Part shown: positions 1-64,000 of the stretch, piece by piece | Layout: every line of letters starts with the position of its first letter | How positions within the stretch are numbered: position 1 is the first letter of the stretch | NCBI GenBank assembly: GCA_965213925.1 | Contig: OZ243927.1 | Coordinates: forward strand, 288,001 to 352,000 | Source: Trueperaceae bacterium | Lineage (GTDB): Bacteria; Deinococcota; Deinococci; Deinococcales; Trueperaceae | Direction: 5' to 3' | Length of the DNA: 64,000 nt | The notes under the pieces: generated by a model | The model's input: the letters and a program-made list of their open reading frames with translations, nothing else | What the model was told of the DNA's origin: nothing | Databases searched by the model: none | Program-made: the position numbers and the translations under genes

Positions 1-497
1 GAGGTTCGCACACAGTTCACTACGCCAAGCGGTTTCCAAACTCAAAAGTGGTCGGTCTGGAATATGACGAGCCTAGCATCCAGCTAGCGCAAAATACGCT
101 CGCTGAAGCTGGTATTTCTAACGCCGAAATCGTTCACGGCGACGCCAATCAGCTTGAAGACTGGGACGAGTATGACCTCATCACCATGAACATCGCGCTG
201 CATGAAACAGGTGGACCAGAGCAATACTTAGACGTCCTTCAGCGCAGCAAAAAAGCCTTGAAAGAGAACGGCACAGTTGTTGTTTCTGAGTTGCCCTATC
301 CAGATTCCCCTAAAGCCTACCGAGATTCGATGATCTACAAAATTCTCGCTGGCGTGCAACTTCATGAAGCGCTTGTGGGTTGCGGTATGATTACTCAGGG
401 ACAACTTAAAGACCTCTTCGAAGCCGCCGAATTCAGCAACATCCGAGTCGCCGAGCAGCCTGTAGCGGCAAGGTTTGTGATGCTCGGTGAACGGTAG
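1..497 (+). CDS. Class I SAM-dependent methyltransferase, 5'-partial
   Basis: Frame is open from base 3 (GSHTVHYAKRFPNSKVVGLEYD...HGDA...YDLITMNIALHE...LKENG), matching methyltransferase motifs; the start lies before the window. Confidence 0.8.
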   Translation, partial: GSHTVHYAKRFPNSKVVGLEYDEPSIQLAQNTLAEAGISNAEIVHGDANQLEDWDEYDLITMNIALHETGGPEQYLDVLQRSKKALKENGTVVVSELPYPDSPKAYRDSMIYKILAGVQLHEALVGCGMITQGQLKDLFEAAEFSNIRVAEQPVAARFVMLGER

Positions 498-582
498 AAA
501 GTTTTCCGACAGTGAGTATGTTTAGGCGCGGCAAGGTCCGCGAGAGAAGAAAAACCTTTGCCTCACCGTTATCGGAGGCGAG

Positions 583-1170
583 CTAGGCGTGAAAGTGAAA
601 TCTCCGCGGCTCAACCTTGTGCATCAGGACCGCGACCTCTTTTAACCCTAGCGCCTCGTAAAGCGCCCGACGTGCCGTCATCGCACGGCGCGAGCCGAAG
701 ACGGGACAATGAAACCACCAGGCGTCTTTCAGCCAAACCAACACCTCCCGCACGAAATCTTCCTCAAAATCGCGCTTCGTACCGCGCCTGAGCCAGTACT
801 CGAGCCGAACGTCGAACCCTAGCAGTCGGGCGGCCGTTGTCTCGTCAACCGCGTAGTCGTCCAGGAAGGGCGCGACTGGGTCGAGGTAGAGCGAACCGAT
901 GAGGCGGCTTTCGTCGGGGGTAAAGATGCTGAAGCCGTAGGCTAGGTCACGCCCAAAGTCTTCGATATGTCCGGCAAGGTCCTCAGCGTTCTGCTGAAGG
1001 CTGAAGTCGTCCTCAGGCCAGGGGCTGTCGCTCCACGTACGAAGCAGTGCCTTAGACGCCATGACAGCGTCGTAGTCTTTCAGGTTGTCGCCTGGTCGCT
1101 GGCGGTGCAGTCGGAAGCTAGGGGTCACGAGGGTGACAGGCACGGGGTTGCGCTCGGGGTTGCGCGTCAT
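583..1170 (-). CDS. RimJ/RimL-like GNAT N-acetyltransferase
   Basis: 195 aa; DYDAVMAS...WP...EDL..H...F......YGFSI......LIGSLYL pattern typical of this GNAT subgroup. Confidence 0.6.
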   Translation of the reverse strand: MTRNPERNPVPVTLVTPSFRLHRQRPGDNLKDYDAVMASKALLRTWSDSPWPEDDFSLQQNAEDLAGHIEDFGRDLAYGFSIFTPDESRLIGSLYLDPVAPFLDDYAVDETTAARLLGFDVRLEYWLRRGTKRDFEEDFVREVLVWLKDAWWFHCPVFGSRRAMTARRALYEALGLKEVAVLMHKVEPRRFHFHA

Positions 1171-1459
1171 AAGACCTCCTCAAAGCTATCAGGTCTAGTT
1201 ACGTGTGCTCTTTTGGTATCTTATCTATTTGCGCCCACCGCTCGCCCGGTATGAAACGCTTCCATCATACTCCTGGCTGACCGTTGAATAAGCTCGGTCG
1301 TTTGGCGAGCGGTGCCCGAGGTTTTGTATGGCAGCTCGCGCGACTAATGCACGAACCGATTTCGCCCAAACCGCAGCCCTGGCGATATGAGCACCTATTA
1401 GGGCCGCTCCGCACGCTTCCCCCACCTTCTGAGGGCACCGTTTCCGCTTGCCTCTGACT

Positions 1460-1570
1460 GTTCGGTTTGGCTCCAGCAAGCCGTTTGAACGCCCCCAGCT
1501 TTAACTTCTTGACCTCACCCCACCTCACGCCCCACTGTGAGATGCGCGGGCTAATCTTGCAAAAGGTATA
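1460..1570 (-). mobile_element. Left-end remnant of an IS5-family (ISL2/IS702-like) element
   Basis: Minus strand begins TATACCTTTTGCAAG (IR-like), followed by the N-terminus MRWGEVKKLKLGAFKRLAGAKP, similar to IS702-type transposase starts; similarity is lost after about 22 codons. Confidence 0.45.
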
Positions 1571-1696
1571 ATGTACTAAAAACGTTCATAGACACGTGGT
1601 GTTTTGCAAAGTCCTCCGCGCGTAATCACCGTGTAGCGCAAAACCGTCATGGAACCGCTGCACCTGAAGTACTTTCGGGAGGAGTACACTCGAAGC

Positions 1697-2422
1697 GTGC
1701 GCGTGGCAATCATTGCTGACATCCAAGGAAACGCTGTAGCTCTGGAGCAGGTACTCCTTCATATGCGCCGGCTAGACATCGATGAAGTCGTGTGTTTGGG
1801 CGACGTCGCCTCCGGTCCCGAGCCGGGCGCGGTGCTCGAGCTTCTCCGTCTACACAGATGCCACACGGTGCTTGGGAACATGGACGCGGTTATCCTCGAG
1901 CCAAGGTCTTACACAGACCTTGGCGAAGCGGAACACAAGTACGCCGAGATGGACGTTTGGTGCCACGCGCAGCTCTCGGAAGTGGATAAAGCCTTTATGC
2001 ACTCGTTCGAACCGACCGTTTCGGTCGAGCTGGGCGGTGAAGTAACACTTCTCTGCTGTCACGGCTCGCCGCTCTCTTTTGACGACGTCATCGAGGTAAC
2101 GACGTCGGAAGACGAGCTGGCGCAGTACTTCCAGGGCATTGCGGCGCAGCTCCTGGCGACCGGGCATATGCACAATCCCATGCTGCGGCGTTACCGTGAC
2201 GCAACGCTATTCAACCCTGGCAGCGTGGGCTTTCCCAATCTGCGGGTCGCAGGCGAGAAGCGGCCTCTGGTAGCCTCTTACGTGGTCGTTCAGCGAGAGC
2301 GAGGCACGGTAGATGTCGCGTTCTACAGCGTTCCTTACGCTCCTGAGGTGTTCGCGGCGCAGGTCTTGCGAAGCGGCGTGCCCCATGTTGCCTGGTTCTT
2401 GAGCGAGTGGAGTCTTGAGTAG
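1697..2422 (+). CDS. Metallophosphoesterase (YfcE/calcineurin-like)
   Basis: Motifs ADIQGN, LGD, GNMD, CHGS, GHMH, NPGSVG; GTG at 1697 preferred over 1649. Confidence 0.85.
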   Translation: MRVAIIADIQGNAVALEQVLLHMRRLDIDEVVCLGDVASGPEPGAVLELLRLHRCHTVLGNMDAVILEPRSYTDLGEAEHKYAEMDVWCHAQLSEVDKAFMHSFEPTVSVELGGEVTLLCCHGSPLSFDDVIEVTTSEDELAQYFQGIAAQLLATGHMHNPMLRRYRDATLFNPGSVGFPNLRVAGEKRPLVASYVVVQRERGTVDVAFYSVPYAPEVFAAQVLRSGVPHVAWFLSEWSLE

Positions 2423-2734
2423 AACACCTCCTTCTATGCAAGCAAGACTTAGCGAAACGACAATTATTGGTTCGTCCGGTAAATCATGTGCAGGTTCCGA
2501 AATCGAGTTTTCGCGTTGCGAACGCAAGCCAACGGACCAATAAACGGTAGCGAACTTGCCGGAACCAAGTATGTCAAGAGCAAGGCCCTAGGGAAGGAAC
2601 TGAACCGATTGGAACGCTGTGAACTGGCGAGCTGTCAATTGGCGGGTTCGCAATCTGAGAGGGCGAATCTTCAGGGCTACTACGAGCTTATCGCGGTAGC
2701 TTCGTGATTGGCTTGAGCCGTGTGCGGTGAAAGT

Positions 2735-5170
2735 GTGCGCCGTGGTGCGCATTGAGTGAATTGCCAACGGAGTTGGCCGGGGTTCAGGGCAAACGACCCC
2801 GAGGCGGATGCCTAACCTGAGCTCGAAAGGAGGGAGGGGACAAGAGCATGGCATTAAAGCGGAGCGCAAAGGAAGACGTGTACGATGCGGCTCTGCAACG
2901 CCTGAATGATAAGGCTAAGACTGGATTGTTTGAACGCCAATAGCCAGCGGTGGTCACGCACACCCGTCGGTAGCACGTCTGTACACCGACGCCATCAGGA
3001 CATTTGGATTCAAGTTTCGTCCAAATGACGCTCTGCTTGATGGGCGATGAACAATGAGTTCATCCAAGGCTATGAGTGGCGAGCCTAAGTCGTTCTAGCA
3101 CGTTCCTCAGTGACGAAACACGGGATTGCCTAAGGGACGCGAGTCCTAAGGTAACGGAGGTCTCGTAGTAGTCGTGGGCGTCACGCCCCACCAGGGAGAG
3201 CGGGAGAGCCGTTCGCAGGGCGAAGGAGACCAGGTAATCATGATGGAAAGGAACTGTGAGGTACGCGAGATGCGAACCGCCGAAACGGTACTCACCATCC
3301 TACGTGAACGCGGCCAGCGTGGCCTGCCGGTTAAAAGGGTGTATCGCCTACTCTACCGGCCTGACCTCTACCTGCGCGCCTACGCCAAGCTCTACAAGAA
3401 CGAAGGCGCACTGACACCAGGTGCCTCGGACGAAACCGTGGACGGGATGTCCCTAGCGAAAATTGATACCATCATCGAGGCGCTACGCCAAGAGCGGTAT
3501 CGGTGGACGCCGGTACGACGCCGTTACATTCCCAAAAAGAATGGCAAGATGCGGCCTCTAGGGATGCCTTCCTGGTCGGACAAACTTCTTCAAGAAGTTA
3601 TCCGCTCCATCCTGGAAGCCTATTATGAACCGCGGTTCAGCGACCGTTCTCACGGCTTTCGACCGAAACGGGGATGCCACACAGCTTTGCGCAAAGTCAC
3701 CCAAGAGGGTCGAGGTACAAAGTGGTTTATCGAGGGAGATATCTGCTCGTGTTTCGACAAGATTAACTTCGATGTCTTGTTGAACATCTTGCAGAAGAGC
3801 TTCCACGACAACCGCTTCCTGCGGCTTATCAAGGGGCTGCTCGAAGCTGGCTACCTGGAGAACTGGACCTTTCACCAGACCTACAGCGGTGTGCCGCAAG
3901 GGTCGATTGTCGGTCCAATCCTCACCAACCTGGTTCTGGACAGGCTGGACAAGTTTGTCGAGCACGAACTGATACCAGCTTACACACGCGGCGAACGCCG
4001 CAAGACCTACCCCCCGTATGTCGCCATCGCCAAAGCCGCTCACGACGCTCGGAAAGCAGGGAACTGGGAGACCGCGCGGCAACTGAGCCAGCAGGCCCAG
4101 ACAATGCCGTCGCGCGACCCCGATGACCCGAACTTCCGGCGATTGTGGTACCAAAGGTATGCCGATGACTTTCTGCTGGGGCTGAAAGGGCCAAAAGACG
4201 AGGCCGTGGCTATCAAGCAAGAGATTGCCGCCTTCTTACGCGACGAACTCAAGCTTGAGCTTAGCGAGGATAAGACCCTGCTGACCCACGCGCGCACGCA
4301 GAAAGCGCGTTTCCTGGGCTATGAGGTCCACATTCTTCACGCTGACGATAAACACGACCACCGGGGACAACGCTGCATCAACGGCAGCGTCGGACTCCGG
4401 GTACCGTCGCACGTCATGAAAGCGCACTGCGCCAAGTACATGCGACGCGGCAAGCCCATTCACCTCCCACAAAGGCTCAGCAGCGATGCTTACAGCATCG
4501 TCAGCCAATATCAAGCGGAATACCGCGGGGTCGTGCAGTATTACCGCATGGCCTACAACCTCCACACGCTGGGCCGACTCAAGCGCGTCACAGAACTCTC
4601 GCTAGTGAAAACGCTGGCGAATAAGTTCAGGACGAGTTGCCAGAAAATCTATCGGCGCTACCGCACCACCATCGACCTCAAGGAGGGCAGCTATAAAGTC
4701 CTTCAAGTCAAAGTGGACCGTGGTCCTAAAAAGAAGCCACTCATCACCCACTTTGGCGGCATCCCGTTACGGTGGAACAAATGGGTAGCCTTGGACGACA
4801 ACCAGAACAGTAAGATTTGGAACGGGCGTAATGAAGTGGTGGACCGCCTTTTAGCGCAAAGCTGTGAGCTTTGTGGGTCGGTGGAGCACGTCGAAGTGCA
4901 TCACGTCCGAAAACTGGCAGACCTTGAACAAAGAGGGCGTAAGTCACGGCCCGAATGGATGCAAAGGATGTCGGCTCGCCGACGCAAGACGCTGGTGGTC
5001 TGCCTCACCTGCCACCAAGACATCCATAAAGGGCACTACCACGGGAAAGGACTTTCATGTTGAGATTACTGGAGAGCCCCGTGACACGGAAAGCGGTCAT
5101 GCGGGGTTCGGAGGGGGGATGTTGGAAAAGCGCTATCTTTGATAGGCAGCTCGCTGGCATCCTACCCTAC
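2735..5170 (+). mobile_element. Group IIA intron (Ll.LtrB-like, ML class), apparently intact
   Basis: 5' GTGCG at 2735; DV GAGCCCCGTGAC...GCGGGGTTC at 5074-5109; DVI ending CCTACCCTAC at 5170 with branch A at -7; encodes an RT/maturase. Confidence 0.92.
3270..5063 (+). CDS. ltrA: Group II intron reverse transcriptase/maturase with C-terminal HNH endonuclease
   Basis: RPLGMP, SHGFRP, WFIEGDI, GVPQG, RYADDF, domain X, and CELC..EVHH...CLTCH; ATG 3270 follows GAGGT. Confidence 0.95.
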   Translation: MRTAETVLTILRERGQRGLPVKRVYRLLYRPDLYLRAYAKLYKNEGALTPGASDETVDGMSLAKIDTIIEALRQERYRWTPVRRRYIPKKNGKMRPLGMPSWSDKLLQEVIRSILEAYYEPRFSDRSHGFRPKRGCHTALRKVTQEGRGTKWFIEGDICSCFDKINFDVLLNILQKSFHDNRFLRLIKGLLEAGYLENWTFHQTYSGVPQGSIVGPILTNLVLDRLDKFVEHELIPAYTRGERRKTYPPYVAIAKAAHDARKAGNWETARQLSQQAQTMPSRDPDDPNFRRLWYQRYADDFLLGLKGPKDEAVAIKQEIAAFLRDELKLELSEDKTLLTHARTQKARFLGYEVHILHADDKHDHRGQRCINGSVGLRVPSHVMKAHCAKYMRRGKPIHLPQRLSSDAYSIVSQYQAEYRGVVQYYRMAYNLHTLGRLKRVTELSLVKTLANKFRTSCQKIYRRYRTTIDLKEGSYKVLQVKVDRGPKKKPLITHFGGIPLRWNKWVALDDNQNSKIWNGRNEVVDRLLAQSCELCGSVEHVEVHHVRKLADLEQRGRKSRPEWMQRMSARRRKTLVVCLTCHQDIHKGHYHGKGLSC

Positions 5171-5289
5171 CGCACGCACGGCTCTTAGGGGGCGGGAGAC
5201 CGTCACCGGTCTCCCGCTACCCGACCTTGCGCACAGCCACCCCGTGCGGCGACACGGTAACTTCTATTGCCAATAGGTAAGCTCGTGGT

Positions 5290-6252
5290 GTGAGTAGACA
5301 GAAAGTCAGCCCCGTCCAAACCCTTGTCGCCTCCTTGCTGCGCGGCGCACTCAAGCTCGGCTTTGGTCCGCAGGCGCTTAGCTTAATGAGTCGCTCGATG
5401 AGCGCGCCTAAGCTCAAGCGGCGAGCCTTCGCCGACTATACACCGAACGAACACGACGTGGTCGTCTGCACCTACGCCAAGAGCGGCACCAACTGGATGC
5501 TCCAGATCGTCACGCAAGTCGCGCACCTAGGCGGGGGCGAATTCGAACACATCCACGACCTGGTTCCTTGGCCCGACCCGCCGATGCCAGGCCTCGTAGA
5601 CCTTAAAGAGCCCACTTGGGATAGCGCCCCGACGAAGCTTCGGGCCGTCAAGACGCACTGGGAAGCGCCCTTTGTCCCCTACAACCCGGATGCCCGTTAC
5701 ATCATTGTCGTCCGCGATCCTAAAGACGTGCTCGTATCGAGCTACCACTTCGCTGACAGCATCTTCTCGGGCGTGCGCGAGCACGTATCACCTGAGACTT
5801 GGACGCACCTATTCGCAAGAGGTCGGTCGCCCTTCGGTTCGTGGGCAGCGCACACAGCCAGCTTCTGGCCCTGGCGGGAGCGAACGAACGCACTTTTTGT
5901 CCGCTTCGAGGAGATGAAAGCCGACCTTGAGGGGACGGTGCGGCGTGTTGCCGAGTTCATGGATGTTCCTCTCACGGAAGTACAACTTGGGGAGGTCGTT
6001 CGCAAGAGCAGCTTCAACTACATGAAAGCCATCGACCACAAGTTCGCGCCGCCTTCGGCCGCACCAGGGCGCGAACAGGCCGTCATGTTGCGCAGCGGCG
6101 AGACGGGGCAGGCGAAAGCGTTCCTGAGCGCGGCGCAGCGGCGGGAGGTAGACCGGGCGATGGCGCGAGAAGTCGAGCTACTCGGCTCGGACTTCCCCTT
6201 TGAGCAGTTCTATGGGCGGCAACTTGAGCCGAAACAGGTGGGCGTCACTTAG
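5290..6252 (+). CDS. Sulfotransferase domain protein (Sulfotransfer_1)
   Basis: PAPS-binding TYAKSGTNW, KTH, RDPKDVLVS, FEEMK. Confidence 0.85.
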   Translation: MSRQKVSPVQTLVASLLRGALKLGFGPQALSLMSRSMSAPKLKRRAFADYTPNEHDVVVCTYAKSGTNWMLQIVTQVAHLGGGEFEHIHDLVPWPDPPMPGLVDLKEPTWDSAPTKLRAVKTHWEAPFVPYNPDARYIIVVRDPKDVLVSSYHFADSIFSGVREHVSPETWTHLFARGRSPFGSWAAHTASFWPWRERTNALFVRFEEMKADLEGTVRRVAEFMDVPLTEVQLGEVVRKSSFNYMKAIDHKFAPPSAAPGREQAVMLRSGETGQAKAFLSAAQRREVDRAMAREVELLGSDFPFEQFYGRQLEPKQVGVT

Positions 6253-6295
6253 AGGATTGGTAAGGGGCTAGCGTGTGCAGGTTTTGCAGGCGTTC

Positions 6296-6490
6296 TGCGA
6301 GAGTTGCGCGCAACTCTCGCAAAAGGTGTGATACCGTTTCCGGTTAAACACGAAACTTTACTCCGTTTCGTGTTTAACCCGAGCGGATGCGAGAATAAAG
6401 AGCTACGGATTCCGATGATTACGAAATCAACTCCGACTCCGTAGAAGCACGCAGTGTCGGAGTTTATGCAGTAATCAATCGGAATCCGTA
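6296..6490. repeat. Cluster of three palindromic/MITE-like elements
   Basis: Perfect 26-bp palindrome at 6296-6321; 15-bp-stem hairpin at 6342-6379; 87-bp element at 6404-6490 with 13-bp TIRs TACGGATTCCGAT, resembling Deinococcus small repeats. Confidence 0.75.
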
Positions 6491-6498
6491 TGACTCGC

Positions 6499-6708
6499 TT
6501 AAACGCTAATGGCGTTTACGTTGAAGTACGGATTGCCAAACCAATAGGTCGAGGTATAGGCTAGGTACGCGCCCAGTATGTAAATTGCGCCGTGCGCGAA
6601 GTTGAGAATGCCCAGCACGCCGAAAATGATACTGAGACCGCCCGCGATGATGAAGAGCAACATATCGACGTCTAAGCTGTTGAGGAGCGCCGCTACAACC
6701 GTGCTCAT
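6499..6708 (-). pseudogene. Branched-chain amino acid ABC permease (LivH-like), 3'-truncated
   Basis: GLSIIFGVLGILNFAHG motif; only 69 codons before a stop next to the repeat cluster. Confidence 0.75.
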
Positions 6709-6735
6709 GATGGAGTGCTCATAAGACCGCCTACC

Positions 6736-7500
6736 CTACTCGAGCGAGCAGCCCGTCTCGGACGGGGCAGGGGTCACTTGGTCGCCGGGGATTTGTTGCA
6801 GGGGCTCGAGGGTACGGATGGGCAGGTCTTCACTCACCGCCGTCACGCCCCAAATAGCGGGCAAGATGGCTTGGTGGTCCTCGGGTCGGAAGGTGCGCGT
6901 GCCTGCCGGGGTCTCGAGCGTCAGCCCCGAGAGCGCCTCTATGACTGCGTCCGGCTTGGTCGAGCCCGCTTGCTCAATGGCTGCTTTGTAGGCGTAGAGC
7001 GTGCTGTACGCGCCCTCCGCGTTGTAGGAGGGCAGCGCGTCGTAGCGCTCTTGGTAGGCGTTCACGAAGTCCTGGTTGACCTGCGCGTCGTTGCCGTCAA
7101 ACCAGTAGCGCGTCCCGACCCAGATGCCCTCGGGCATCCGATCTTCTAGCGCGTAGAGCACCTCGGTCGCGCCGCCCAAGGTCATCAAGATAAAGCCCAG
7201 GTTGCTCGCCTGCCGCACGAAGTTGATGAGGTCGCCGCCCCAGAGCGAGATGAGCACCCCCTCGGGCTGCGCGTCGATGATGCGGGTGATGAAAGGCGCG
7301 TAGTCCTGTGCGCCGAAAGGCGGAAAGGCGGTCTCGCTCATGAACTCCGCGCCGCTGATCTCCTCTACGGCGTACTGCCGAAAGAAGTCCCACGACTGCC
7401 GCCCGAAGGCGTAGTCAGGACCGATGGTGGTCCAGCGCTCGGCGTCTAGGTTCTCCGCCGCGACCATCGCCGCCGCCCGGATGTTCTGGTTGATGTTTAC
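6736..7500 (-). pseudogene. Branched-chain amino acid ABC substrate-binding protein, 5'-truncated
   Basis: PDYAFG, QDYAPFIT, TPAG..TFRPEDHQ motifs; in-frame TAA just upstream of VNINQNIR, so the N-terminal part and signal peptide are missing. Confidence 0.75.
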
Positions 7501-7629
7501 TTATCTCGCACTTAGGACAACGTCTATCCAGTAAACTCGCTTGGGAGTAGGTTTGGTCTTCCACAACCCATTCTTACCCCTCCTTTTTGCTCAACCGACT
7601 TTTCGTACTACCTCCTAGGACGCTTAAAG

Positions 7630-7658
7630 TTGACAGCGATTTTCAAATGGGTTTTAAT
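7630..7658 (+). promoter_or_regulatory. Sigma70-type promoter of speD-speE
   Basis: TTGACA (7630-7635), 17 bp spacer, TTTAAT (7653-7658). Confidence 0.6.
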
Positions 7659-7735
7659 GAGGGTTCGCGTTTGATACTTACTCGAAAACGCAGCTGAACC
7701 GCGGCGTAGTCCGCGCTAAACCGAATTGAATAAAC

Positions 7736-7835
7736 GCAGCTATCATCCCCGAACGTGCGAGCCAACGTGTATTTACTCCCTTCAGAGCGTTTTTAGTCAG
7801 CTCCGAGCGCACGTGAGACAGATTTTGATACCTGC
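7736..7835. repeat. MITE family A copy (TIR GCAGGTATCATC-like)
   Basis: GCAGCTATCATC...CAGCTCCGAGCG..GAGACAGATTTTGATACCTGC; related copies at about 8250-8407, 17911-17985, 20115-20187, 36486-36605, 37778-37853, 47126-47240 and 62201-62276. Confidence 0.7.
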
Positions 7836-7850
7836 TGTGAAGGCGGTGAA

Positions 7851-8243
7851 ATGCACGCATTAGGTAGACAGATTTTAGTCGAATTTTACGGTTGTGACGA
7901 AGCGGTCCTAACCGATACGGCGAACCTTAGAGAGGTCATGTTGGAGGGCACCAGACGCTCGGGCGCAACGATCATCTCCAACGAGTTTCACACCTTCAGC
8001 CCGCACGGGGTCTCCGGCGTCATCGTCATCGCCGAGTCGCACGTGACGGTTCATACCTGGCCCGAGTTCGGCTACGCGGCGATTGACATCTTTACTTGCG
8101 GTGAAACGATTGACCCCTGGGCGGTCATGCACTACTTAGAGGCGGAGTTTGGGGCGAGTAGCATCTCGAGCATGGAACTCAAGCGCGGCTTGTTCCCCGA
8201 GAAGGTGGCGCATAAGGTCGAGGAAGCCGTCGCGAGTGATTAG
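7851..8243 (+). CDS. speD: S-adenosylmethionine decarboxylase proenzyme
   Basis: GVSGVIVIAESHVTVHTWPE..YAAIDIFTCG, with the ESH self-cleavage site. Confidence 0.95.
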   Translation: MHALGRQILVEFYGCDEAVLTDTANLREVMLEGTRRSGATIISNEFHTFSPHGVSGVIVIAESHVTVHTWPEFGYAAIDIFTCGETIDPWAVMHYLEAEFGASSISSMELKRGLFPEKVAHKVEEAVASD

Positions 8244-8249
8244 TCGGAT

Positions 8250-8407
8250 AGCAGGTTCAGAATATACTAGGATAGAGCGGCGCAGATTTCACAGCTTTGC
8301 TGTAACGGAACTTCATCTCCGCAATGTGCGTGCTAAATCATTGCGTACTACGCTTAGAGCATCCGTGACCAGCTCCGAGCGTCAGCGAGACAGACTTTGA
8401 TACCTGC
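8250..8407. repeat. MITE family A copy between speD and speE
   Basis: GCAGGT...TGACCAGCTCCGAGCG...TTTGATACCTGC; the internal 32 bp (8286-8317) is identical to 47126-47157. Confidence 0.7.
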
Positions 8408-9269
8408 AGAAACCCTCTTTAACTTCCGCTACAGTGAATACTGGATGGGGCGCAGCGGCCTCACCTTCAACGTTGAAAAAGTTTTGTTTCAAGAAACGAG
8501 CGACTTTCAAGAGGTCGCGGTATTGCAAACGGACGCCTTCGGCAACCTCTTGACCTTGGACGGCGTCGTGATGTTCACCCAATACGACGAGTTCGTCTAC
8601 CACGAGATGATGGCGCATCCGGCGTTAGCGCTCTTGGGCAACCCTGAGCGCGTGCTGATTATCGGCGGAGGAGACGGCGGGGTGGCGAGAGAGGTGTTGC
8701 GCTACGAGAGCGTTGAGCGCGTAGACCTCGTGGATATCGACGGCATGGTCGTAGAGGTCTCGAAGCGGTTTTTCCCGGAGGTCAGCGTGAGCCTCACCGA
8801 CTCGCGCCTCGATCTGCATATCGCAGACGGCGTCCAGTTCGTCAAAGAGGTCGAGCCGAATACCTATGACCTCATCGTCGTGGACTCGACTGACCCCATC
8901 GGCATCTCGGAGGGGCTTTTCACCAAAGACTTCTACAACGACTGCTTGCGCATCTTGAATGAGCGCGGGCTCATCGTCGTGCAGTCCGAGTCGCCTTTTG
9001 ACGCTAACAACGCGCACGTCGTGAAAGAGGTCAGGCACTTCTTCGACGAGCTGTTTCCGGTTGCGGCAACCTATCTAGCCTTCATCCCTACCTACGCGAT
9101 GGGGATGTGGTCGTTTACGCTGGGTTCTAAAAAACTGCATCCATTAGAAGACTTGGACGCTCGAGCGTTACCCTTCGCGGCTGACCTCCGCTACTACACG
9201 CCCGAAGTCCACCGCGCCGCCTTCGCACTGCCCGCGTTCGTCCAACGTCTAGTTCAAGCGTCCGGTTGA
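8397..9269 (+). CDS. speE: Spermidine synthase (polyamine aminopropyltransferase)
   Basis: LTLDG, DEFVYHEMMAH, IIGGGDGG, DSTDP; start uncertain (TTG 8397 or ATG 8445). Confidence 0.93.
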   Translation: MIPAETLFNFRYSEYWMGRSGLTFNVEKVLFQETSDFQEVAVLQTDAFGNLLTLDGVVMFTQYDEFVYHEMMAHPALALLGNPERVLIIGGGDGGVAREVLRYESVERVDLVDIDGMVVEVSKRFFPEVSVSLTDSRLDLHIADGVQFVKEVEPNTYDLIVVDSTDPIGISEGLFTKDFYNDCLRILNERGLIVVQSESPFDANNAHVVKEVRHFFDELFPVAATYLAFIPTYAMGMWSFTLGSKKLHPLEDLDARALPFAADLRYYTPEVHRAAFALPAFVQRLVQASG

Positions 9270-10411
9270 GGACTCGAGGGCGCATTCGGAATCTCGTTGC
9301 CGACGGATTGCACCTGTAAAGTGCGCACCAGGTCGGTCTTGCTCAAAATGCCGGTCATCTTGCCCGCCTCGTCAACCACAATGAGCCGCCCGAGGTCGTT
9401 CTGGTTGATGCGCTTAAAGGCTTCTAGCGCGTCCTTATCCTCGGTAATCGTGTTGACCTCTTTGGACATGATCTCGCCCACGGTCGCCTCGTCATCCAGA
9501 CCTCTCGCGTGCTGGAGCTTGACCATCCCCACAAGCTGTTCGCCGTCCAAAACCGGATAGCCTAAGTGCTTCTTGAAAAACATCAGCTTGATGAGTTGCG
9601 CCACAGGCATGTCCGGCTCGACGGACACGACCTCTCTGGTCATCAGGTCGCGCACGCGGATACCCGAAAGTAACTCGGAGACCTGCGCGTACTGCGTCTC
9701 GCTCCGCACGGCGCTGTAGATGAAAAAGGCGATGATGACCAGAAAGATGCTGAGGTTAAGCAGCCCGTAGATGCCTAGCAGAATCGCGATGAAGCGGCTC
9801 ACGCTGGCTGAAATCTGCGTGGCGCGAAGGTAGGGCATCCGCAAGGCGAGGAGCGAGCGGAGCACCCGCCCGCCGTCTAAAGGCAGTGCGGGCAAGAGGT
9901 TGAAAATTGCTAAAAATACGTTTTGAAAAGTTAGAAAGGCGAGGACGAACTGAACAGAGTCGGCGCTTCCCGGCGTGATTTGCAGGAGCACCCACGACAC
10001 GCCCGCCACGAGCAGACTCGTGATCGGTCCCGCGATGCCGACAATCGCCTCCGCCCCGCGCTGACGCGGCATCTCGTTAAACTGCACGACGCCGCCCAGA
10101 AACATCAGCGTGATGTCTTTGACCTCCACGCCGTAACGCCGCGCCACCACCGCGTGCCCGAGTTCGTGCACCGCCACGCCCACGAAGAGCCCCAGCGTCG
10201 AGAGGAAGCCGAGCCAGTACGGGGTCGCGCCGCCGCCGATCATGCTGAAGTCGATAGAGGTGTTTAGGAGGCTATTAAAGATGCGCGTGAAGACGCCCAC
10301 CTGGATGCCCACGATCCAGGTGAAGAGCGCCAGGATGAACAAAAAGGAGATGTCCAGGCGAAGGGGTATGCCCAGGAGTTTGAAGGGGAGAGTATAGGAG
10401 TTTTTGAACAT
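9254..10411 (-). CDS. Site-2 protease (M50) with tandem CBS domains
   Basis: HELGH, AGP, NLLPALPLDGG, C-terminal CBS pair. Confidence 0.92.
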   Translation of the reverse strand: MFKNSYTLPFKLLGIPLRLDISFLFILALFTWIVGIQVGVFTRIFNSLLNTSIDFSMIGGGATPYWLGFLSTLGLFVGVAVHELGHAVVARRYGVEVKDITLMFLGGVVQFNEMPRQRGAEAIVGIAGPITSLLVAGVSWVLLQITPGSADSVQFVLAFLTFQNVFLAIFNLLPALPLDGGRVLRSLLALRMPYLRATQISASVSRFIAILLGIYGLLNLSIFLVIIAFFIYSAVRSETQYAQVSELLSGIRVRDLMTREVVSVEPDMPVAQLIKLMFFKKHLGYPVLDGEQLVGMVKLQHARGLDDEATVGEIMSKEVNTITEDKDALEAFKRINQNDLGRLIVVDEAGKMTGILSKTDLVRTLQVQSVGNEIPNAPSSPQPDA

Positions 10412-10460
10412 ACCTTAGTGTATGAGGTGAGGTGTGAAAAATCTGTCATACGGGGAGGGG

Positions 10461-11495
10461 TTAGACCTCATCCACCTTGAAGGTTTCGTCGCCTTTCGGT
10501 TTGATGAGCTTCCAGATGACCTCGTCGTAAGGTTTATCGTCCATCATTTTGAAGAGGATGCCAGGATAGGTGCAGGTTTTGAAATACGCGGCAGCCTCTT
10601 TGCGTGAGGCGAAGTCACTCTTATACTCGCTTCGGCTTACCTCTTCAATCTCCTCGTACTGCGCCCTCAAATTCCCCTCGACCGCTTTGACCCAAGCATA
10701 AAACTCATCGGGGACGCGCTCGAGTATCTCATCCAACGACTTGCCCTCTTTGAGAACTTCCCAAATATGCTTAGGATTAAAGCCCGTAATCAAGCGGTGA
10801 AGGCGTACGTACTCCTCCAACTTAACCTTGACGCGCAATCCGCTTTCAAAGAGAACGACGAAACCTTCTGCGTCGTCTCGCTCCATGTTCCGCAAAGCAT
10901 GATAGTCATCTATGCTGTCAAAGCGCCTGGCGAGTGGAAAACCGAGATGAGCGAAGTCATTCAAATCAAACTCACGCCCCGTTGCTGTTTCACGTACTGC
11001 GAGCAAGATGAGGTTGCGCTCTACGCCGTAATCCACCACGATGCGGTTTTCGGGATAGATGATTTCGAAGAGGTAGGTGAGCGCGTCATCAAAAGGGTCA
11101 GCGCCTTTCAAATGCTCCCTAAGCATTTGCGTGCCGACTTCCGCTTGAGGGCTGGTGAACGAGCCGCGCGTGGCGAGGTAAGGGACGCCCTCGCGCTTGT
11201 AAAGTATGCCGAGAGAACCGTCTAACTTGTCGAAGATTTTGAAGGGTTCATTCGGGAGGTCTTCGGGGTCGTGCTGCTCGAGGTTGAAAAATTTAGGAAA
11301 AGGACGCGCAATCACGGTGTCGCTGCTGTTCACAATCAGACCTCGGCACGCCTTCGTTACGGGCGTCCACACGTTGTCGTACTGGCATTTAGCGGTGTAG
11401 TTGTAAAGCTTGAGCGTGCCACTCGGATGAATGACTCCGCGGATATGACCTTCGTCGAGGTGTGGTTGCAGTTCAGAACGGTTAAAGGTCCACAT
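10461..11495 (-). CDS. T4 Rnl1-family RNA ligase
   Basis: CRGLI, RPFPKFFN, adenylation motif KLDGSLG, ATRGSF, FEII, EGFVV, RVKVK; ATG 11495 preferred over 11519. Confidence 0.85.
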   Translation of the reverse strand: MWTFNRSELQPHLDEGHIRGVIHPSGTLKLYNYTAKCQYDNVWTPVTKACRGLIVNSSDTVIARPFPKFFNLEQHDPEDLPNEPFKIFDKLDGSLGILYKREGVPYLATRGSFTSPQAEVGTQMLREHLKGADPFDDALTYLFEIIYPENRIVVDYGVERNLILLAVRETATGREFDLNDFAHLGFPLARRFDSIDDYHALRNMERDDAEGFVVLFESGLRVKVKLEEYVRLHRLITGFNPKHIWEVLKEGKSLDEILERVPDEFYAWVKAVEGNLRAQYEEIEEVSRSEYKSDFASRKEAAAYFKTCTYPGILFKMMDDKPYDEVIWKLIKPKGDETFKVDEV

Positions 11496-11711
11496 ATCGT
11501 TTAGATTCCTTCCTGTCAAATCATAGAAGGATAGTATAGCGGCTCGAGGAGAATACTCCCAGTTATTTGACCTGTTCTATCAACAGCTTTATGCTTGAAT
11601 CCGGGACAGGAACTCATCTTTTGAAAGATGGGCTCTTGTACATTTTTCCTCGCTGAAACTATTGAGCCTTGCGAATTATCTTAGGTTGTCACGAAGATTT
11701 GTCTCTAAAAC

Positions 11712-13124
11712 CTAAGTCACTGCGCGTTCCGACGAACCAGAACTCACCTCACGCCCGCCACCCACCCGGTACGCCGCTACTACCGCCCCCACTACCAGCA
11801 ACAAATTCACCCCAAAAATCACCGCAATCCCAAGCTGCTGCCCCCACTGAACCCCTACTGCAAACGCGAGCAGCGCCCCACCCACCCCGGTACTCAGCGC
11901 CGAGGTGAACTGGTCGGCAATCTGCAAAGACGCCGACACCGCGCCCTCCTCACCTTCGGGCGCGAACGCAAAGGCTAAGACCGAACTCGTGGAGTGCGAC
12001 ACGCCCATCCCGAGCCCGCAGAGCAGCCAGCCCGAGATGGTGATGAGTAGAGGTACGACGTTCACGAAGAGGGCGAAAAGTTGCACGCCGATGCCAGCGG
12101 ATAAAAAGAGCGTGCCGAGGACTAAGCGCTGCCTCCGCCTCGAGCCCTTCTCCCCTTCGGGCGAGTGCTCGTCCCAGTAGTCTTGGAGCCACGAGCCCAC
12201 CGTCCAACTCACTGCGCCCGTGGCAATAGCAACGCCTGTAAGCGAAGACGAAAGCCCGTGCACATCCGTTAGAGCGAGGACCAAAAACGCTTCGGTAGCG
12301 ACGAAGGCGGCGTACATGAGACCTCTTGTGGCGATGACGGAGCCTAAGCTCGAGCCGAGCGTCAGTGTTCCGCTAGGCAAAAGCGCCCGCAAACTAGGTA
12401 CTGTGAATGCTACGCCGACGATGACCATTACACTAGCGACCCAGAGGGTCGAAAGCGACAGACCGCTGATGAGGAGCCCTGCGCCCAAGACAAGACTCGC
12501 AGCGGGGCGCAGACGGCTCGAGCGCTCCCCTTTGCCCTCCAGCCTGAGAAACGCCCGCGCTGTTAGCAGCGCGACTAACGCCAGCGGCGGCACCATCCCC
12601 CAAAAGACCACGCGCCAGCCGAAGAGGTCGGCGACGAAGCCGGCGGCGGTGGGTCCGAGCAAACCGGGCAAGACCCAGGCGCTCGAGACCAGCGCCATCA
12701 TCCGGGGGCGGAGCGCGTCGGCGTAGGCGAGGTTGATGGCGAGGTAAAAGCAGGTGACAAGTGCGCCGCTGCCCAACCCCTGTACCGCTCTGCCCGCGAT
12801 GAGAACCGGCATCGTCGGCGCGAAACCGCTGATGAGAAGTCCCGTGCCAAAGAGGACGATGCCCACCAAAAGAGGGAGCCCCGGACCTCTTTTATCGGCT
12901 TGCTGTCCGCCCACCGTGATGCCCAAAAGCGAGGAGAGCAAAAACGCGCTGAATATCCAGCCGTAGAGCGCCATGCCGTCTAGCGCTCTGGCGATTTGCG
13001 GCGCGACGGTGACGACGGCTAAGGCTTCAAACGCAATGATGGTGACGCCTAAGATGACGCCTATAGTGAGCCCTCGGTGTTGTTTATCGAAGACTTGATT
13101 CGGGTTAGCCGCAGGCTTATTCAC
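11712..13124 (-). CDS. MFS transporter (DHA2-like)
   Basis: AFEALAVVT, GQQADKRG, GRAVQGLG, AWVLPGLLGP; about 14 hydrophobic segments. Confidence 0.88.
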   Translation of the reverse strand: MNKPAANPNQVFDKQHRGLTIGVILGVTIIAFEALAVVTVAPQIARALDGMALYGWIFSAFLLSSLLGITVGGQQADKRGPGLPLLVGIVLFGTGLLISGFAPTMPVLIAGRAVQGLGSGALVTCFYLAINLAYADALRPRMMALVSSAWVLPGLLGPTAAGFVADLFGWRVVFWGMVPPLALVALLTARAFLRLEGKGERSSRLRPAASLVLGAGLLISGLSLSTLWVASVMVIVGVAFTVPSLRALLPSGTLTLGSSLGSVIATRGLMYAAFVATEAFLVLALTDVHGLSSSLTGVAIATGAVSWTVGSWLQDYWDEHSPEGEKGSRRRQRLVLGTLFLSAGIGVQLFALFVNVVPLLITISGWLLCGLGMGVSHSTSSVLAFAFAPEGEEGAVSASLQIADQFTSALSTGVGGALLAFAVGVQWGQQLGIAVIFGVNLLLVVGAVVAAYRVGGGREVSSGSSERAVT

Positions 13125-13288
13125 GTTGCACGGTTCTCTCCTCGAGCCGATGATTGAGCAAGCTCTATCTCAACTTTCCAGGGTAAAGCCAGAACGCTCT
13201 AGCAGACTGAGTCTGCACTTCCCATCTCGAGCCCAAGCACGTGACGCATCCGTTTGCCCTCTCTCTTCCGACATGAGACAATACCTCT

Positions 13289-15452
13289 ATGACTACGCTG
13301 AGCAGCGCCCAGCACATCCTCTCATCCGTCTACGGCTACAGCGCCTTTCGCGGCCATCAGGCGGAAGTGGTCGAGCACATCGCGGCGGGTGGGGACGCCT
13401 TTGTTTTGATGCCGACGGGCGGCGGCAAGTCGCTCTGTTATCAGATTCCTTCAATGGCGCGGCGCGGCGTGGGGATTGTCGTGTCACCTCTTATCGCGCT
13501 GATGAAAGACCAGGTGGACGCGCTCTTGCAGCTTGGCGTTAAGGCGGCGTATCTGAACTCGAGCCTCACCTCTTCGGACGCTTACAAAGTTGAGAACCAG
13601 CTCCTACGCGGCGAGCTTGACCTCTTGTATGTCGCCCCCGAACGCCTCTTGACGCCGCGCTTTTTAGACCTCTTGGGGCGCAGCCAGATTGCGCTCTTCG
13701 CTATTGACGAGGCGCACTGCGTCTCGCAGTGGGGACACGACTTTCGCCCGGAGTATCGCGGCTTGGCGCTCCTTGCTGAACGTTACCCAGAGGTGCCACG
13801 TCTAGCGCTTACGGCTACCGCCGACGAGGTCACGCGGCGCGACATCGTGGAGCGGTTGCACCTGACAAAGGCGCGGCAGTTCGTCTCGTCCTTTGATCGC
13901 CCGAATATTCGCTATACCGTCGTGGGTAAGAACAACGCGAAGCAGCAGTTTTTGGACTTCTACAAGCGCGAACACATGAACGACGCGGGCATCGTCTACT
14001 GCTTGTCGCGCAAGAGCGTGGAGAGGACAGCGGAGTGGCTCATTAAGCGCGGGCTAAAGGCGCTGCCCTATCATGCTGGGCTGACGAGCGAGATGCGCCA
14101 GCGGCATCAAGAGCGGTTTTTGTTAGAGGAGGGCGTCGTGATGGTGGCGACGGTGGCATTCGGGATGGGGATTGACAAGCCGGACGTTAGATTTGTGGCG
14201 CACCTCGATTTGCCCAAAAGCCTGGAAGGTTACTACCAAGAGACCGGACGCGCCGGGCGCGACGGGCTGCCCTCGAACGCCTTTATGACCTACGGTTTAG
14301 CGGATGTGGTGATGCTCCGGCAGATGTTGGCGCAGTCCGAAGCGAGCGAGGAGTTTAAGCGGATTGAGCATCGGAAGCTCGAGGCTTTACTCGGTTACTG
14401 CGAGTCCCCTAGATGTCGGCGGCAACTGCTTCTCTCGTATTTTGACGAGACCTTAACGAATTCCTGCGGCAACTGCGACACGTGCTTGAACCCTGTTGAA
14501 ACCTGGGACGGCACGGTGGCGGCGCAAAAGGCGCTCTCGGCGGTCTACCGCACAGGGCAGCGTTTTGGCGCAGGGCACGTGATTGACGTGCTTTTGGGTA
14601 AGAACACGCCGCGCATGAAGAACTTGAAGCACGACGAGTTGAGCACCTTCGGCGTCGGTACGGAGTTGGATGAGAAGCAGTGGCGCTCGGTGCTGCGGCA
14701 GCTCGTTTCGTGGGGCTATTTGACGAGTAATGGGGGCGGCTACGGCTCCTTACTCCTCACCCCGCAGAGCGCCGCCGTTCTGAAGGGTCAAGAGACCGTC
14801 TCGTTTCGGCGCGACCCGAAACCTGTGAAAGAAGAGCGCGGCGAGCAATAGAGCGGTTGAACTGACAGGGGGGACGCTCGAGTTATTCAACGCCCTACGC
14901 GGCTTACGTACCGATCTCGCCAAAGAGCAGAGCGTTCCTCCTTACGTCATCTTTCATGACGCCACGCTTAAACAGATGGCGGAGGTCGTGCCGCAGAGCT
15001 TGGGCGCGATGAACGCGATTACTGGGGTAGGGAAGACGAAGTTGGAACGCTACGGCGAAGCGTTTTTAGAGGTCTTGCAGGGATACGCGGACAGCGCACC
15101 CGAACCCACCTCAACTGTTACCTCTCTACCTTTGGAACCCACGGACGATGACCTCGACACCTACGAGCAGACCTTACAACTCGTTTTAGCAGGGCGTACG
15201 CTCCAAGAGGTGGCGAGCGAGCGCAATCTCAAGGTGCGCACGGTGGAGAACCATCTGGCGGAGTTGGTCTCGAGAGGTCAGCTCACCGCCCAAGAGGCGA
15301 CGAAGCTGCCGAAAGAGGAGATTGCGAGGATTGAATCTGCCTTTTTCAACCTGCCCGAAGAGGAGAAGCCGTATCTGAGACCTCTTTTTGAGAAGTTAGA
15401 GGAGCGCTACGACTACAGCGTGTTGAAATGCGTGCGGGCGGGGCTAGGGTAA
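13289..15452 (+). CDS. recQ: DNA helicase RecQ, split by a +1 frameshift at about 14828 before the HRDC domain
   Basis: [22 protein letters not shown] and RQC in 13289-14851; the shifted frame continues ...[32 protein letters not shown] (HRDC) to a stop at 15452. Confidence 0.92.
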
Positions 15453-15469
15453 GGGGCGCGGTCTTCTAC

Positions 15470-15498
15470 TTGACAAAGCGCCCCGCACCCGTCACATT
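15470..15498 (+). promoter_or_regulatory. Promoter for the leader peptide and MFS gene
   Basis: TTGACA (15470-15475), 17 bp spacer, CACATT (15493-15498), ATG 7 nt downstream. Confidence 0.6.
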
Positions 15499-15505
15499 GG
15501 GAGCT

Positions 15506-15532
15506 ATGTCAATGGTCACCGCACGGCTTTAA
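15506..15532 (+). CDS. Putative leader peptide MSMVTARL
   Basis: ATG TCA ATG GTC ACC GCA CGG CTT TAA at the predicted transcription start, about 200 nt upstream of an efflux gene. Confidence 0.5.
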   Translation: MSMVTARL

Positions 15533-15737
15533 CCGGGTGAATGCCAACTTGAACTGGGCGACTCGAGCGACTTGCTCGAGCGTCCTGTGCTCTAGCTTAT
15601 GTCATCCCATCTACCTCTAAAAAATTTGCCTCTCACATGCGTGAGACTTTACTCGTGTAGAACGTTATCGGTCTAAAACGCTATTCGCCGGCGACGTGTT
15701 CGCGCCGAGTGAGGTCTCGCCGTTTGGACGGTGACCT

Positions 15738-16976
15738 TTGCTTCACTCTCTTCCAAACCCTTCCGCCTACCGCGTCTACCTGATCTTTTCAGGCGCGTCC
15801 GCCCTCTCGTTCACGCTCTTCGGTCTGCTCTCGGCGGTCTACCGCTTCGAGACCGCCGGGCTAGGTCCGCTTCAGCTCATCTTGGTGGGCACGGTGCTCG
15901 AGCTTTCGGTCTTTCTGTTCGAAGTGCCTACCGGTGTCGTCGCGGACGTGTACGGACGCCGCCGCAGCGTCATCATCGGGACGGTGCTGATTGGAGCGGG
16001 GTTCGTGCTCGAGGGAGCCTTGCCCCTCTTCGCGACGATTCTGCTCGCCCAGGTGATTTGGGGCGTCGGCAACACCTTCGAAAGCGGCGCGTTAGAAGCT
16101 TGGATTGCCGATGAAGTTGGGGAGGAGCGGGCAGGTAAAGCGTTTTTGCGCGGCGCACAGGTGGCGCAAGTCACCTCGCTCGTCGCGGTGCCTCTCGGTG
16201 TCGTTTTGGGCAGCCTCTATCTGGGGTTACCTATGCTCGTTGCGGGCGGCGGATATGTACTGCTCGCCTCCTTCCTCGCGCTGCGGATGCCCGAACACGC
16301 CTTCGTGCCCGAGCAAGACGCTACGCGCGGACCCTTCGGCGCGATGCGGGGAACCTTGGGGCGAGGCTTTGACGTCGCGAGGCGCAAGCCCATCATCCTG
16401 ACGCTATTCGTCATCACGGCAATTGTCGGCGCGTCCTCCGAGACGTTTGACCGGCTGTGGGAGGCGCACTTCTTGGCGAACGTTGGTTTTCCGGCGCGGT
16501 TCACCCCGGTCGTCTGGTTCGGTCTTATCAACGCTGCACTTATGCTCGTAACACTCGCTGTGACGGAGGTCGTACGGCGGCGCGTTGATACAAACACTCA
16601 TATCGCGGTGGCGCGCTCACTCCTCGTGATCAACGCGCTTTTAACGCTCAGCACGGTGCTCTTCGGGCTCGCCGGTAATTTCTGGCTGGCGCTCGCCTGT
16701 TACGGCGCGTCGGTCGTGCTGAGGACGACGCACCGCCCCCTCTTCCGGGCGTGGCTCAATCAGCGGCTCGAGCCCAAAACGAGAGCCACGGTTTTCAGCA
16801 TGAACGCGCAGATAGACGCGCTCGGTCAGATTGTTGGCGGACCCCTTTTAGGGCTCGTCGCTACCTTTTCTGGCATCCCTACAGCCCTTGTGCTCTCGGG
16901 GTTGCTCCTCTTGCCAGCGAGCTACCTCTATCTGCGCACGCTGAGGCGTCCGTCGGCCCGAGAAGGGGCGAGGTAG
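15738..16976 (+). CDS. MFS efflux pump, TetA(P)-like
   Basis: PLQLILVGTVLEL...FEVPTGVVADVYGR...LEG...AQVIWG.G.TF.SGALEAWIADE closely resembles TetA(P) as I recall it. Confidence 0.8.
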   Translation: MLHSLPNPSAYRVYLIFSGASALSFTLFGLLSAVYRFETAGLGPLQLILVGTVLELSVFLFEVPTGVVADVYGRRRSVIIGTVLIGAGFVLEGALPLFATILLAQVIWGVGNTFESGALEAWIADEVGEERAGKAFLRGAQVAQVTSLVAVPLGVVLGSLYLGLPMLVAGGGYVLLASFLALRMPEHAFVPEQDATRGPFGAMRGTLGRGFDVARRKPIILTLFVITAIVGASSETFDRLWEAHFLANVGFPARFTPVVWFGLINAALMLVTLAVTEVVRRRVDTNTHIAVARSLLVINALLTLSTVLFGLAGNFWLALACYGASVVLRTTHRPLFRAWLNQRLEPKTRATVFSMNAQIDALGQIVGGPLLGLVATFSGIPTALVLSGLLLLPASYLYLRTLRRPSAREGAR

Positions 16977-17388
16977 CGCTTTCTCACCTCTTTGTCGCTA
17001 CGGAGTAGTGGACGCTTGGTCGTTCGTAATTGACCTGAATGTCTTGGGCACCAGACGACCGAGCGCCTATCATCCCTTTGAAGCTGCAACTGAAACGCGC
17101 TCACCCGGTATCTAAAGGCTCCTCTGGGCGCTTGGGACAGATGGAGCTAGTAGCGCAACCGGCTAGAGGTCGCTTAGATGCGCCTTTCTGCACCGCTATG
17201 ACCGTAAGCGCCCTTCACCTCACCCCTAAGGGTGAGCGTTGAAGGATAGCGTATAAACTACATAGCTTTGCCTAAACAACGTTGTGCGAAACCGCTAGCC
17301 TCAATACAGCTTGGCAGACTAGCACTTGCGGGGATATCAACCTATTTCGGCGTGTCTCAAGGTTGCTGAGCGTGGTAAACTCCTCCTC

Positions 17389-17898
17389 ATGCGTACTCTT
17401 TTCAGCGTAGTCATAGGTATCGCCTTTACCTTGTCGCTCGCGCTGGCCTATCAGGGCTCGGAGGCTGCGGAGGCGCAGCAAGAGCGCGGCGCAGACCTCT
17501 ACGCGCTGCGCTGCGCCGTCTGTCACGGCGCAACCGGGCAGGGTCTAGCCGAAGCGCGGCTCGCCTTTCCCGAGGACCACAGGCGCTGCTCGAGCTGCCA
17601 TAAAAGGGGCAACCCCGCGCTCATGGCGAACCCTTTTATAGACAACAACATGTTCGACGTCGGTGACGCGCCCGCGCTCGTCGGCGAAGGTATGGCGGCG
17701 TTTCCCAACGCCGCCGTGCTCTACAGTTATATTCACGCCGCGATGCCGCGCCACGCCCCGAGAACGCTCACGAACCAGGAGTACTGGGACATTACGGCGC
17801 ACGTGTTGGGGCTAAACCACGCCCTCCCCGAAGGCGTGACCTTAACCGAGCAGAACGCCGCGACGCTTCCCTTGAAAACCTTACCTACCACGTATTGA
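17389..17898 (+). CDS. Periplasmic c-type cytochrome with two CxxCH motifs
   Basis: Signal peptide, CAVCH, CSSCH, YI..AMP distal Met; ATG 17389 lies 7 nt after TAAACT. Confidence 0.8.
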   Translation: MRTLFSVVIGIAFTLSLALAYQGSEAAEAQQERGADLYALRCAVCHGATGQGLAEARLAFPEDHRRCSSCHKRGNPALMANPFIDNNMFDVGDAPALVGEGMAAFPNAAVLYSYIHAAMPRHAPRTLTNQEYWDITAHVLGLNHALPEGVTLTEQNAATLPLKTLPTTY

Positions 17899-17989
17899 GG
17901 TAGATGAAAGTAAATATCATCCTCTAACATGCGTGCTGGACAATGCTTCGTGAAGTGAGAGCGTTTATGACCAGATGATACCTGCTATC

Positions 17990-19042
17990 TCACGTCCCAC
18001 TTCTTGGGTCATTCACATCTCTAAAGGCGTCGCCCAAGAGGTTCCAACCCAGTACGAACAGCACGATGACGATGCCGGGGTAAAATGAAACGTACCAGTA
18101 GGCGAAGGGGTCGTTGGGCGGTCCCAAAATCCAATCGCGCGCAAAGGCGATCATCTGCCCCCAGTCCGCGAAGCCGATGGGCGGTCCTAGCCCCAAAAAG
18201 CTCAGCGCGGCGGCGGTGATGACCACCGTGCCGATATCCAAGCTCGCGACGATGATGATCGAGCCGATTGAGTTAGGCAGTACGTGTTTGAAGATAATGC
18301 CTAAGTTCCCCGCCCCCAACGCCCGCGCCCCGTCCACGTACTCCTGCTCTTTGACCCGCAAGATGTCGCCGCGCAGAAGGCGGGCGTAGGTGGGCCAGCC
18401 CACGATGGCGATGGCGAGCATGATGTTGACCAGCGACTGCCCCAAGATCGTTACGATAACGATAGCCATGATTAAGCTAGGCACGGAGATGATCACGTCG
18501 GTGAAGCGCATCAAGACGTTGTCGATCCAGCCGCCGAAATAGCCCGCGATGCTGCCGATTAGGAGCCCGATAGATAAACTCACGCCGATGACCAAAAAAC
18601 CGATAAAAAAAGCCGTGCGCGTGCCCCAGACGAGCCCGTAATAGATGTCGTAGCCGCGACTCGAGGTGCCCAAGATAGACTCGGACGTGGGCGGCTGCGG
18701 CACGGGCGAAAAGGTCGTGCGGGGAATCGTGTAGCAAGACGAGAGGGGCGCACCCGGTAAGGGCTGCGCGAACATCAGCCGCCAGAAGGCAGGCCTGAGC
18801 GGGTTGTTGACCTCGCCTACCGTGCGAGCGGAGAGCCCCAAGTCGCGCAAGCAGGAGCGCCCCGGCGTGGTGATGAGCGGCGCAGAAATAGCGACAACCA
18901 CGAAGAAAAGGACGATGAGCGCCCCCGTAATCGCTAGCGGGTTGCGGCGAAAGCGCTTCATCGCTTTAGAGTTCCACCACTTTGCGAGGGCGCTCTGTTC
19001 ACGCTCCTGCTGGGCGGGCTGTTGCATACTCGAGCTTGCCAT
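17990..19042 (-). CDS. Peptide ABC transporter permease (OppC/DppC)
   Basis: RFRRNPLA, EYVDGARALGA (EAA loop), LSFLGLG; ATG at 19042 overlaps the upstream stop. Confidence 0.92.
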   Translation of the reverse strand: MASSSMQQPAQQEREQSALAKWWNSKAMKRFRRNPLAITGALIVLFFVVVAISAPLITTPGRSCLRDLGLSARTVGEVNNPLRPAFWRLMFAQPLPGAPLSSCYTIPRTTFSPVPQPPTSESILGTSSRGYDIYYGLVWGTRTAFFIGFLVIGVSLSIGLLIGSIAGYFGGWIDNVLMRFTDVIISVPSLIMAIVIVTILGQSLVNIMLAIAIVGWPTYARLLRGDILRVKEQEYVDGARALGAGNLGIIFKHVLPNSIGSIIIVASLDIGTVVITAAALSFLGLGPPIGFADWGQMIAFARDWILGPPNDPFAYWYVSFYPGIVIVLFVLGWNLLGDAFRDVNDPRSGT

Positions 19043-20100
19043 CAGTTGTACCGGATGCGCGGGTCGATCACGCCGTAGAGAAGGTCCACCAAGAGGTTCG
19101 CCACAACGACGATCATCGCGGTGAAAACAGCGAACCCCAGCACCGCCGCGTAGTCGAGCTGCACAGCGGCGGTCGCACCCCACTGCCCCAAGCCTGGGTA
19201 ATTAAAAACCGTTTCCGTGATGACCACCCCGTTGAAGAGGCTAAAAAGCACCAAGCCGGAGAGCGTGATGACGGGGATGAGCGCGTTACGGCGGGCGTGC
19301 TTATAGTTCACCATGTTTTCTGGTAGCCCTTTTGCCCGCGCCGTACGCACGTAGTCTTGAGACAAGACATCTAACAGCGACGAGCGCATCACCCGTAAAA
19401 TCTGTGCAGACGAGATGATCGCGAGCGTCGTCACGGGCAAGATCATGTGCAGCACGGCGTTCCAGAAGATATCGAAGCGTCCGTTGAGAAGCGAATCGAT
19501 GGTGAGCAGCCCGGTAGGACGCTGAAAATCACGGCTCGCCAACTCCACGACGAAGCGCGTCGAGAGTCGCCCCGGCTCCACGCGAAACGCGCCGCCTAAG
19601 AACTCGGATAAAAACCCGCCTAGCATCCCGTAGAAGACCACGAGCAGCCAAATCCCCGCCACGAAGCTCGGCAGCGAGTAGCCTACAATCGCAGCGACGC
19701 GCGTGACCTGGTCGATGAACTTGTCCCGGTTGAGAGCCGCCGCTGTGCCGAGCCAGATGCCGATGCCGATCACCGGAATGATGGCGTAGAGGGCTAGCTC
19801 CAAGGTTGCCGGGAACCTCTTGCGAATCGTCGTCAAGACGGGCTCGTTGGTGACTTTCGAGTAGCCCATGTTGCCCTGCGCGACCTGGCTGAGCCAGCGC
19901 CCGTACTGCTGATACCAGGGGTCGTCGAGCCCGTAACGCTCGACGATGGCGGGCAAGTTGCGCGCCTGCTGTGGTGTCTGCGCGTAGGTAGACGCGCGCT
20001 GGATAGGGGTTAAAAGCTGCATGAGCAGCACGATGAAGATAGTGACGCCGAAAAATACGACGGGCAAAAAGAGAAGTCGTCTAACGACAAAAGCGAACAT
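19042..20100 (-). CDS. Peptide ABC transporter permease (OppB/DppB)
   Basis: GLDDP, RFPATLEL, DYVRTARAKGL, ITETVF.YPGLG. Confidence 0.93.
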   Translation of the reverse strand: MFAFVVRRLLFLPVVFFGVTIFIVLLMQLLTPIQRASTYAQTPQQARNLPAIVERYGLDDPWYQQYGRWLSQVAQGNMGYSKVTNEPVLTTIRKRFPATLELALYAIIPVIGIGIWLGTAAALNRDKFIDQVTRVAAIVGYSLPSFVAGIWLLVVFYGMLGGFLSEFLGGAFRVEPGRLSTRFVVELASRDFQRPTGLLTIDSLLNGRFDIFWNAVLHMILPVTTLAIISSAQILRVMRSSLLDVLSQDYVRTARAKGLPENMVNYKHARRNALIPVITLSGLVLFSLFNGVVITETVFNYPGLGQWGATAAVQLDYAAVLGFAVFTAMIVVVANLLVDLLYGVIDPRIRYN

Positions 20101-20213
20101 CTTTCACCTCCTTAGCGGGTATCATCCGGTCACGAACGCTCACAGTCAATTTTGATTGGGCGCGTAATATTTAGAGATGATACGTGTATCCAACACCGAT
20201 GAGAAATAAGGAG

Positions 20214-20240
20214 AGAGGAGCGGTCTAGCGCCGCTCCTCT
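20214..20240 (-). terminator. Intercistronic hairpin after the substrate-binding gene
   Basis: AGAGGAGCGG-N7-CCGCTCCTCT, 10-bp stem. Confidence 0.55.
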
Positions 20241-20255
20241 TGCTCGAGACTTAGC

Positions 20256-21998
20256 CTAGTTCTTCGAGACGTCTTTCCAGAAGTAGTTGTGGGAGAGCAT
20301 CGGGTTGTAGTAGACGCCTTGGAGCACCTCGCTCGCGGCGATGAACGCGCCGGGTACGGGCAGCGGGACGACGGGCGCGAGGTCGTAGTGGAGCTGCGTA
20401 GCTTGCGCGTAGAGTTCTTCGCGCTCGCTCTGATCTAACGAGCTATTAGCTTGCCTGAGCGCCTGGTCCATCTCTTCGTTGCTAAAGCTCGTGCGTCCGT
20501 CCGGGTAGAAGCCGTCGGAGAGGTAGAAGGTGTTGAAGAAGTTTCTCGGGTCGGCGTAGTCCGCGCCCCAACCGAGCACGAACATGGGCGTTAGCCCCTG
20601 GTCGCTGCGGCTCAGGAAGTCGGGCCAGGCGAGCGAGCGGATGTTCATCGTGAAGTTCGGGCTCAAAAACTCCAGGTTCTCTTTGATGATCTCTAAAGAC
20701 GCTTGCCGCGTGGTGTTACCTGCGTTATAGAGCGCGGTGAACTGAAAGCCGGTGTCGAACAGTTGACCGTCAAACGCTTGGCTAAAGGCTTGCTCCGCCG
20801 CCTCCAGGTCGAGCGTGCGAATCGGCACGTCGTCGGTGTAGCCGAAGAAGGAGGGGGGCAGCGCCGCCGTGAGCGCCTGACCTTCGCCCTCATAAATCTG
20901 CTCGATAAAGGCTTGCTGGTCGAAGAGGTGCGCGAAGCCGATGCGCACGTTCGGGTCGTCGAAGAAGTCAGAGGGGATACCCTGACCGTCTAGCTGACCC
21001 GAGCCGACGTCCTCGTTGTTCTCCATCACGATGTCGGTGTTGAAGAAGACCGCCGAGACCGAGGTGGGGTTCCATTCTGGGTCTTCGTATACGGTGACGC
21101 CCGGCGCGCCGCGAAGCTGCACGAGCGCCGCGCGGTCGCCCAAGATGGCGCGGTCCGCGTCGCCCTGTTGCAGCGCCAAGATGTTGGTGGACTGCTCTTC
21201 GACGTAGTTGTAGACGACGTTGGCGATGGACGGTGCGCCGTCCCAGTAGTCGCTGAAGGCTTGACCAACGAAGGAGTTACCCGTCCACTCGACGAGTTGG
21301 TACGCGCCCGTGCCGCTCGCCGCGTTGTGCATGAATTCTTGCGTGAGGTCGCGCCCGATCCAGTCGGTCCAGGTCGCTTCGGTGCCGTCCCACATGCCGT
21401 TCTCGATGGCCCACTGGCTGTCCGTCACGCTGAACGCGGTGTACGCGAGAATCGAGAGGAACGCGGGGTCGGGCGCAGTCAGGTTGAGTTGCACGGTTAA
21501 ACCGTCGTCACCGTCGGGGCACTCGACTGCGCCGTCGATCATGCCCCAGTCGACCTCTTCTTGGTACGCTGCCGCGTCGCTGCCGTCGGTCTGCGTGCCC
21601 AAGAACTGGTTGCCGACGAGGTAGCTGACCGCGCCCTCGGGGTGCGCGACGACCATGCCGCGCTCTAAGGAGTACTCCACGTCGCGGCAGGTCATGGTGT
21701 TGCCGCTATGGAAAGGCACGCCTTCGCGCAGGGTGAAGGTGTAGGTCGTGCCGTCTTCGGACGTTTGGTAGTCGGTCGCCAAAGCAGGTACGAACTCGTC
21801 GATACTCGCGCCGTCGTAGGTGTAGAGGGTTTCGTAAATATTTTCTAAGAGCGAACCCGAAGCGGTGTCGTAAGCCCTGGCAGGGTCTAACGTGACCGCC
21901 TCGCCGAAAGCGGAGACGACGTAGGTGTCGGCGGGGGCTTGCGCTGCGCCGGTCGAAAGTAGACCGAGCAGCGCGAGTAGGGATAGAGCTTTTTTCAT
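20256..21998 (-). CDS. Peptide ABC transporter substrate-binding protein (family 5)
   Basis: Signal peptide, TLDPARAYD, YETL, YTFTLREGV.FH.G, GTGAY, GWGADY.DP. Confidence 0.93.
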   Translation of the reverse strand: MKKALSLLALLGLLSTGAAQAPADTYVVSAFGEAVTLDPARAYDTASGSLLENIYETLYTYDGASIDEFVPALATDYQTSEDGTTYTFTLREGVPFHSGNTMTCRDVEYSLERGMVVAHPEGAVSYLVGNQFLGTQTDGSDAAAYQEEVDWGMIDGAVECPDGDDGLTVQLNLTAPDPAFLSILAYTAFSVTDSQWAIENGMWDGTEATWTDWIGRDLTQEFMHNAASGTGAYQLVEWTGNSFVGQAFSDYWDGAPSIANVVYNYVEEQSTNILALQQGDADRAILGDRAALVQLRGAPGVTVYEDPEWNPTSVSAVFFNTDIVMENNEDVGSGQLDGQGIPSDFFDDPNVRIGFAHLFDQQAFIEQIYEGEGQALTAALPPSFFGYTDDVPIRTLDLEAAEQAFSQAFDGQLFDTGFQFTALYNAGNTTRQASLEIIKENLEFLSPNFTMNIRSLAWPDFLSRSDQGLTPMFVLGWGADYADPRNFFNTFYLSDGFYPDGRTSFSNEEMDQALRQANSSLDQSEREELYAQATQLHYDLAPVVPLPVPGAFIAASEVLQGVYYNPMLSHNYFWKDVSKN

Positions 21999-22073
21999 AG
22001 TCCTCCTAAAGTAGAAAGCGTGGTCGTTGGGGCCGTAGATGGTTGCGGTGTGGACGGTTGGGATGTGGAAGCA

Positions 22074-22093
22074 TTATCCACAGGTTATCCACA
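22074..22093 (+). promoter_or_regulatory. Two tandem perfect DnaA boxes
   Basis: TTATCCACA at 22074-22082 and 22085-22093. Confidence 0.6.
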
Positions 22094-22532
22094 GGTCAAA
22101 CTAGGTAATGCGGGGCGCGAAGGCGCTCCTGAAACCCTCCTTTCCCTAAGATCACATCGTCATGACCTCATCAGTCTAACAAACTTGTTCGCTCTTGCGC
22201 CGCCCTCTGAATGTAATCTGAAAAACGGATGACTTCATTAAGCCGAAATGGAAAATGAGACATACAGCAACTTTGCGCGCAGATGTGAACATTTATACAT
22301 CTGTTCTACCTTATCATCAAAAGCATAAATATCTATAGAACATCTATAGGAAAGGGCTTTTTAGCTTTCCCGGCGGCTCTACGCTCAGTTGCGATGAGCA
22401 ATTCTATGCAAATATAACGTGTAAAGGTGGCGAGATTCGCGGACGTTTGCGCTCGCCCTTTCAGGCGCGTGAGGGTCTATTTTAGCCTCGAGTACACGGT
22501 TTCGCCCCCGTCTTGCGGTAAACTTGGGGGAG

Positions 22533-23120
22533 ATGAAACGTATCTTCTTTAGTCTCTCTTTGCTCGCACTGCTGAGCGCTTGTGTGGAACGCTCCGACGC
22601 CTTAGCGCCCGTTGTCAACATCACCTCGCCGAAAAGCGGCACCGTGCGCACCGCTGAAAACCTGCAGATTAGCGGCTACGCCCTCGACGACGAGGGCGTC
22701 CGCGCGGTTCGCGTCAACGGGCTCGACCTCTTGGGCGAAGCCATCTACGCCGAGCAGCGCGACAAAAAACTCGTGCGCTTCGCCTTTATCCCGCAAGAGG
22801 TCGGCGAAGGGCAGTGGGCGTCGACCATCGAGGTCGAAGACGTGGACGGGCGCGTCACCTCGCTCGACTTCCCCCTAGAGATCGACACGACCCCGCCGAC
22901 GCTGGAGATTACAGGCGTCGAAGGTTTAGCGGACGGGCGCGTGCGCGTCGTGGGCGTCGCGAGGGATAACGACCAGGTCGGTCGCGTCAGCGTGAGCGGC
23001 ACGGACATCTCGTTTATCCCGGCAGAGCAGGTCTCCTTCTCGTTGGACGTGGCGCGCGAGGGGTTAGAGATTGTCGTCACCGACCAAGCGGGCAACCGGA
23101 TTGTCGAACAACCCCAATGA
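22533..23120 (+). CDS. Lipoprotein with Ig-like domains
   Basis: Lipobox LSAC; P.V.ITSP, DTTPPTL, DQAGN motifs. Confidence 0.75.
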   Translation: MKRIFFSLSLLALLSACVERSDALAPVVNITSPKSGTVRTAENLQISGYALDDEGVRAVRVNGLDLLGEAIYAEQRDKKLVRFAFIPQEVGEGQWASTIEVEDVDGRVTSLDFPLEIDTTPPTLEITGVEGLADGRVRVVGVARDNDQVGRVSVSGTDISFIPAEQVSFSLDVAREGLEIVVTDQAGNRIVEQPQ

Positions 23121-23150
23121 TATGCCTGTAGGAGATGTAGTCACGTTGCG

Positions 23151-24596
23151 ATGAAAGCGATGAGACCTGCGACGCAACAGGTGGCGTCACGTTCGCCGAG
23201 TCTGCCTATCTCGACGCGCGAGGTGCCGAGTTTAGCACCTCGCGCGCTAGCCTTGGAGAAAGCGCACGGCAACGGCGACTTGGTACGCATCATCGAAGCG
23301 TTGGGGATCGGCGGACCCTTTGAGGTCTTAAACTCCTGGGAACTCCGGGACGAAAGAGGGCAGCACCTCATCAATGCGGGGGGCTACGCGGCGCTTCCCT
23401 TCGGCGAGCGCTATCCCCCTCTCGTAGATTTTATTCACGCCTACTTTCAAACGAGTACCAGCATGAGCTTGCCACAACAGTCGGTGTCGGACTGGCGAGC
23501 GGCGCTAGAGACCAACCTCGTCGCCCTGCTCTCGTTCTACGCGCCGAGCCACGGAGACTCGCAAGTTTTTTTTTCCAATAGCGGCGCGGAGGCGGTCGAG
23601 ACGGCGCTCAAGTTCGCCCGCACTGCGCGCCCGAACGCTGCGCACCTCATCAACTTTACGAAGGGCTATCACGGTAAGACAGCGGGCGCACTCTCCTTGA
23701 CACCTAACGAGGAGTACCAAGCGCCTTTTAGGCCACTACTCGGAAACGTAGTAACGCTCCCTTACGGCGACGCGCAGGCGCTCACGAACAAGGTGACGGA
23801 ATTAAGCGCAGATAAAATCGTCGCCGTCGTGTTAGAGCCTATTCAGGGTGAGGGCGGCGTGATCCACCCTCCAGCGGATTTCTTACCTGCTGTAAACGCG
23901 CTTAGAGACCGCGGCGTCCTCGTCATCGCCGATGAGATTCAGACCGGCTTAGGACGCTCTGGGCATCTGTTTGCGAGCGTGGCGGGCGGTTTAGACCCCG
24001 ACATTCTCACCTTAGCTAAGCCGCTCGGCGGCGGGCTCTTGCCGATCGGTGCGACGATTGCGCGCCGCGAGATTTACAGGACGATGCTGGGCGGCTTGCA
24101 GAGCAAGCGCCACTCGAACACGTTCGGCGGTGGCTCGCTGGCGATGGCGGTGGGGCTCAAGTCGCTGGAGATCATCGTAGAAGAAAACCTAGTCGAGCGC
24201 TCGAGAGTTTTAGGCGAGCACGGTTTAGCAGAGCTTCGGAATTTGCAAGGCGCGTACCCCGACCTCATCGAAGAGGTGCGCGGCGCGGGGATGCTCTTCG
24301 CGCTGCAACTGCAACCTGTCGTTTCTCAAAAGGTGCTAGCGGGAGAGTTGCCCGCGCAGTTAGGGAGCGCTCTGGCGCTACGGCTGCTGCACCAAGCGGG
24401 CGTGCACGGGTGCTACACGCTGAACTCGAGCGCCACCTTGCGCCTCACGCCGCCGCTCAACATCCCCGAGGAGACCTTCGCAGACCTTCTGGAGCGCGTC
24501 GCGCACTTCGCACAATGCACGCCTAAAGCTTGGCAACTCCCCCTTAAAACCCCACCTTCTGTACTGGCGGGTCTAGCGCGTCTCGCCCTTTCGTAG
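23151..24596 (+). CDS. Class III aminotransferase (ornithine/putrescine aminotransferase-like)
   Basis: NSGAEAVE, YHGKT, EPIQGEGG, DEIQTGLGRSG, LAKPLGGG. Confidence 0.9.
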   Translation: MKAMRPATQQVASRSPSLPISTREVPSLAPRALALEKAHGNGDLVRIIEALGIGGPFEVLNSWELRDERGQHLINAGGYAALPFGERYPPLVDFIHAYFQTSTSMSLPQQSVSDWRAALETNLVALLSFYAPSHGDSQVFFSNSGAEAVETALKFARTARPNAAHLINFTKGYHGKTAGALSLTPNEEYQAPFRPLLGNVVTLPYGDAQALTNKVTELSADKIVAVVLEPIQGEGGVIHPPADFLPAVNALRDRGVLVIADEIQTGLGRSGHLFASVAGGLDPDILTLAKPLGGGLLPIGATIARREIYRTMLGGLQSKRHSNTFGGGSLAMAVGLKSLEIIVEENLVERSRVLGEHGLAELRNLQGAYPDLIEEVRGAGMLFALQLQPVVSQKVLAGELPAQLGSALALRLLHQAGVHGCYTLNSSATLRLTPPLNIPEETFADLLERVAHFAQCTPKAWQLPLKTPPSVLAGLARLALS

Positions 24597-25914
24597 CGCC
24601 CCGGTGCGCCTGCTCCACCGTCTCTAAGTCCGCGCCGATAAGGACGTCTTTCGCCACCTCGACGATGAGGTCGGCTTGCTCGGCGAGCGCGCCGTCGAGT
24701 CTGGAGTGGTCGTTGAGCGCGCGGAGCACAGTGATGGTTTGCAAGAGGTGCAGCGAGACCATCATGTTGTCGCCGCTAAAGCGGCGCAGCGGTCCGAAGG
24801 TATTTTGCACCAGGTCTTTGATGTCCACCTGAGTGTAGATGAGGCGGAGCTTCTCCTCGTCGTCAAAAAAGTAAGGCGAGTGCGGCTTGCGCGAGACGAG
24901 CAGGTTAAAGCCTTCGCCGATGCGGTTAATGCACTGGATCGCCGTGACGGGGTCGTTGATGCCCGGCGAGAGCGCCCGGAGCGCCACCTCGGTCAGTTGG
25001 TCGAACAAAAAGTCGAAGTCCTGCAAGGGCGTGCGGCGCGGACCGAAGGTGAACGACCCGCGCAACTTTTCCTCCAGTTCCTCAGTGAGACGTTCGCCGG
25101 GCCACACTTGCAAGAGCGGTCTGCGTTCGACCAAAAACGTACCGGGTCGGTGCGGCACTTTGACGATCACATCGTGTTCCTTCGCGGCGGCAATGAGTCC
25201 TTGTACTCCGACCGTCTGCAGGTAGCTGCTGTGCGCCATCGGCACGTTCCGCGCGTCCTCGTCAAATCTGTCAGGAATAGAGGGCGTTTCGGGCGCTTCA
25301 TCGTTAAAACCTCTCTCGTGAGAGAGCTGCTCCTCGGGGTAAATCTTTCTGATGAGGTCCTCTAAACTCTGCGCGATATTCGTGATGATACTGGACGCCT
25401 GAATCGACTCCGCTGTGTGGTGAATGAAGTAGATAAACACGCCTAAGTTAAAGGCGGCTAGAAGCACCGAGAACGTCACCGCGAGGTGCGGCACGAAGGA
25501 GGTCAGCGCGGCCGCTTCGTCCGCGGAGCGAATCGTGCGCAGCACCAAAAGGCAGTAGATGAAGGTGCCGATAAAGCTGCCCAGCACGAATTGGTTGCCC
25601 CGGTCGCGCATGAAGTTGCCCAGAAGCCGCGGTCCGTATTGCCCCGAGGTGAGTGACAAGACGACCATTGTGATGGAGAACGCCACGCCCGCCACCCCGA
25701 TCATGGAGCCCGAAATGGTGGAGAGCAAAGAGCGTGCGCCGTCGGGCTGGTTGAGGTACACGAATTGGATATTGCGCAGCCAGGTAAGCTTGTCGCCTGT
25801 GTCGAGCCATACTAGGAGCGACGCGAGCAGCACCGAGCCCAAGGTCATGAGCCCCGGCACAAACCAGTAGCTTGCCAGGAGCGCGTCCCAGGTGCTGGTG
25901 AGTTTATTGCGCAT
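24544..25914 (-). CDS. DUF2254 family membrane protein
   Basis: SYWFVP, QYGPRLL, F+GTF+YCL, RALSPGINDP.TA. Confidence 0.85.
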   Translation of the reverse strand: MRNKLTSTWDALLASYWFVPGLMTLGSVLLASLLVWLDTGDKLTWLRNIQFVYLNQPDGARSLLSTISGSMIGVAGVAFSITMVVLSLTSGQYGPRLLGNFMRDRGNQFVLGSFIGTFIYCLLVLRTIRSADEAAALTSFVPHLAVTFSVLLAAFNLGVFIYFIHHTAESIQASSIITNIAQSLEDLIRKIYPEEQLSHERGFNDEAPETPSIPDRFDEDARNVPMAHSSYLQTVGVQGLIAAAKEHDVIVKVPHRPGTFLVERRPLLQVWPGERLTEELEEKLRGSFTFGPRRTPLQDFDFLFDQLTEVALRALSPGINDPVTAIQCINRIGEGFNLLVSRKPHSPYFFDDEEKLRLIYTQVDIKDLVQNTFGPLRRFSGDNMMVSLHLLQTITVLRALNDHSRLDGALAEQADLIVEVAKDVLIGADLETVEQAHRGATKGRDALDPPVQKVGF

Positions 25915-25924
25915 AAGGATGAGT

Positions 25925-26062
25925 TCCGAGTAGCGAGCAATGAGCAATGAGTAGGGCAGGAAGTAAGAAGTAAGGGATAAGGAGTAAAGAGTCGCCTTTC
26001 ACTTTTAACTCATTGCTCATTGCTTTTAACTCTCTTTCCTTACTCGTTGCTTTTAACTTTAA
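25925..26062. repeat. Heptamer tandem-repeat hairpin (GAGCAAT / CTCATTG)
   Basis: Imperfect 7-nt tandem repeats followed by their complements; similar tracts at 28240-28322, 37700-37775, 41320-41385 and 57800-57861. Confidence 0.7.
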
Positions 26063-26067
26063 TCTAG

Positions 26068-26850
26068 TCACTGCCCGCCACCCGCCGCCTGACCCTCTTT
26101 CGCGGTCTCTTCCGTGTAGGGCTGATGCAACTTGACGGGCTTAGAGCCGCGAAGCCGCAAGTTGAGCATCTCGACGAAGACCGCAAAACCCATCGAGAAG
26201 TAGATGTAGCCTTTAGGGATGTGCTGTCCGAAACTCTCGGCGACTAAAGACACGCCGATGAGAATCAAAAAGGAGAGCGCTAACATCTTCACGGTAGGGT
26301 GCTGATCAACAAAGTCGCTGATGGGTCCAGCCGAAATGAGCATGATGCCTACCGCGATCACGACGGCTGTGACCATCACGCCGAGGTCGTCCGCCATGCC
26401 GACCGCCGTGATGACCGAGTCGAGCGAGAAGACCACATCCAAAATGAGAATCTGCGCGATCACAGCGGCGAACGAGGGCGCGACTTTAGCGCTCTCGTGC
26501 CCCTCTTCGCCCTCCAACTTCTGGTGAATCTCTTGCGTCGCTTTGGCGATCAAGAAAAGCCCGCCCACTAACAAGATGAGGTCGCGCCCCGAAATCTCCT
26601 GTTCAAAAATAGTGAAGAGCGGTTCCGTCAAACCGATAATCCAGCTTATCGAGAAGAGCAACAAGATGCGCGTGAACATCGCCAAAAAAAGCCCTACATT
26701 GCGCGCTCTGGGCTGCTGCTCTTCGGGCAGTTTAGAGGAAACGATCGAGATAAAAACGATGTTGTCGATGCCTAAAACGATCTCTAAAAGGGTGAGGGTG
26801 AGAAGCGCAACCCACGCTTCCGGGCTGCTAACCCACGAAAATAAATCCAT
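26068..26850 (-). CDS. TerC family membrane protein
   Basis: LEIVLGIDN, DVVFSLDSVITAVG, HPTVKMLAL, PKGYIYF; ATG at 26850. Confidence 0.92.
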   Translation of the reverse strand: MDLFSWVSSPEAWVALLTLTLLEIVLGIDNIVFISIVSSKLPEEQQPRARNVGLFLAMFTRILLLFSISWIIGLTEPLFTIFEQEISGRDLILLVGGLFLIAKATQEIHQKLEGEEGHESAKVAPSFAAVIAQILILDVVFSLDSVITAVGMADDLGVMVTAVVIAVGIMLISAGPISDFVDQHPTVKMLALSFLILIGVSLVAESFGQHIPKGYIYFSMGFAVFVEMLNLRLRGSKPVKLHQPYTEETAKEGQAAGGGQ

Positions 26851-27132
26851 AGTTGCCCCTTGGGCGCTCCTAAGAAGATGCAAGCAAACTAGGAGCACGG
26901 TGAAGTCGGCGTCTACTATACCCCGCGAAGCTTAGGGAAACTTAGAAGGTCTTTAGAACCGAGAACTTAGCTGACGTAAGCACCTTAGGCGTTTCGGAGC
27001 GCGAGAAAAGTGCCTGCAGGCTTGACGCCGCCCCGCTAAACACGCAACAATGGTCTAGTTGAGTTTTGAATGGAGCGTTTCTTAACGCGACTCAGCGCCT
27101 CGAGCCCCCTCTCTTAGCGAGCGTAGGTTCGA

Positions 27133-27257
27133 CTCATCCAGAGCAACCGAGGGACCTGACCCGACGACGTTGCAGCAACCCGCTTTCATCCAAGCGGGTG
27201 CTCCTTTCAGACCGGCGGGGCGAGGTCACGATGGCTTCACCCTTCTGGACAGATGAG
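27133..27257 (+). ncRNA. SAM-I (S-box) riboswitch
   Basis: P1 CTCATC...GATGAG, ATCCAGAG, GAGGGA..GACCC, GCAACC...GGTGC core; directly upstream of metF-metH. Confidence 0.9.
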
Positions 27258-27365
27258 AAGGCTCTTTTTCTGACCCTTCTTTATAAACTGGCTGCATTTT
27301 CATTAAGGAGGGTTTGCTATGGCATTTATTTCTATCCCTATGGACACAACTAAAGAGGTGCGTCT

Positions 27366-28235
27366 GTGAGCTTAGCCTCGAGGCTCGGAAGAGAGTTTAT
27401 TGTAACAGCGGAGTTAGAGCCCCCCCGCAGCGCCGACCCCAGCAGCGCCTACCGCCAAGCTGCCGAAGCCGAACCTTACGTTCACGCCGTCAATATCTCC
27501 GACGCGCCCATGGCGAACTTGCGCATGAGCCCGGTCGCGTTGGCGCACCTTATCCAGTCGCGCTATGAACTCGAGACGGTCTTCCACTTCACCTGCCGTG
27601 ACCGCAACGTTTTAGCGCTCCAGTCGGAACTTCTGGGCGCAGCCGCGCTAGGGGTTAAGAACGTCTTGACCTTGACGGGCGACCCGCCTACGCGCGGCGA
27701 TCATCCAGATGCCAAGGGCGTTTACGAGGTAGACGTGCTCGGGCTTATCGGTTTAGTCAAAAATCTCAACCGGGGTAAAACCAGAGGGCGCGACCTGGAA
27801 GCGCCGACGAACCTCACGGTTGCCGCCGCCGCGAATCCGGGCGCGAAAGATTTAGAGGTCGAGGTTTCCAAGTTCAACGCTAAGTTAAAAGCAGGTGCGC
27901 ACTTCTTCCAGACCCAGCCGATCTTTAGCGCCGAGGACGCGGTGAGGTTTCAAGCTGCCTTTGGCGGCAGAGCGCCCGCACCCGTGCTCTACGGCGTCTT
28001 ACCCGTGCGCAGTGCGAAGATGGCGAAGGGCGTGTCGAAATGGTGCAGCGTGCCGGACGAGCTTATTGAGGGGCTCGAGAGAGACGGACAAGCCGCCGGG
28101 CTCCGCTGGGCGCAGCAGCTCGTGGCGGACCTGCGCACGCTCGGCGTGGACGGCGTCCACGTGTATCCGCTCGGGCGAACGGAGCTTTTAGGAGAATTTC
28201 TCGAGCCGGTAGAAGAGGTCGTGAGCTATGCGTAG
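27366..28235 (+). CDS. metF: Methylenetetrahydrofolate reductase
   Basis: ELEPP, HFTCRDRN, LTGDPP, GAHFFQTQP. Confidence 0.9.
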   Translation: MSLASRLGREFIVTAELEPPRSADPSSAYRQAAEAEPYVHAVNISDAPMANLRMSPVALAHLIQSRYELETVFHFTCRDRNVLALQSELLGAAALGVKNVLTLTGDPPTRGDHPDAKGVYEVDVLGLIGLVKNLNRGKTRGRDLEAPTNLTVAAAANPGAKDLEVEVSKFNAKLKAGAHFFQTQPIFSAEDAVRFQAAFGGRAPAPVLYGVLPVRSAKMAKGVSKWCSVPDELIEGLERDGQAAGLRWAQQLVADLRTLGVDGVHVYPLGRTELLGEFLEPVEEVVSYA

Positions 28236-28337
28236 AAAGGCAACAACGAGCAATGAGCAACGAGTTGAAAGTAAAACCCTAAAGATTTGTACTCATTGCT
28301 CATTGCTTTTAACTCATTGCTCCAGACGCTCAACCTC

Positions 28338-32057
<3,720 letters not shown>

Positions 32058-32073
32058 GCTTGTATAATGAGGC

Positions 32074-32649
32074 GTGGCACTGACTCGAGCAACGCGGCAG
32101 AGCGAATTAGGCGAACCTCAGAGCGTGCGCTTTACGCTTCAGGACTACTACAAGATGGCCGAGGTAGGCGTCCTCAAAGCGGATAAGCGCTACGAGCTTC
32201 TTGATGGGGTGGTGCTGGAAGTGCACCCTATCAGCCCCGCCTACAACTACGCTGTCAAGAGTCTATCCGACCAACTCAGCGCGTGCATAGGGGAAAACGC
32301 TACCGTCTTCTCACAGGGTCCGCTCCAATTTGATGAGAGCGAACCTCAGCCCGATGTCATGCTTTTGAAATCTCCGGCTGAACGCTACAGGCAGCGTCAC
32401 CCTGTGCCCGCAGACGTCCTGCTCATCATTGAAGTGGCCAACGCCACCTTGCAAACAGACCGCACGACTAAGTTGCAACTCTACGCGGGTGCGGGTATAC
32501 CCGAATACTGGATTTTGAACTTACAAAAACCGCAGCTCGAGGTGCACTGCAATCCTGACAAACAAGAAGCAAGATATCGAGAGGTTAAAACCCTGTTCGC
32601 GGAAGAGGTTGCTACGTTTAGTGGGTTTGAGGTGGCGTGGTGGAAATAG
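32074..32649 (+). CDS. Uma2/DUF820 family putative endonuclease
   Basis: FT..DY.KM, ELLDG, EPQPD, LIIEV, K..LYA.AGIPEYWI.NL. Confidence 0.9.
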   Translation: MALTRATRQSELGEPQSVRFTLQDYYKMAEVGVLKADKRYELLDGVVLEVHPISPAYNYAVKSLSDQLSACIGENATVFSQGPLQFDESEPQPDVMLLKSPAERYRQRHPVPADVLLIIEVANATLQTDRTTKLQLYAGAGIPEYWILNLQKPQLEVHCNPDKQEARYREVKTLFAEEVATFSGFEVAWWK

Positions 32650-32917
32650 GTTTGTTGACTTGGCATTGAGAGATTACGCGGTTCAACTCGAGCGAAGCGC
32701 CAAGCGCATCCCTGAACTGAAAGATCACCCACTGAAAACGGACCTCTCAGCACTGGCAGATAATTTTGCGAAGAAAAAGGTTTGAGAGATACCGGGGGAG
32801 GTGCGAAACCTCTACCATGTAAAACAAAAGGCGTTCTTGCGGGGTGCTCTCCCGTTACACTGGCTTAATGTCTACCTCTTCCCTCCACCACGGCTTTCTC
32901 CCTCTCCTCAACCTTTT

Positions 32918-34033
32918 ATGATCCTCATCATCGGCGCAGGACCCGCCGGGCTCGCCACCGCCTACTACCTCCAGCAGAGAGGTCTCCCCTTTCGCATCCT
33001 AGAGAAAGAGGCGGCGGGCGCGACCTGGCGTCACCACTACGACCATCTGCACCTGCACAGCTTAAAAGAGGTCTCGGCGCTGCCGGGGCTGCCGATGCCG
33101 GAGGACTATCCGCCCTTTCCTTCCGGGGAGCAGGTCGCGAAGTATTTGGCGGATTACGCGGCGCATTTTGACTTTCCGATCGAGCGCGGCGTCCGGGTAA
33201 TAGAGGCGCATTACGAGGATAGGTGGCAGCTCACCACAACAACAGGTCGTTTTGAGGCGGACGTGCTCGTCGCCGCGACGGGCATCTGGAGCACGCCGCA
33301 CCGTCCGCACTTTTCGGGTGAGGAGACGTTCACCGGGCGGATTCTCCACTCGAAGGACTACGAGCGCCCAGGTCCTTTCGGGGGACAGCGCGTGCTCGTC
33401 GTGGGCGTGGGTAACTCCGGCTCGGAGGTGGCGGTAGGGCTCGCGAAGCGGGGTGTAGAGACTGACATCGCCGTGCGGAGCGGCGTGCGCATGGTGCCCT
33501 ATCCACGTTCAGCGAAACTCATGAGGTCCATCGCTTGGCTGCTGCGGTATCTGCCCCGCAGTGTCGGTAACGCCCTTTTGACCCTCGTACAGCCCAACTT
33601 CCCAGAGGTCGGCTTACCTCTTCCTGATAAACCGGTGATAGACGTTTACCCGGTTGTCGGCTTTGGACTGGTCGAAGAGGTCAAGGCGGGGCGTATCCAG
33701 GTAAGACCAGGGCTCTCACACTTTTCGGAAGAGGGCGTCCACTTTGAGGACGGGCAGAGCGAGGCTTACGACACGGTGATTCTAGCGACGGGTTACAGAC
33801 CGAGTTTAGAGTTTTTGGAGCGTGAGGTCGAAACGGACGAGCGGGGTTTGCCGAGGCTGGAGGGAACGCGCTCCACCCACAACCCTACCCTCTTCTGTGT
33901 CGGCTACCACTACCCCACCAACGAAGCCTGGTTTCAAGCCTTGCCCCGCGTCGCGAAAGCGGCTGCTGAAGAGACCGCACAAGTGCACGCGCAAACTGCC
34001 GCAGCCGAGATGAGTGAACCCGTAAGCGCGTAG
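32918..34033 (+). CDS. Flavin-containing monooxygenase (FMO/CzcO-like)
   Basis: GAGPAG, F.G.ILHSKDY, VVGVGNSG, ATGY; ATG 32918 preferred. Confidence 0.88.
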   Translation: MILIIGAGPAGLATAYYLQQRGLPFRILEKEAAGATWRHHYDHLHLHSLKEVSALPGLPMPEDYPPFPSGEQVAKYLADYAAHFDFPIERGVRVIEAHYEDRWQLTTTTGRFEADVLVAATGIWSTPHRPHFSGEETFTGRILHSKDYERPGPFGGQRVLVVGVGNSGSEVAVGLAKRGVETDIAVRSGVRMVPYPRSAKLMRSIAWLLRYLPRSVGNALLTLVQPNFPEVGLPLPDKPVIDVYPVVGFGLVEEVKAGRIQVRPGLSHFSEEGVHFEDGQSEAYDTVILATGYRPSLEFLEREVETDERGLPRLEGTRSTHNPTLFCVGYHYPTNEAWFQALPRVAKAAAEETAQVHAQTAAAEMSEPVSA

Positions 34034-34078
34034 CCTGACGCTGGGTTTACCTCCCCTCCTCACGGTAGGCTCGGACAT

Positions 34079-34843
34079 ATGCTACTTGCGTTTGACTTAG
34101 ACAACACGATCATCACAGCCGATGACCGCTTGCCGGAAGAGATCGCTGACGCGATTCAGAAAGCTAAGGACCAGGGACATCAAATTTCCGTCTTGACTGG
34201 CAGACCGCACAGCTCCGCAATAGCGTTTATCGAACAGCTAGGCGTGAGCCACTACAGCGTGAATAACGGGGCCCTCGTCGTGGCCGGCGGCGAGGTTCTA
34301 AACAGCATCGTCATTCCGCGAGACGAGGTGCGCGCTCTCGCCAAGAGGTACGTGGGGGACGAAACGCTCGAGTACGCCTTTATGCTAGGCGACACTATCT
34401 ACGTCCGTGACCCCGGCGACAAACGCTGGCGCTGGGCGCACACCTCCAACCGCAACGTCGAACCCTTCGGGGCGCACGAGGTGAACGAGGCGGACAAAAT
34501 CGTCTTCGCGACAGACAGGCGCGGCGCGGCGATGTTAGAGGAGATTAGCGCGGCGCATCCCGAGCTTGTTCTGTACCTCTGGGGCGACGGCTTTTTAGAG
34601 GTCACGGGCGCGGGCGCGCATAAGGGAGCCGCACTTAAACGCCTCTCGGAAAGGCTGTGTATCGCGCAGAGCGAGACGGTGGCCTTCGGCGACGGCGTGA
34701 ACGACGTGACGATGCTCCAATGGGCGGGGCGCAGCGTCGCGGTAGGTCACGCCTACGACGAGGCGAAAAACGCCGCCGATGAGCACATCCCTTCGCCCGA
34801 AGAGGGCGGCGTGGCGCGGTGGATCGGGGACAACCTTCTCTAA
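34079..34843 (+). CDS. Cof-type HAD hydrolase
   Basis: FDLDNT, TGR, NGA, HKG, AFGDGVND. Confidence 0.9.
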   Translation: MLLAFDLDNTIITADDRLPEEIADAIQKAKDQGHQISVLTGRPHSSAIAFIEQLGVSHYSVNNGALVVAGGEVLNSIVIPRDEVRALAKRYVGDETLEYAFMLGDTIYVRDPGDKRWRWAHTSNRNVEPFGAHEVNEADKIVFATDRRGAAMLEEISAAHPELVLYLWGDGFLEVTGAGAHKGAALKRLSERLCIAQSETVAFGDGVNDVTMLQWAGRSVAVGHAYDEAKNAADEHIPSPEEGGVARWIGDNLL

Positions 34844-35010
34844 ACTCGCGCGAACAAACGTGTGGTACTGAAGTGTAACCCTGCTGAGTACGGCTACATC
34901 TATCTTGTCCCTTAATTCACTTGTTATTTTGACACTCTGCGTGCTAAGGTGCGAGGCGAAAAGCACAGTTTGAGGTAGTGACGCGGCAAGTTCACATAGA
35001 GGGGTATAGA

Positions 35011-35295
35011 ATGGACGCGCAGCAGGGATTTAGAGAAGACATCGTTACGGTGACCAAAGCGAAGCGTGCGCTCTCCACTCTGAGCGAATTTCTCCCCTCA
35101 TACCGCGATGTCTGCGGCAACGCACCCTACTACTACGCGGTCAGCGAAGTGCAGCGTTTAGAGAGTGAGATCGTTAGGGTTTCGAGTTCCGCTGAGGACC
35201 TCTTTCACCTGACTCAGAGCATCGTCTTACAAACCCACGGCTTAGCTCAGGCGATTCGCGCCGCCAAAGGGCGTGGCGTCGAGCCGGACGCTTAG
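35011..35295 (+). CDS. Hypothetical protein
   Basis: ORF with GAGGGG upstream of ATG 35011, filling an intergenic gap; no family recognised. Confidence 0.55.
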   Translation: MDAQQGFREDIVTVTKAKRALSTLSEFLPSYRDVCGNAPYYYAVSEVQRLESEIVRVSSSAEDLFHLTQSIVLQTHGLAQAIRAAKGRGVEPDA

Positions 35296-35416
35296 CAGCT
35301 TCACCAAACTGCCAAAGTACAAAGACTAAAGTATAAAGAGCTGAGCAAGCGTGTTTTCGTAGGCTAGGTCTTCACCAAGATAAAGTCTTTTCACCACAAC
35401 CTGTTAAACTCCTCTG

Positions 35417-36361
35417 GTGAGCGGCGATAAGAATTCCTCTTTCAATTCGGCTGGCAAGCGCGTCGTCAGCGTCTCGCTAGGTTCCTCGGCGCGTGACTTT
35501 GAGCGGTGTGTAACGCTACTCGGGCGAGAGGTAAGGCTCGAGCGTCGAGGTACAAATGGCGACTTGGAAGACGCCGCCGCCCTCATCCGCGAGCTAGACG
35601 GCGCAAAAAATAGAGAGGTGGACGCCATCGGTTTAGGCGGCATCGACCTCTACTTCTACATCGGTGAGCGGCGCTACACCTTGCGCGACGCGGCGCGCCT
35701 AGCGCGGGAAGCGAAGACGACGCCCGTGGTGGACGGCTCGGGGCTCAAGCGAAGCTTAGAGAAGCGCGTCGTGGAAGAGCTAGACGGTACCGTGAATTGG
35801 CGAGGCAAGCGCGTACTGATGGTTTCCGCACTAGACCGCTACGGCATGGCGTCGTCGCTGGAACGTTTAGGCGCGAAGGTGCTCTACGGCGACGCGATCT
35901 TCGGTCTCGGCTTGCCCGTTCCCGTGTACGGCAGCCGAACCTTTCGCACGGCGGCGAAGGCGCTTTTGCCGCTCGTTACCGAACTGCCTATCTCCTGGCT
36001 CTATCCAACGGGCAGTAAGCAAGACGCGGACGAAAAGAATACCTTTTCACGCTTTTATGCTTGGGCAGATGTCATCGCAGGCGACTGGCACTTCATCCGC
36101 CGCTACTTGCCGGAACGCGTAGACAGCAAAGTGTTTCTGACGAACACAACAACAGCAGGCAACGTCGAACTTTTACGTGAACGCGGCGCTTTGAGACTCA
36201 TCACGACGACGCCGAGGTTTGATGAACGCAGCGTCGCTACAAACGTGCTAGAAGCGGCGCTGGTCGCGCTTGCAGGCAAGTTCCCACTTAGCCACGCTGA
36301 ATATAATGCGCTCACCTCTCAGATGGACTTGAAAGTGGAGGTGCTCGAGCTAAATGGGTAA
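35417..36361 (+). CDS. Conserved protein often annotated quinate 5-dehydrogenase-like
   Basis: VVSVSLGS..RD, ERRGT.GD, DAIGLGG, DGSGLK, WLYPTG, TNT, TNV.EA. Confidence 0.7.
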   Translation: MSGDKNSSFNSAGKRVVSVSLGSSARDFERCVTLLGREVRLERRGTNGDLEDAAALIRELDGAKNREVDAIGLGGIDLYFYIGERRYTLRDAARLAREAKTTPVVDGSGLKRSLEKRVVEELDGTVNWRGKRVLMVSALDRYGMASSLERLGAKVLYGDAIFGLGLPVPVYGSRTFRTAAKALLPLVTELPISWLYPTGSKQDADEKNTFSRFYAWADVIAGDWHFIRRYLPERVDSKVFLTNTTTAGNVELLRERGALRLITTTPRFDERSVATNVLEAALVALAGKFPLSHAEYNALTSQMDLKVEVLELNG

Positions 36362-36485
36362 GATGTGTTCTTTTGGCTCATGCGATTTCCTCACCTTTAC
36401 CGCTCCGGTGTTACACTGTGCAGGATAAAAAGCGGGTACGGCGCACATCAACCCTATTGAAGCTTGAATACTAAGTTTGAATGGC

Positions 36486-36605
36486 GCAGGCATCATCCTA
36501 CGATGTGCGGGCTACACAATGTTTTTCACAGTGAGGGCGTTGCTTCGCAAAACTACGTACATTGTGACCAGCTCCGAACGGAGTGAGACAGAATTTGATA
36601 CCTGC
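36486..36605. repeat. MITE family A copy upstream of efp
   Basis: GCAGGCATCATC...TGACCAGCTCCGAACGGAGTGAGACAGAATTTGATACCTGC. Confidence 0.7.
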
Positions 36606-36621
36606 TTGCAACGGAGGCACC

Positions 36622-37179
36622 ATGATCAGCGTAACAGATTTACGAAACGGCACGAAAGTTGAAATGAGCGGCGGACTTTGGGAGTGCTTGGACTACCAGC
36701 ACCTCAAGATGGGGCGCGGCGGCGCGAAGGTCGTCACGAAGTTTCGCAATATGGAGACGGGCTCCATCATCGAAAAGACCTTTAACGCCACGGAAAAGCT
36801 CCAGGACATCTTCATCGACTACCGCAAGATGCAGTACCTCTATACCGACGGCGACATGTACACCTTTATGGACCTAGAGACGTACGAGCAACCCACGCTT
36901 TCCAAGGAGCAGTTGGGCGACAACGCGCAGTTTCTCAAAGAGACGATGGAGGTCACGGTGGACTACTTTCGGGACAAGCCGCTCAAGGTCACGCTGCCCA
37001 ACATCGTCGAGCTGACCATCACCGAAACGGACCCCGGTATGAAAGGAGACACGGTCTCGGGCGGCTCAAAGCCCGCCGTGCTGGAAACGGGCGCAACCGT
37101 GAACGTACCGCTCTTTATCGACCAGGGCGAAACGGTCCGGGTGGACACGCGCACGGGCGAGTATTTAGGACGCGCCTGA
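36622..37179 (+). CDS. efp: Elongation factor P
   Basis: HLKMGRGGA, QYLY, FMD.ETYEQ, PG.KGDT, VPLFI, VDTR.GEY..R; SD GGAGG. Confidence 0.97.
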   Translation: MISVTDLRNGTKVEMSGGLWECLDYQHLKMGRGGAKVVTKFRNMETGSIIEKTFNATEKLQDIFIDYRKMQYLYTDGDMYTFMDLETYEQPTLSKEQLGDNAQFLKETMEVTVDYFRDKPLKVTLPNIVELTITETDPGMKGDTVSGGSKPAVLETGATVNVPLFIDQGETVRVDTRTGEYLGRA

Positions 37180-37688
37180 TGGACGTTAAAGATTTGAAGA
37201 GGCTTTTAGAAGCGGTTAAAGAGGCGGACGTAGGGGAGCTTACGCTCGAGACCGGCGACTACAAGCTCAGCGTCAAGCGCGGCGGCGAGGTCGTCATGGC
37301 GCAGCCTGCGAGCGTCCCCGCGCCCCAAGCGCAACCTTCTCAGCCCCGAGCGCAGCCGCAGCAGAGCCCGCCGACTCAAGAACCGCAGGCACAGCAAGGC
37401 GAACAGACGCCCGCCGAGCCCGCGCTAGAGGCGGCGTCAAGCTCGAACCTAGATGAAATCACCGCGCCGATTGTCGGCACCTTCTACGCGGGTCCCTCGC
37501 CCGACGCGCCCGACTTCGTCAAGGTCGGCTCCAAGGTCGAGGCGGGCGCGGTCTTGTGCATCATCGAAGCGATGAAGCTGATGAACGAGATCGAGGCGGA
37601 GAACGCCGGGACGGTGAAAGAGATTCTCGTCGATAACGAGGAGCCGGTGGAGTATGGGCAGGTCTTGTTTCGGATTGAGCCGGGGTGA
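37179..37688 (+). CDS. accB: Acetyl-CoA carboxylase biotin carboxyl carrier protein
   Basis: AP+VGTFY, EAMKLMNEI. Confidence 0.96.
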   Translation: MDVKDLKRLLEAVKEADVGELTLETGDYKLSVKRGGEVVMAQPASVPAPQAQPSQPRAQPQQSPPTQEPQAQQGEQTPAEPALEAASSSNLDEITAPIVGTFYAGPSPDAPDFVKVGSKVEAGAVLCIIEAMKLMNEIEAENAGTVKEILVDNEEPVEYGQVLFRIEPG

Positions 37689-37777
37689 GAGGGTGAAAGG
37701 GCTAAAGAGCAAGAAGCAAGGAGCAAGAAGCAAGAAGCAGGGATTAGCCCTTCTAACTTCTTGCTCCTTGCTCCTCA

Positions 37778-37853
37778 GCAGGTATCATCTCACAACGTGC
37801 GAACGAAGGGGCGTCTACTCGAGTGGGAGCGTATCTGACCAGATGATACCTAC
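37778..37853. repeat. MITE family A copy between accB and accC
   Basis: GCAGGTATCATC...TGACCAGATGATACCTAC, ending 2 nt before the accC ATG. Confidence 0.7.
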
Positions 37854-37855
37854 TT

Positions 37856-39199
37856 ATGTTTAAGAAAATCCTCATCGCCAACCGGGGCGAAATCGCCTTG
37901 CGGGTGCTCCGCGCGGCTCGAGAACTCGGCATCGAGACGGTGATGGCGTATTCGACCGTGGATGAGAACTCGCTGCCTGTGCTTCTAGCGGACGAGTCCA
38001 TCTGCATCGGACCTGCGGCGTCGTCCGGCTCCTACCTCAACGTGCCTAACCTACTCTCGGCGGCGCTCGTGGCGGGCGTGGAGGCGATCCATCCGGGGTA
38101 CGGTTTCTTGTCCGAAAACGCCGAGTTCGCCCAGAAGTGCGAAGAGCACAACATCACCTTTATCGGACCGCGACCCGAGAGCATTCGCGTGATCGGGGAC
38201 AAAGCGAGCGCGCGCAAGTTGGCGCAAGAGTCGGGCGTGCCCGTGACGCCGGGCTCGGGTGCGCTCAAGGACCTCGAGGCGGCGCGCAAATTTGCCGAAG
38301 AGATCGACTATCCCGTTATCCTCAAAGCCTCGGCGGGCGGCGGCGGGCGCGGAATGCGCATCGTGCAGCACCCGGACGAATTGGGGCGGCAGCTCTCCAA
38401 CGCGCAAGAGGAGGCGAAAGCGGCCTTCGGCAATCCCGAAATGTACATGGAGAAATACTTGGAGGAACCCCGCCACGTCGAGATTCAGGTCTTCGGCGAC
38501 GGTGAGGGGAAGGTCATCCACTTTTTTGACCGCGACTGCTCGATTCAGCGGCGCTACCAAAAGGTCTTGGAGGAAGCGCCGAGTACCTTGGCGGAGGATT
38601 TAAGGCTCGAGATCGCCTCCTCCGCCGTGCGCTTGGCGCAGCACATCAACTACCGGGGCGCAGGCACGTGCGAGTTTTTGGTGGACAGAAACGGCAACTT
38701 CTACTTTTCCGAGATGAACACGCGCATCCAGGTCGAGCACCCTGCCACGGAGATGATTACACGCTTTGACCTCGTGCAAGAGCAGTTCCGCGTGGCGGCA
38801 GGTGAGGGTCTATCTCTAAACCAAGAGGACGTGCGCGTGGAGGGTCACGCCATCGAGGTGCGCATCAACGCCGAAGACCCCGACCACGACTTTCGCCCGT
38901 CCGCGGGAACCATTACCGACTTGCATTGGCCCGGCGGTCCCGGCATCCGCGTGGACTCGCACGTGTACGCGGGCTACCGGATTCCGCCTAACTACGACTC
39001 CTTGGTCGCCAAAATCATCGCCTGGGCTCCGAGCCGCGGGGAAGCTATCGCCCGCATGAAACGCGCCCTGCAGGAAACCGTCTTAGACGGCGTCAAAACG
39101 ACCATCCCCTTTCACCTCAAGGTGCTCGACAATGCCTTCTACCGGCGCGGCGCGATATACACTAACTTTATTCCGAGGAGGATGAGTGAGGGAAGCTGA
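37856..39199 (+). CDS. accC: Acetyl-CoA carboxylase biotin carboxylase
   Basis: ANRGEIA, HPGYGFLSEN, GGGGRGMR, EMNTRIQVEH, YDSL.AK. Confidence 0.97.
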   Translation: MFKKILIANRGEIALRVLRAARELGIETVMAYSTVDENSLPVLLADESICIGPAASSGSYLNVPNLLSAALVAGVEAIHPGYGFLSENAEFAQKCEEHNITFIGPRPESIRVIGDKASARKLAQESGVPVTPGSGALKDLEAARKFAEEIDYPVILKASAGGGGRGMRIVQHPDELGRQLSNAQEEAKAAFGNPEMYMEKYLEEPRHVEIQVFGDGEGKVIHFFDRDCSIQRRYQKVLEEAPSTLAEDLRLEIASSAVRLAQHINYRGAGTCEFLVDRNGNFYFSEMNTRIQVEHPATEMITRFDLVQEQFRVAAGEGLSLNQEDVRVEGHAIEVRINAEDPDHDFRPSAGTITDLHWPGGPGIRVDSHVYAGYRIPPNYDSLVAKIIAWAPSRGEAIARMKRALQETVLDGVKTTIPFHLKVLDNAFYRRGAIYTNFIPRRMSEGS

Positions 39200-39620
39200 C
39201 GAAAGAGCCACGAACGCATCACAGAGCGCAGGTGAGCGAAACACCGATGAGCAAGGACTCGCTAACCGAAACCCTAACCGATCAGGGCGAGACCTCGACA
39301 TCTCGCAAGACGTCCTCTACGGCATCGCGCAACTCGCTTTGGAGCAGGTGGAGGGGTTGACGCCTGCCGCGCCGCCCGTGCGCATGGGCGAAATCTTGAC
39401 GGGTCGCCGCGCGAAGGGCATCCGCATCGACCGCTCGGACGAAGCCGTGCGCGTCGCCCTCAACGTGCGCGTAACGTACGGCTTAGAGGTGCCCAAAGTC
39501 GCTAGACGAGCGCAGCGGGCGGTGCGCGAGTCAGTCGCGTCGATGACGGGCTTGAACGTCTCTTCGGTCGATGTAACCGTCGAAGCGATTGACCTGCCCG
39601 AAGAGGGTGCGCGTGGCTAG
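39186..39620 (+). CDS. Asp23/Gls24 family protein (YqhY-like)
   Basis: V.YG...P.VA...Q..V...V..MTGL.V..V.V motif; conserved position between accC and nusB. Confidence 0.88.
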   Translation: MREADERATNASQSAGERNTDEQGLANRNPNRSGRDLDISQDVLYGIAQLALEQVEGLTPAAPPVRMGEILTGRRAKGIRIDRSDEAVRVALNVRVTYGLEVPKVARRAQRAVRESVASMTGLNVSSVDVTVEAIDLPEEGARG

Positions 39621-40062
39621 GCGCAAAGCGCGCGAACTCGCCTTTCGTACACTTTTCCAAGCCGAACGGGGCGACGAGCCGCTCCTAGAGGTCTGGGCGG
39701 ACGTCCGCGAAGACTTAGCCGCGCAAGATGTGGAAGACGCTGAAGAGGCTTACGGGGATGTTTTGGATCAAGAGGGCATCCTCTTCGCTGAACGGTTGTT
39801 ACGAAACTTTGCCGCGAACCGCGAAGAGGTTGATGCGCGCTTAGAGGAGACGCTCGAAGGCTGGACCTTTACTCAGATGGCGCAGACCGACCTGACCGTT
39901 TTACGCCTCGCGCTGACCGAATTTCTGTACGAGGAAATCCCTAAAGAGGTCACCATCGAGGTGGCAGTGCGCATCGCCAAGCGCTTTGGCGGCGAGGAGT
40001 CGGGGCGGTTTGTAAACGGGGTCTTAGCGAAACTCTATCGGCAGCTAGAAGTCGCGACGTAG
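39613..40062 (+). CDS. nusB: Transcription antitermination factor NusB
   Basis: RRKARELAF, D..VLRLA, EAV-like IEVAVRIAKRF, FVNGVL; GTG at 39613. Confidence 0.93.
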   Translation: MARRKARELAFRTLFQAERGDEPLLEVWADVREDLAAQDVEDAEEAYGDVLDQEGILFAERLLRNFAANREEVDARLEETLEGWTFTQMAQTDLTVLRLALTEFLYEEIPKEVTIEVAVRIAKRFGGEESGRFVNGVLAKLYRQLEVAT

Positions 40063-40181
40063 AGAAGCCGTTCGCGGTTGACCTTTCACCGGGAGACAGA
40101 CGTTAGAGCTTATCTGAAATCCGACGGCTTAAATGCTCTAAGTACACCGTTAAGCAAGTTCTGTTACATAGCCTCTTACGT

Positions 40182-40316
40182 GTCACCCCGAGCTTGTCGA
40201 GGGGTCTCGTTTGGCTACGCCAAAAGCCAAAACTTTGTAACTTGCACTCTCCGACAGCGGATTCTTTCAGAAGGCAAGGGCAGAGATTCTTTCACTTCAC
40301 TACGTTCAGAATGACA
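40182..40316. repeat. REP-like elements
   Basis: GTCACCCCGAGCTTGTCGAGGGGTCTC at about 40182, and the reverse complement of TGTCATTCTGAACG..GAAGTGAAAGAATCTC at 40283-40316; a second copy of the latter at 47722-47760. Confidence 0.65.
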
Positions 40317-40447
40317 TGACTTGTTTTTTAGTTGACGCTGTACTAAGAAAGCGTCCGGGAAAGCGTCTCTATGCGAGGTCGGGTCTACGTACTCCCTCGT
40401 GTGACAATCCGCAAGCACGCAGAAGCTCACTACGCTAAACTGAACGC

Positions 40448-41317
40448 ATGGAAGCTACTCAAGGAACACGCACGTCAGCAACCCTACTCAACGGACGCGA
40501 GGTCTCCGACAGCGTTACGCAGTCCCTCAAAGAGACGCTGCAAACCTTGCCGTATCAGCCGCAACTCGTGGTGGTGCGCGTCGGCGAGGACCCCGCGAGC
40601 GTCTCGTACGTGCGCGGCAAAGACCGCACGGCAAAGAAGTTGGGGCTCTCCTCGAGGGTCGAGGTCTTACCCGAAGAGACGCCGCAAGATGAACTCATGG
40701 CTTTAATCGCCGAACTCAACGCCGACGAAGAGGTGGACGGCATCTTGGTCCAAGACCCCTTGCCCTCCCACTTGGACATCAAACCCGTGCAAGAAGCGAT
40801 TGACCCCGCGAAAGATGTAGACGGCTTTCACCCGGTCAACGTTGGGCGTCTGTGGAGCGGGCAAAAAGCGCTCGTTCCCTGTACGCCCGCTGGGATGATT
40901 CGCATTATGGACCACTACAACTTGCCCATCGAAGGCAAACACGCTGTCATCATCGGACGCTCGAACTTAGTCGGCAAGCCCGCCGCCGCGCTCTTTTTGC
41001 AGCGCCACGCGACGGTGAGTTTGGCGCACTCGAGAACGCAAGACCTACCCAGCCTGGTCAAACAAGCCGACATCGTCGTGGCGGCCGTCGGGCGACAAGC
41101 CCTCGTCACGCCCGAGATGGTCAAGCCCGGCGCGGTGGTGCTGGACGTAGGCATTACTAGGGTAGACGGCAAGCTTAGGGGCGACGTTCACCCCGATGTG
41201 GCCGACGTCGCGGGCTACCTCACGCCGATGCCCGGCGGCACCGGACCGATGACGGTGGCGATGCTCATGCAAAACACGTTTGACGCGGCGGCGACGCGAA
41301 GAGGGAACAAGCAGTAG
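40448..41317 (+). CDS. folD: Bifunctional methylene-THF dehydrogenase/cyclohydrolase
   Basis: VGEDPAS..YV..K, KDVDG, PCTP, GRSNLVGKP, TP.PGG.GPMT. Confidence 0.96.
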   Translation: MEATQGTRTSATLLNGREVSDSVTQSLKETLQTLPYQPQLVVVRVGEDPASVSYVRGKDRTAKKLGLSSRVEVLPEETPQDELMALIAELNADEEVDGILVQDPLPSHLDIKPVQEAIDPAKDVDGFHPVNVGRLWSGQKALVPCTPAGMIRIMDHYNLPIEGKHAVIIGRSNLVGKPAAALFLQRHATVSLAHSRTQDLPSLVKQADIVVAAVGRQALVTPEMVKPGAVVLDVGITRVDGKLRGDVHPDVADVAGYLTPMPGGTGPMTVAMLMQNTFDAAATRRGNKQ

Positions 41318-41445
41318 CCAGGTATCAGTAGTCAGAATTCAGCGTTGCCTTTGCGCTGACAACTGAATTCTGGCTACGGTCTACTGCTTTTTGCCTTACA
41401 AGATTGAATGAGGCGCAACCACGACTTCTGGGATAAAGTGAGGGC

Positions 41446-41889
41446 GTGCTCGAGCTTCTTAGCAACCACGTCCTCTGGGCGGCTGTCGCGGCGATGGGGG
41501 TCGCTCAAGCTTTCAAGGTCGTCCTTATCCTCTTGACCGAGCGACGCTTCGCGCCGGGGAGGTTGTTAGAAACCGGCGGGATGCCCTCCTCGCATTCCGC
41601 CGCTGTGAGCGCGCTCGCGACGGGGCTCGGCTTCTCCTACGGCTGGGACAGCCCACTTTTTGCGATTGCGGCGATTTTCGGCTCTGTCGTCATCTACGAC
41701 GCGACGGGCATCCGCCGCGCCGCCGGGATGCAGGCCGAACTCATCAACGACCTCATCCGCGAACTCTCGGACGTGTTCGACGAAGGCTTTCGACCGACGG
41801 CGCTTAAAACGCTCCTGGGTCATACCTATCCGCAGGTCGCGGTGGGCGCGCTGCTCGGTATCGCGACGGGCGCTCTCTCGTTTGTTTGA
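41446..41889 (+). CDS. Divergent PAP2 family protein (DUF212)
   Basis: GGMPSSHS, YDA.G+RR.AG, LLGHT..QV..G. Confidence 0.92.
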   Translation: MLELLSNHVLWAAVAAMGVAQAFKVVLILLTERRFAPGRLLETGGMPSSHSAAVSALATGLGFSYGWDSPLFAIAAIFGSVVIYDATGIRRAAGMQAELINDLIRELSDVFDEGFRPTALKTLLGHTYPQVAVGALLGIATGALSFV

Positions 41890-41911
41890 CGTTCGCGTGA
41901 GCGTTGGAACC

Positions 41912-43942
41912 TCACGCCGCCACGTCGTCTGGGAAGGCCCGCTCTGCGCCGAACGACGAGTTTAGAAATTCCGGCACAGCGTCACTCTGCAGAGGTTTGG
42001 CGAAGAGGTAGCCTTGCGCGTATTCGCAGCCTAGCGCGCGCAGATGCTCCAACTGCTCGACCGTCTCCACGCCTTCCGCCACCACGCGCAGCCCGAGCCC
42101 GTGCGCCATCGCCACGATGGTCTGCACCAGGCGGGCGCTCTCGTCGCTTTGGGTCAACTTGTCGATGAAAGAGCGGTCGATTTTAAGGGCGTCAGCGGGG
42201 AAACCTTGCAGGTAAGAGAGCGACGAGTAGCCCGTGCCGAAGTCGTCGATGTGCAGCTCGAGCCCGAGCGCCTCGAGCTGCTCTAACGCCGCCATGACCT
42301 CCTGTGTGCGGTTGACCAGCGTACTCTCGGTAATTTCTAAATGAAGCTGCGCCGCGCTGAACCCTGTTTCTGTCAAGGTTGCTTGCACCGCCGCCACGAA
42401 GTCGGCGTGCTCCAGCTGCTGCGACGAGAGGTTGACATTCAGCGTTAGAGGATGGGCAAACTGCGTCTGCCATACGGCGAGCTGTTCACACGCCCCGCGT
42501 AAAACCCAGCGGTCGATGCCGATAATAGCGCCCGTTTCCTCGGCGATAGGGATAAAGTCCAAGGGCGAGATGAGCCCGCGTTGCGGGTGACGCCACCGCA
42601 CCAGCGCTTCGAAGCCGACCGTTCGGTCGCTTGTGACAGACACAATGGGCTGATAGTGAATTTCCAATTCGCCTTTAGGAACCGCACTGCGTAAGTCGCG
42701 CTCGAAGGTCATCGCCTGCACCACCTCTTCTCGCATCTCGGCGCTGAAGAGCTGGTGTCTGGCGCGTCCGCCCACCTTGGCGCGGTACATGGCAATGTCG
42801 GCGTCGCGCAAGACCTCTTCGGCGGTGGCGTAGCCCTCCTCCGAGGAGACGATGCCGACGCTCGCCGTCGCATGGACGCTGTGACCCTCCAAGCTAAAAG
42901 GGGCTTCTAAGGCGCGTTCGATGCGCTCGGCAACGAGCAGCGCGTCCTCGGGGCTGTTCATCTCTTCTAATAGGACCGTAAACTCGTCGCCGGCGAGCCG
43001 CGCCACAGTGTCGCCCGGACGCACGCACCGCAAAAGCCGCTCGCAAAAGGCGACTAAAAGCGCGTCCCCGACTGAGTGACCGAGCGAATCATTGATGCTC
43101 TTGAAGCGGTCTAGGTCTAAAAAGACAACGGCAAAGTAGGCGTTCTCGTCGGCTCGCCGCTGCTGAATCGCCCGGTCCACCCGCCTGACGAATAGGGCGC
43201 GGTTCGGGACGCCCGTCAAGTCGTCGTGGAACGCGCTGTGAACGAGCTTTTGGCGGCTCGCTCTGATCGCCCGCTCCATCGGGTGGAAGATAAAGAGCGC
43301 CTCCAACACCAGCGTCAGGAGCGTAGCACACAGAACCCCTAGCTCGATCCACTTGAGCCGCGCGACCTGCGCGTTCGACTCCTCTTCGTAACGCGTGACC
43401 GCCTCGTTGAGCGCGGGCAGGAGCGTGTCGGGCGCGGTCGCTAAAATCGCTTGCAGGTCGGGGTTGTCGGGCGTAAGGTCGCTTTCGGGCGTCTCTAAAA
43501 GGCTGCGCACGCGCTCAATATGCGCCGTCACTTGTTCGTCGAGATGGACGGGCGCATCAAAATAGAGCGCGGCGAGGTCGGGTGACGGATCACCGGGTAG
43601 CGCTAACGCTTCGTCGCCTCGTATCAGCCCTAAATGCGAGCGCTCCATCAGCGCAATATCTCTAGCCAGAGTTTGCGCGATCGCGTCGCGTTCGCCCGGA
43701 TTCTGCGCGTACACGAGCCGCTGCGCGTAGAGCGCAGTGCGCTGCGAGAGCATCCGCTGTCGCCCGCTCACGTTGATGATCGCGCCGTAATTCGCCTGCG
43801 TCTGGATCACGCTGCTGAGCGAAATATACGCCCCTAAGCTGAGCAAGCCGACGAGCGCCAGCGCCGTGAGGTAGCGCGCTCTCACAGACCAGTTCAGCGC
43901 TCGCTGATTCGTTTCGGTAGACGCGGCTCGTCTCGTTTGCAT
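41912..43942 (-). CDS. Membrane-anchored GGDEF-EAL protein with NarX/PilJ-like periplasmic sensor
   Basis: INVSGRQRMLSQR (NarX P-box-like), two TM segments, RLAGDEF, EALVRW, DDFGTGYSSL. Confidence 0.9.
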   Translation of the reverse strand: MQTRRAASTETNQRALNWSVRARYLTALALVGLLSLGAYISLSSVIQTQANYGAIINVSGRQRMLSQRTALYAQRLVYAQNPGERDAIAQTLARDIALMERSHLGLIRGDEALALPGDPSPDLAALYFDAPVHLDEQVTAHIERVRSLLETPESDLTPDNPDLQAILATAPDTLLPALNEAVTRYEEESNAQVARLKWIELGVLCATLLTLVLEALFIFHPMERAIRASRQKLVHSAFHDDLTGVPNRALFVRRVDRAIQQRRADENAYFAVVFLDLDRFKSINDSLGHSVGDALLVAFCERLLRCVRPGDTVARLAGDEFTVLLEEMNSPEDALLVAERIERALEAPFSLEGHSVHATASVGIVSSEEGYATAEEVLRDADIAMYRAKVGGRARHQLFSAEMREEVVQAMTFERDLRSAVPKGELEIHYQPIVSVTSDRTVGFEALVRWRHPQRGLISPLDFIPIAEETGAIIGIDRWVLRGACEQLAVWQTQFAHPLTLNVNLSSQQLEHADFVAAVQATLTETGFSAAQLHLEITESTLVNRTQEVMAALEQLEALGLELHIDDFGTGYSSLSYLQGFPADALKIDRSFIDKLTQSDESARLVQTIVAMAHGLGLRVVAEGVETVEQLEHLRALGCEYAQGYLFAKPLQSDAVPEFLNSSFGAERAFPDDVAA

Positions 43943-44321
43943 GGGTTGAACGCTCCTTTATTCAGCCCCCGTTTGCCCCGCGGCGAGCGCGTAATATCGC
44001 GCTCGCGACTGTCAAATGGTGCGTCAAAGTAAGGGCATGCACCTGTAGAAATAGACTGCGGGCGTTTGCACGAGGGACTTCGACATCAGTCCTTTATTAG
44101 TACGTGATTTGTGAGGGGTGAGGCGTGGGTTTCCTTACTCGGACCAGGTTCAAGCGCCTAAGTATGAACAACTTTATTTCCTAATTCCCAACTGTCCAGT
44201 TGCTGCAACCTGTAGCACCACTCCCCGCGCAACGCGACACGCCAAAGTGGACCTTTTCGCTTACGTTTAGCGTATGTCCGGGAGCATGAGGCTCGAGTCT
44301 TAGCAGTTTTGCAGAAAGCTT

Positions 44322-44480
44322 CAAGGCCCCATCGAGTTCTTTTTCGTCACGGGCTGTAGAGTCAGCGAGATTGATCAGCGCGACCGCATCGACCTCGACT
44401 GATCACACCGGAGGTCGTCCTCGGCAAGGGCAACAAGAAGCGGTCTACTTCGGGGCAAATCACCTCGGCAGCGCTTGACC
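44322..44480 (+). pseudogene. Tyrosine recombinase (XerC/D-like) fragment
   Basis: Broken frames read IEFFFVTGCRVSEI...IDLD* (from 44331), VVLGKGNKKR (from 44414) and VYFG. Confidence 0.6.
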
Positions 44481-44544
44481 GGGCGGCTCGTTATACGGTC
44501 AGCTATCTAACCGCTTTTCGCGCTCCAGCCTGTCATACTAGAGT

Positions 44545-45666
44545 ATGTTGAGTTCTCTTTCGGGCATCTTGCTCACCGCAGTTGTTTTCATCACTATTAT
44601 CACCGTGTCGGTGGTTATTCATGAGTTAGCGCACTACTTTAACGCTAGGAGCGTCGGCGTGCCGGTGCGCGCCTTTAGCGTCGGGATGGGTCCGATCATC
44701 TGGCGCAAGCAGTGGCGCGGGACGGAGTGGCGGCTGTCGCTCTTACCACTGGGCGGCTACGTCGACCTCAAAGGCTTAGCGCCCGAGCAGGGCGAAGACG
44801 GCGAGCTTTACTACCCGGACGAGGGTTTCATGAAGAAGAACTTCTTGCAGAAGTTTTGGGTGCTCATTGGTGGGGTGATCGCGAACTTTATCTTGGCTAT
44901 TTTGCTCATTTCGGTCGCAGTCACAGCCGCGCCCAACTCGAACGGACGCTATTTCGTCACAGGTGAGACGCCGCAGAGCTGGGGCGTCGCGCTGCAAGAG
45001 GTCATGCCAGATTCCCCTGCTGAGCGCTTAGGCATCCAACCGGGCGATATCGTCCTCTCGGTCAACGGCGTGCAGGACCCGAACATGGAGGAGTTTCGTG
45101 ACGTCGTTCAGAACGCTTCGGAGCTTTCACTCGTGTTACAGCGCGACGGCGAAGAGGTCACAGTGCAGACGCCTTGGCCGCCCGAGGGCGCGGAGAGTCC
45201 CCTTCTCGGGGTGGGCTTAATACCGCTCGAGGTGGGCGAGCTTCCCCCTATTTCGTACGGCACCGCCCTAGTCGAAACCACGACCTTCCTCGCCCGCATC
45301 GTTCCCGAGTCGATCACGGGTATCGTCGGCGGCTTCGGCTCGGCGCTTTCGGGGCAGCGCAGCGAAAACGTCGCGGGTCCGGTGGGTATCGTTACGATGA
45401 CGGGGCAAGCGGCGCGTAGCGGTCTCATTCCGGTGCTCTTCTTCGCGGGCATCATCAACTTCTCGCTCGCGCTCTTTAACGCGCTGCCTGTTCCCGGTTT
45501 GGACGGCGGGCGCATCCTCCTCTCAGGCGTTGTGGCGCTGCGCGGAAAACCGTTTAAGCCCGGTCAAGAGGAGTTCGTCAACTTCTTGGGCATCGCCTTT
45601 CTGATGTTTTTCGTCGTGCTCATCACCTTTGGGGAAGTCGGCGACCTCATCGGTATCGGTCAGTAA
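44545..45666 (+). CDS. rseP: RIP metalloprotease RseP (M50 with PDZ)
   Basis: HELAH, FSVGMGP, PLGGYV, PDZ domain, NALPVPGLDGG. Confidence 0.92.
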   Translation: MLSSLSGILLTAVVFITIITVSVVIHELAHYFNARSVGVPVRAFSVGMGPIIWRKQWRGTEWRLSLLPLGGYVDLKGLAPEQGEDGELYYPDEGFMKKNFLQKFWVLIGGVIANFILAILLISVAVTAAPNSNGRYFVTGETPQSWGVALQEVMPDSPAERLGIQPGDIVLSVNGVQDPNMEEFRDVVQNASELSLVLQRDGEEVTVQTPWPPEGAESPLLGVGLIPLEVGELPPISYGTALVETTTFLARIVPESITGIVGGFGSALSGQRSENVAGPVGIVTMTGQAARSGLIPVLFFAGIINFSLALFNALPVPGLDGGRILLSGVVALRGKPFKPGQEEFVNFLGIAFLMFFVVLITFGEVGDLIGIGQ

Positions 45667-45744
45667 GCGTTCAGCAAATTTTAACAAAGCGCGTCAGGTG
45701 GAAAGCCTGACGTTTCTTCTTGCAGAAGCGGTTACACTAAGTCT

Positions 45745-46407
45745 ATGTCTTTTAGCACGCGCTCTTGCGGCATCCTCATCCCTGCTCATAATGAAGGGGC
45801 GCGGTTGGGGCGCGTGGTCGAAACGGCGCTGAGCGCTGAGCTTGGACCAGTTTTAGTGGTGGACGACGGCTCCACGGACGCCACCGCCGCCGCCGCTACG
45901 GAAGCGGGGGCGCAGGTGCTCGAGCTGCCTCAAAACTTGGGTAAGGGCGGCGCGGTTTTCGAAGGCGCGAAGCAGTTGCAGACAGATATTGTCGTCATGG
46001 TCGACGCGGACCTTACCGGCTTGACCGAGGCGCACCTGCGCGCGCTCGCCCAACCCGTTTTGGAGGGCAAAGTCGAGATGACCAGAGGAGTTTTTGTAGG
46101 CGGGCGCTGGCGCACGACGGCGGCGCAACGTATCGCGCCGCAGCTCAACGGGCAGCGGGGCATCGTCCGGGAGCGGCTTTTAGAGGTGACGGGATTACGG
46201 GGAAGCCGCTACGGTCTCGAAATCGCCATCACCGAGCACGCCAGAAGAGCGAGGTGGCGCACCGTTGACGTAGCGATGCCAGGCGTGTCGCAGGTCATGA
46301 AAGAGGAGAAACGCGGCGTCCTGCCCGGCTTCGCCATCCGACTCAAGATGTACGGAGAGATTTTGGGAACGTGGTTTCGCAGCCTGACGGGGGAGCGTAA
46401 CGGGTAG
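45745..46407 (+). CDS. Glycosyltransferase family 2
   Basis: IPAHNE, VDDGSTD, NLGKG, DADL. Confidence 0.88.
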   Translation: MSFSTRSCGILIPAHNEGARLGRVVETALSAELGPVLVVDDGSTDATAAAATEAGAQVLELPQNLGKGGAVFEGAKQLQTDIVVMVDADLTGLTEAHLRALAQPVLEGKVEMTRGVFVGGRWRTTAAQRIAPQLNGQRGIVRERLLEVTGLRGSRYGLEIAITEHARRARWRTVDVAMPGVSQVMKEEKRGVLPGFAIRLKMYGEILGTWFRSLTGERNG

Positions 46408-46450
46408 ACGGAACTGACGTTCGTAGAGGCTAAAGAGGTTAAACTCTCCT

Positions 46451-47071
46451 ATGCTCTCACTGCAACGCTTGACGGTCGGTCCTCTTCAAGAGAACTGTTA
46501 CCTGCTGACCGATGATGAAACGAAGAGCGCCGTCCTCGTCGACCCCGGCGACGAAGCGCCCAAACTCATGCAGGCGCTAGAAGGCTACACCCTCCAGGCA
46601 ATTTGGCTCACCCACGCGCACTTCGACCATGTGGGCGCGTTGGCTGAGTTGCAAGTCTATGACGTGCCGACCTTCCTCCATCCCAACGACGAACCTCTTC
46701 TAGCGAACGCGAAGGCGTCGGCGTCGCGTTTTGGTTTGCACTTACGGCAACCGAAAGTCGAATACACACCGTTAGGGGACGCGCACGTCCTCTCGTTCGG
46801 GGACCAAGAGGTCCGCTGTCTCTTCACGCCCGGTCACGCGCCGGGGCATATCGCGTTCTATTTTCCGGCTGGAGGGATCGTCTTAGCAGGCGACGCGCTC
46901 TTTAGGGGCGGGATCGGGCGCACGGACCTGCCGGGTGGCAACCACGCACAGCTTATAGAGAGCATTCGCACTCAACTGCTCACACTGCCGGAAGAAACCG
47001 TTGTCTATCCGGGTCACGGACCGGAAACGACGGTCGGGCACGAAGCGAAGAGCAACCCGTTCCTCGTCTAG
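46451..47071 (+). CDS. MBL-fold metallo-hydrolase (YcbL/glyoxalase II-like)
   Basis: THAHFDHVG, TPGHAPG, GDALF, GRTDL, PGHG. Confidence 0.92.
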   Translation: MLSLQRLTVGPLQENCYLLTDDETKSAVLVDPGDEAPKLMQALEGYTLQAIWLTHAHFDHVGALAELQVYDVPTFLHPNDEPLLANAKASASRFGLHLRQPKVEYTPLGDAHVLSFGDQEVRCLFTPGHAPGHIAFYFPAGGIVLAGDALFRGGIGRTDLPGGNHAQLIESIRTQLLTLPEETVVYPGHGPETTVGHEAKSNPFLV

Positions 47072-47244
47072 TTTTTGCGTCTATAGATCGGTAGTTCCAC
47101 GCACCGCTGCCACGCTTCTTTGCCAATTTCACAGCTTTGCTGTAACGGAACTTCATCCCTAAACGTACCTGCTAAACTGTGTCTAATCTGAGCGTGTAGT
47201 TGACCAGATGAAAGTGCCCTGCTTCAGCGGGTATACCTGCTAAT

Positions 47245-47559
47245 TTAGTAAGCGCTCAGCCACACGGACAGTTCTTTGTTTTGAGGCAGGCTGAATTCAC
47301 CTCTATAGGACCTGTGACCGGGGGCGTGAACTTCGTAGCTGTACTGCCCGGCGGGTAGGTCGAACGAGGTCAGCGGACCCTCTTGCTCCAGCACCGCCGC
47401 GATCGGCGTCGCCTTCGCTTCGTGCACCCACACCGTCGCGTGGGGCGGCTGCACTTCGATGGTGAGTGGATAGTTCGCCTTGTCACCCTGAGCGTTGCCC
47501 TCGCAGCCCGCTATCAGAAGAGGGAGGAGACAGGTAAGAAGGAGCTTCGCTAAGTTCAT
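47245..47559 (-). CDS. Small lipoprotein (PEGA-like beta domain)
   Basis: Lipobox IAGC; V.PP.ATVW, LPAG.Y...V.APG. Confidence 0.6.
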   Translation of the reverse strand: MNLAKLLLTCLLPLLIAGCEGNAQGDKANYPLTIEVQPPHATVWVHEAKATPIAAVLEQEGPLTSFDLPAGQYSYEVHAPGHRSYRGEFSLPQNKELSVWLSAY

Positions 47560-47818
47560 ACCTAAGCGTAGAGTAGGTGCGGGAAAGCTCGAGTGACGAA
47601 TGTCTTAGCGTGTGAAGCCTTTCACAGTAACGTTTCGAACGAGTGCAATTTTTTACGGAAAAAGCCGCGCAGGAGCGCAGCTTCTCTCGCTCTAATACTC
47701 TGTCAACTAAAAGATGAGTGATGTCATTCTGAACGCAACGAAGTGGAGTGAAAGAATCTCGTCTTTCATTCCCAACCAGCCGAGATTGCAAAACGAGACC
47801 CTTACGCCTTCGCCGGAC

Positions 47819-48589
47819 GGTAGTGGTCGCACCCCGAATGCTATAGTAGGGCATGGTTACGAAGACACTCACCTGTTACCACTGCGACAGCGAGAACATC
47901 GTCAAGAACGGCGTAGCGCCGAATGGGAAGCAGAAGTATCGCTGTAAGGACTGTAAAAAGCAGAGCCGTGAGGAGCCGAGTCCGAATGGCTACACTGAGC
48001 CGCGCAAAGAGGAGATTTTAAGCGCGTATGAGGAGCGTTCCAGTTTAAGAGGGCTTGAGCGCACCTTCGGGGTGGCGCGTAGCACGGTGAGTCGCTGGCT
48101 CAAAAAAAACGAAGAAAACTCCCCGCACTGAAAGACACCCTTGTCAGGTTCGATGTTCCTCAGCGCGTGGAGCTAGAGCTTGATGAGTTGCACTCGTTTG
48201 TGCAGAAGAAAGCGAAGAAACGCTGGGTGTGGATCGCTTTATGCAAGCAGACTCGTCAAGTGGTTGCTTGCGTCATAGGTGGGCGCGGCGCAGCCACCTG
48301 TAAGCAACTCTGGAAGGGCATTCCTGAAAACTACAAGCAAGGTCTTCGTTACAGCGACTTCTGGGAAGCCTATCAGAGCGTACTGCCAGACGAACACCAC
48401 CAAGCTGTCAGTAAAGCTACAGGTCTTACTTCCCACGTTGAGCGCTTCAACAACACACTCAGGCAACGTCTTGCTCGCTTCGTGCGCAAGACGTTGGCAT
48501 TCTCTAAGTCCGAGCATATGCATCTTACCTGTCTACACCGCTTCCTCGTCCGTTACAACCTGGAGATCATTCGGGATTGAACCACTACC
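47819..48589 (+). mobile_element. IS1-family insertion sequence, intact, 771 bp
   Basis: TIRs GGTAGTGGTCGCACCCCGAAT / GGTAGTGGTTCAATCCCGAAT; 8-bp TSD CGCCGGAC at 47811-47818 and 48590-48597. Confidence 0.95.
47853..48580 (+). CDS. insAB: IS1 transposase InsAB (programmed -1 frameshift)
   Basis: InsA zinc finger (CYHC..CKDC) and HTH at 47853-48131; A-run slippery site at about 48102-48110; InsB DELHSFV, SDFWEAY, ERFNNTLRQR. Confidence 0.92.
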
Positions 48590-48704
48590 CGCCGGACTTC
48601 GTCTGACTGCGTGAACAGGGTGATAACAGTATTGCACTCCTTACGGTGTAGTAAGCGTTATGCAGTTTAGTTTGCAGTAAATGTCCTCAACTGAGAGGGT
48701 GCAA

Positions 48705-49328
48705 CTATTCGCCCGCCACTGAGCGTAATAAACCGATATCGACGAGCGCAATCTTGCCGTAGCCTGCGCTGATAGCCCCTTGCCTCGAGAGTTCCCCCAC
48801 GACCTTTGTGACTGTTTCGCGTACCGAGCCTACTGCCGCCGCTAGGTCGTCGTGCGTGATGTGAACGATAGGCTCGTCTTGTCCACCACGACTCGCCAAC
48901 GCGCTGTCTTGCAAGTCGAGCAGTTCGGCGGCGATACGCGCCTTGAGGCGCTTACCGGAGAGCCGGTAGAGCGAACGGTAGAGCCGCTCGATGGCTTCGA
49001 CTAGGTGCGTCGTAAGGTTTAGGTTCTCTTCGGGGTTGAGCGTCATCGGGCTCATCACGTCGACGCTCGTCGGGGTCACCGCTTCGGCGAAGTAGCGCCG
49101 CGGCAACCCGCAAACCGCCTCTTCACCGAAATAACCGCCCGGCTTGACGTAGCGCAAGGTGAGACCGTTGCCCTCATCGTCGACGGTGTGGATGCGCACC
49201 AAACCCTCGTACACGCGGTAGACGTTGCCAGACTCGCCGGGAAAAAGGATGACTTCACCCGGATTGTAGCTTAGCGTATCCGCGTAGTCGCCGGTCTGTT
49301 CCTTTGAGGTCGAAGCTGCGACGCTCAT
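48705..49328 (-). CDS. ddrI: CRP/FNR-family regulator DdrI (LdrP-like)
   Basis: GLVRIHTVDDEGNGLTLRYVKPG.YFGEEA...THDDLAAAVGSVRETVTKVVGEL matches Deinococcus DdrI as I recall it. Confidence 0.88.
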   Translation of the reverse strand: MSVAASTSKEQTGDYADTLSYNPGEVILFPGESGNVYRVYEGLVRIHTVDDEGNGLTLRYVKPGGYFGEEAVCGLPRRYFAEAVTPTSVDVMSPMTLNPEENLNLTTHLVEAIERLYRSLYRLSGKRLKARIAAELLDLQDSALASRGGQDEPIVHITHDDLAAAVGSVRETVTKVVGELSRQGAISAGYGKIALVDIGLLRSVAGE

Positions 49329-49599
49329 ACATCCCTCCCCTCAAACCCACGCTCTTGTTTAGCCATCTCTATCACTCTCTAAACTATACGTTTTGCCCCT
49401 CTGCTGAATAAAAGTTCACGTTACTAAAATCACGTGCGAAAGTGTAATATTTCTCATACATGCCTTCAGAAAGGCTTCATATACCTTATATACCTTTTGA
49501 GTTGAGGGCTTAGCGCGGTCGAAGCGTCACGGTGCGACCCGCCGCGAAAGTGAGAAAGTTACGCCACTGTGCGGACCCAGCGTCCTAGACTTTACGAGT

Positions 49600-50031
49600 A
49601 TGAACATCTTACGTATCCTCCTCCTCGCCATTTTGCCCCTAAGCGCCTGCACCGTATCCTATGAGCCTGGTACAGCGACCGTCACCGCGCAACCTACGGG
49701 TGCAAAACCGGCTAGCCAGCCTGCTAAGACGCAAGTCAGCGCGAACGGTTACGAGTTGCGGGCTTATCCGAACGCCGCTATGTTCAAGCGTGAGGAGAAC
49801 CGGGACAAGCTCAAATGGGAGTTCGGCACAGCCGACTCCTTGGAGCGCGTCTACAGACACTTTCATCGGCAGCTAACACAGCAAGGCTGGCGTCGCACCG
49901 AACTAGAGCAAAAGGGCGCGGCAACAAAGTTAGAGGCAACCTACGTAAAAAATGGCGGGGAATTAGAACTCAAGCTCGACCAGAAAGGAAAGAGCGGGCG
50001 CTATAAGCTCGAGGTCGAAGCTGACGATTAG
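49600..50031 (+). CDS. Hypothetical lipoprotein
   Basis: Lipobox LSAC; TAGACT 8 nt upstream of the ATG. Confidence 0.7.
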   Translation: MNILRILLLAILPLSACTVSYEPGTATVTAQPTGAKPASQPAKTQVSANGYELRAYPNAAMFKREENRDKLKWEFGTADSLERVYRHFHRQLTQQGWRRTELEQKGAATKLEATYVKNGGELELKLDQKGKSGRYKLEVEADD

Positions 50032-50127
50032 GGGTCGAAGCTAGTTACGACTGGCTCTATAAAATTCCCGATTCGTAGGAGCATCCAGATAAGGTGACGC
50101 TGGTATAGTGAACTGCTCATGCGCGGC

Positions 50128-50155
50128 GTAGGGGCGATTCGTGAATCACCCCTAC
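50128..50155. repeat. GTAG-type REP palindrome
   Basis: GTAGGGGCGATTCGTGAATCACCCCTAC; relatives at 59920-59947 and 62355-62380. Confidence 0.75.
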
Positions 50156-50172
50156 TCATGAACGCCGTAGCT

Positions 50173-50745
50173 CTATGGACTCTCCGGCGCGGCAGGTGCA
50201 GTCTCCGCCGGTCTCTCTACCGGGACGACGGACGGTGACGGGAAGCGCGTCCGCAAATCCTCCACGACTTGCGCCATGAAGCGGTCCGCACTTCTAGAGG
50301 CGGTGCCGCCAGGTCCAGTGCTCGAGTACACCAACGTCGCCCCTCTCTCCGCTGGGCGCAGCACCGCGCTGACGATCGTACGTTCCGGCTCTCTCGCCGG
50401 CACGGGCACGTACACGCGGAAAAAGGGACCGAAGAAGACGCCCTCCTCGCCCTGGTCCTCGTAGCGTCTGCTGCGGAGCGTGACAGTGCTGCGCGGGCTC
50501 CGCTCGTTTCTGACCGCTGTGATAAGCCCCGTGTCGCGGTCCGCTTCGACGATGGCAAACGTCAGGCGTGTTCCCCCCGAGCGCACGTACGTGCTCGTCA
50601 TCTCTTGCAGCGTCGCGTCGAAGAGCGCGTCGTAGCGGGCGCTGAAAAAGAGCGGTTCCTCGGGCGGCAAGGTGCTCGTGACGGGCGCACAAGCGGCGAG
50701 GATGACAAGTAGCGCGGAGAAGCTGAGGGCGCGAATTCCTTTCAT
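50173..50745 (-). CDS. Hypothetical lipoprotein
   Basis: Lipobox LAAC, strong SD AGGAGG. Confidence 0.7.
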   Translation of the reverse strand: MKGIRALSFSALLVILAACAPVTSTLPPEEPLFFSARYDALFDATLQEMTSTYVRSGGTRLTFAIVEADRDTGLITAVRNERSPRSTVTLRSRRYEDQGEEGVFFGPFFRVYVPVPAREPERTIVSAVLRPAERGATLVYSSTGPGGTASRSADRFMAQVVEDLRTRFPSPSVVPVERPAETAPAAPESP

Positions 50746-50844
50746 AACGTTCCTCCTAAACGGATTAGTAGCCCATCATAACGCCGCAAGGAACCACACA
50801 CGGTGAGGAAATCTCGCACTTTCATGAAGGTTCGGGTGTGAACG

Positions 50845-51153
50845 TCAGGCGTCCGCGTCCACGGTGCGCGGCACCTTGAAGTAGCCCTCTTCCTCTTCCA
50901 CAGCGAGCCTCAGCGCGTCGGCTTGCTCCAGGCTAGGGCGCACGACGTCTTCACGAAACACGTTATGACTCGGCGTCGGGCGGACGAGTTCGTCCACGCC
51001 GTCCGTGTCGAGTTCGCGTATCTGCTCGAAGTAGTCCAGGATTTTGTTCAGGTCTTCTTTAAGGTGCTGCGTCTCTTCCGGGTCAATTTCTAGGCGAGCG
51101 AGCGTTTTGAGGTGCGCCATCTCCTCATCGCTGATGATTGGTTTATTGGACAT
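50845..51153 (-). CDS. gatC: Asp/Glu-tRNA amidotransferase subunit C
   Basis: LARL, IL.YFEQ..ELDT.GV, FRED, GYFKVP. Confidence 0.93.
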   Translation of the reverse strand: MSNKPIISDEEMAHLKTLARLEIDPEETQHLKEDLNKILDYFEQIRELDTDGVDELVRPTPSHNVFREDVVRPSLEQADALRLAVEEEEGYFKVPRTVDADA

Positions 51154-51297
51154 GAAGTGAGTGTATCACGTGTTATCTCAGACTCTGCAGTCGGTTGGGT
51201 GGACGAGAGTACAGAATGAAAAGCGTACGCTTTTCATTCTGTACTAGCAATCTCCTCGAGGACGTTTGCCCTCACCCACTTGGGGTAGACTATCCCT

Positions 51298-51708
51298 ATG
51301 AAACGTGGTCTCAGTCTTCTAGCCATCCTTTTTCTACTCCTCGGTTGCAACGCCCCGTCGGAGGGGAGTGCACAAGCTCAAGAGGCGCAGGGCGAGTCGG
51401 GGAGCAGCCCCACCGCCGTGCGCACCGAGTTAGAGGGCGAGCCTGCGCTGGGCGCGGCTAAGGTGCTCGTCTATGTCCTCAAAGACAACCAAGGTGTCTC
51501 GGGCGCGACCGTTGAAGTGACGGGCGATATGACCCACGCGGGCATGGCTCCGGTCACAGCTACCGCGAAAGAGGTCGGCGCGGGGCTCTACGAGACCGAA
51601 GGCTTCGAGTTCACGATGGCGGGCGACTGGCTCCTCACCTCTGAGGTGGTGTACCCTGACGGGACCGAAGTAGAAGATACCACAGCGCTTAGCGTACCTG
51701 GACGGTAA
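51298..51708 (+). CDS. YtkA/FixH-like lipoprotein (putative copper chaperone)
   Basis: Lipobox LLGC; GA.V.V.GDMTHAGM.P...G.Y....F.MAGDW. Confidence 0.75.
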   Translation: MKRGLSLLAILFLLLGCNAPSEGSAQAQEAQGESGSSPTAVRTELEGEPALGAAKVLVYVLKDNQGVSGATVEVTGDMTHAGMAPVTATAKEVGAGLYETEGFEFTMAGDWLLTSEVVYPDGTEVEDTTALSVPGR

Positions 51709-51719
51709 TTTGACCTGAT

Positions 51720-52043
51720 ATGAGACGCCCTTCGCAAGACACCCTGAGAACTGCCTGCCGCGCAGGTAGGGGGGCGTTCTTTGCGTTTCTGCTGACCTCG
51801 GCGCTCTTTGCCTCGCCCTTCTTGGCGGCGCAGCAGGATTTCGGGCATACGCACCCCGAGGGCACACCACCGCACGTCCACGGCATCTCGAGCGTTTTAG
51901 GTCACACCTTTTTGACGCCTGTTGTTATCTCGGTAGCGGCCAGCTTCGCAATTGTCTTTGTTTTATCCTTAACGTGTCCCTCTTTAGTTCTAGCACCTTT
52001 TAGGAACCCCGCGCACGGAGTCCGTGCGCCACCTTTTGCTTAG
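51720..52043 (+). CDS. Small exported His-rich protein ending in the RAPP arrest motif (putative regulatory uORF)
   Basis: Hydrophobic N-region, HTH....PHVH, second hydrophobic stretch, C-terminal HGVRAPPFA*. Confidence 0.65.
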   Translation: MRRPSQDTLRTACRAGRGAFFAFLLTSALFASPFLAAQQDFGHTHPEGTPPHVHGISSVLGHTFLTPVVISVAASFAIVFVLSLTCPSLVLAPFRNPAHGVRAPPFA

Positions 52044-52218
52044 TGTTTAACAAAGCTTCACACCTCTCTAGGTTTCTACTTGTGGGTTGCTCGAGTCTCT
52101 CGAGCGTATCTGTACGTACTGAGTTGACAAGGTGCAAAGCTAGTTCGAGCTTTTCTAAGCTCGGCAATTCTTAAAACAATCTCCCCTTGAAATTTCTAAG
52201 CAAAAGGAGACCTATCCG

Positions 52219-52725
52219 ATGAGATTTTCTTTTCTCGCGCTGACTCTGTGCGGCGCAGTATTTGGGGTGGTGTCGGCGCACGCATACCTCGAGACCTCAG
52301 ACCCCGCGACGGGGGCAACCTTACAAGTGGCACCAGAGCAAATCACCCTGAATTTTAGCGAGCCCTTGGAGCTGCGCTTTAGCACCTTCAGAATTGCCCC
52401 TTTAGAGACGGACGCAACCGACCCGCGTGAGGTCCAAGTTGCCGCGCAGGACCTTGTAGCGGAGGTTTTAGGGCAGGGCGATGACCGCCACGGTGACGCT
52501 GGCGATGAAGAGCACAGTGATGAGCATGGCGACGAATCCGGTGAGACGAGTGTCGAGGTGCTGACGAGCGAGCGGGCGACCCGAGAGGTTGCGCTCGGGC
52601 TAGGCGACCTAGAGCCGGGAACCTACGTCGTCATGTGGCGACTCCTCTCTACCGACACCCACACTTCGGACGACTACATCACGTTCACTATCTCATCCGA
52701 CGCGAGCACCTCCGCAGGGAATTAG
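52219..52725 (+). CDS. copC: Copper-binding periplasmic protein CopC with a His/acidic insertion
   Basis: Signal peptide then HAYL..SDP..GA, L.FSEP, L.PGTY.V.WR.LS.D.H. Confidence 0.88.
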   Translation: MRFSFLALTLCGAVFGVVSAHAYLETSDPATGATLQVAPEQITLNFSEPLELRFSTFRIAPLETDATDPREVQVAAQDLVAEVLGQGDDRHGDAGDEEHSDEHGDESGETSVEVLTSERATREVALGLGDLEPGTYVVMWRLLSTDTHTSDDYITFTISSDASTSAGN

Positions 52726-53657
52726 TGCTCGCGCTCGTCAAAGCGAGCTTGCTCTTGGGCGCAGTGCTGCTGATTGGCGCGGGCGTCTTCGGGCGTTTCG
52801 TCGCGCCGGAACTGCGCGACGAGGTGCGAACGCCGCTACGTTGGGGCGTTCTGACAGGCGCAGTCGTGCTGCTGATTAGCAGTGTGGTTGACGTGACGCA
52901 GACCGTGAATAACGCGCTTGGCAGGTACGACGCTGCATTTTTGCTCGAGTACATGCGCTTCACGCGCCACGGCAACGCGGTGCTCGTGCGGCTCGTGCTT
53001 GTCGTCGTCGTCGCGTTTCTCACGCTTAGGTGGACAGCCCCAGACACCGCACCCTCTTTCGCGCGGCGCACGAATCACGCGCTCTACCTCTTCTCGAGCC
53101 TCGGTTTACTCTCTACCTTTAGCTGGACGAGTCACGCGGCGACGATGGGCGGCACGCCCCCTTTGCTCGCGGACCTCGCGCACTTCGCGGCGGCGAGTGC
53201 GTGGTCCGGCGCGGTGCTCTACTTGGCGCTCGCCCCCGTGTGGGAAGAGGGACGGCGGGCGAAGTTGAACCGGGCACTCGCCAGAGTGTCCGCTCTCGGC
53301 TCCGCGTGCGTCACGCTCCTCTTTATTACAGGAGGCTACACCTCTCTAATGCATCTGCAAAACCCCGAACGCTTCGCCGCCTCACCTTACGGTCAGGCGC
53401 TCATCTATAAACTGCTGCTCGTCGCCATTATCGTCGGGCTCGCGGCGTACAACCGCTTGTGGCTCTTGCCTGCCTCACTCAAAGGTAAGCTCACGCGGCG
53501 CTTTAGGAGGGTAATGAGGCTCGAGGCTCTAACCCTCGTCGCCGTTTTTATCACCACGGGCGTCCTCACCACGAGCGCTATGCCGCACGAGCCCGGCATC
53601 CAGCCCACCGCACTAGAAAACCTCACGGCTTTGCTGCGCTACTTAGGCGCACGTTAA
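52725..53657 (+). CDS. copD: Copper uptake membrane protein CopD
   Basis: SHA, D..H..AAS.W.G, TG, YG..L..KL, A.N; GTG overlaps the copC stop. Confidence 0.88.
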   Translation: MLALVKASLLLGAVLLIGAGVFGRFVAPELRDEVRTPLRWGVLTGAVVLLISSVVDVTQTVNNALGRYDAAFLLEYMRFTRHGNAVLVRLVLVVVVAFLTLRWTAPDTAPSFARRTNHALYLFSSLGLLSTFSWTSHAATMGGTPPLLADLAHFAAASAWSGAVLYLALAPVWEEGRRAKLNRALARVSALGSACVTLLFITGGYTSLMHLQNPERFAASPYGQALIYKLLLVAIIVGLAAYNRLWLLPASLKGKLTRRFRRVMRLEALTLVAVFITTGVLTTSAMPHEPGIQPTALENLTALLRYLGAR

Positions 53658-53666
53658 AAGGAGAGA

Positions 53667-54659
53667 ATGATGAAGCTAACGTTGATAACTATTTTTTTAC
53701 TCACGCTCGGCGCGACCTTCGCCCAACAGAGCGTCACTTTAGACTTCGCCGCGACGGTGAACGACCAAGAGGTCAGGTGCGGCGTCATGTATGAGGGCGT
53801 CGGCGCGCAGGGGTCAACCGTCGAGTTTCAAGATATGCGCTTTTACGTTTCAGACGTTCGCCTTATCAATGCGGACGGAGAAGAGGTTGTGTTAGAACTC
53901 GAGCCCAACCAGTGGCAGCACCAAGATGTCGCTCTCCTAGACTTCGAAGACGGCACCGCCCGCTGCGCCGAGTCGGGCAACGAGGCAATGAATAGCACCG
54001 TAACGGGAAGCGTACCCGCGGGAGAGTACACGGGCGTGGTGTTTACGCTCGGCGTCCCCTTCGACCTCAACCACGCGGACGTAGCAACTGCGCCCACGCC
54101 CTTAAACGTCTCCTCGATGTGGTGGAGCTGGCAGGGCGGTTACAAGCACGCTCGCATCGACTTGATGAGCCACAGCGCTATGGCGATGGACATGCAGTCG
54201 AGCACTCAAGAGAGCCATAACGCTGGAGGACACGGTGAAGGCGGCGAACACGCACAAGCTGAAGCCGAACAAGGTGAACATGCAGGTCACGGCGGCGCAG
54301 CCCAAACCGGACTCTGGCCCATCCACATCGGCAGCACGGGCTGCGACTCGAGCGCGAGCGTGATCCCCCCTGCAACACCTTGCGCGAATCCGAACCTAAC
54401 CGAAGTGCGTTTGAAGAATGTCGACTTGGAGAACGACGTCATCGTCGCAGATGTGAGCGGTTTGCTCAGTGGCGTAGACGTAAGCCAGTCCTTAGAGACG
54501 GCCCCTCCAGGCTGCATGTCGGGTCCTGAAGACCCCGACTGCAACGCGCTGTTCACCAACTTGAACCTCGCATCAGACGTGAACACGCAGACCTTCTTCC
54601 GCGTCGCGCCGCAAGGTGCAGCCTCTCATGGCGAAACGCAAGCCGATACGCAATACTGA
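53667..54659 (+). CDS. mbnP: MbnP family copper-binding protein
   Basis: D.RFYVS, WQ...VALLDFE, FTLGVPF.LNH, MWWSWQGGYK (WxW), HIGSTGC, C.NPN, GCMS.P.DPDC. Confidence 0.88.
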   Translation: MMKLTLITIFLLTLGATFAQQSVTLDFAATVNDQEVRCGVMYEGVGAQGSTVEFQDMRFYVSDVRLINADGEEVVLELEPNQWQHQDVALLDFEDGTARCAESGNEAMNSTVTGSVPAGEYTGVVFTLGVPFDLNHADVATAPTPLNVSSMWWSWQGGYKHARIDLMSHSAMAMDMQSSTQESHNAGGHGEGGEHAQAEAEQGEHAGHGGAAQTGLWPIHIGSTGCDSSASVIPPATPCANPNLTEVRLKNVDLENDVIVADVSGLLSGVDVSQSLETAPPGCMSGPEDPDCNALFTNLNLASDVNTQTFFRVAPQGAASHGETQADTQY

Positions 54660-54662
54660 GGC

Positions 54663-55794
54663 GTGAAACATACGCTCTTCATCACCGGATTTTTGTCGCT
54701 CGTCCTCCTCCTTTTGGGGGCGGGCACGCCCGGTTACGTCTGGACCTTGCCGCAAGGGTTCCCCAAGCCGCTCGTGCCCGAAAACAACCCGATGACCGAC
54801 GCGAAAGTCGAACTCGGGCGGCACCTCTTCTACGACACGCAGCTCTCGGGCAACGGCTCGCAGTCGTGCGCCACGTGTCATCAGCAGGCGCAGGCATTCA
54901 GCGACGGCATGAACACCTCGGTGGGCTCGACGGGTGAACCTCATCCGCGCAACTCGCAGTCTCTGACCAACGTTGCCTATAACGCCACCTTGACTTGGGG
55001 CAATCCGGTCTTAGAGGAGTTGGAGCAGCAAATCCTCATCCCCATGTTCGGCGAATTCCCGGTTGAACTCGGCATGATGAATAAGGAGGAAGAGGTCTAT
55101 GCCCGCTTCGAAGAGGACGCGCTTTACAAAAACCTCTTCGCCGCTGCTTATCCGGGTGAAGAGAACCCCGTCAACACGAGAAACATCGCCGACGCGCTCG
55201 CCTCCTTTACCCGCACGCTGATCTCGGGCGGCTCGCGCTACGACGAGTTCGTCTACGGCGGCAACAGAGACGCCCTCACCACCTCCGAGCGGCTCGGCAT
55301 GGACCTCTTCTTTAGTGAAAGGACCGAGTGCCACCACTGTCACGGCGGCTTCAACTTCACGCACTCGGTCAAGCATCAAAACAACGCGCAGTTCGTGGAG
55401 AAGTCCTTTCATAACACCGGGCTCTACAACGTGGACGGTCAAGGCGCGTACCCGACGGGCAATACGGGCGTGTTCGAGGTTACGGGTAAGCGCGCGGACA
55501 TGGGCAAGTTTCGCGCCCCGTCCCTGCGAAACGTCGAACTCACCGCGCCGTACTTCCACGACGGTAGCGCACAGACGTTGGAAGAGGTCGTGCGCTCTTA
55601 CGAGGCGGGCGGGCGGCTTTTAGAGTCCGGCGATTTTGCAGGGGACGGGCGCGCTGAACCCCAACAAGAGCGGCTTCGTGCGCGGCTTTTCGCTGACCGA
55701 CGAGGAGCGGCAGGACTTGGTGAACTTTCTGAAAGCGTTGACGGATGAGGAATTTATCACAGACGAGCGCTTTAGTGACCCCTTTGAGGAATAA
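54663..55794 (+). CDS. mbnH: MbnH family di-heme enzyme (bCcP/MauG superfamily), +1 frameshift at about 55650
   Basis: VP..NPMT..KV.LGR.LFYD, CATCH, RN...[28 protein letters not shown]; the shifted frame gives the expected NPNKS.FV.GF.LT..E..DL..FL..LTD...F.DPF tail, ending at 55794. Confidence 0.9.
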
Positions 55795-55899
55795 GGCGTG
55801 ACGGGGAGATGAGAAGTGGATAATTTTTCTCCTCATCTCCCTCTCCCGAGCGTAGCCACAACTCAAACTCTTTGCCCTAAGGTTCGGTAAGTTATTCCT

Positions 55900-57039
55900 A
55901 TGGACACACCCCAGTTTGAAGCATCTGAAACTGCGCCGACGATGAGCTACGCGAGAGCCCGCCTCTACCTGGGTATTAGCTGCGTAGGTATGTGGACGAC
56001 GCTCTCGGTATTAGCGCTGCTTTTCGGTCTACCCGAGCGTGTTCTATCCGAGAGTACGCTCTGGTCTCTTGCGGACACCACGCAACTCGTAAGCGTCATC
56101 CTTCTCTACGCTTTCTTACAGGGAGCCTTTGACCTCTTCGGCGGCTTCGTGTTGCCGAAAGAATACGGACGCTACAAACCTAACTTGTCAGGTTTTCTTC
56201 TGCACTGGTTTCGCGGCGCGTTGCTGCACGGTGTGCTCTTGCTCCTCGTTGGTTTAATCCTCCTGGCGAGTGCGCGGCTCGGCGGTATCTGGCTGGCGCT
56301 ACTCGTCTTTTTGCTTTTGAACGTCGGCTTGATTTATGGACAGGTTCTGTTGGCGCGTCTCATCGGCGGGCTCGGCGTTCGACGCGAAAAAGGTTATATA
56401 CTCTTAAATGCACCTTATCCCCACCTCACGGGCGGCGTCGCTGGTTTCAAAGCGGTGGTTCTCGTTCCGCAGAGATGGCGCGACGTATTCGATTCTGAAA
56501 CCTTCGACCTCTTGGTGAAGCGCAAACAGACGCTAGCTGAGAAAGGCTCGAGGCGCTTGGGTCTTTTCGCCGCTCTTCTCTGGAACACGCTCGGGTTCAT
56601 TCTGGTGTACCTCGCAGCAGGCGGCACGGCGAGCGTCGCTGGGCTCATAAGTTTCAGCCTCTGGTCCACACTCTGGGCATTCTTAGGCGTGCTCGTCTTG
56701 CCGACGCTTTCACGGCGGGCGGTGTTTCAGGGGGACGCGCACGCGGTCTCGAGTGGTCAAGAGGTCAGCTTACTTGCCGAAGCTCTCAAGACCCTAGACC
56801 GTGACCAAGACGGTGAATTTAGACGCGGGCAAGCCGTCGAAACGGTCTTTCACCCCATCCCCTCAGCCGCGCGGCGCATTGAGAAGTTGGAGACGAGGGA
56901 CGCACCCCCCAACCTAGCAACCTGGCACGTCGCGAGAACGGCGCTCTACCTCTCGTGGGCGAACCTGAGTTTGCTCTCACGCGCGGTCCACTGCAACATC
57001 GGCAGACCGGAAGTGTGGGTATTTCTGCCGAGTGACTAA
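55900..57039 (+). CDS. Multi-pass membrane protein of unknown function, M48/Ste24-like layout without HExxH
   Basis: About 6 TM segments; SRRAVFQGD..A and FHP.P...RI..L align with M48 C-terminal motifs; ends HCNIGRPEVWVFLPSD. Confidence 0.7.
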   Translation: MDTPQFEASETAPTMSYARARLYLGISCVGMWTTLSVLALLFGLPERVLSESTLWSLADTTQLVSVILLYAFLQGAFDLFGGFVLPKEYGRYKPNLSGFLLHWFRGALLHGVLLLLVGLILLASARLGGIWLALLVFLLLNVGLIYGQVLLARLIGGLGVRREKGYILLNAPYPHLTGGVAGFKAVVLVPQRWRDVFDSETFDLLVKRKQTLAEKGSRRLGLFAALLWNTLGFILVYLAAGGTASVAGLISFSLWSTLWAFLGVLVLPTLSRRAVFQGDAHAVSSGQEVSLLAEALKTLDRDQDGEFRRGQAVETVFHPIPSAARRIEKLETRDAPPNLATWHVARTALYLSWANLSLLSRAVHCNIGRPEVWVFLPSD

Positions 57040-57113
57040 CGGAGTAAAAGCTAGTGCGGGACGTTTGCAACTGGTTCGCCCTGGTGCACAACCCTAAAAT
57101 TAAGGAAGTAACT

Positions 57114-58712
57114 ATGGACGCGACTCAACGCACGCGCAATCAGCGCACCTCACGGGGACACAAACCGATTGTCGAGCAGCCCAGGGGCTTCGACCTCTTT
57201 GCGCTGCCAGGGTTGCGCCGCTTCATCCGCTGGAAATACGCCCGCTTCGTCTTTCAACTCCCGCTGCTGATCCTCGCCGTGTTCGTCATCTGGGACGGCT
57301 TCGCCGGGCGGCAGGTCGCCCCGCGCAACATCGCCACGACGACGGTGTGGCTGCACTATAGGGGGCTCGTCGTGATCGCGCTCGCGCTCATCGGCAACGC
57401 CTTTTGCGCCGCGTGCCCTTTGATGTTGACGCGAGGTGCGACGAAACGCTTGGAGCGCTTTTTGCCGCGCAAGCTGAGCTTCCCTAAACCGCTCAAAAAC
57501 AAATATCTCGTTACCGTCCTCCTCCTGTTCTTCTTTTTCTCCTACGAATACTTCGACCTCTGGGCGAGTCCTTGGCTCACTGCCTGGCTCGTCCTCGCGT
57601 ACTTCGGGGGCGCACTCGCTGTTGACACGCTCTTCCCAGCGGGGACGTTCTGCCGCTACGTGTGCCCCTTGGGAAACTTCAACTTCGCTTACTCGTCGGC
57701 GTCGCCTACGCAGATTACGGCGGTAGACCACGACATCTGTAGGAGCTGTGAGCACAAGCCGTGTTTGCACGGGCGCGACACAGACAGTGTTGAGAGAAAA
57801 GGACTGAGGACTGAGAGGTCAGAAGTTCCTTCTCAGTCCTCAGTCCTGGGTCCTGGGTCCTCTAACGCCGCCTTCATCCCCCTCGCCGACATCGTCCACG
57901 CGAACGGCACCGGACACTTCCCCGGCTGCGAGACGGACCTCTTCGTGCCGACGATGCAATCCAATATGGACTGCACGAACTGCTTCAACTGCGTGCGGGC
58001 ATGCCCTTACGACAATGTCGCCTTAACCGTGCGGCAACCCGGCTGGGAGTGGACGCGCGCACCTTGGAAGACGCGGGGGCGGCTGCCGCTCATGGTGATG
58101 GGCGTGCTCTTAGCCTTCTGGGGACTTTTGAACGCCGTGGCGATGATCGGACCTTACTTCGACCTGTCGCAGTGGGTGGCGAGCACGTTCAACACGCAGA
58201 ACGAAGCCTTGCTCCTCGGAATTTTCTTCCTGACGACGACCCTTCTAGGACTCTTCGTCACGGGCGGTGTCGCCTACCTCGCGGACCTCTTGGGGCAGGG
58301 GAGGGCGAACTTTAGAGACGCCTTTTTGCGCTGGGGGTACGTCAGCGTGGCGCTCGGCTTCGGCTTTTGGGGGGCGCACTACCTCTTTCACTTCATGACG
58401 GGGGCGCTAAGCATCGTGCCCGTGTTTCAGAACTTTTTCGAGGCGAGGGGCTTTCCCGTTGACCCTAACTGGCGGCTCGCGCAAATTATCCCGTCCGACT
58501 GGCTTTTCCCAGTAGGCGCGGCGATCACGCTCTTTTACAGCTTTCTGGCGGTTTACGTGGTGGTGCGTATCGCGCTTAGAGACTTCGGGCGGCGCGGCGT
58601 TTTAGCGATGTGGCCGCCGCTTCTGTTCGTGCTCCTCTTCGCGGCGGTCGCGCTCACGGTTTTGGGGCAGCCGATGGAGATGCGCGGGACGATTCTAGGA
58701 CCGAGTTTTTAG
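57114..58712 (+). CDS. 4Fe-4S-binding polytopic membrane protein (FesM/NosR/CcoG-like)
   Basis: FCAACP, FCRYVCP, C..C....C, DCTNCFNCVRACP; ATG at 57114. Confidence 0.85.
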   Translation: MDATQRTRNQRTSRGHKPIVEQPRGFDLFALPGLRRFIRWKYARFVFQLPLLILAVFVIWDGFAGRQVAPRNIATTTVWLHYRGLVVIALALIGNAFCAACPLMLTRGATKRLERFLPRKLSFPKPLKNKYLVTVLLLFFFFSYEYFDLWASPWLTAWLVLAYFGGALAVDTLFPAGTFCRYVCPLGNFNFAYSSASPTQITAVDHDICRSCEHKPCLHGRDTDSVERKGLRTERSEVPSQSSVLGPGSSNAAFIPLADIVHANGTGHFPGCETDLFVPTMQSNMDCTNCFNCVRACPYDNVALTVRQPGWEWTRAPWKTRGRLPLMVMGVLLAFWGLLNAVAMIGPYFDLSQWVASTFNTQNEALLLGIFFLTTTLLGLFVTGGVAYLADLLGQGRANFRDAFLRWGYVSVALGFGFWGAHYLFHFMTGALSIVPVFQNFFEARGFPVDPNWRLAQIIPSDWLFPVGAAITLFYSFLAVYVVVRIALRDFGRRGVLAMWPPLLFVLLFAAVALTVLGQPMEMRGTILGPSF

Positions 58713-58779
58713 GCTCGAGGTTCTAACTTAACGGCTGAGCAGGTTAAAACGTTCACGCCGACGTTTCCGCGCGGGTGTC

Positions 58780-59703
58780 ATGCTACTAGGCGTGGCAGAC
58801 CTGCTTAAAACCGCGCTCTTCGTTGGGCTCATGCTCCTCTTGGGCGCGGGTATTTTCTCGCGTTATGTCGGCGTGGCGTTAGACGGACAGAAGGTACGCT
58901 CCAGGCTCCACCTCAGTTTAGCTGTGGGCGGCGCACTCATCCTCATGGCGAGTTTCGGCAGCATTGTTCTCGTCCTGACGCAGCTTGTCGGGCGCGTCTA
59001 CCTCGACATGTTCGGGGAATACTTGCTCTACACGTCACACGGACGCTGGACGCTCCTGCGCGCCGCGCTCGTGGGCGGGCTCGTCGCGCTCGGCTTAGGG
59101 CGCAGGCTTCCTTTCGCCTCGGAGCGCACGCTTCACCTCGCGCTGAGTTTCGCGCTGCTCGTCTCGGTGAGTGCGCTCAGCCACGCGGGGGCGAGCGGCA
59201 ACCGGCTCTTGCTCTTCGCGGATTTGGGGCACCTCAGCGCGGCGGCGCTCTGGGCGGGCTCGCTCATCGCGCTGGCGCTCTTGCCTGTGTGGTCGAGGGC
59301 GCAAACGATGGCGCTCCGGCGGACGATGGCGCGCGTCTCGGCGGCGGGGCTTTTGAGCGTCGGCTTGCTCTTCGTAACCGGGCTTTACGCCTCGAGCGTC
59401 CACCTCACCAGTTCAGCCAAACTCCTCCAAACGGACTACGGCTTCGCGCTCTTCTGCAAGGGGCTCCTCGTCACAACCGTGGTCGGGATTGCGGCGGGGA
59501 ACCGCTGGATGGTGCTGCCGCTGCTCCCGAGAGGAGGCGCGCCCCTGTTGCGGCGGACGGTGCGGCTCGAGGCGCTTCTCCTCGTTGCCATACTCGTCCT
59601 TTCGGGCGTTCTCACCTCGAGCGAGCCCGAAGCGCTCCATAGGGAGCATTCACACGGCGCGGCGGGGCTCGAGCCGAACGAAAGCAGCGCCGCCAGTCCG
59701 TAG
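58780..59703 (+). CDS. copD: Second CopD-family protein
   Basis: SHAG, D.GH..AA.LW.G, TG, YG..L..K, His-rich C-terminal tail. Confidence 0.85.
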   Translation: MLLGVADLLKTALFVGLMLLLGAGIFSRYVGVALDGQKVRSRLHLSLAVGGALILMASFGSIVLVLTQLVGRVYLDMFGEYLLYTSHGRWTLLRAALVGGLVALGLGRRLPFASERTLHLALSFALLVSVSALSHAGASGNRLLLFADLGHLSAAALWAGSLIALALLPVWSRAQTMALRRTMARVSAAGLLSVGLLFVTGLYASSVHLTSSAKLLQTDYGFALFCKGLLVTTVVGIAAGNRWMVLPLLPRGGAPLLRRTVRLEALLLVAILVLSGVLTSSEPEALHREHSHGAAGLEPNESSAASP

Positions 59704-59823
59704 CATAAGCCTCACACCGGGCTGAAAAAGGGATGGCACAGAGTGAAGGCGTGCCCAACGGCATACTTCGTGCACCGAAGTTACGCTCATCAGGTGGGAG
59801 CACCCCACAGGGGGTGACGAGCG

Positions 59824-59854
59824 TTTGAGGATGGCATAGTGTGCCATCCTCAAA
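59824..59854 (+). terminator. Strong hairpin after the copper operon
   Basis: TTTGAGGATGGCA-TAGTG-TGCCATCCTCAAA, perfect 13-bp stem. Confidence 0.5.
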
Positions 59855-59884
59855 TCACTTTGGTATTGCTTAACCTCTTTGATC

Positions 59885-59989
59885 GCACAACGATCTCTCC
59901 CGACGAGGGCGTGCGCGGCGTAGGGGAGATTTATGAATCTCCCCTACTGCATTTGCCTCTCTCTGTGACTTTTCTAGCGTGGTCTACCA
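59885..59989. repeat. MITE family B copy carrying a REP palindrome
   Basis: GAGGGCGTGCGCG-REP-TGCATTTGCCTCT..TGTG..TTTTCTAGCGTGGTCTACCA; inverted copy at 62312-62445. Confidence 0.7.
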
Positions 59990-60028
59990 GTTTTATCTGT
60001 AGAGTGAAAGTTGATAGGATGACCGAGT

Positions 60029-60730
60029 ATGGTTCTTCTCGACGCTCAATTTGTCAAATACACACTTTTAGCCTTGGGACTATTCAGCGCGACGCTCTCT
60101 CCTCTCGCTGCCGCCCAAAGCCTCCCCGAATGCCGCTACGACGACCTAGAAACGCGCTATCGAGACCTATCTCAGTGGCGCGTCACGCTGCTCGACACGC
60201 TCTACAAACTGCCCGAAAGTTACGCGCCCCAAGACCTCGTCTCGGTCGAAGAGGCGGGGCTCGACTCCCAACATCAGGTGCGCGCTTTTGTCATCGACGA
60301 CCTCCGCGCGCTCCTCCGGGCGGCGGAAGACGCCGGGCATCCCCTCGCGGTGCAGTCGGCGTACCGTTCGTATACGTATCAGATCGGCACGTTCAACTAC
60401 TGGGTCCAGCAAAGAGGTCGCGAGGAGGCGCTTAAAATCAGCGCGAGGGCGGGGCACTCCGAACATCAACTCGGCACCGCGCTCGACTTCCGCAGCGCGG
60501 ACGGGCCGGCCGCTTGGGATTTGGAGGACTGGGCGCAGACGCCCGCCGGCGCGTGGCTGGAGGAGAACGCCCCGCGCTACGGCTTCGTGATGAGCTACCC
60601 GCAAGGAGAGGAGGAGACGGTCTGCTACACCTACGAGCCCTGGCACTACCGCTACGTGGGGCGCGAGGTGGCTAAGGCGGTGCGTGAAAGCGGCTTGACC
60701 CTGCGCGAGTGGTTATGGCGGCAGCAGTGA
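60029..60730 (+). CDS. D-alanyl-D-alanine carboxypeptidase (M15B/VanY-like)
   Basis: SAYRS...Q, SARAGHSEHQLG.ALD, YGF, YEPWH.RYVG. Confidence 0.9.
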   Translation: MVLLDAQFVKYTLLALGLFSATLSPLAAAQSLPECRYDDLETRYRDLSQWRVTLLDTLYKLPESYAPQDLVSVEEAGLDSQHQVRAFVIDDLRALLRAAEDAGHPLAVQSAYRSYTYQIGTFNYWVQQRGREEALKISARAGHSEHQLGTALDFRSADGPAAWDLEDWAQTPAGAWLEENAPRYGFVMSYPQGEEETVCYTYEPWHYRYVGREVAKAVRESGLTLREWLWRQQ

Positions 60731-60802
60731 GGCGGTCGCGGCGCTATTCAATGACGTTATTCAATAAGGTTCTATTCACTGAGCGCGGCGTTATGCTGAA
60801 CT

Positions 60803-61372
60803 ATGCGTAACCCTAAACCCTATCTTCTCACGCCCATTTTGCTCGTCGGCGCTCTTTTTGTGAGTGCGGTACTCGCCCACGCGACGCTCGTGTTGGGGAC
60901 GGTCTCGAGCACCCCCGCCACCCCCCAGCTCGGCGAAGACTTCACGCTCAGTCTGACCCTGGAAGACCCTATCGGTGTCGCTGTCGAAGACGCTGTCGTC
61001 TACGCCGAGTTTCGTCCGCCTGGTGCCCCTTTGGAGAGCGAGCCTGCGCGCAACGTGCGCTTAGAAGAAATTTCAGCGGGCGCTTACAGTGCGACGCTCA
61101 GCTTGCCAAACGCGGGCGAATGGAACCTCTTCTTGCGTGACCAGACCTTTCGCCAAGAGGAGGCGACAGCGAGCCTAGTCTTTGGCGTCGGTGCTCAAAC
61201 GGCCTCTTCGCAGTCGTTCGTGTTTCCGCCTACTGCAACGGGACCCACGAACATCTGGACGTGGCTGGGTTGGCTCATCGGTCTGCCTGTAATCGCCGCT
61301 GTCGTCGTGACTGTGCTCGTACTGACGGGCGGAAAAAAAGAGCCGCAGGGCGTTTCTGCCAATAAATCGTGA
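60803..61372 (+). CDS. Exported protein with N-terminal His, YtkA-like beta domain and C-terminal membrane anchor
   Basis: Signal peptide AVLA-HA, G.Y...L.LP.AG.W, C-terminal TM segment. Confidence 0.6.
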   Translation: MRNPKPYLLTPILLVGALFVSAVLAHATLVLGTVSSTPATPQLGEDFTLSLTLEDPIGVAVEDAVVYAEFRPPGAPLESEPARNVRLEEISAGAYSATLSLPNAGEWNLFLRDQTFRQEEATASLVFGVGAQTASSQSFVFPPTATGPTNIWTWLGWLIGLPVIAAVVVTVLVLTGGKKEPQGVSANKS

Positions 61373-61402
61373 TATCTCCTTTATGATTCACGTGATCTTC
61401 CT

Positions 61403-62134
61403 ATGAGCTTTTTCGAGCAGACCTCCGGCACGATCGTCAACGTCTTGACGGTTCTCGTCGGCTCAGGTTTAGGACTCTTGCTGCGCGGGCGTCTGCCGCA
61501 GCGTATCGTCAACGTGGTGATGCAAGCTATTGGCTTGACGACGCTCTTAATCGGCGTCTTAAACGCGGTGGACTTAACCCGCGTGGAGACACCGCCCGGC
61601 ATTATTATAGGACTGATTGCGCTGGCGCTAGGTGGCGCGTTAGGAGAATGGTGGGGGCTCGAGGAGGCTTTAGAAGGCGTCGGCGAACGCCTCAAAGCGC
61701 GGTTCCAAGGACAGGGCCGCTTCACCGAAGGTTTTGTCGCGGCGAGCCTGCTTTTTTGCGTCGGACCGCTAACGCTCATCGGCAGCATTCAGAACGGTCT
61801 CGCCGGCGACGCCTCGTTTTTGCTGCTTAAATCCACCCTGGACGGCTTCGCCTCCTTAGCCCTCTCCGCGACTTTTGGCTTTGGCGTCATCTTTTCGGTG
61901 GTCGTCATCGCCGTCTATCAGGGTGCACTCTCGCTCGGCGCGGGGCTCTTCGCCAACCTCATCGCGGACCCCAGCACCGACCCGCGTGTGCTGCTTGTGA
62001 ACGGCGTCGGCGGGCTGATGATCATGGGCTTAGGGTTTGGACTTCTTGAAATCAAGAAGTTGCGCGTGGCGAGCTTGCTGCCTGCGCTGGTGCTGGTCGT
62101 AATGCTCTACTACGTGGGGTTGCTTTTTTACTAA
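61403..62134 (+). CDS. DUF554 family membrane protein
   Basis: GT+VN, GE, GFV.ASLLFCVG, KS.LDG, YQG. Confidence 0.9.
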   Translation: MSFFEQTSGTIVNVLTVLVGSGLGLLLRGRLPQRIVNVVMQAIGLTTLLIGVLNAVDLTRVETPPGIIIGLIALALGGALGEWWGLEEALEGVGERLKARFQGQGRFTEGFVAASLLFCVGPLTLIGSIQNGLAGDASFLLLKSTLDGFASLALSATFGFGVIFSVVVIAVYQGALSLGAGLFANLIADPSTDPRVLLVNGVGGLMIMGLGFGLLEIKKLRVASLLPALVLVVMLYYVGLLFY

Positions 62135-62200
62135 CGCCCTCACTTCGTCTAGTGGGAGCTTCGTGGTCACATTGTGGCACCCCTTTTTCAGCCTGATATA

Positions 62201-62276
62201 GCAGGTATCATCTGGTTTGAACCAACCTCACGTTATAGAACATCGTGTAGCACGCACTTCAAGTGATGATACCTGC
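62201..62276. repeat. MITE family A copy
   Basis: Perfect 12-bp TIRs GCAGGTATCATC / GATGATACCTGC. Confidence 0.8.
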
Positions 62277-62311
62277 GCCATTTCGCTCCAATACTTCCGA
62301 TAACCGCTATA

Positions 62312-62445
62312 TTGGTAGACCACGCTGAAAAAGCCACAGAAAGAGGCAGATGCAGCGGGGGGATTCATGAATCCCCCCGCCCGTTTCGTTTATGTCGCGC
62401 ACGCCCTCTAAGAAAGATGATCGTGACCTTTCTAGCGTGGTTGAG
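62312..62445. repeat. MITE family B copy
   Basis: TAGACCACGCTG...CTAGCGTGGTTGA ends; internal palindrome at 62355-62380; reverse complement of the 59885-59989 element. Confidence 0.7.
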
Positions 62446-62483
62446 CAATATACGTCGCGCAATTTCCGTATGACTACACCTCT

Positions 62484-63158
62484 TCATCCAGCTACTTGCT
62501 GCTCTTTAGGCTCCTGAATCAGCTTGATGACGCGCTCCTTGAAGCTCTGCCGGTCGTTGAGGTGGGGGAAGGGTTCATCGTTAGGTACGTCCACCTCCAG
62601 GAATTCGCCCAGCGGCTCCCAGCCCTCTTTTACGCTGTAAACGAGAAGTTTTTCGGGCGGCACGGTGCGCTTGACCTCTTCGATGTGGCTGTTAAAGACC
62701 TCTATGGCGTACGCCTTGTCCTCGAATCTGCCGTCAAAGGTGTGCTCCCATAGGAGTGACTTCACCATCCTGATAAAGGGTCGCATCGGCGGAGGCAGCG
62801 CCCCTTCTTCCATCTGGTTGCTCTGATAAATCGTCTCGCGCGCGCTCGAGTACCAAGATTCGGGGTCACGAGTCGTTAAGAGCACCTTCGCGTCCGGGTA
62901 GGCTGCCATAAGTTCTCTATAAAAGGTGCAGCCGGGCCAATCGAGCGTCGCCTTGTAACCGCTGAAAGGTTCGCTCCAGTCGGTAGGCTCGCCTGCGGCT
63001 TTGCGTTCCAAAGCGTCCTGCCACAGCGCGGCGTCCTCTGGCGTTTCTATCACCTCGAACATGTGATAGCACTTGCTAAACCCGAGTCTCTCTAACGCCG
63101 CCTTGAGCGACGTCGTGCCGGTACGCCCGAGACCTGCTCCGATTACCTCTATCGCCAT
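62484..63158 (-). CDS. Sulfotransferase-family P-loop protein (Sulfotransfer_4)
   Basis: VIGAGLGRTGT.SLK.AL..LG...CYHM, DWP, YPDAKVLLT.RD, GWEPL.EFL, PFPHLN. Confidence 0.88.
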   Translation of the reverse strand: MAIEVIGAGLGRTGTTSLKAALERLGFSKCYHMFEVIETPEDAALWQDALERKAAGEPTDWSEPFSGYKATLDWPGCTFYRELMAAYPDAKVLLTTRDPESWYSSARETIYQSNQMEEGALPPPMRPFIRMVKSLLWEHTFDGRFEDKAYAIEVFNSHIEEVKRTVPPEKLLVYSVKEGWEPLGEFLEVDVPNDEPFPHLNDRQSFKERVIKLIQEPKEQQVAG

Positions 63159-63243
63159 ATCGTCCCCTAACCCCGACTGCCCTTACAGTGTTACGCAGTA
63201 TGGCAATACTAGATGAGGATTTGAAGAGAGGTGCTCTGAGCCT

Positions 63244-64000
63244 CTACCGCTCCCCCCACGCCTCCAAAAAGTTCGTCACGAATGCGGCGCTGTTCGCCGC
63301 CGCTAGCTCGAAAAAGATAGGCAACTCGTTCGCGCCGCCCCCACCCCCGGCGAGGTCCGAAAGGGAACGAAAGGCGATATACGGAACGCCGTTGGCGTAG
63401 GCGACGTGCGCTACCGCCGCCGTCTCCATGTCCAGCGCTTGCGCCTCTAAGGTCTCCCAGACCCAGACGCGGTAGTCGGCGTTGTCCACAAAGGTCGAGC
63501 CCGACACGCCGCTCCCGCCAATGATAATATCAGTTGCGTTCTCTAAGCAGATAGCCTCAGAGGTGCAGTCCTCGAGCCCCACCCCCGGCGCGACCTCTTG
63601 TGCCACCGCCAACATCGCCGCGTCCACCTCAAACCAGAAGCGCGCTTCCGCCGCGTCCGGCTCGCCCGACGCGCTCGTCACCTCGACGTCTTTAGGAAAC
63701 ATCATGCCGTAGTTGCCGTATTCCTCTTTGTAAAAGCCCGTGTCCCACCCCTCGGCGGTCTCGCGGGCGAAGAACTGCTCCTGATACTGCGCCCAGCGCT
63801 CCGGCACGCTCACGTCGCCGACGTTCAAGTCCGGGTTCACGCCGCCCGCGATGCCGCTGAAGATAACCGCGTCGATTTCGAAGGTGTCTAACGCAAGCTG
63901 CGTCGTCATCGCCGCGTTGACCATGCTCACGCCGGAGAGGAACAGCACGACCTCGTTGCCCGCTAGGGTGCCGAGGGTAAAGGTGCGCCCGTTGATGATT
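63244..64000 (-). CDS. MTA/SAH nucleosidase family protein, 5'-partial
   Basis: SGVSMVNAA, FSGIAGG, GDV, DMETAAVA, FRSLSDLAG; frame is open to the window end. Confidence 0.88.
   Translation of the reverse strand, partial: IINGRTFTLGTLAGNEVVLFLSGVSMVNAAMTTQLALDTFEIDAVIFSGIAGGVNPDLNVGDVSVPERWAQYQEQFFARETAEGWDTGFYKEEYGNYGMMFPKDVEVTSASGEPDAAEARFWFEVDAAMLAVAQEVAPGVGLEDCTSEAICLENATDIIIGGSGVSGSTFVDNADYRVWVWETLEAQALDMETAAVAHVAYANGVPYIAFRSLSDLAGGGGGANELPIFFELAAANSAAFVTNFLEAWGER

Follow-up and report, generated by a model that had tools for sequence, protein, structure and literature searches.

In group II introns, domain V (DV) is the catalytic centre; it corresponds to the U6 stem-loop of the spliceosome. 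The Ll.LtrB intron of Lactococcus lactis, which encodes the protein LtrA, homes to a relaxase gene. A twintron, in which one intron lies within another, was reportedly described by Copertino and Hallick in 1991 in the psbF gene of Euglena gracilis. The class-B-like introns B.th.I3, M.a.I5, UA.I3, and P.l.I2 insert into the RYADD-coding motif of the reverse transcriptase (RT) ORFs of introns (Tourasse & Kolsto 2008, PMC2504315), and intron nests occur in Methanosarcina (Zimmerly & Semper 2015). The F1 introns of Thermosynechococcus elongatus can contain ORF-less F3 introns (Mohr et al. 2010, PMC2882425). Tr.e.I7 of Trichodesmium is a bacterial twintron with demonstrated sequential splicing, and the same report notes the idea that insertion at a host site essential for splicing favours retention of the inner intron (Pfreundt & Hess 2015, PMC4649490). 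In this study, we describe a locus in which positions 2735–5170 very probably represent an apparently intact, mobile LtrA-like intron whose lineage has the DV-coding DNA of other group II introns as its homing site.

The inner group II intron (2735–5170, 2436 nt) lies in a 64-kb stretch of DNA, hereafter the window, which was analysed as a whole; all features given below are on the + strand. Its 3' boundary at 5170 is fixed independently by the Rfam Intron_gpII model (RF00029), which matches 5072–5170 over its complete length (model positions 1–77) with 46.0 bits and an E value of 7.3e-6 (gathering score, 40). The matched region contains DV (5074–5109) and domain VI (DVI) and has the 3' end CTAC, and the intron end CCTACCCTAC finishes at 5170. 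At the 5' boundary, BLASTN alignments to 22 related introns start at query base 1, i.e., at 2735. The termini, GTGCG at 2735–2739 and AC at 5169–5170, agree with the group II consensus of 5' GUGYG and 3' AY given in PMC4028801. The first 505 nt share 67–79% DNA identity with relatives, and the cyanobacterial relatives, which are 2412–2470 nt long, are 74–79% identical. The Rfam group-II-D1D4 models gave no match to the inner intron even at E values up to 5; we assume that these models do not cover its class. Within the window, no further copies of the inner or outer intron were found.

The ORF of the intron-encoded protein (IEP) spans 3240–5063, is open throughout, and contains YADD and HNH motifs. 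ATG codons at 3240 and 3270 are the candidate starts, the alignment with relatives begins at approximately 3261–3270, and the frame runs for 597–607 codons without interruption. In Pfam, RVT_1 (3.8e-34), Intron_maturas2 (9.8e-11), and AI2M-like_HNH (8e-14) were all matched above their cut-offs; the latter two domains differ from the GIIM and HNH domains of the host IEPs described below. The best PDB match is LtrA (5g2x_C, E = 8.8e-116, residues 21–587), followed by a second-best match at 5.3e-35. By domain content and similarity, the protein groups with LtrA and aI2-type proteins, i.e., the mitochondrial-like (ML) class, and 2735–5170 has the appearance of an intact group II intron of the LtrA-like kind.

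The flanks of the inner intron are the two parts of a second DV. The upstream 20 nt (2715–2734, GAGCCGTGTGCGGTGAAAGT) comprise the 5' strand of the lower helix with the AGC triad, the 5' strand of the upper helix, the GAAA loop, and two further nucleotides, and the downstream 14 nt (5171–5184, CGCACGCACGGCTC) comprise three nucleotides of the upper helix, the AC bulge, and the 3' strand of the lower helix. When the flanks are joined without 2735–5170, the resulting 34-mer folds in RNAfold as a single hairpin with a minimum free energy of -21.1 kcal/mol. All 14 pairs of the canonical DV frame are formed: the rejoined hairpin has a lower helix of 9 bp in which AGC occupies positions 2–4 (2715–2723 against 5171–5184, 9/9 pairs), a 5-bp upper helix, the GAAA loop, and the 2-nt AC bulge. 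As a control for chance, a 2436-nt deletion was slid over every position on both strands; among these 123,060 joins, 14/14 pairs occurred once, at the real join, while 13/14 occurred in three and 12/14 in thirty. The rebuilt DV is followed by the outer DVI (5187–5225), a 15-bp hairpin in the RNAfold structure of the joined flanks, whose bulged A, at 5219, lies seven bases before the presumed 3' end GAC at 5225. This DVI resembles the host DVI in three related loci (L023, L025, and L030). The original prediction had proposed a group II intron with boundaries at 2735 and 5170 inside the DV of another, and both the boundaries and the nesting are confirmed by these observations.

The outer intron of the window is a dead remnant consisting of 25 RT codons, the split DV, and DVI. 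The RT codons (2604–2696, TDWNAVNWRAVNWRVRNLRGRIFRAT...) correspond to the first 25 positions of the RVT_N domain, with in-frame stops immediately upstream and another stop at 2697–2699. The Pfam RVT_N match (E = 4.4e-5, 24.2 bits) falls under the cut-off of 28.1 because just profile positions 1–25 of 83 remain. The remnant aligns with the N-termini of the host IEPs in seven related loci (L023, L025, L011, L018, L038, L039, and L003), with W3, W8, L18, R21, and A25 invariant, and matches host IEPs weakly in tblastn (E = 0.1–0.44). No outer DI–DIV was detected by Rfam, either at the gathering threshold across the whole window or at E values up to 5 over 1200–5600. Searching the entire 64-kb window by tblastn with four host IEPs returned the 25-codon remnant and no outer RT body. 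When 2400–2734 and 5171–5300 were compared with the full set of loci by BLASTN, the sole match was the 25 nt at DV, found in L023 and L025. Only 292 nt separate the stop codon of the upstream gene at 2422 from the start of DV at 2715. It had also been predicted that the host ribozyme would function once the inner intron splices; this part fails at the present locus, because the outer intron is a remnant and a DV restored by splicing cannot make it active. The inner intron is flanked by genes for a metallophosphoesterase and a sulfotransferase. Since its host is a decayed fragment, this intergenic site is harmless and nothing depends on its splicing. Complete twintrons are found in L023 and L025, whose hosts have a group-II-D1D4-7 match, an IEP of 517 and 504 aa, respectively, a split DV, and DVI. 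These outer introns extend from DI to DVI and should be able to splice after removal of the inner intron. Sequential splicing would be expected there, and a dependence of the host on splicing of its guest is plausible for such relatives with complete hosts only.

The positions of the relatives indicate a common insertion site. We found 55 related loci with IEP identities of 61–77%, many of them from metagenome bins, in which identical repeats can be mis-joined. At least one junction was recovered from 43 loci, and in 36 of these 43 the intron occupies the identical DV site of another intron. Both junctions with sufficient flank were available for 24 loci, and removal of the inner intron yields a DV-like hairpin in 20 of them. 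Sixteen of the 20 rebuilt hairpins have a lower helix of at least 8/9 pairs with AGC, and L020 and L025 have 7/9; L031 and L032 reach 13/14 in the fixed DV frame. The fixed 34-nt register does not suit L001–L004 and L006, whose hosts have a longer upper helix, and an AGC-anchored count of the lower helix was used instead. In L008 and L018, a DV half lies on either side, the two halves being mutually unmatched; this may be an example of recombination between host introns. L027 and L035, both with two junctions, lie outside DV. Loci with a single junction were classified by eye. Among the seven with the 5' junction, four are DV-like (L005, L033, L042, and L048), two are not (L028 and L044), and L012 is uninformative. 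Among the 12 with the 3' junction, ten have a DV 3' half followed by DVI (L016, L017, L022, L026, L030, L036, L037, L040, L046, and L049), and L029 and L045 are ambiguous. Ends were set by motif rather than end-to-end alignment on the 5' side of L023, L028, L035, L042, and L044 and on the 3' side of L045 and L046. The 5' end of L026 was excluded since its true start is off the contig. The remaining 12 of the 55 loci yielded no junction (L013, L024, L034, L041, L043, L047, and L050–L055). Of six more distant plasmid-borne relatives that were also examined (51–64% identity), L057 rebuilds a DV with 9/9 pairs, and in L058 and L061 the intron is followed by a DV 3' half.

In the phylogenetic tree, a clade of 34 rows has a support of 100/97, with 30 rows labelled DV, three non-DV rows nested within, and one unknown. 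Overall, the lineage was seen in Cyanobacteriota, Pseudomonadota (including Rickettsiales), Planctomycetota, Chloroflexota, Bacteroidota, and Thermodesulfobacteriota, as well as on plasmids of Salmonella, Microvirga, and Streptomyces. The presence of relatives at the same DV spot in the introns of many bacteria suggests a family that spreads by invading introns. The view of an intron that parasitizes introns at their active site, taken originally from the single locus, thus extends to many unrelated host introns.

The base pairing predicted between intron and flank agrees with this location. The putative EBS2 (CGCACAC, 2957–2963) forms 7 bp with positions -15 to -9 of the 5' exon (IBS2, GTGTGCG, 2720–2726), and the putative EBS1 (AGTTTC, 3013–3018), located in a hairpin loop, pairs with IBS1 (GAAAGT, 2729–2734). 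In the window, EBS1/IBS1 forms 5/6 pairs with a G.G mismatch at -2, and EBS2 forms 5/6 in the hexamer frame. IIA RNAs are marked by delta–delta' pairing and the lack of EBS3; in the window, the A that precedes EBS1 and the C at +1 do not pair with each other. Several relatives have EBS pairings of just 3–4/6. The family consensus of the EBS1 loop is ACTTTC, the perfect complement of GAAAGT, i.e., of the DV loop and two following bases. Across 25 distinct rows, EBS1 matches its own flank at 5.16/6 versus 4.51/6 for the flanks of other loci, and the aligned EBS2 hexamer at 4.44/6 versus 3.53/6; in each case 0 of 5000 permutations scored as high, in a test that ignores relatedness among rows. L005 and L020 (alignment gaps) and L035 (unalignable 5' region) were left out. 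The re-targeted members L027, L028, L044, and L031/L032 show matching EBS changes. These EBS assignments are based on alignment and covariation, without a full secondary-structure model. DV is conserved for its own reasons, and flank conservation therefore cannot tell which bases the IEP reads.

The alternative that survives best accepts that the lineage homes to DV and holds that the copy in the window is inactive and decaying in place. We regard this as a real but lesser possibility. The EBS1 mismatch with its own flank and the lack of a second copy in the 64-kb window would fit such a copy, and the decayed state of the host means that the insertion may be old; against it, the IEP frame of 597–607 codons is fully open with three Pfam domains and aligns end to end with LtrA, and the 5' GTGCG, DV, and DVI are intact. 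The reading of an intact intron is preferred on these features, from which the window copy is predicted to be capable of splicing and mobility.

Repeated homing also has to be weighed against descent. A single ancient twintron that spread as a composite would explain why the insertion point does not vary among the DV cases and why close pairs share both host and inner type (L023/L025 and L003/L038/L039). However, the hosts are too diverse for this to be anything but improbable. The host IEPs of full length, nine in number, form five groups that are 27–38% identical to one another and have three domain architectures (RVT_N, GIIM, and HNH; RVT_N and GIIM without HNH; Intron_maturas2 and AI2M-like_HNH), whereas identities among the inner IEPs, compared in seven of the nine loci, are 63–80%. 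This IEP comparison gives a first indication of host/guest incongruence. Furthermore, one Chamaesiphon assembly carries four inner copies (L007–L010) that are 100% identical in four contexts with flank identities of 48–68%. Given the role of DV, a host with a split DV should also be unable to splice or move with its guest aboard. We therefore favour repeated, independent insertion into DV.

It is still less probable that an ordinary mobile intron retrotransposed once into a leftover DV and has no specialization for it. Group II introns are known to insert ectopically, the host in the window is a dead fragment, and the EBS1/IBS1 pairing there is imperfect (5/6). The comparative data contradict this account: the shared DV position of 36 of the 43 loci with a recovered junction, the exact complementarity of the family EBS1 consensus to the DV loop and two bases, and the uniqueness of the DV-like join among the 123,060 controls. 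The weakest alternative, that there is one intron followed by extra DV/DVI-like sequence, for instance a 3' extension as in C.te.I1 and B.c.I4 or an alternative unit for 3' splicing, can appeal to the hairpin with a bulged A at 5187–5225 and to the existence of introns with repeated DV/DVI or 3' extensions (Zimmerly & Semper 2015; PMC1865049), but is dismissed because only half a DV lies downstream with its partner strand (9/9 pairs) upstream of the 5' splice site, because a remnant of a second, different RT of the RVT_N type, which is absent from the inner IEP, lies just upstream, and because relatives have a whole second IEP in the corresponding place.

We propose a retrohoming pathway for this DV-homing lineage by analogy with Ll.LtrB. 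The excised intron ribonucleoprotein would recognize sense-strand DV DNA, with EBS2 pairing with the 5' strand of the DV stem (from about -15/-13 to -8) and EBS1 with the GNRA loop and the next two bases (-6 to -1), while the IEP presumably reads flanking conserved DV bases. The intron RNA would then reverse-splice two bases 3' of the DV loop, the HNH domain would nick the bottom strand, and the RT would copy the intron. This would yield a twintron in which the host DV is divided into parts of 20 and 14 nt.

A broader reading, for and against which we judge the chances to be even, is that a widespread LtrA-like clade consists of hyperparasites of group II introns. DV is the one sequence common to every intron class, and such a clade could therefore invade any class. 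Its members would survive in dead fragments, and a host ribozyme would be held hostage to splicing of its guest. DV homing would be ancestral, and a few members would have been re-targeted to ordinary genes through EBS1/EBS2 changes. In this reading, the specialization would be one that has apparently not been described.

DV-coding DNA is a landing site present wherever any group II intron lives, multi-copy, often located on plasmids or other mobile DNA, and harmless to the cell as a target. Its use would add a parasite-on-parasite layer to the population biology of introns, in which a guest can silence its host, relies on the host's spread to obtain new sites, and can provoke recombination between hosts. 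Outer introns with a split DV are missed by automated intron censuses, and two reports describe intron-finding pipelines that drop twintrons or miss the outer intron (PMC4028801, PMC8919778). The lineage would also be a natural case of an intron aimed at a hairpin-coding target by loop pairing, and could serve targetron design.

DV homing appears to be an undescribed specialization: in the literature searched, we found no report of bacterial introns homing to DV, and the published analogues home into RT ORFs. The closest known relative is Ll.LtrB. LtrA and the inner IEP align over their whole length and have RVT_1, Intron_maturas2, and AI2M-like_HNH in common; both introns are approximately 2.4 kb long, encode the IEP in DIV, and carry the loops of EBS2 and EBS1 within the first 300 nt, and base-pairing retrohoming with HNH nicking is presumed for the window intron by analogy. 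The target is distinct: a relaxase gene for Ll.LtrB and the DV of other introns for the window lineage. The psbF twintron of Euglena is said to be a degenerate organellar intron that lacks an ORF and occupies one site only, and we know of no description there of a retrohoming lineage with an EBS complementary to the DV loop. In Tr.e.I7, the inner intron lies in domain I at a single locus without a lineage-wide pattern. The T. elongatus twintrons, also in a cyanobacterial setting, are similar in having identical inner copies in diverged outer introns, which were read as recent independent insertions. However, insertion there occurs between the first two ATGs of the IEP ORF in DIV, leaving the host ribozyme core untouched, and the inner introns belong to IIB1, lack an ORF, and are related to the host. 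The nearest parallel in targeting is the set of B.th.I3, M.a.I5, UA.I3, and P.l.I2, related introns that home to the best-conserved sequence in other group II introns and form twintrons at a self-renewing site. These introns have no En domain, and their target is the protein active site (YADD) encoded in DIV, whereas the window lineage, with an HNH-containing IEP of another class, targets the RNA catalytic hairpin DV.

The group II intron at 2735–5170 of the window (2436 nt, forward strand) is inserted in domain V (DV) of a second group II intron. It starts with GTGCG at 2735 and ends with CCTACCCTAC at 5170, and is flanked on the same strand by the 5′ part (2715–2734, GAGCCGTGTGCGGTGAAAGT) and the 3′ part (5171–5184, CGCACGCACGGCTC) of the outer DV. 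The joined flanks fold into a single hairpin (MFE −21.1 kcal/mol), which in the canonical frame has lower and upper helices of 9 and 5 bp, an AGC triad at positions 2–4 of the lower one, an AC bulge, and a GAAA loop; 14/14 pairs are standard. As a control for chance, a 2436-nt deletion was slid along both strands, giving 123,060 joins. The full 14/14 pairs were obtained at the actual insertion site alone; three joins reached 13/14 and thirty reached 12/14. A DVI-like hairpin (15 bp, forward strand, bulged A at 5219) ends at 5225. The intron boundaries are independently supported because the full Rfam Intron_gpII match to the inner DV/DVI (5072–5170, 46.0 bits vs. gathering score 40) ends at 5170 and BLASTN alignments with 22 related introns start at base 2735. 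Sequence and fold thus agree with the original prediction that removing a precisely nested intron rebuilds a DV with AGC, a GAAA loop, and a 2-nt bulge, followed by a DVI ending at 5225.

The ORF of the inner intron-encoded protein (IEP), on the forward strand from 3240 or 3270 to 5063, is open throughout. It matches RVT_1 (3.8e-34), Intron_maturas2 (9.8e-11), and AI2M-like_HNH (8e-14) in Pfam, and its alignment to LtrA, the Ll.LtrB protein, is full-length (5g2x_C, E 8.8e-116; second PDB match, 5.3e-35). Judging from these features, the inner element looks like an intact intron with an IEP of the mitochondrial-like class. The Rfam D1–D4 models gave no match on it.

Based on its sequence, the outer intron in the window is a remnant. 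The stop codon of an upstream metallophosphoesterase ORF (1649–2422, Metallophos_2 8.1e-19) and the start of DV are separated by only 292 nt, which contain an RVT_N stub of the outer IEP (2604–2696, forward strand, preceded by in-frame stops). It covers the first 25 domain positions (E 4.4e-5, 24.2 bits), and falls under the cut-off because it is a stub, but it can be aligned to the N-termini of seven host IEPs at other loci. This reading follows from the presence of a stub only, the lack of any outer D1–D4 match anywhere by Rfam, and the lack of another reverse transcriptase (RT) in the 64-kb window by tblastn with four host IEPs. The sole BLASTN match of the outer pieces to all loci is 25 nt at DV. 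A sulfotransferase gene starts at 5290, downstream of the outer DVI. The expectation that the host would function once the guest had spliced is inapplicable here, as an RT stub, a split DV, and a DVI are what is left of it; the nesting and the interpretation as an intron parasitising introns stand, but this host is dead. The window locus is a twintron remnant, of a kind already known. Elsewhere in the window are an unrelated SAM riboswitch (27131–27259, forward strand, RF00162, 54.7 bits, E 7.3e-10) and a 195-aa ORF (583–1170, reverse strand) to which no Pfam family matched at E ≤ 0.001.

A search of genome_contigs with the inner IEP gave 55 loci (L001–L055, 61–77% identity), mostly in Cyanobacteriota; the remainder are in Rickettsiales and other Pseudomonadota, Pirellulaceae, Chloroflexota, Bacteroidota, and Thermodesulfobacteriota. 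Intron ends were set by BLASTN to the ends of the window intron, with five 5′ and two 3′ ends set by a motif near the expected place. In an Rfam scan of 18 loci, the inner DV/DVI match ends at the assigned coordinate in 14; L003, L005, and L013 have no such match, and L012 leaves its contig. Junctions were recovered in 43 of the 55 loci, and twelve yielded none. Both junctions had sufficient flank at 24 loci, and intron removal restored a DV-like hairpin at 20 of them. Sixteen of these have at least 8/9 pairs in the lower helix and the AGC triad, L020 and L025 have 7/9, and L031 and L032, counted in the fixed frame, have 13/14 pairs and a triad displaced by one base. Of the other four, L008 and L018 are flanked by two DV halves that do not match, and L027 and L035 lie outside DV. 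Seven loci had only the 5′ junction (by our own judgement, four DV-like, two non-DV [L028 and L044], and one uninformative). Twelve had only the 3′ junction, with the DV 3′ half and a DVI-like hairpin in ten and two ambiguous. Overall, 36/43 loci are in DV, in keeping with the proposal of an intron parasitising introns; the insertion point is invariably two bases 3′ of the loop, and guest and host share one orientation. As in the window, no IEP is recognisable by Pfam upstream of the split DV in L001 (3048–3458), L005, L031/L032, L033, and L048; guests seem to land commonly in fragments of dead introns.

The analysis also covered six plasmid-borne introns that are more distantly related (L056–L061, 51–64% identity). 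DV is rebuilt with 9/9 pairs in L057 (Microvirga), and the DV 3′ half is downstream of the intron in L058 (Salmonella) and L061 (Streptomyces). The introns of L059 (Calothrix plasmid) and L060 (Nostoc plasmid), with 51–55% IEP identity, are inside the RT ORF of another intron, at the conserved coding site ...LDIEKC|FDRI... (junctions near 2502–2504 and 4906–4907). They are a second type of intron-in-intron homing, found in the sister group of the DV-homing clade. Further intact DVs occur nearby. The sites of non-DV clade members are ~3475 in L044 (where an AbiEii ORF ends), ~3476 in L035 (adjoining an rve integrase ORF), 2207 in L027, 3494 in L028, and 2495 in L056.

Target recognition was studied by reading the EBS from the aligned first 520 nt of the introns. 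The hairpin-loop consensus ACTTTC complements GAAAGT, i.e., the DV tetraloop plus two bases, and a second variable stretch ~50 nt upstream of the EBS1 loop complements the 5′ strand of the DV upper stem at −13 to −8. The predicted EBS1 of the window intron (3013–3018, AGTTTC) pairs 5/6 with 2729–2734 (G·G mismatch at −2), and predicted EBS2 (2957–2963) pairs 7/7 with 2720–2726. Mean pairing over 25 distinct rows was higher with a locus's own flank than with the flanks of other loci (EBS1, 5.16 vs. 4.51 of 6; EBS2, 4.44 vs. 3.53 of 6). This was reached in 0/5000 permutations for each, in a test from which three rows including L035 were dropped and whose statistic ignores the relatedness of rows. 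EBS1 changes match the flanks in the off-target members L027 (CGCGTT/AATGCG), L028 (GGCTTT/GAAGCT), L044 (AGTCTC/GAGATT), and L031/L032 (CGTCTC/GAGACG); pairing with the new flank is 6/6 in L027, L028, and L044. Own-flank pairing and matching changes in off-target members are what base-pairing retrohoming predicts. Ll.LtrB retrohoming proceeds through reverse splicing, HNH nicking, and reverse transcription. By analogy, the guest would reverse splice into DV DNA, followed by HNH nicking and reverse transcription.

Shared descent of guest and host is less consistent with the relationship between the two. In one Chamaesiphon assembly, four inner copies are 100% identical while their flanks (600 nt up, 300 nt down) are 48–68% identical, and the L002/L003 and L031/L032 pairs likewise have identical guests in diverged flanks. 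Full-length host IEPs (504–611 aa) are directly upstream of the guest at nine loci, and RT or maturase fragments at eight more. The nine fall into five groups with 27–38% identity between groups and three architectures (RVT_N+RVT_1+GIIM+HNH, the same without HNH, and an LtrA-like type in L021), and the guest IEPs, compared at seven of these loci, are 63–80% identical. These identical guests in diverged flanks and diverged hosts favour repeated homing. A group-II-D1D4-7 match also lies upstream of the host IEP at L023 and L025; therefore, complete twintrons exist. In the IEP tree (37 rows), a 34-row clade (100/97 support) contains 30 rows labelled DV, three non-DV rows nested inside, and one unknown; some of these labels come from a single flank. 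Its sister group comprises the two RT-ORF-homing plasmid introns and the host of L021. This topology suggests that DV homing is ancestral to the clade, with a few re-targeting events.

Several loci are composite. In L008 (3466/5893) and L018 (3494/5917), the DV halves upstream and downstream of the inner intron fail to pair with each other (6/9 and 5/9); the upstream flank of L008 is the same as in L009 and L010. This mismatch suggests recombination of identical inner copies that sat in different host introns. In L010 (5894–5930), the host DV 3′ half (TTCACGCTACGTTT) runs directly into GTGCGG..., with no host DVI after it, and another intron may have inserted between DV and DVI. L004 (91–190 and 1165–1241) and L006 (21–120) have extra intact DV/DVI units upstream of the twintron; both are therefore multi-intron arrays. 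In L061 (2270–3000), the intact DV/DVI of another intron (2925–3000) and a GIIM ORF replace the expected 5′ ribozyme part, and at least three introns make up this mosaic locus. In L014 (3705–3826), a 16S rRNA gene begins ~300 nt downstream of the twintron.

The internal intron of the Euglena psbF twintron is reportedly located in domain V. On present evidence, lineage-wide DV homing is a new form of the known intron-in-intron insertion. Full-text literature searches turned up no description of DV homing by a bacterial lineage, and an earlier mention is possible. Such a pattern would more easily escape notice because two census pipelines are stated to leave out twintrons or to overlook the outer intron (PMC4028801, PMC8919778). 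Among published bacterial and archaeal twintrons, the guests of T. elongatus follow the first ATG of the host IEP and precede the second (PMC2882425), that of Trichodesmium is in domain I (PMC4649490), and the class-B-like introns B.th.I3, M.a.I5, UA.I3, and P.l.I2 and those of Methanosarcina are in the RYADD-coding motif of the RT ORFs of other introns (PMC2504315, PMC4424553), all positions other than the DV used by the window lineage. The class-B-like introns are the closest analogue in concept, a family that targets the best-conserved part of other introns; their target is a protein active site, whereas that of the DV-homing lineage is an RNA catalytic hairpin.

Follow-up and report, generated by a model that had tools for sequence, protein, structure and literature searches.

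The group II intron at 2735..5170 in the window (the whole 64,000-nt stretch of DNA from a Trueperaceae bacterium analysed here; all features described are on the + strand) lies within the domain V (DV) of a second group II intron, of which a remnant is left. From sequence comparison, we consider it very probable that this is a mobile LtrA-like intron and that its clade has inherited domain V of other group II introns as its homing site. Nearly all relatives occupy the same DV spot, so the insertion appears to follow from a heritable choice of target rather than from accident. An earlier reading of this DNA, made from the sequence only, had proposed dedicated retrohoming into DV with self-avoidance in place of a chance insertion. 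The dedicated homing is upheld by 36 of 42 loci and by EBS/IBS covariation, and self-avoidance stands as a property of the family, not as a selected function.

The inner intron and the remnant of the outer intron

The inner intron is 2436 nt long, LtrA-like and of IIA type, and apparently intact, as judged from its termini, an Rfam match and the alignment of homologues. It starts with GTGCGCC at 2735 and ends at 5170 with ...CCTACCCTAC, as read from the sequence, so that the group II termini are present (GTGCG at 2735 and ...CTAC ending at 5170), and the bulged A of domain VI is read at 5164 within CCTACCCTAC, 7 nt before the 3' end. Rfam RF00029 (DV-DVI) matches 5072-5170 with 46.0 bits against a gathering score of 40, and the first 505 nt are alignable from nt 1 with 30 homologous introns. 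Rfam D1-D4 models searched over 1500-6500 at a permissive threshold (E up to 10) gave no match for the inner intron, nor for D1-D4 of the outer intron.

The intron-encoded protein of 607 aa (3240..5063) has reverse transcriptase (RT), maturase and HNH endonuclease parts according to Pfam and PDB matches. Pfam gave RVT_1 at 3.8e-34, Intron_maturas2 at 9.8e-11 and AI2M-like_HNH at 8e-14, the HNH domain being of AI2M/AI1M type, and NCBIfam TIGR04416 scored 255.4 bits, under its cutoff of 300. The top solved relative is LtrA (5g2x_C), with an E value of 9.1e-116 over residues 31-597, and the runner-up PDB match is at 5.6e-35. On the best PDB match and the HNH type, the intron is assigned to the ML lineage with a IIA ribozyme.

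When the flanks of the inner intron are joined in silico, they form a 34-nt domain V with 14/14 template pairs and an MFE of -22.3 kcal/mol, with a domain VI downstream; 11 or more template pairs are reached by just 0.3% of background 34-mers. The 5' part of this outer DV (nt 1-20, comprising the AGC triad, stem strands, the GAAA loop and 2 nt) is at 2715..2734, and the 3' part (nt 21-34) is at 5171..5184, as placed by the template pairs and the fold of the joined flanks. Domain VI and the predicted 3' end (...CTACCCGAC) at 5188..5225 were read from the sequence, and weak BLAST similarity was found there to the 3' flanks of loci L030, L016 and L023. A remnant of the outer RT ORF, covering approximately its first 25 codons, is at 2604..2696. 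It matches positions 1-25 of 83 of Pfam RVT_N (E 4.4e-5; 24.2 bits, under the 28.1 cutoff) and, weakly in tblastx (E 0.02-0.09), the start of the outer-intron ORFs in L038, L003 and L023.

The upstream gene stops at 2422, and about 310 nt lie between this stop and the inner intron. In local alignment and BLAST of 2423-2734 against the outer introns of six loci, only the DV half was similar, and the outer remnant had no similarity to the L023 and L025 outer introns past DV. The pair is a twintron in the sense that the flanks rebuild an outer domain, and not in the sense of a complete outer intron; the outer intron in the window is a remnant only.

Guide sequences and their pairing with the target

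The target sequence at 2720..2734, defined by its pairing to EBS2 and EBS1, consists of IBS2 (2720-2726), one unpaired nucleotide (2727) and IBS1 (2728-2734), which correspond to nt 6-20 of the outer DV. The sequence-only reading had matched EBS2 (CGCACAC, 2957..2963) with exon GTGTGCG at 2720-2726, and both words and coordinates proved exact, with 7/7 Watson-Crick pairs. EBS1 (AGTTTCG, 3013..3019; core 3013-3018) forms 6/7 pairs with TGAAAGT at 2728-2734, with the one mismatch (G.G at exon position -2) and the one wobble (G.U at -7) that had been expected. GAAACT, which had been put forward as a common DV variant, agrees with the RF00029 consensus, where GAAA is followed by a lower-case 'cu'. 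EBS2 and EBS1 are located about 225 and 280 nt into the intron, with a one-nt gap between IBS2 and IBS1 and the delta position (3012) directly 5' of EBS1, an arrangement which we take to be that of Ll.LtrB.

A comparative fold of intron nt ~190-330 was used to examine this assignment. RNAalifold of 26 sequences gave a hairpin at 3001..3027 that presents EBS1 inside the 11-nt loop of CATTTGGA (3001-3008) / TCCAAATG (3020-3027), exactly where it had been placed, and each of its 8 pairs is altered on both sides in at least one sequence (1-13 per pair). Folding locates EBS2 in part: since the consensus fold loops only its 5' portion, the position of EBS2 rests on EBS/IBS covariation, and 2961-2964 lie in a short local helix, which counts against the full EBS2.

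The covariation was measured on 27 distinct intron/exon combinations. EBS1 columns formed 158/189 pairs with their own exon, against 137.9 +/- 4.2 with permuted exons, and EBS2 columns formed 130/189 pairs, against 111.1 +/- 3.6; values as high were obtained in 0/10000 permutations for either guide. Position by position, among 28 distinct combinations, EBS1 positions 1-6 are paired in 17-28, EBS2 positions 1-4 (2957-2960) in 21-24 with 2-5 standard pair types, and EBS2 positions 5-7 in 15, 8 and 20 with 1-2 pair types. Since positions 5-7 pair less across homologues, the family-level core of EBS2 is 2957-2960/61, and the full 7 bp is specific to the target in the window. Pairing of delta with +1, on which IIA introns rely for the 3' exon in place of EBS3, is found in 13/22 distinct combinations. 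The window copy is off its ideal site, having the G.G mismatch at -2 and delta A against +1 C.

Relatives and their insertion sites

Loci were collected by a protein-seeded scan, of which the close relatives listed were used, and 16 hand-picked plasmid matches were added. Junctions available on the 5' or 3' side only were sorted by eye, and RNAfold of the flanks was used in place of a fixed 34-nt DV template, which under-scores DVs of 35-37 nt (L001-L006). Among the close relatives listed, the insertion is in a split domain V in 36 of the 42 loci with an informative junction, elsewhere in 4 and ambiguous in 2; for loci with both junctions, the number is 22/23. A GNRA loop is found at -6..-3 in 23/26 DV-type 5' junctions, which places the insertion 2 nt downstream of the loop, as had been anticipated for homologues. 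L003 and L033 are apparently 3 nt past GAAA, and the loop of L018 is TAAC. The contrary outcome, with homologues mostly at non-DV sites or EBS positions elsewhere in the fold, was not observed.

The host introns vary widely. The DV 5' halves of the loci are of 23 distinct kinds, not counting that of the window, and identical inner copies are found in different outer DVs (L007 versus L008-L010), which indicates independent insertions. The outer elements are real introns, with RT-like ORFs (24-50% identity) upstream in 11 loci and matches to RF02012 (D1-D4) upstream in L023 and L025. When a DV-DVI nhmmer profile of the family was applied to joined flanks, only L020 and L021 scored well, and their outer introns are assigned to the ML type; this profile is family-specific, and the same-locus controls matched the inner introns' own DVs. 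Of the 16 plasmid matches, six are at the DV site (L057, L061 and L065 by both junctions; L058, L059 and L068 by the 3' junction only); these more distant relatives, with 53-58% protein identity, are from Microvirga, Salmonella, Streptomyces, Priestia and Bacillus. In a protein tree, all 24 DV rows are on one side of a branch with an SH-aLRT of 89, and the DV label changes 3 times, against a mean of 11.1 after shuffling (0/500 shuffles as low). Possession of one conserved site across diverse host introns is a feature of intron-homing introns, and it is found in this family.

Other explanations of this distribution were weighed. A hairpin shape, rather than the DV sequence, might be recognised, as by class C (IIC) introns at terminator stem-loops, so that DV would be merely the commonest fit and the EBS matches secondary. 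It could be argued for this that every target is a hairpin in which the distance from loop to insertion point is constant, and that the targets of L031 and L032, which are candidate intron DVs at most, are DV-shaped hairpins with CGC instead of the AGC triad, sharing only short flanks of ~33 nt 5' and ~75 nt 3'. However, CGC triads are found in bona fide introns, and the target of L065 has one within an otherwise typical DV. Both EBS1 and EBS2 covary with the exon sequence, and relatives at non-hairpin targets have a fully compensating EBS1 with no DV-like fold (L027, with 3 cross-pairs, CGCGTTT for exon AAATGCG; L044, AGTCTCG for CGAGATT; L028/L056 in an HU gene, where L028 has GGCTTTG for TGAAGCT); L031 has a compensating EBS1 sequence too. 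The En domain and the LtrA-type architecture also speak against recognition of shape, since introns built in this way, such as Ll.LtrB, recognise double-stranded DNA through base pairing. We therefore regard it as unlikely.

Still less likely is promiscuous insertion with survivors only in harmless places such as other introns, in which case the DV link would be due to survivorship. Group II introns are mostly in intergenic or mobile DNA, according to PMC12584367, and sister ML introns are in other mobile-element genes, namely RT ORFs (L060, L063, L067) and IS5-type transposases. This explanation fails on the use of the same nucleotide position in 23 of the 26 DV junctions together with EBS complementarity there, and domain IV and other neutral parts of host introns are unused in the clade. 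Hardly credible is a single chance insertion with coincidental EBS matches in the window. Some 7-mer of 2735-3239 was complementary to some 7-mer of exon -20..-1 in 1389/5000 mononucleotide shuffles (28%), and in the real sequence CGCACAC is the sole such 7-mer; the 7-mer match alone is weak evidence, and its strength comes from position and covariation. The matches are at the EBS positions that comparison with 30 relatives defines, and the target is common to relatives, which argues against chance.

Possible self-avoidance, proposed homing and comparison with known systems

The inner intron's own domain V (5074..5109; 36 nt, located by the RF00029 match) is out of register with its own EBS1/EBS2. 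In-register scoring gave 1/7 + 4/7 pairs, against 7/7 + 6/7 at the actual site, and GTGTGCG, TGAAAGT, GAAACT and GAAAGT are all absent from it, in accordance with the earlier statement that it lacks the target words. For 24 family members, the mean number of pairs of 14 is 5.67 with their own DV and 10.29 with the actual target, and the in-register match to their own DV is poor in 23/24. The inner stem of the family's own DV contains one additional nucleotide, and this shifts the DV out of register with EBS2/EBS1. It is plausible that the register shift is the basis of immunity to self-insertion; L059, whose own DV has the canonical length of 34 nt and repeats the 3' half of its own target, is a misfit with such a simple immunity rule.

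From these comparisons we infer a course of retrohoming and splicing as follows. EBS2 would pair with DV nt 6-12, the 5' strand of both DV stems, and EBS1 with DV nt 14-20, a segment that runs from the final nucleotide of the stem through the GNRA tetraloop to the second nucleotide after it; reverse splicing would therefore occur 2 nt 3' of the tetraloop, and by analogy with LtrA the encoded RT/HNH protein would complete retrohoming. Since the insertion splits the catalytic core of the host intron, the host would fold only after inner splicing, and since the whole IBS is upstream of the insertion point, the IBS region would probably have no pairing partner in the precursor RNA before transcription of the inner intron is complete. 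Members differ in two nucleotides of EBS1, which would read the variable bases that follow the loop, and in the first four of EBS2, which would read the variable inner stem. Such differences may adapt a member to one DV subtype, and the conserved DV parts may keep the site open in many intron classes. The window copy is in a DV that does not match it perfectly (mismatch at -2, delta unpaired), in a remnant outer intron.

Hosts of the clade belong to Cyanobacteriota, Pseudomonadota, Bacillota, Actinomycetota, Bacteroidota, Chloroflexota and Planctomycetota. It is possible, if somewhat less likely than not, that this deep cross-phylum LtrA-like clade is a dedicated hyperparasite. Its guides would read the DV 5' strand and tetraloop, so that almost any intron class would be a potential host, the host ribozyme would be silent until the parasite splices, and the one-nt DV register shift would provide immunity to its own kind; this strategy is apparently undescribed as such.

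Ll.LtrB/LtrA of Lactococcus lactis (ML lineage, IIA) is similar to the inner intron in its full-length protein alignment and in the same RT/maturase/HNH set, but it homes to a relaxase gene, whereas the window family homes to DV and has an extra nucleotide in its own DV. The F3 (TeI3) introns of Thermosynechococcus elongatus, inserted into TeI4, are likewise introns within an intron, and PMC2882425 reports identical inner copies within diverged outer introns, the same pattern as in L007-L010. TeI3 introns are ORF-less and of IIB/CL type, and their site, in domain IV, falls between the first and the second ATG of the ORF, in contrast to the domain V site of the ORF-bearing, LtrA-like introns here. 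The target of M.a.I5, UA.I3, P.l.I2 and B.th.I3 is the RT active-site motif in the ORFs of other introns; according to PMC2504315 and PMC4424553, these are also related introns in distant hosts with a common target inside other group II introns. They are class-B-like, without En, and have a protein-coding target, whereas a catalytic hairpin target and an HNH domain are found here.

The psbF gene of Euglena gracilis has a DV twintron. This is one organellar instance, whose introns are degenerate and ORF-less, whereas the present family is a lineage in which the EBS sequences specify a common DV site. For IIC introns, the target is set relative to a stem-loop and insertion is after terminator hairpins, according to PMC12584367. 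They differ from the present introns in combining short EBS pairings with hairpin recognition and in having no En, whereas here EBS1 and EBS2 both pair and covary. In the literature found, introns home into other introns at domain IV, at domain I and at RT motifs, and the Euglena case is the one DV twintron; a DV-homing bacterial lineage was not found there, though an earlier description is possible. An abstract by Simon from 2008 reportedly mentions 'several specialized lineages'. Introns that use sites other than DV in their fellow introns are thus well documented, and for a bacterial lineage homing to DV no description was found.

Pipelines relying on an intact DV miss the outer intron of twintrons, as stated in PMC8919778 and PMC4028801, and for annotation this means that the outer intron of pairs such as the present one is overlooked. 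Domain V is the catalytic heart and the most conserved sequence of group II introns. Such a target is hard for hosts to lose by mutation, and it occurs in all intron classes and, by way of plasmids, in different phyla. The naturally occurring EBS variants, fitted to different DV subtypes, may provide a means to study or disable other group II introns. If the proposed explanation is true, nature would here offer a ribozyme retroelement that parasitises another via the victim's active site, and in this family the choice of a target, the inactivation of a host element, splicing in sequence and self-immunity could all be put to the test.

The inner intron and its guide sequences

The inner group II intron occupies positions 2735-5170 of the forward strand (starting with GTGCGCC and ending with CCTACCCTAC), and a match to Rfam RF00029 at 5072-5170 covers its domains V-VI (46.0 bits, gathering score 40). 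An uninterrupted ORF of 607 codons in domain IV (3240-5063, forward strand) carries the Pfam domains RVT_1, Intron_maturas2 and an AI2M-like HNH. The closest solved structure to its protein is LtrA, encoded by the Ll.LtrB intron of Lactococcus (residues 31-597, E 9.1e-116; runner-up 5.6e-35), and the NCBIfam group II model gives 255 bits, below the cutoff of 300. The element is interpreted as a mobile intron of the ML lineage and IIA type that is still intact; no second copy was found in the 64 kb window.

The sequence-only reading had proposed that EBS1 and EBS2 of this intron are programmed for the domain V (DV) of other introns, and its coordinates all agree with the sequence. EBS2 (2957-2963) forms 7 of 7 pairs with 2720-2726, and EBS1 (3013-3019) forms 6 of 7 with 2728-2734, where a G.G mismatch stands at -2 and a G.U wobble at -7. 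In the Rfam DV consensus, the bases that follow the loop are indeed those of the ideal site, GAAACT. Because a 7-mer match is found somewhere in 28% of shuffles and is not rare alone, position and covariation were examined on relatives. A protein scan of one genome per species, in which the window's own genome is absent, gave at least 55 loci (61-77% identity where the match is full-length); the ribozyme aligns from intron nucleotide 1 in 30 loci, and the 3' end was located in 37. A comparative fold of 26 non-redundant sequences by RNAalifold places EBS1, as anticipated, in the loop of the hairpin 3001-3008/3020-3027, all 8 pairs of which show compensatory changes on both strands (in one or more sequences per pair, maximum 13).

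Pairing with each intron's own exon was counted in fixed alignment columns. For EBS1, 158 of 189 positions are paired, against 137.9 +/- 4.2 with permuted exons, and for EBS2 130 of 189, against 111.1 +/- 3.6; the observed pairing was reached by 0 of 10000 permutations for either guide. Relatives off DV (L027, L028, L031 and L044) have EBS1 matching their own targets. The signal of covariation lies in EBS2 nucleotides 1-4 and EBS1 nucleotides 1-6. Since EBS2 nucleotides 5-7 are nearly invariant across homologues and pair less regularly, and RNAalifold assigns 2961-2964 to a local helix of 4 bp that covaries little, the family-level EBS2 core is shorter, but the 7-bp duplex is real for the window target. 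At the delta position just 5' of EBS1 (3012), 13 of 22 combinations have a pair with exon +1; the unpaired A/C found here, together with the mismatch in the EBS1 duplex, suggests that the window copy has been inserted into a near-cognate DV.

The split domain V and the outer intron

When 2715-2734 (20 nt) and 5171-5184 (14 nt) are joined, a canonical 34-nt DV is obtained, in which 14 of 14 template pairs form, the triad is AGC and the loop GAAA; 11 template pairs are reached by 0.3% of background 34-mers, and the MFE of the joined hairpin is -22.3 kcal/mol against -5.8 +/- 3.4 for background 42-mers. These halves bear out the proposed insertion point, two nucleotides beyond the GAAA loop on its 3' side. 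Past the 3' DV half, at 5188-5225, a hairpin resembling domain VI and the ...CTACCCGAC end of the outer intron can be read from the sequence. The outer intron is incomplete, a remnant without 5' domains and ORF whose DV the inner intron occupies, because the upstream phosphoesterase gene (1649-2422) ends at 2422, D1-D4 models have no match across 1500-6500, and the window flanks resemble outer introns of related loci in the DV half only. Otherwise only an RVT_N fragment is left, a 31-codon frame (2604-2696) matching the first 25 positions of the Pfam model (E 4.4e-5, below cutoff); no domains I-III are recognisable in 2423-2734 or 5171-5225. On the 3' side lies a sulfotransferase gene (5290-6252), and a perfect 14-bp inverted repeat downstream of it (6295-6322) is probably a terminator-like hairpin; a miRNA-family match at this repeat was rejected as spurious. 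Elsewhere in the window, a SAM riboswitch is present at 27131-27259 on the forward strand (RF00162, 54.7 bits, gathering score 44.4).

Targets of the family

Among the matches listed, 36 of 42 informative loci lie in a split DV, so that relatives do share the target; four do not (L027, L028, L035 and L044) and two are ambiguous (L029 and L045). Informative loci have at least one informative junction (23 both, 6 the 5' only, 13 the 3' only), with one-sided junctions classified by eye; L012, whose flank is too short to judge, is outside this count. Across the insertion, 22 of the 23 loci with both junctions fold as DV. A GNRA loop stands at -6 to -3 in 23 of 26 DV-type 5' junctions, the exceptions being L003 and L033, which appear 1 nt off, and L018, with the loop TAAC. 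The host DV 5' halves are of 23 distinct types, not counting that of the window, and identical inner introns of one genome lie in different DVs (L007 versus L008-L010), so that they go back to separate insertion events rather than to a single inherited site. The host elements are real, varied introns: RT-like ORFs lie 5' of the insertion in 11 loci (24-50% identity), RF02012 D1-D4 matches are found upstream in L023 and L025, the hosts of L020 and L021 are ML-type, and a CGC triad is found in the hosts of L031/L032 and L065. The DV halves on either side of the inner intron are mismatched in L008 and L018 (9-10 of 14 template pairs), and the 5' half of L008, not the 3' half, is common to L009/L010. 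Since the halves derive from different host DVs, recombination between inner copies in different host introns is suggested.

A tblastn search of plasmids with the protein gave at least 5000 records, and 16 of the top 40 were examined, with junctions placed by profiles of the family's intron ends. The same DV site was found with both junctions in L057 (Microvirga), L061 (Priestia) and L065 (B. thuringiensis), and with the 3' junction only in L058 (Salmonella), L059 (Streptomyces) and L068 (Microvirga). L066, on a Streptomyces cadmiisoli plasmid, lies 2 nt before the host DV 3' end, a further site associated with DV and occupied in another subclade. The sister LtrA-like introns L060, L063 and L067 (plasmids of Calothrix, Nostoc and Embleya) lie in RT ORFs of other group II introns, L060 and L063 between C and F of a ...DIEKCFD... 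motif and L067 near the RT N-terminus. L056 (Ca. Megaera plasmid) shares the target of L028, a gene for an HU-family DNA-binding protein (annotated as such in L056), and EBS1 of both is altered to match. L062 and L069 (Rhodococcus and Streptomyces plasmids) are assigned to IS5-type transposase genes; their target reads as the C-terminal part, with an IS5 family transposase annotated just upstream. No target class was given to L064, L070 and L071.

The protein tree has 37 rows (ORFs of at least 520 aa, without the identical copies L003, L008-L010 and L032 and the broken ORFs L065 and L068). All 24 DV rows fall on one side of a branch with SH-aLRT 89, opposite an actinobacterial clade with other targets. 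The DV label requires 3 changes on the tree, against a shuffled mean of 11.1, and 0 of 500 shuffles were as low. The HU (L028/L056) and L027 cases look like later retargeting, since they are nested within the DV side. The root of the tree, at L060/L063, was chosen and not established.

Self-avoidance and homing into introns

Self-avoidance had also been claimed, and it stands as an observed property, the own DV being a poor in-register target; a function in immunity may only be inferred. The target words do not occur in the intron's own DV (5074-5109), whose equivalent site gives 1 of 7 pairs to EBS2 and 4 of 7 to EBS1, against 7 and 6 at the real site. Averaged over 24 family members, the own DV offers 5.67 of 14 pairs and the real site 10.29, and the own DV equals or exceeds the real site in one. 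The poor pairing has a structural cause: own DVs of the family measure 35-36 nt and have an additional nucleotide on the 5' side of the inner stem, by which the conserved GUG is displaced against GAAA. Invaded ML-type hosts keep the canonical 34-nt register (the hosts of L021 and L005, the latter resembling the L060 own DV). The exception is L059 (3290-3425), a 5'-truncated relative whose own DV is canonical at 34 nt, with a 3' half identical to that of the host DV that follows, which could be gene conversion. The register shift fits immunity, but it is at the same time just a clade character.

Several sites at which introns home into other group II introns are already established. These are domain IV for the T. 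elongatus F3 introns (PMC2882425) and for plant and red-algal twintrons (PMC7049729, PMC4476101), the RT active-site motif for M.a.I5-type introns (PMC2504315, PMC4424553), domain I for a Trichodesmium inner intron (PMC4649490), and DV for one Euglena twintron (PMC8393795). A full-text literature search, whose reach did not extend to several key papers or the curated intron database, found no description of a bacterial lineage homing into DV; priority for such a lineage is really uncertain.

At the level of sequence it is established where and how the guides pair, that they covary with their targets, that the site is shared and that the protein is intact. By analogy with Ll.LtrB, reverse splicing would occur at the IBS1/+1 junction of the top strand, the HNH domain would nick the bottom strand, and target-primed reverse transcription would follow. 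From the geometry, the host ribozyme would be off until the inner intron splices, and, with the insertion on the 3' side of the loop, IBS2 and IBS1 would remain without a pairing partner in the precursor RNA. The host DV 5' half of L005 is closely like the own DV of an RT-ORF-homing L060-type intron, which suggests chains of intron-in-intron parasitism.

Follow-up and report, generated by a model that had tools for sequence, protein, structure and literature searches.

The 64,000-nt stretch of Trueperaceae DNA analysed here (the window) carries on its forward strand a run of copper-related genes that includes a small open reading frame (ORF) with the features of an arrest peptide. A ytkA-like lipoprotein gene (nt 51298–51708; Pfam YtkA, E = 1.3e-12) ends 11 nt before the ATG (nt 51720) of this ORF, which spans nt 51720–52043 including the TAG stop codon (nt 52041–52043) and codes for 107 aa. 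A spacer of 175 nt (nt 52044–52218) separates it from copC (nt 52219–52725; Pfam CopC, E = 3e-19), which is followed by copD (nt 52635–53657 as the longest ORF, the true start probably being later; Pfam CopD and NCBIfam copper_CopD), mbnP (nt 53667–54659; TIGR04052, E = 3e-82) and mbnH (nt 54663–55794; TIGR04039, E = 8e-139). The mbnH gene is frameshifted near its 3' end, with the second frame at nt 55636–55794, and its alignment to the MbnH of a related locus (L001, see below) ends at aa 335. Beyond mbnH, an M48-like membrane protein and a NapH-like ferredoxin are specified. A promoter-like site was not found within nt 50800–52400, and hence there is no sign of a separate promoter for copC. 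Reading of the sequence upstream of the ATG at nt 51720 revealed no clear Shine-Dalgarno (SD) sequence and, given that the ytkA-like gene stops just 11 nt upstream, translation of the ORF is probably coupled to that gene.

A pattern search built from a 19-row alignment of the protein family returned 46 pattern matches, two of which were confirmed as loci (L001 and L002), both in MAGs of Trueperaceae (phylum Deinococcota). At L001 (76% identity) a ytkA-like gene and the ORF are followed, about 30 nt downstream of the ORF, by a DDE transposase element, beyond which lie the remainder of the spacer, copC-copD, further copper genes and mbnP-mbnH. The L001 ORF has lost the Phe codon and carries TAT in place of TAG, giving a 13-codon run-on. 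The order at L002 (47% identity) is a ytkA-like gene, an ORF ending in RAPPLTR, a 133-nt spacer and a gene for a His-rich secreted protein without a Pfam match, after which come a NapH-like gene, a YtkA-like gene, CopC, YtkA and CopD. The ORF is the second gene at all three loci whose DNA was compared (the window, L001 and L002), placed 4–11 nt after a ytkA-like gene and with copper genes downstream, while sec, yidC and HupE genes were found at none of them. An earlier reading made from the sequence alone had labelled the ORF a uORF; with another gene ending so close upstream in three of three loci it is not a leader.

Features of the encoded protein

The sequence-only reading had described a 107-aa ORF with a signal-like segment, a hydrophobic stretch and RAPP at nt 52023–52034, and all of these are present. 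The sequence HTHPEGTPPHVH lies between an N-terminal export-type segment and the RAPP motif, which ends two codons before the stop, and a second hydrophobic stretch covers aa 63–93. The N-terminal hydrophobic segment (approximately aa 17–37, nt 51768–51830) is a putative signal peptide or N-in anchor; no clear cleavage site was seen, and AlphaFold2 predicts a helix over residues 6–36 (pLDDT >90). Across the family described below, the L/A/F-rich core of this segment is kept together with a positively charged N-terminus (median net charge +3), and upstream of the first His there is a family-wide Pro at −10 and Ala at −7. The sequence and the model both point to the presence of an N-terminal export signal.

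The putative metal-binding motif, H43-T-H45-PEGTPP-H52-V-H54 (nt 51846–51881), lies within GHTHPEGTPPHVH (aa 42–54). It is joined by a linker of 47 residues (nt 51882–52022) to the RAPP arrest motif (aa 102–105, codons CGT GCG CCA CCT), after which come Phe, Ala and the stop codon. A search of all 253 window ORFs of at least 60 aa, in six frames, found R[AG]PP within the last 14 residues in one of them, the ORF at nt 51720. Since RAPP can arise by chance in GC-rich frames, conservation is the real test of such a motif. One chance occurrence may be seen at L001, where an antisense ORF ends in RAPPARA.

Comparison of the window ORF with its L001 ortholog over 94 codons gave a dN/dS of 0.13 (dS 1.14), a value taken from this pair only, the L002 alignment being offset by one residue. 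The low ratio indicates that the ORF is translated and under purifying selection. The product matched nothing beyond noise in Pfam and NCBIfam at E ≤ 1, and a PDB sequence search returned nothing relevant (best E = 0.26). The ORF is a conserved protein-coding gene maintained by purifying selection.

Conservation across the family

A word-indexed search detected eight relatives, among them a Truepera radiovictrix protein annotated as hypothetical. When 1.84 billion cluster representatives were searched exhaustively with HMMER, there were 80 matches at E ≤ 1e-3, of which 78 are proteins of 85–138 aa; the other two, very long repetitive proteins that match the hydrophobic linker only, were set aside. 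The representative matches, further matches and the window protein make up a set of 96 small members, which are not independent: P0001–P0006 are 65–86% identical to the window protein, and P0097 and P0026 belong to one 90% cluster.

The arrangement HxH-6-HxH is present in 96/96 members, so that all four His residues are invariant, and the site has the consensus P-x-L-A-x(3)-D-F-G-H-x-H-P-[ED]-G-T-P-x-H-x-H-x-[LIV]-x-x-[VIL]-L-G. The C-terminal motif is RAPP in 80 members and RGPP in nine; in three its position is taken by RSPP, REPP or RDPP, and four, which may be truncated sequences, have no such motif. R[AG]PP is always near the C-terminus, 1–9 and mostly 1–6 residues from the end in most of its 89 carriers, and in 31 of these the Arg is preceded by Ile or Val. 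Counted from the second HxH to the Arg of the motif, there are 44 intervening residues in one carrier, 45 in 24, 46 in 34 and 47 in 30. The length of this linker, or ruler, is thus conserved and its sequence barely so, the mean column identity over the alignment being 25%. No Cys is conserved across the 96 members and 36 of them are free of Cys; P0083 has a single, incidental CGLC in its N-terminal segment.

The named relatives of the ORF are all from Trueperaceae, and a tblastn search of plasmids gave zero matches for the family. Atlas hints at Methylomirabilota, which is a lead only. The check proposed by the sequence-only reading, a search for homologous ORFs upstream of copC/mbnP and for conservation of the His and RAPP residues, has come out in its favour, with His in 96/96, R[AG]PP in 89/96 and copper genes at 3/3 loci. 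The family makes it possible to annotate a group of approximately 100-residue 'hypothetical proteins' that lie beside CopC, CopD, MbnP and MbnH and are unnamed by Pfam and NCBIfam models.

The spacer RNA and its pairing with the stall site

The spacer was described earlier as T-rich and 175 nt long, and this holds: T makes up 31% of nt 52044–52218, and the G+C content is 43% compared with 58% for the window. Together with its flanks (nt 52000–52240) the spacer has a fold z-score of −4.28, and none of 200 shuffled sequences folded as well. Two hairpins within it, A (nt 52089–52105) and B (nt 52145–52164), recur in similar form in L001, and the longest invariant block shared by the window and L001 spacers is TAAGCAAAAGGA.

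The dominant predicted RNA feature, which had escaped the sequence-only reading, is a 12-bp helix (H1) that joins the stall site of the ORF to the ribosome-binding site (RBS) of copC. Its 5' strand, CCTTTTGCTTAG (nt 52032–52043), consists of the codons CCT TTT GCT TAG, which specify the second Pro of RAPP, then Phe and Ala, and end with the stop, and is perfectly complementary over 12 nt to the 3' strand CTAAGCAAAAGG (nt 52196–52207), which overlaps the copC SD sequence AAGGAGA (nt 52204–52210; start codon at nt 52219) and has a pairing probability of 0.97–1.0 in the free mRNA. The complementarity of the stall site to the copC SD region, and their geometry, are present in the sequence itself. 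In a scan of the 15-nt stall segment against all 30-nt windows in the 64 kb, the site at the copC RBS ranked second (0.05% tail).

A ribosome stalled at RAPP would cover approximately nt 52017–52046, including the entire 5' strand of H1. Masking this footprint lowered the predicted cost of opening nt 52202–52224 from 15.5 to 11.1 kcal/mol. With the footprint masked, the SD sequence re-pairs through GGAGA (nt 52206–52210) with a local TCTCC (nt 52180–52184), at a probability of about 0.95 and in a hairpin of −6.1 kcal/mol; because of this re-pairing and the 11.1 kcal/mol that remains, the predicted switch in the window is partial. The hairpin between TCTCC and the copC SD had been noticed in the sequence-only reading. 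That pairing is possible, but as a second-choice fold that appears only when the stall site is masked, the main predicted partner of the SD being the 12-bp H1. The RNA models suggest that in the window the copC RBS is indeed buried in an mRNA stem, one that a stalled ribosome could open.

A comparable local fold is predicted at L002, where CCUCCC, the two Pro codons, together with CUGA forms a duplex with UCAGGGAGG, which belongs to the next gene (probability about 1), the SD-bearing part of the partner being GGGAGG. With the L002 stall site masked, opening costs 8.3 instead of 14.6 kcal/mol and most of the SD is unpaired; in a scan of the whole locus this duplex was not an outlier (7% tail). 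Pairing between the stall site and the RBS is absent from L001 (17% tail), the locus in which an IS lies between the ORF and copC and the stop codon of the ORF has been lost.

A GC-rich hairpin within the ORF (nt 52011–52029; GCGCACGG-AGT-CCGTGCGC) was examined as a possible terminator or pause signal and rejected as incidental: it was not called by the terminator scan, is missing from L001 and L002, and is lost in the longer fold. An Rfam search of nt 51100–52400 at E ≤ 1 returned no family except microRNA noise on an upstream palindrome.

Comparison with known arrest peptides

CruR (Bp2923) of Bordetella pertussis belongs to Pfam DUF2946/PF11162, a group defined by a CXXC motif, a RAPP motif, the spacing between them and an export signal (Roy et al. 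2022, PMC9426467). In CruR, 45 residues lie between CXXC and RAPP, and adding five impairs copper control (PMC9426467). In vitro, translation of CruR arrests at RAPP, and toeprinting places the pair of Pro codons in the ribosomal P and A sites (PMC12992588). CopC and MbnPH are among the genes described downstream of cruR homologs, and a few DUF2946 homologs were noted in Deinococcus, with one Deinococcus entry and no Truepera in Table S1 (Roy et al., PMC9426467).

Like CruR, members of the present family are small exported peptides with a metal motif at a set distance from a C-terminal RAPP (45 residues in CruR, 44–47 here), and a long spacer precedes copper genes (175 nt in the window, 133 nt at L002 and IS-disrupted at L001). 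R[AG]PP is found in 89/96 members, and in 89/89 of these the spacing is within 1–2 residues of 45. The family differs from CruR in having four His residues (HxH-6-HxH) in place of CXXC, Cys not being conserved, and in a predicted output by SD masking rather than Rho termination. Most cruR genes come first in their operon and the ORF described here does not, a difference that counts against reading it as a sensor.

The CXXC or CxxxC metal motif of the known sensors is not conserved in the family. PF11162 gave no match to the window protein at E ≤ 10, the only matches being MscS_TM noise. When 86 members were scanned singly, PF11162 was absent among the 25 of 42 matched families listed, each unlisted family having been matched by at most one member. 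The family would act like CruR and CutF but, as it has neither the PF11162 match nor the CXXC motif, we do not place it in DUF2946. A weak lead to distant homology comes from Atlas, which returned a 50% PF11162 cluster that scores 0.92 and shares 132 features.

CutF, encoded by cutFOG of Rhodobacter capsulatus, senses copper as a nascent exported peptide, and a proline stall at its C-terminus opens a stem and exposes the next RBS (bioRxiv 2025.02.05.636593, PMC9973294). The stall of SecM likewise opens a stem that shields the secA RBS, and CruR and CutF respond to copper in opposite directions (bioRxiv 2025.02.05.636593). CutF has CxxxC and PPP, depends on EF-P, and is induced to stall by copper, which turns on a detoxifying oxidase. 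The present family, in contrast, has RAPP and His ligands, its downstream genes look like copper acquisition genes, and in the window the shielding strand is made up of the stall-site codons themselves.

Among 29 CutF-like clusters, two (SSN 14 and 17) are His-only and adjoin HupE/UreJ, implicated in Ni/Co (Ozturk et al. 2023, PMC9973294), a neighbourhood that makes the ligand less certain for the family described here. Judged by their description, these clusters resemble it in consisting of small proteins that have a signal peptide, motifs made up of His alone and a PP motif at the C-terminal end, and they may be the same family; their neighbours are HupE/UreJ (Ni/Co), whereas here they are CopC/MbnP. 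The supplement text of PMC9973294, as far as it is accessible, has no Truepera or Deinococcus entry.

In a survey across phyla, small ORFs ending in RAPP or RGPP were enriched in positions upstream of metal genes (Fujiwara et al., EMBO J 2025, PMC12992588). Upstream of CopC the counts were 133 for RAPP against 72 for AAPP, and 75 against 9, and several RAPP/RGPP uORFs, including CruR, arrested in vitro (PMC12992588). The family fits this description of RAPP-ending small secreted or membrane proteins that lie upstream of Cu-related genes in many phyla. Two examples from Streptomyces lividans, SLIV_16130 and SLIV_18480, have conserved Cys along with His, or else 3 His and 1 Met in a protein of four TM segments (PMC12992588); the bis-HxH motif with its ruler does not appear in the accessible text of that study. 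The mark of RAPP-type arrest peptides, a small secreted or membrane protein that carries RAPP or RGPP close to its end, is recognisable in the family. SecM ends in GIRAGP, with Ile before the Arg, and Ile or Val holds this place in 31 of the 89 carriers. It shares with ApdA, ApdP and the present family an export signal and, close to the C-terminus, an R-A-P/G-P core; force is believed to govern release from the stall. SecM, ApdA and ApdP, however, monitor export and are without the His motif, and the genes downstream of them are sec or yidC, which the loci described here do not carry.

Discussion

The reading that we favour, and hold to be probable, is that the ORF encodes a nascent-chain copper sensor of the CruR/CutF type with a translational output of the SecM/CutF type. 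The sequence-only reading had proposed a CruR-like regulator with HxH...HxH in place of CxxC in Deinococcota, and this gains comparative support from the invariant His residues, the R[AG]PP motif, the ruler of 44–47 residues and the copper context of all three loci. Translation of the ORF would start by coupling to the upstream ytkA-like gene, and the N-terminal segment would bring the nascent chain to the Sec translocon. The ribosome would arrest at RAPP with Pro104 (CCA) and Pro105 (CCT) in the P and A sites, respectively, a placement borrowed from the CruR toeprint. At the stall the four-His site would be about 50 residues from the peptidyl-transferase centre, having just left the exit tunnel and being in the translocon mouth or already across; for a chain engaged with the translocon, generally accepted tunnel lengths suggest a place near its outer mouth. 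A nascent-chain device of this type needs a ruler of fixed length and leaves its sequence free, which is the pattern seen in the family. With the stalled ribosome occupying nt 52032–52043, H1 could not bury the copC SD and initiation at copC would become easier, while copD, mbnP and mbnH would follow copC by coupling or operon order. Once the ribosome terminates two codons on and leaves, H1 would close and the genes would be shut.

Metal binding by the four His residues would alter the duration of the stall, and from the gene context we infer that the metal is copper. Copper acquisition is the role in which CopC/CopD and MbnP/MbnH are generally discussed, and with acquisition genes downstream the favoured direction is that copper releases the stall and turns the genes off. 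We propose this direction with modest confidence. As with CruR, copper would compact the emerged loop, pull the chain and free the arrest, so that acquisition genes are switched off.

The same sensor could have the output published for CruR, in which a stalled ribosome blocks the loading of Rho on the end of the ORF or on the spacer and its release leads to termination before copC (PMC9426467); SD masking may act as well. The spacer is long, as this would require, and there is a mild excess of C over G at nt 51940–52030, in the last third of the ORF (C 17–20 and G 8–14 per 60 nt). The rut sites at which Rho loads are described as unstructured and C-rich, however, while the spacer has almost as much G as C (20% and 23%) and its fold is strong, so that it looks structured, unlike a Rho loading site. 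A Rho model also leaves the 12-bp helix to the SD unexplained, and we regard this output as unlikely.

The ORF might instead specify a stable small membrane protein, N-in and with two helices, that displays a periplasmic four-His loop and serves as a copper-binding accessory to YtkA/CopC/CopD, RAPP being a tail or a pause without regulatory output. AlphaFold2 modelled the window protein as a helical hairpin (helices 6–36 and 65–85, mean pLDDT 86.4), a hydrophobic 15-residue window occurs in 62/89 linkers, and the gene is inside an operon, 11 nt after ytkA. The hairpin and the hydrophobic linkers suit a stable membrane protein as well as a sensor, and to that extent count against the sensor. 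The remaining 27/89 linkers, including that of Truepera radiovictrix, have no second hydrophobic segment, yet their length stays within three residues; moreover, RAPP or RGPP is found in 89/96 members, without exception close to the end, the SD of the next gene is complementary to the stall site, and both CruR and CutF are reported to be undetectable or short-lived (PMC9426467, PMC9973294). We hold a stable accessory protein to be quite improbable.

It is highly improbable that the peptide senses nickel, cobalt or zinc, as the Ni/Co neighbours of the His-only CutF-like clusters might suggest (PMC9973294), or that it monitors Sec-dependent export, as the majority of known RAPP peptides monitor Sec/YidC (PMC10951233, PMC10987492, PMC7897499), because copper genes (CopC, CopD, MbnP, MbnH, YtkA-like) are present at all three loci and sec, yidC and HupE are not.

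The general class to which this ORF would belong is already published, and the ORF is a His variant of it. The sequence-only reading took the idea to be newer than it is: a Deinococcus DUF2946 entry (Roy et al.), CutF-like clusters with motifs of His alone (Ozturk et al. 2023) and counts of RAPP uORFs that precede CopC (EMBO J 2025) were all in print. What is new here are the four-His ligands, the position outside PF11162, the internal position in the operon and the stall site as a predicted anti-SD. Within those parts of the published record that are accessible, neither the bis-HxH family nor a helix linking the stall site to the SD was found described, and the family may stand in published supplementary lists.

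Conclusions

Copper-responsive arrest peptides (CruR and CutF) are a recent discovery with an unsettled mechanism, and the two known cases differ in the direction of their copper response and in their outputs. A second sequence family, with the same distance from metal site to RAPP and with four imidazoles in place of thiols, offers a natural test of what the ruler measures, and its His ligands also test whether such sensors require disulfide chemistry, as suggested for CutF, at all. Pairing of the stall site with the copC RBS region through the 12-bp helix is a clear prediction that mutations can test. It is possible, although doubtful, that the family is a sensor of independent origin that has arrived at the same design with no detectable relation to DUF2946, its four-His loop, newly emerged from the translocon at the moment of the stall, reading periplasmic copper and its codons from Pro-Pro to stop acting as a direct anti-SD for the copper-uptake operon. 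If this were so, the distance of approximately 46 residues would be a physical constant of metal-gated arrest release and not a family trait, and the use of the stall site as the anti-SD would be a general, compact way of wiring RAPP peptides to their targets.

The arrest-peptide ORF has orthologs in two related Trueperaceae loci (L001 and L002), and in L001 a DDE_Tnp_1 (IS4-like) element (nt 7296–8530 of that locus) is inserted between the ORF and copC. In that locus the ORF's stop codon is lost, as is one codon following the predicted arrest motif RAPP. This arrangement is a natural uncoupling of the proposed sensor from its target. The window itself carries an IS1-type ORF pair (47853–48580), consisting of an InsA zinc ribbon/HTH protein (47853–48131) and DDE_Tnp_IS1 (48167–48580), and a frameshift is probably needed for its transposase to be made.

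Within the arrest-peptide ORF, a GC-rich hairpin with a perfect 8 bp stem (52011–52029) overlaps the Arg-Ala codons of RAPP. The hairpin, conserved in neither L001 nor L002, is probably incidental. Further upstream, between gatC (minus strand) and the ytkA-like gene (plus strand), lies a perfect 36 nt palindrome with 17 nt arms (51209–51244). This element, which has no conserved counterpart in L001, may be an operator or form a hairpin in the 5' UTR. The window and L001 have in common a shorter inverted repeat, GAGGAC-GTTT-G(T/C)CCTC, about 35 nt 5' of the ytkA ATG.

Insertions rich in His, Asp and Glu occur in CopC (52474–52545, aa 86–108; e.g. DDRHGDAGDEEHSDEHGDESGE) and in MbnP (about 54200–54300), and the gene immediately after the arrest-peptide ORF in L002 specifies a His-rich secreted protein without a Pfam match. 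The mbnH gene (54663–55794) is frameshifted close to its 3' end. When it is aligned with its L001 ortholog (87% identity), the match ends at aa 335, and the final ~45 residues are in a different frame (ORF 55636–55794). There is one extra base near 55645–55650. This could represent a pseudogene or an assembly error.

Following mbnH are genes for a polytopic M48-like protein and for a ferredoxin-type membrane protein that is NapH-like (55900–58712). In L002, two genes past the arrest-peptide ORF, the NapH-like gene has a close homolog (nt 8327–9910), and it may therefore belong to the same copper module.
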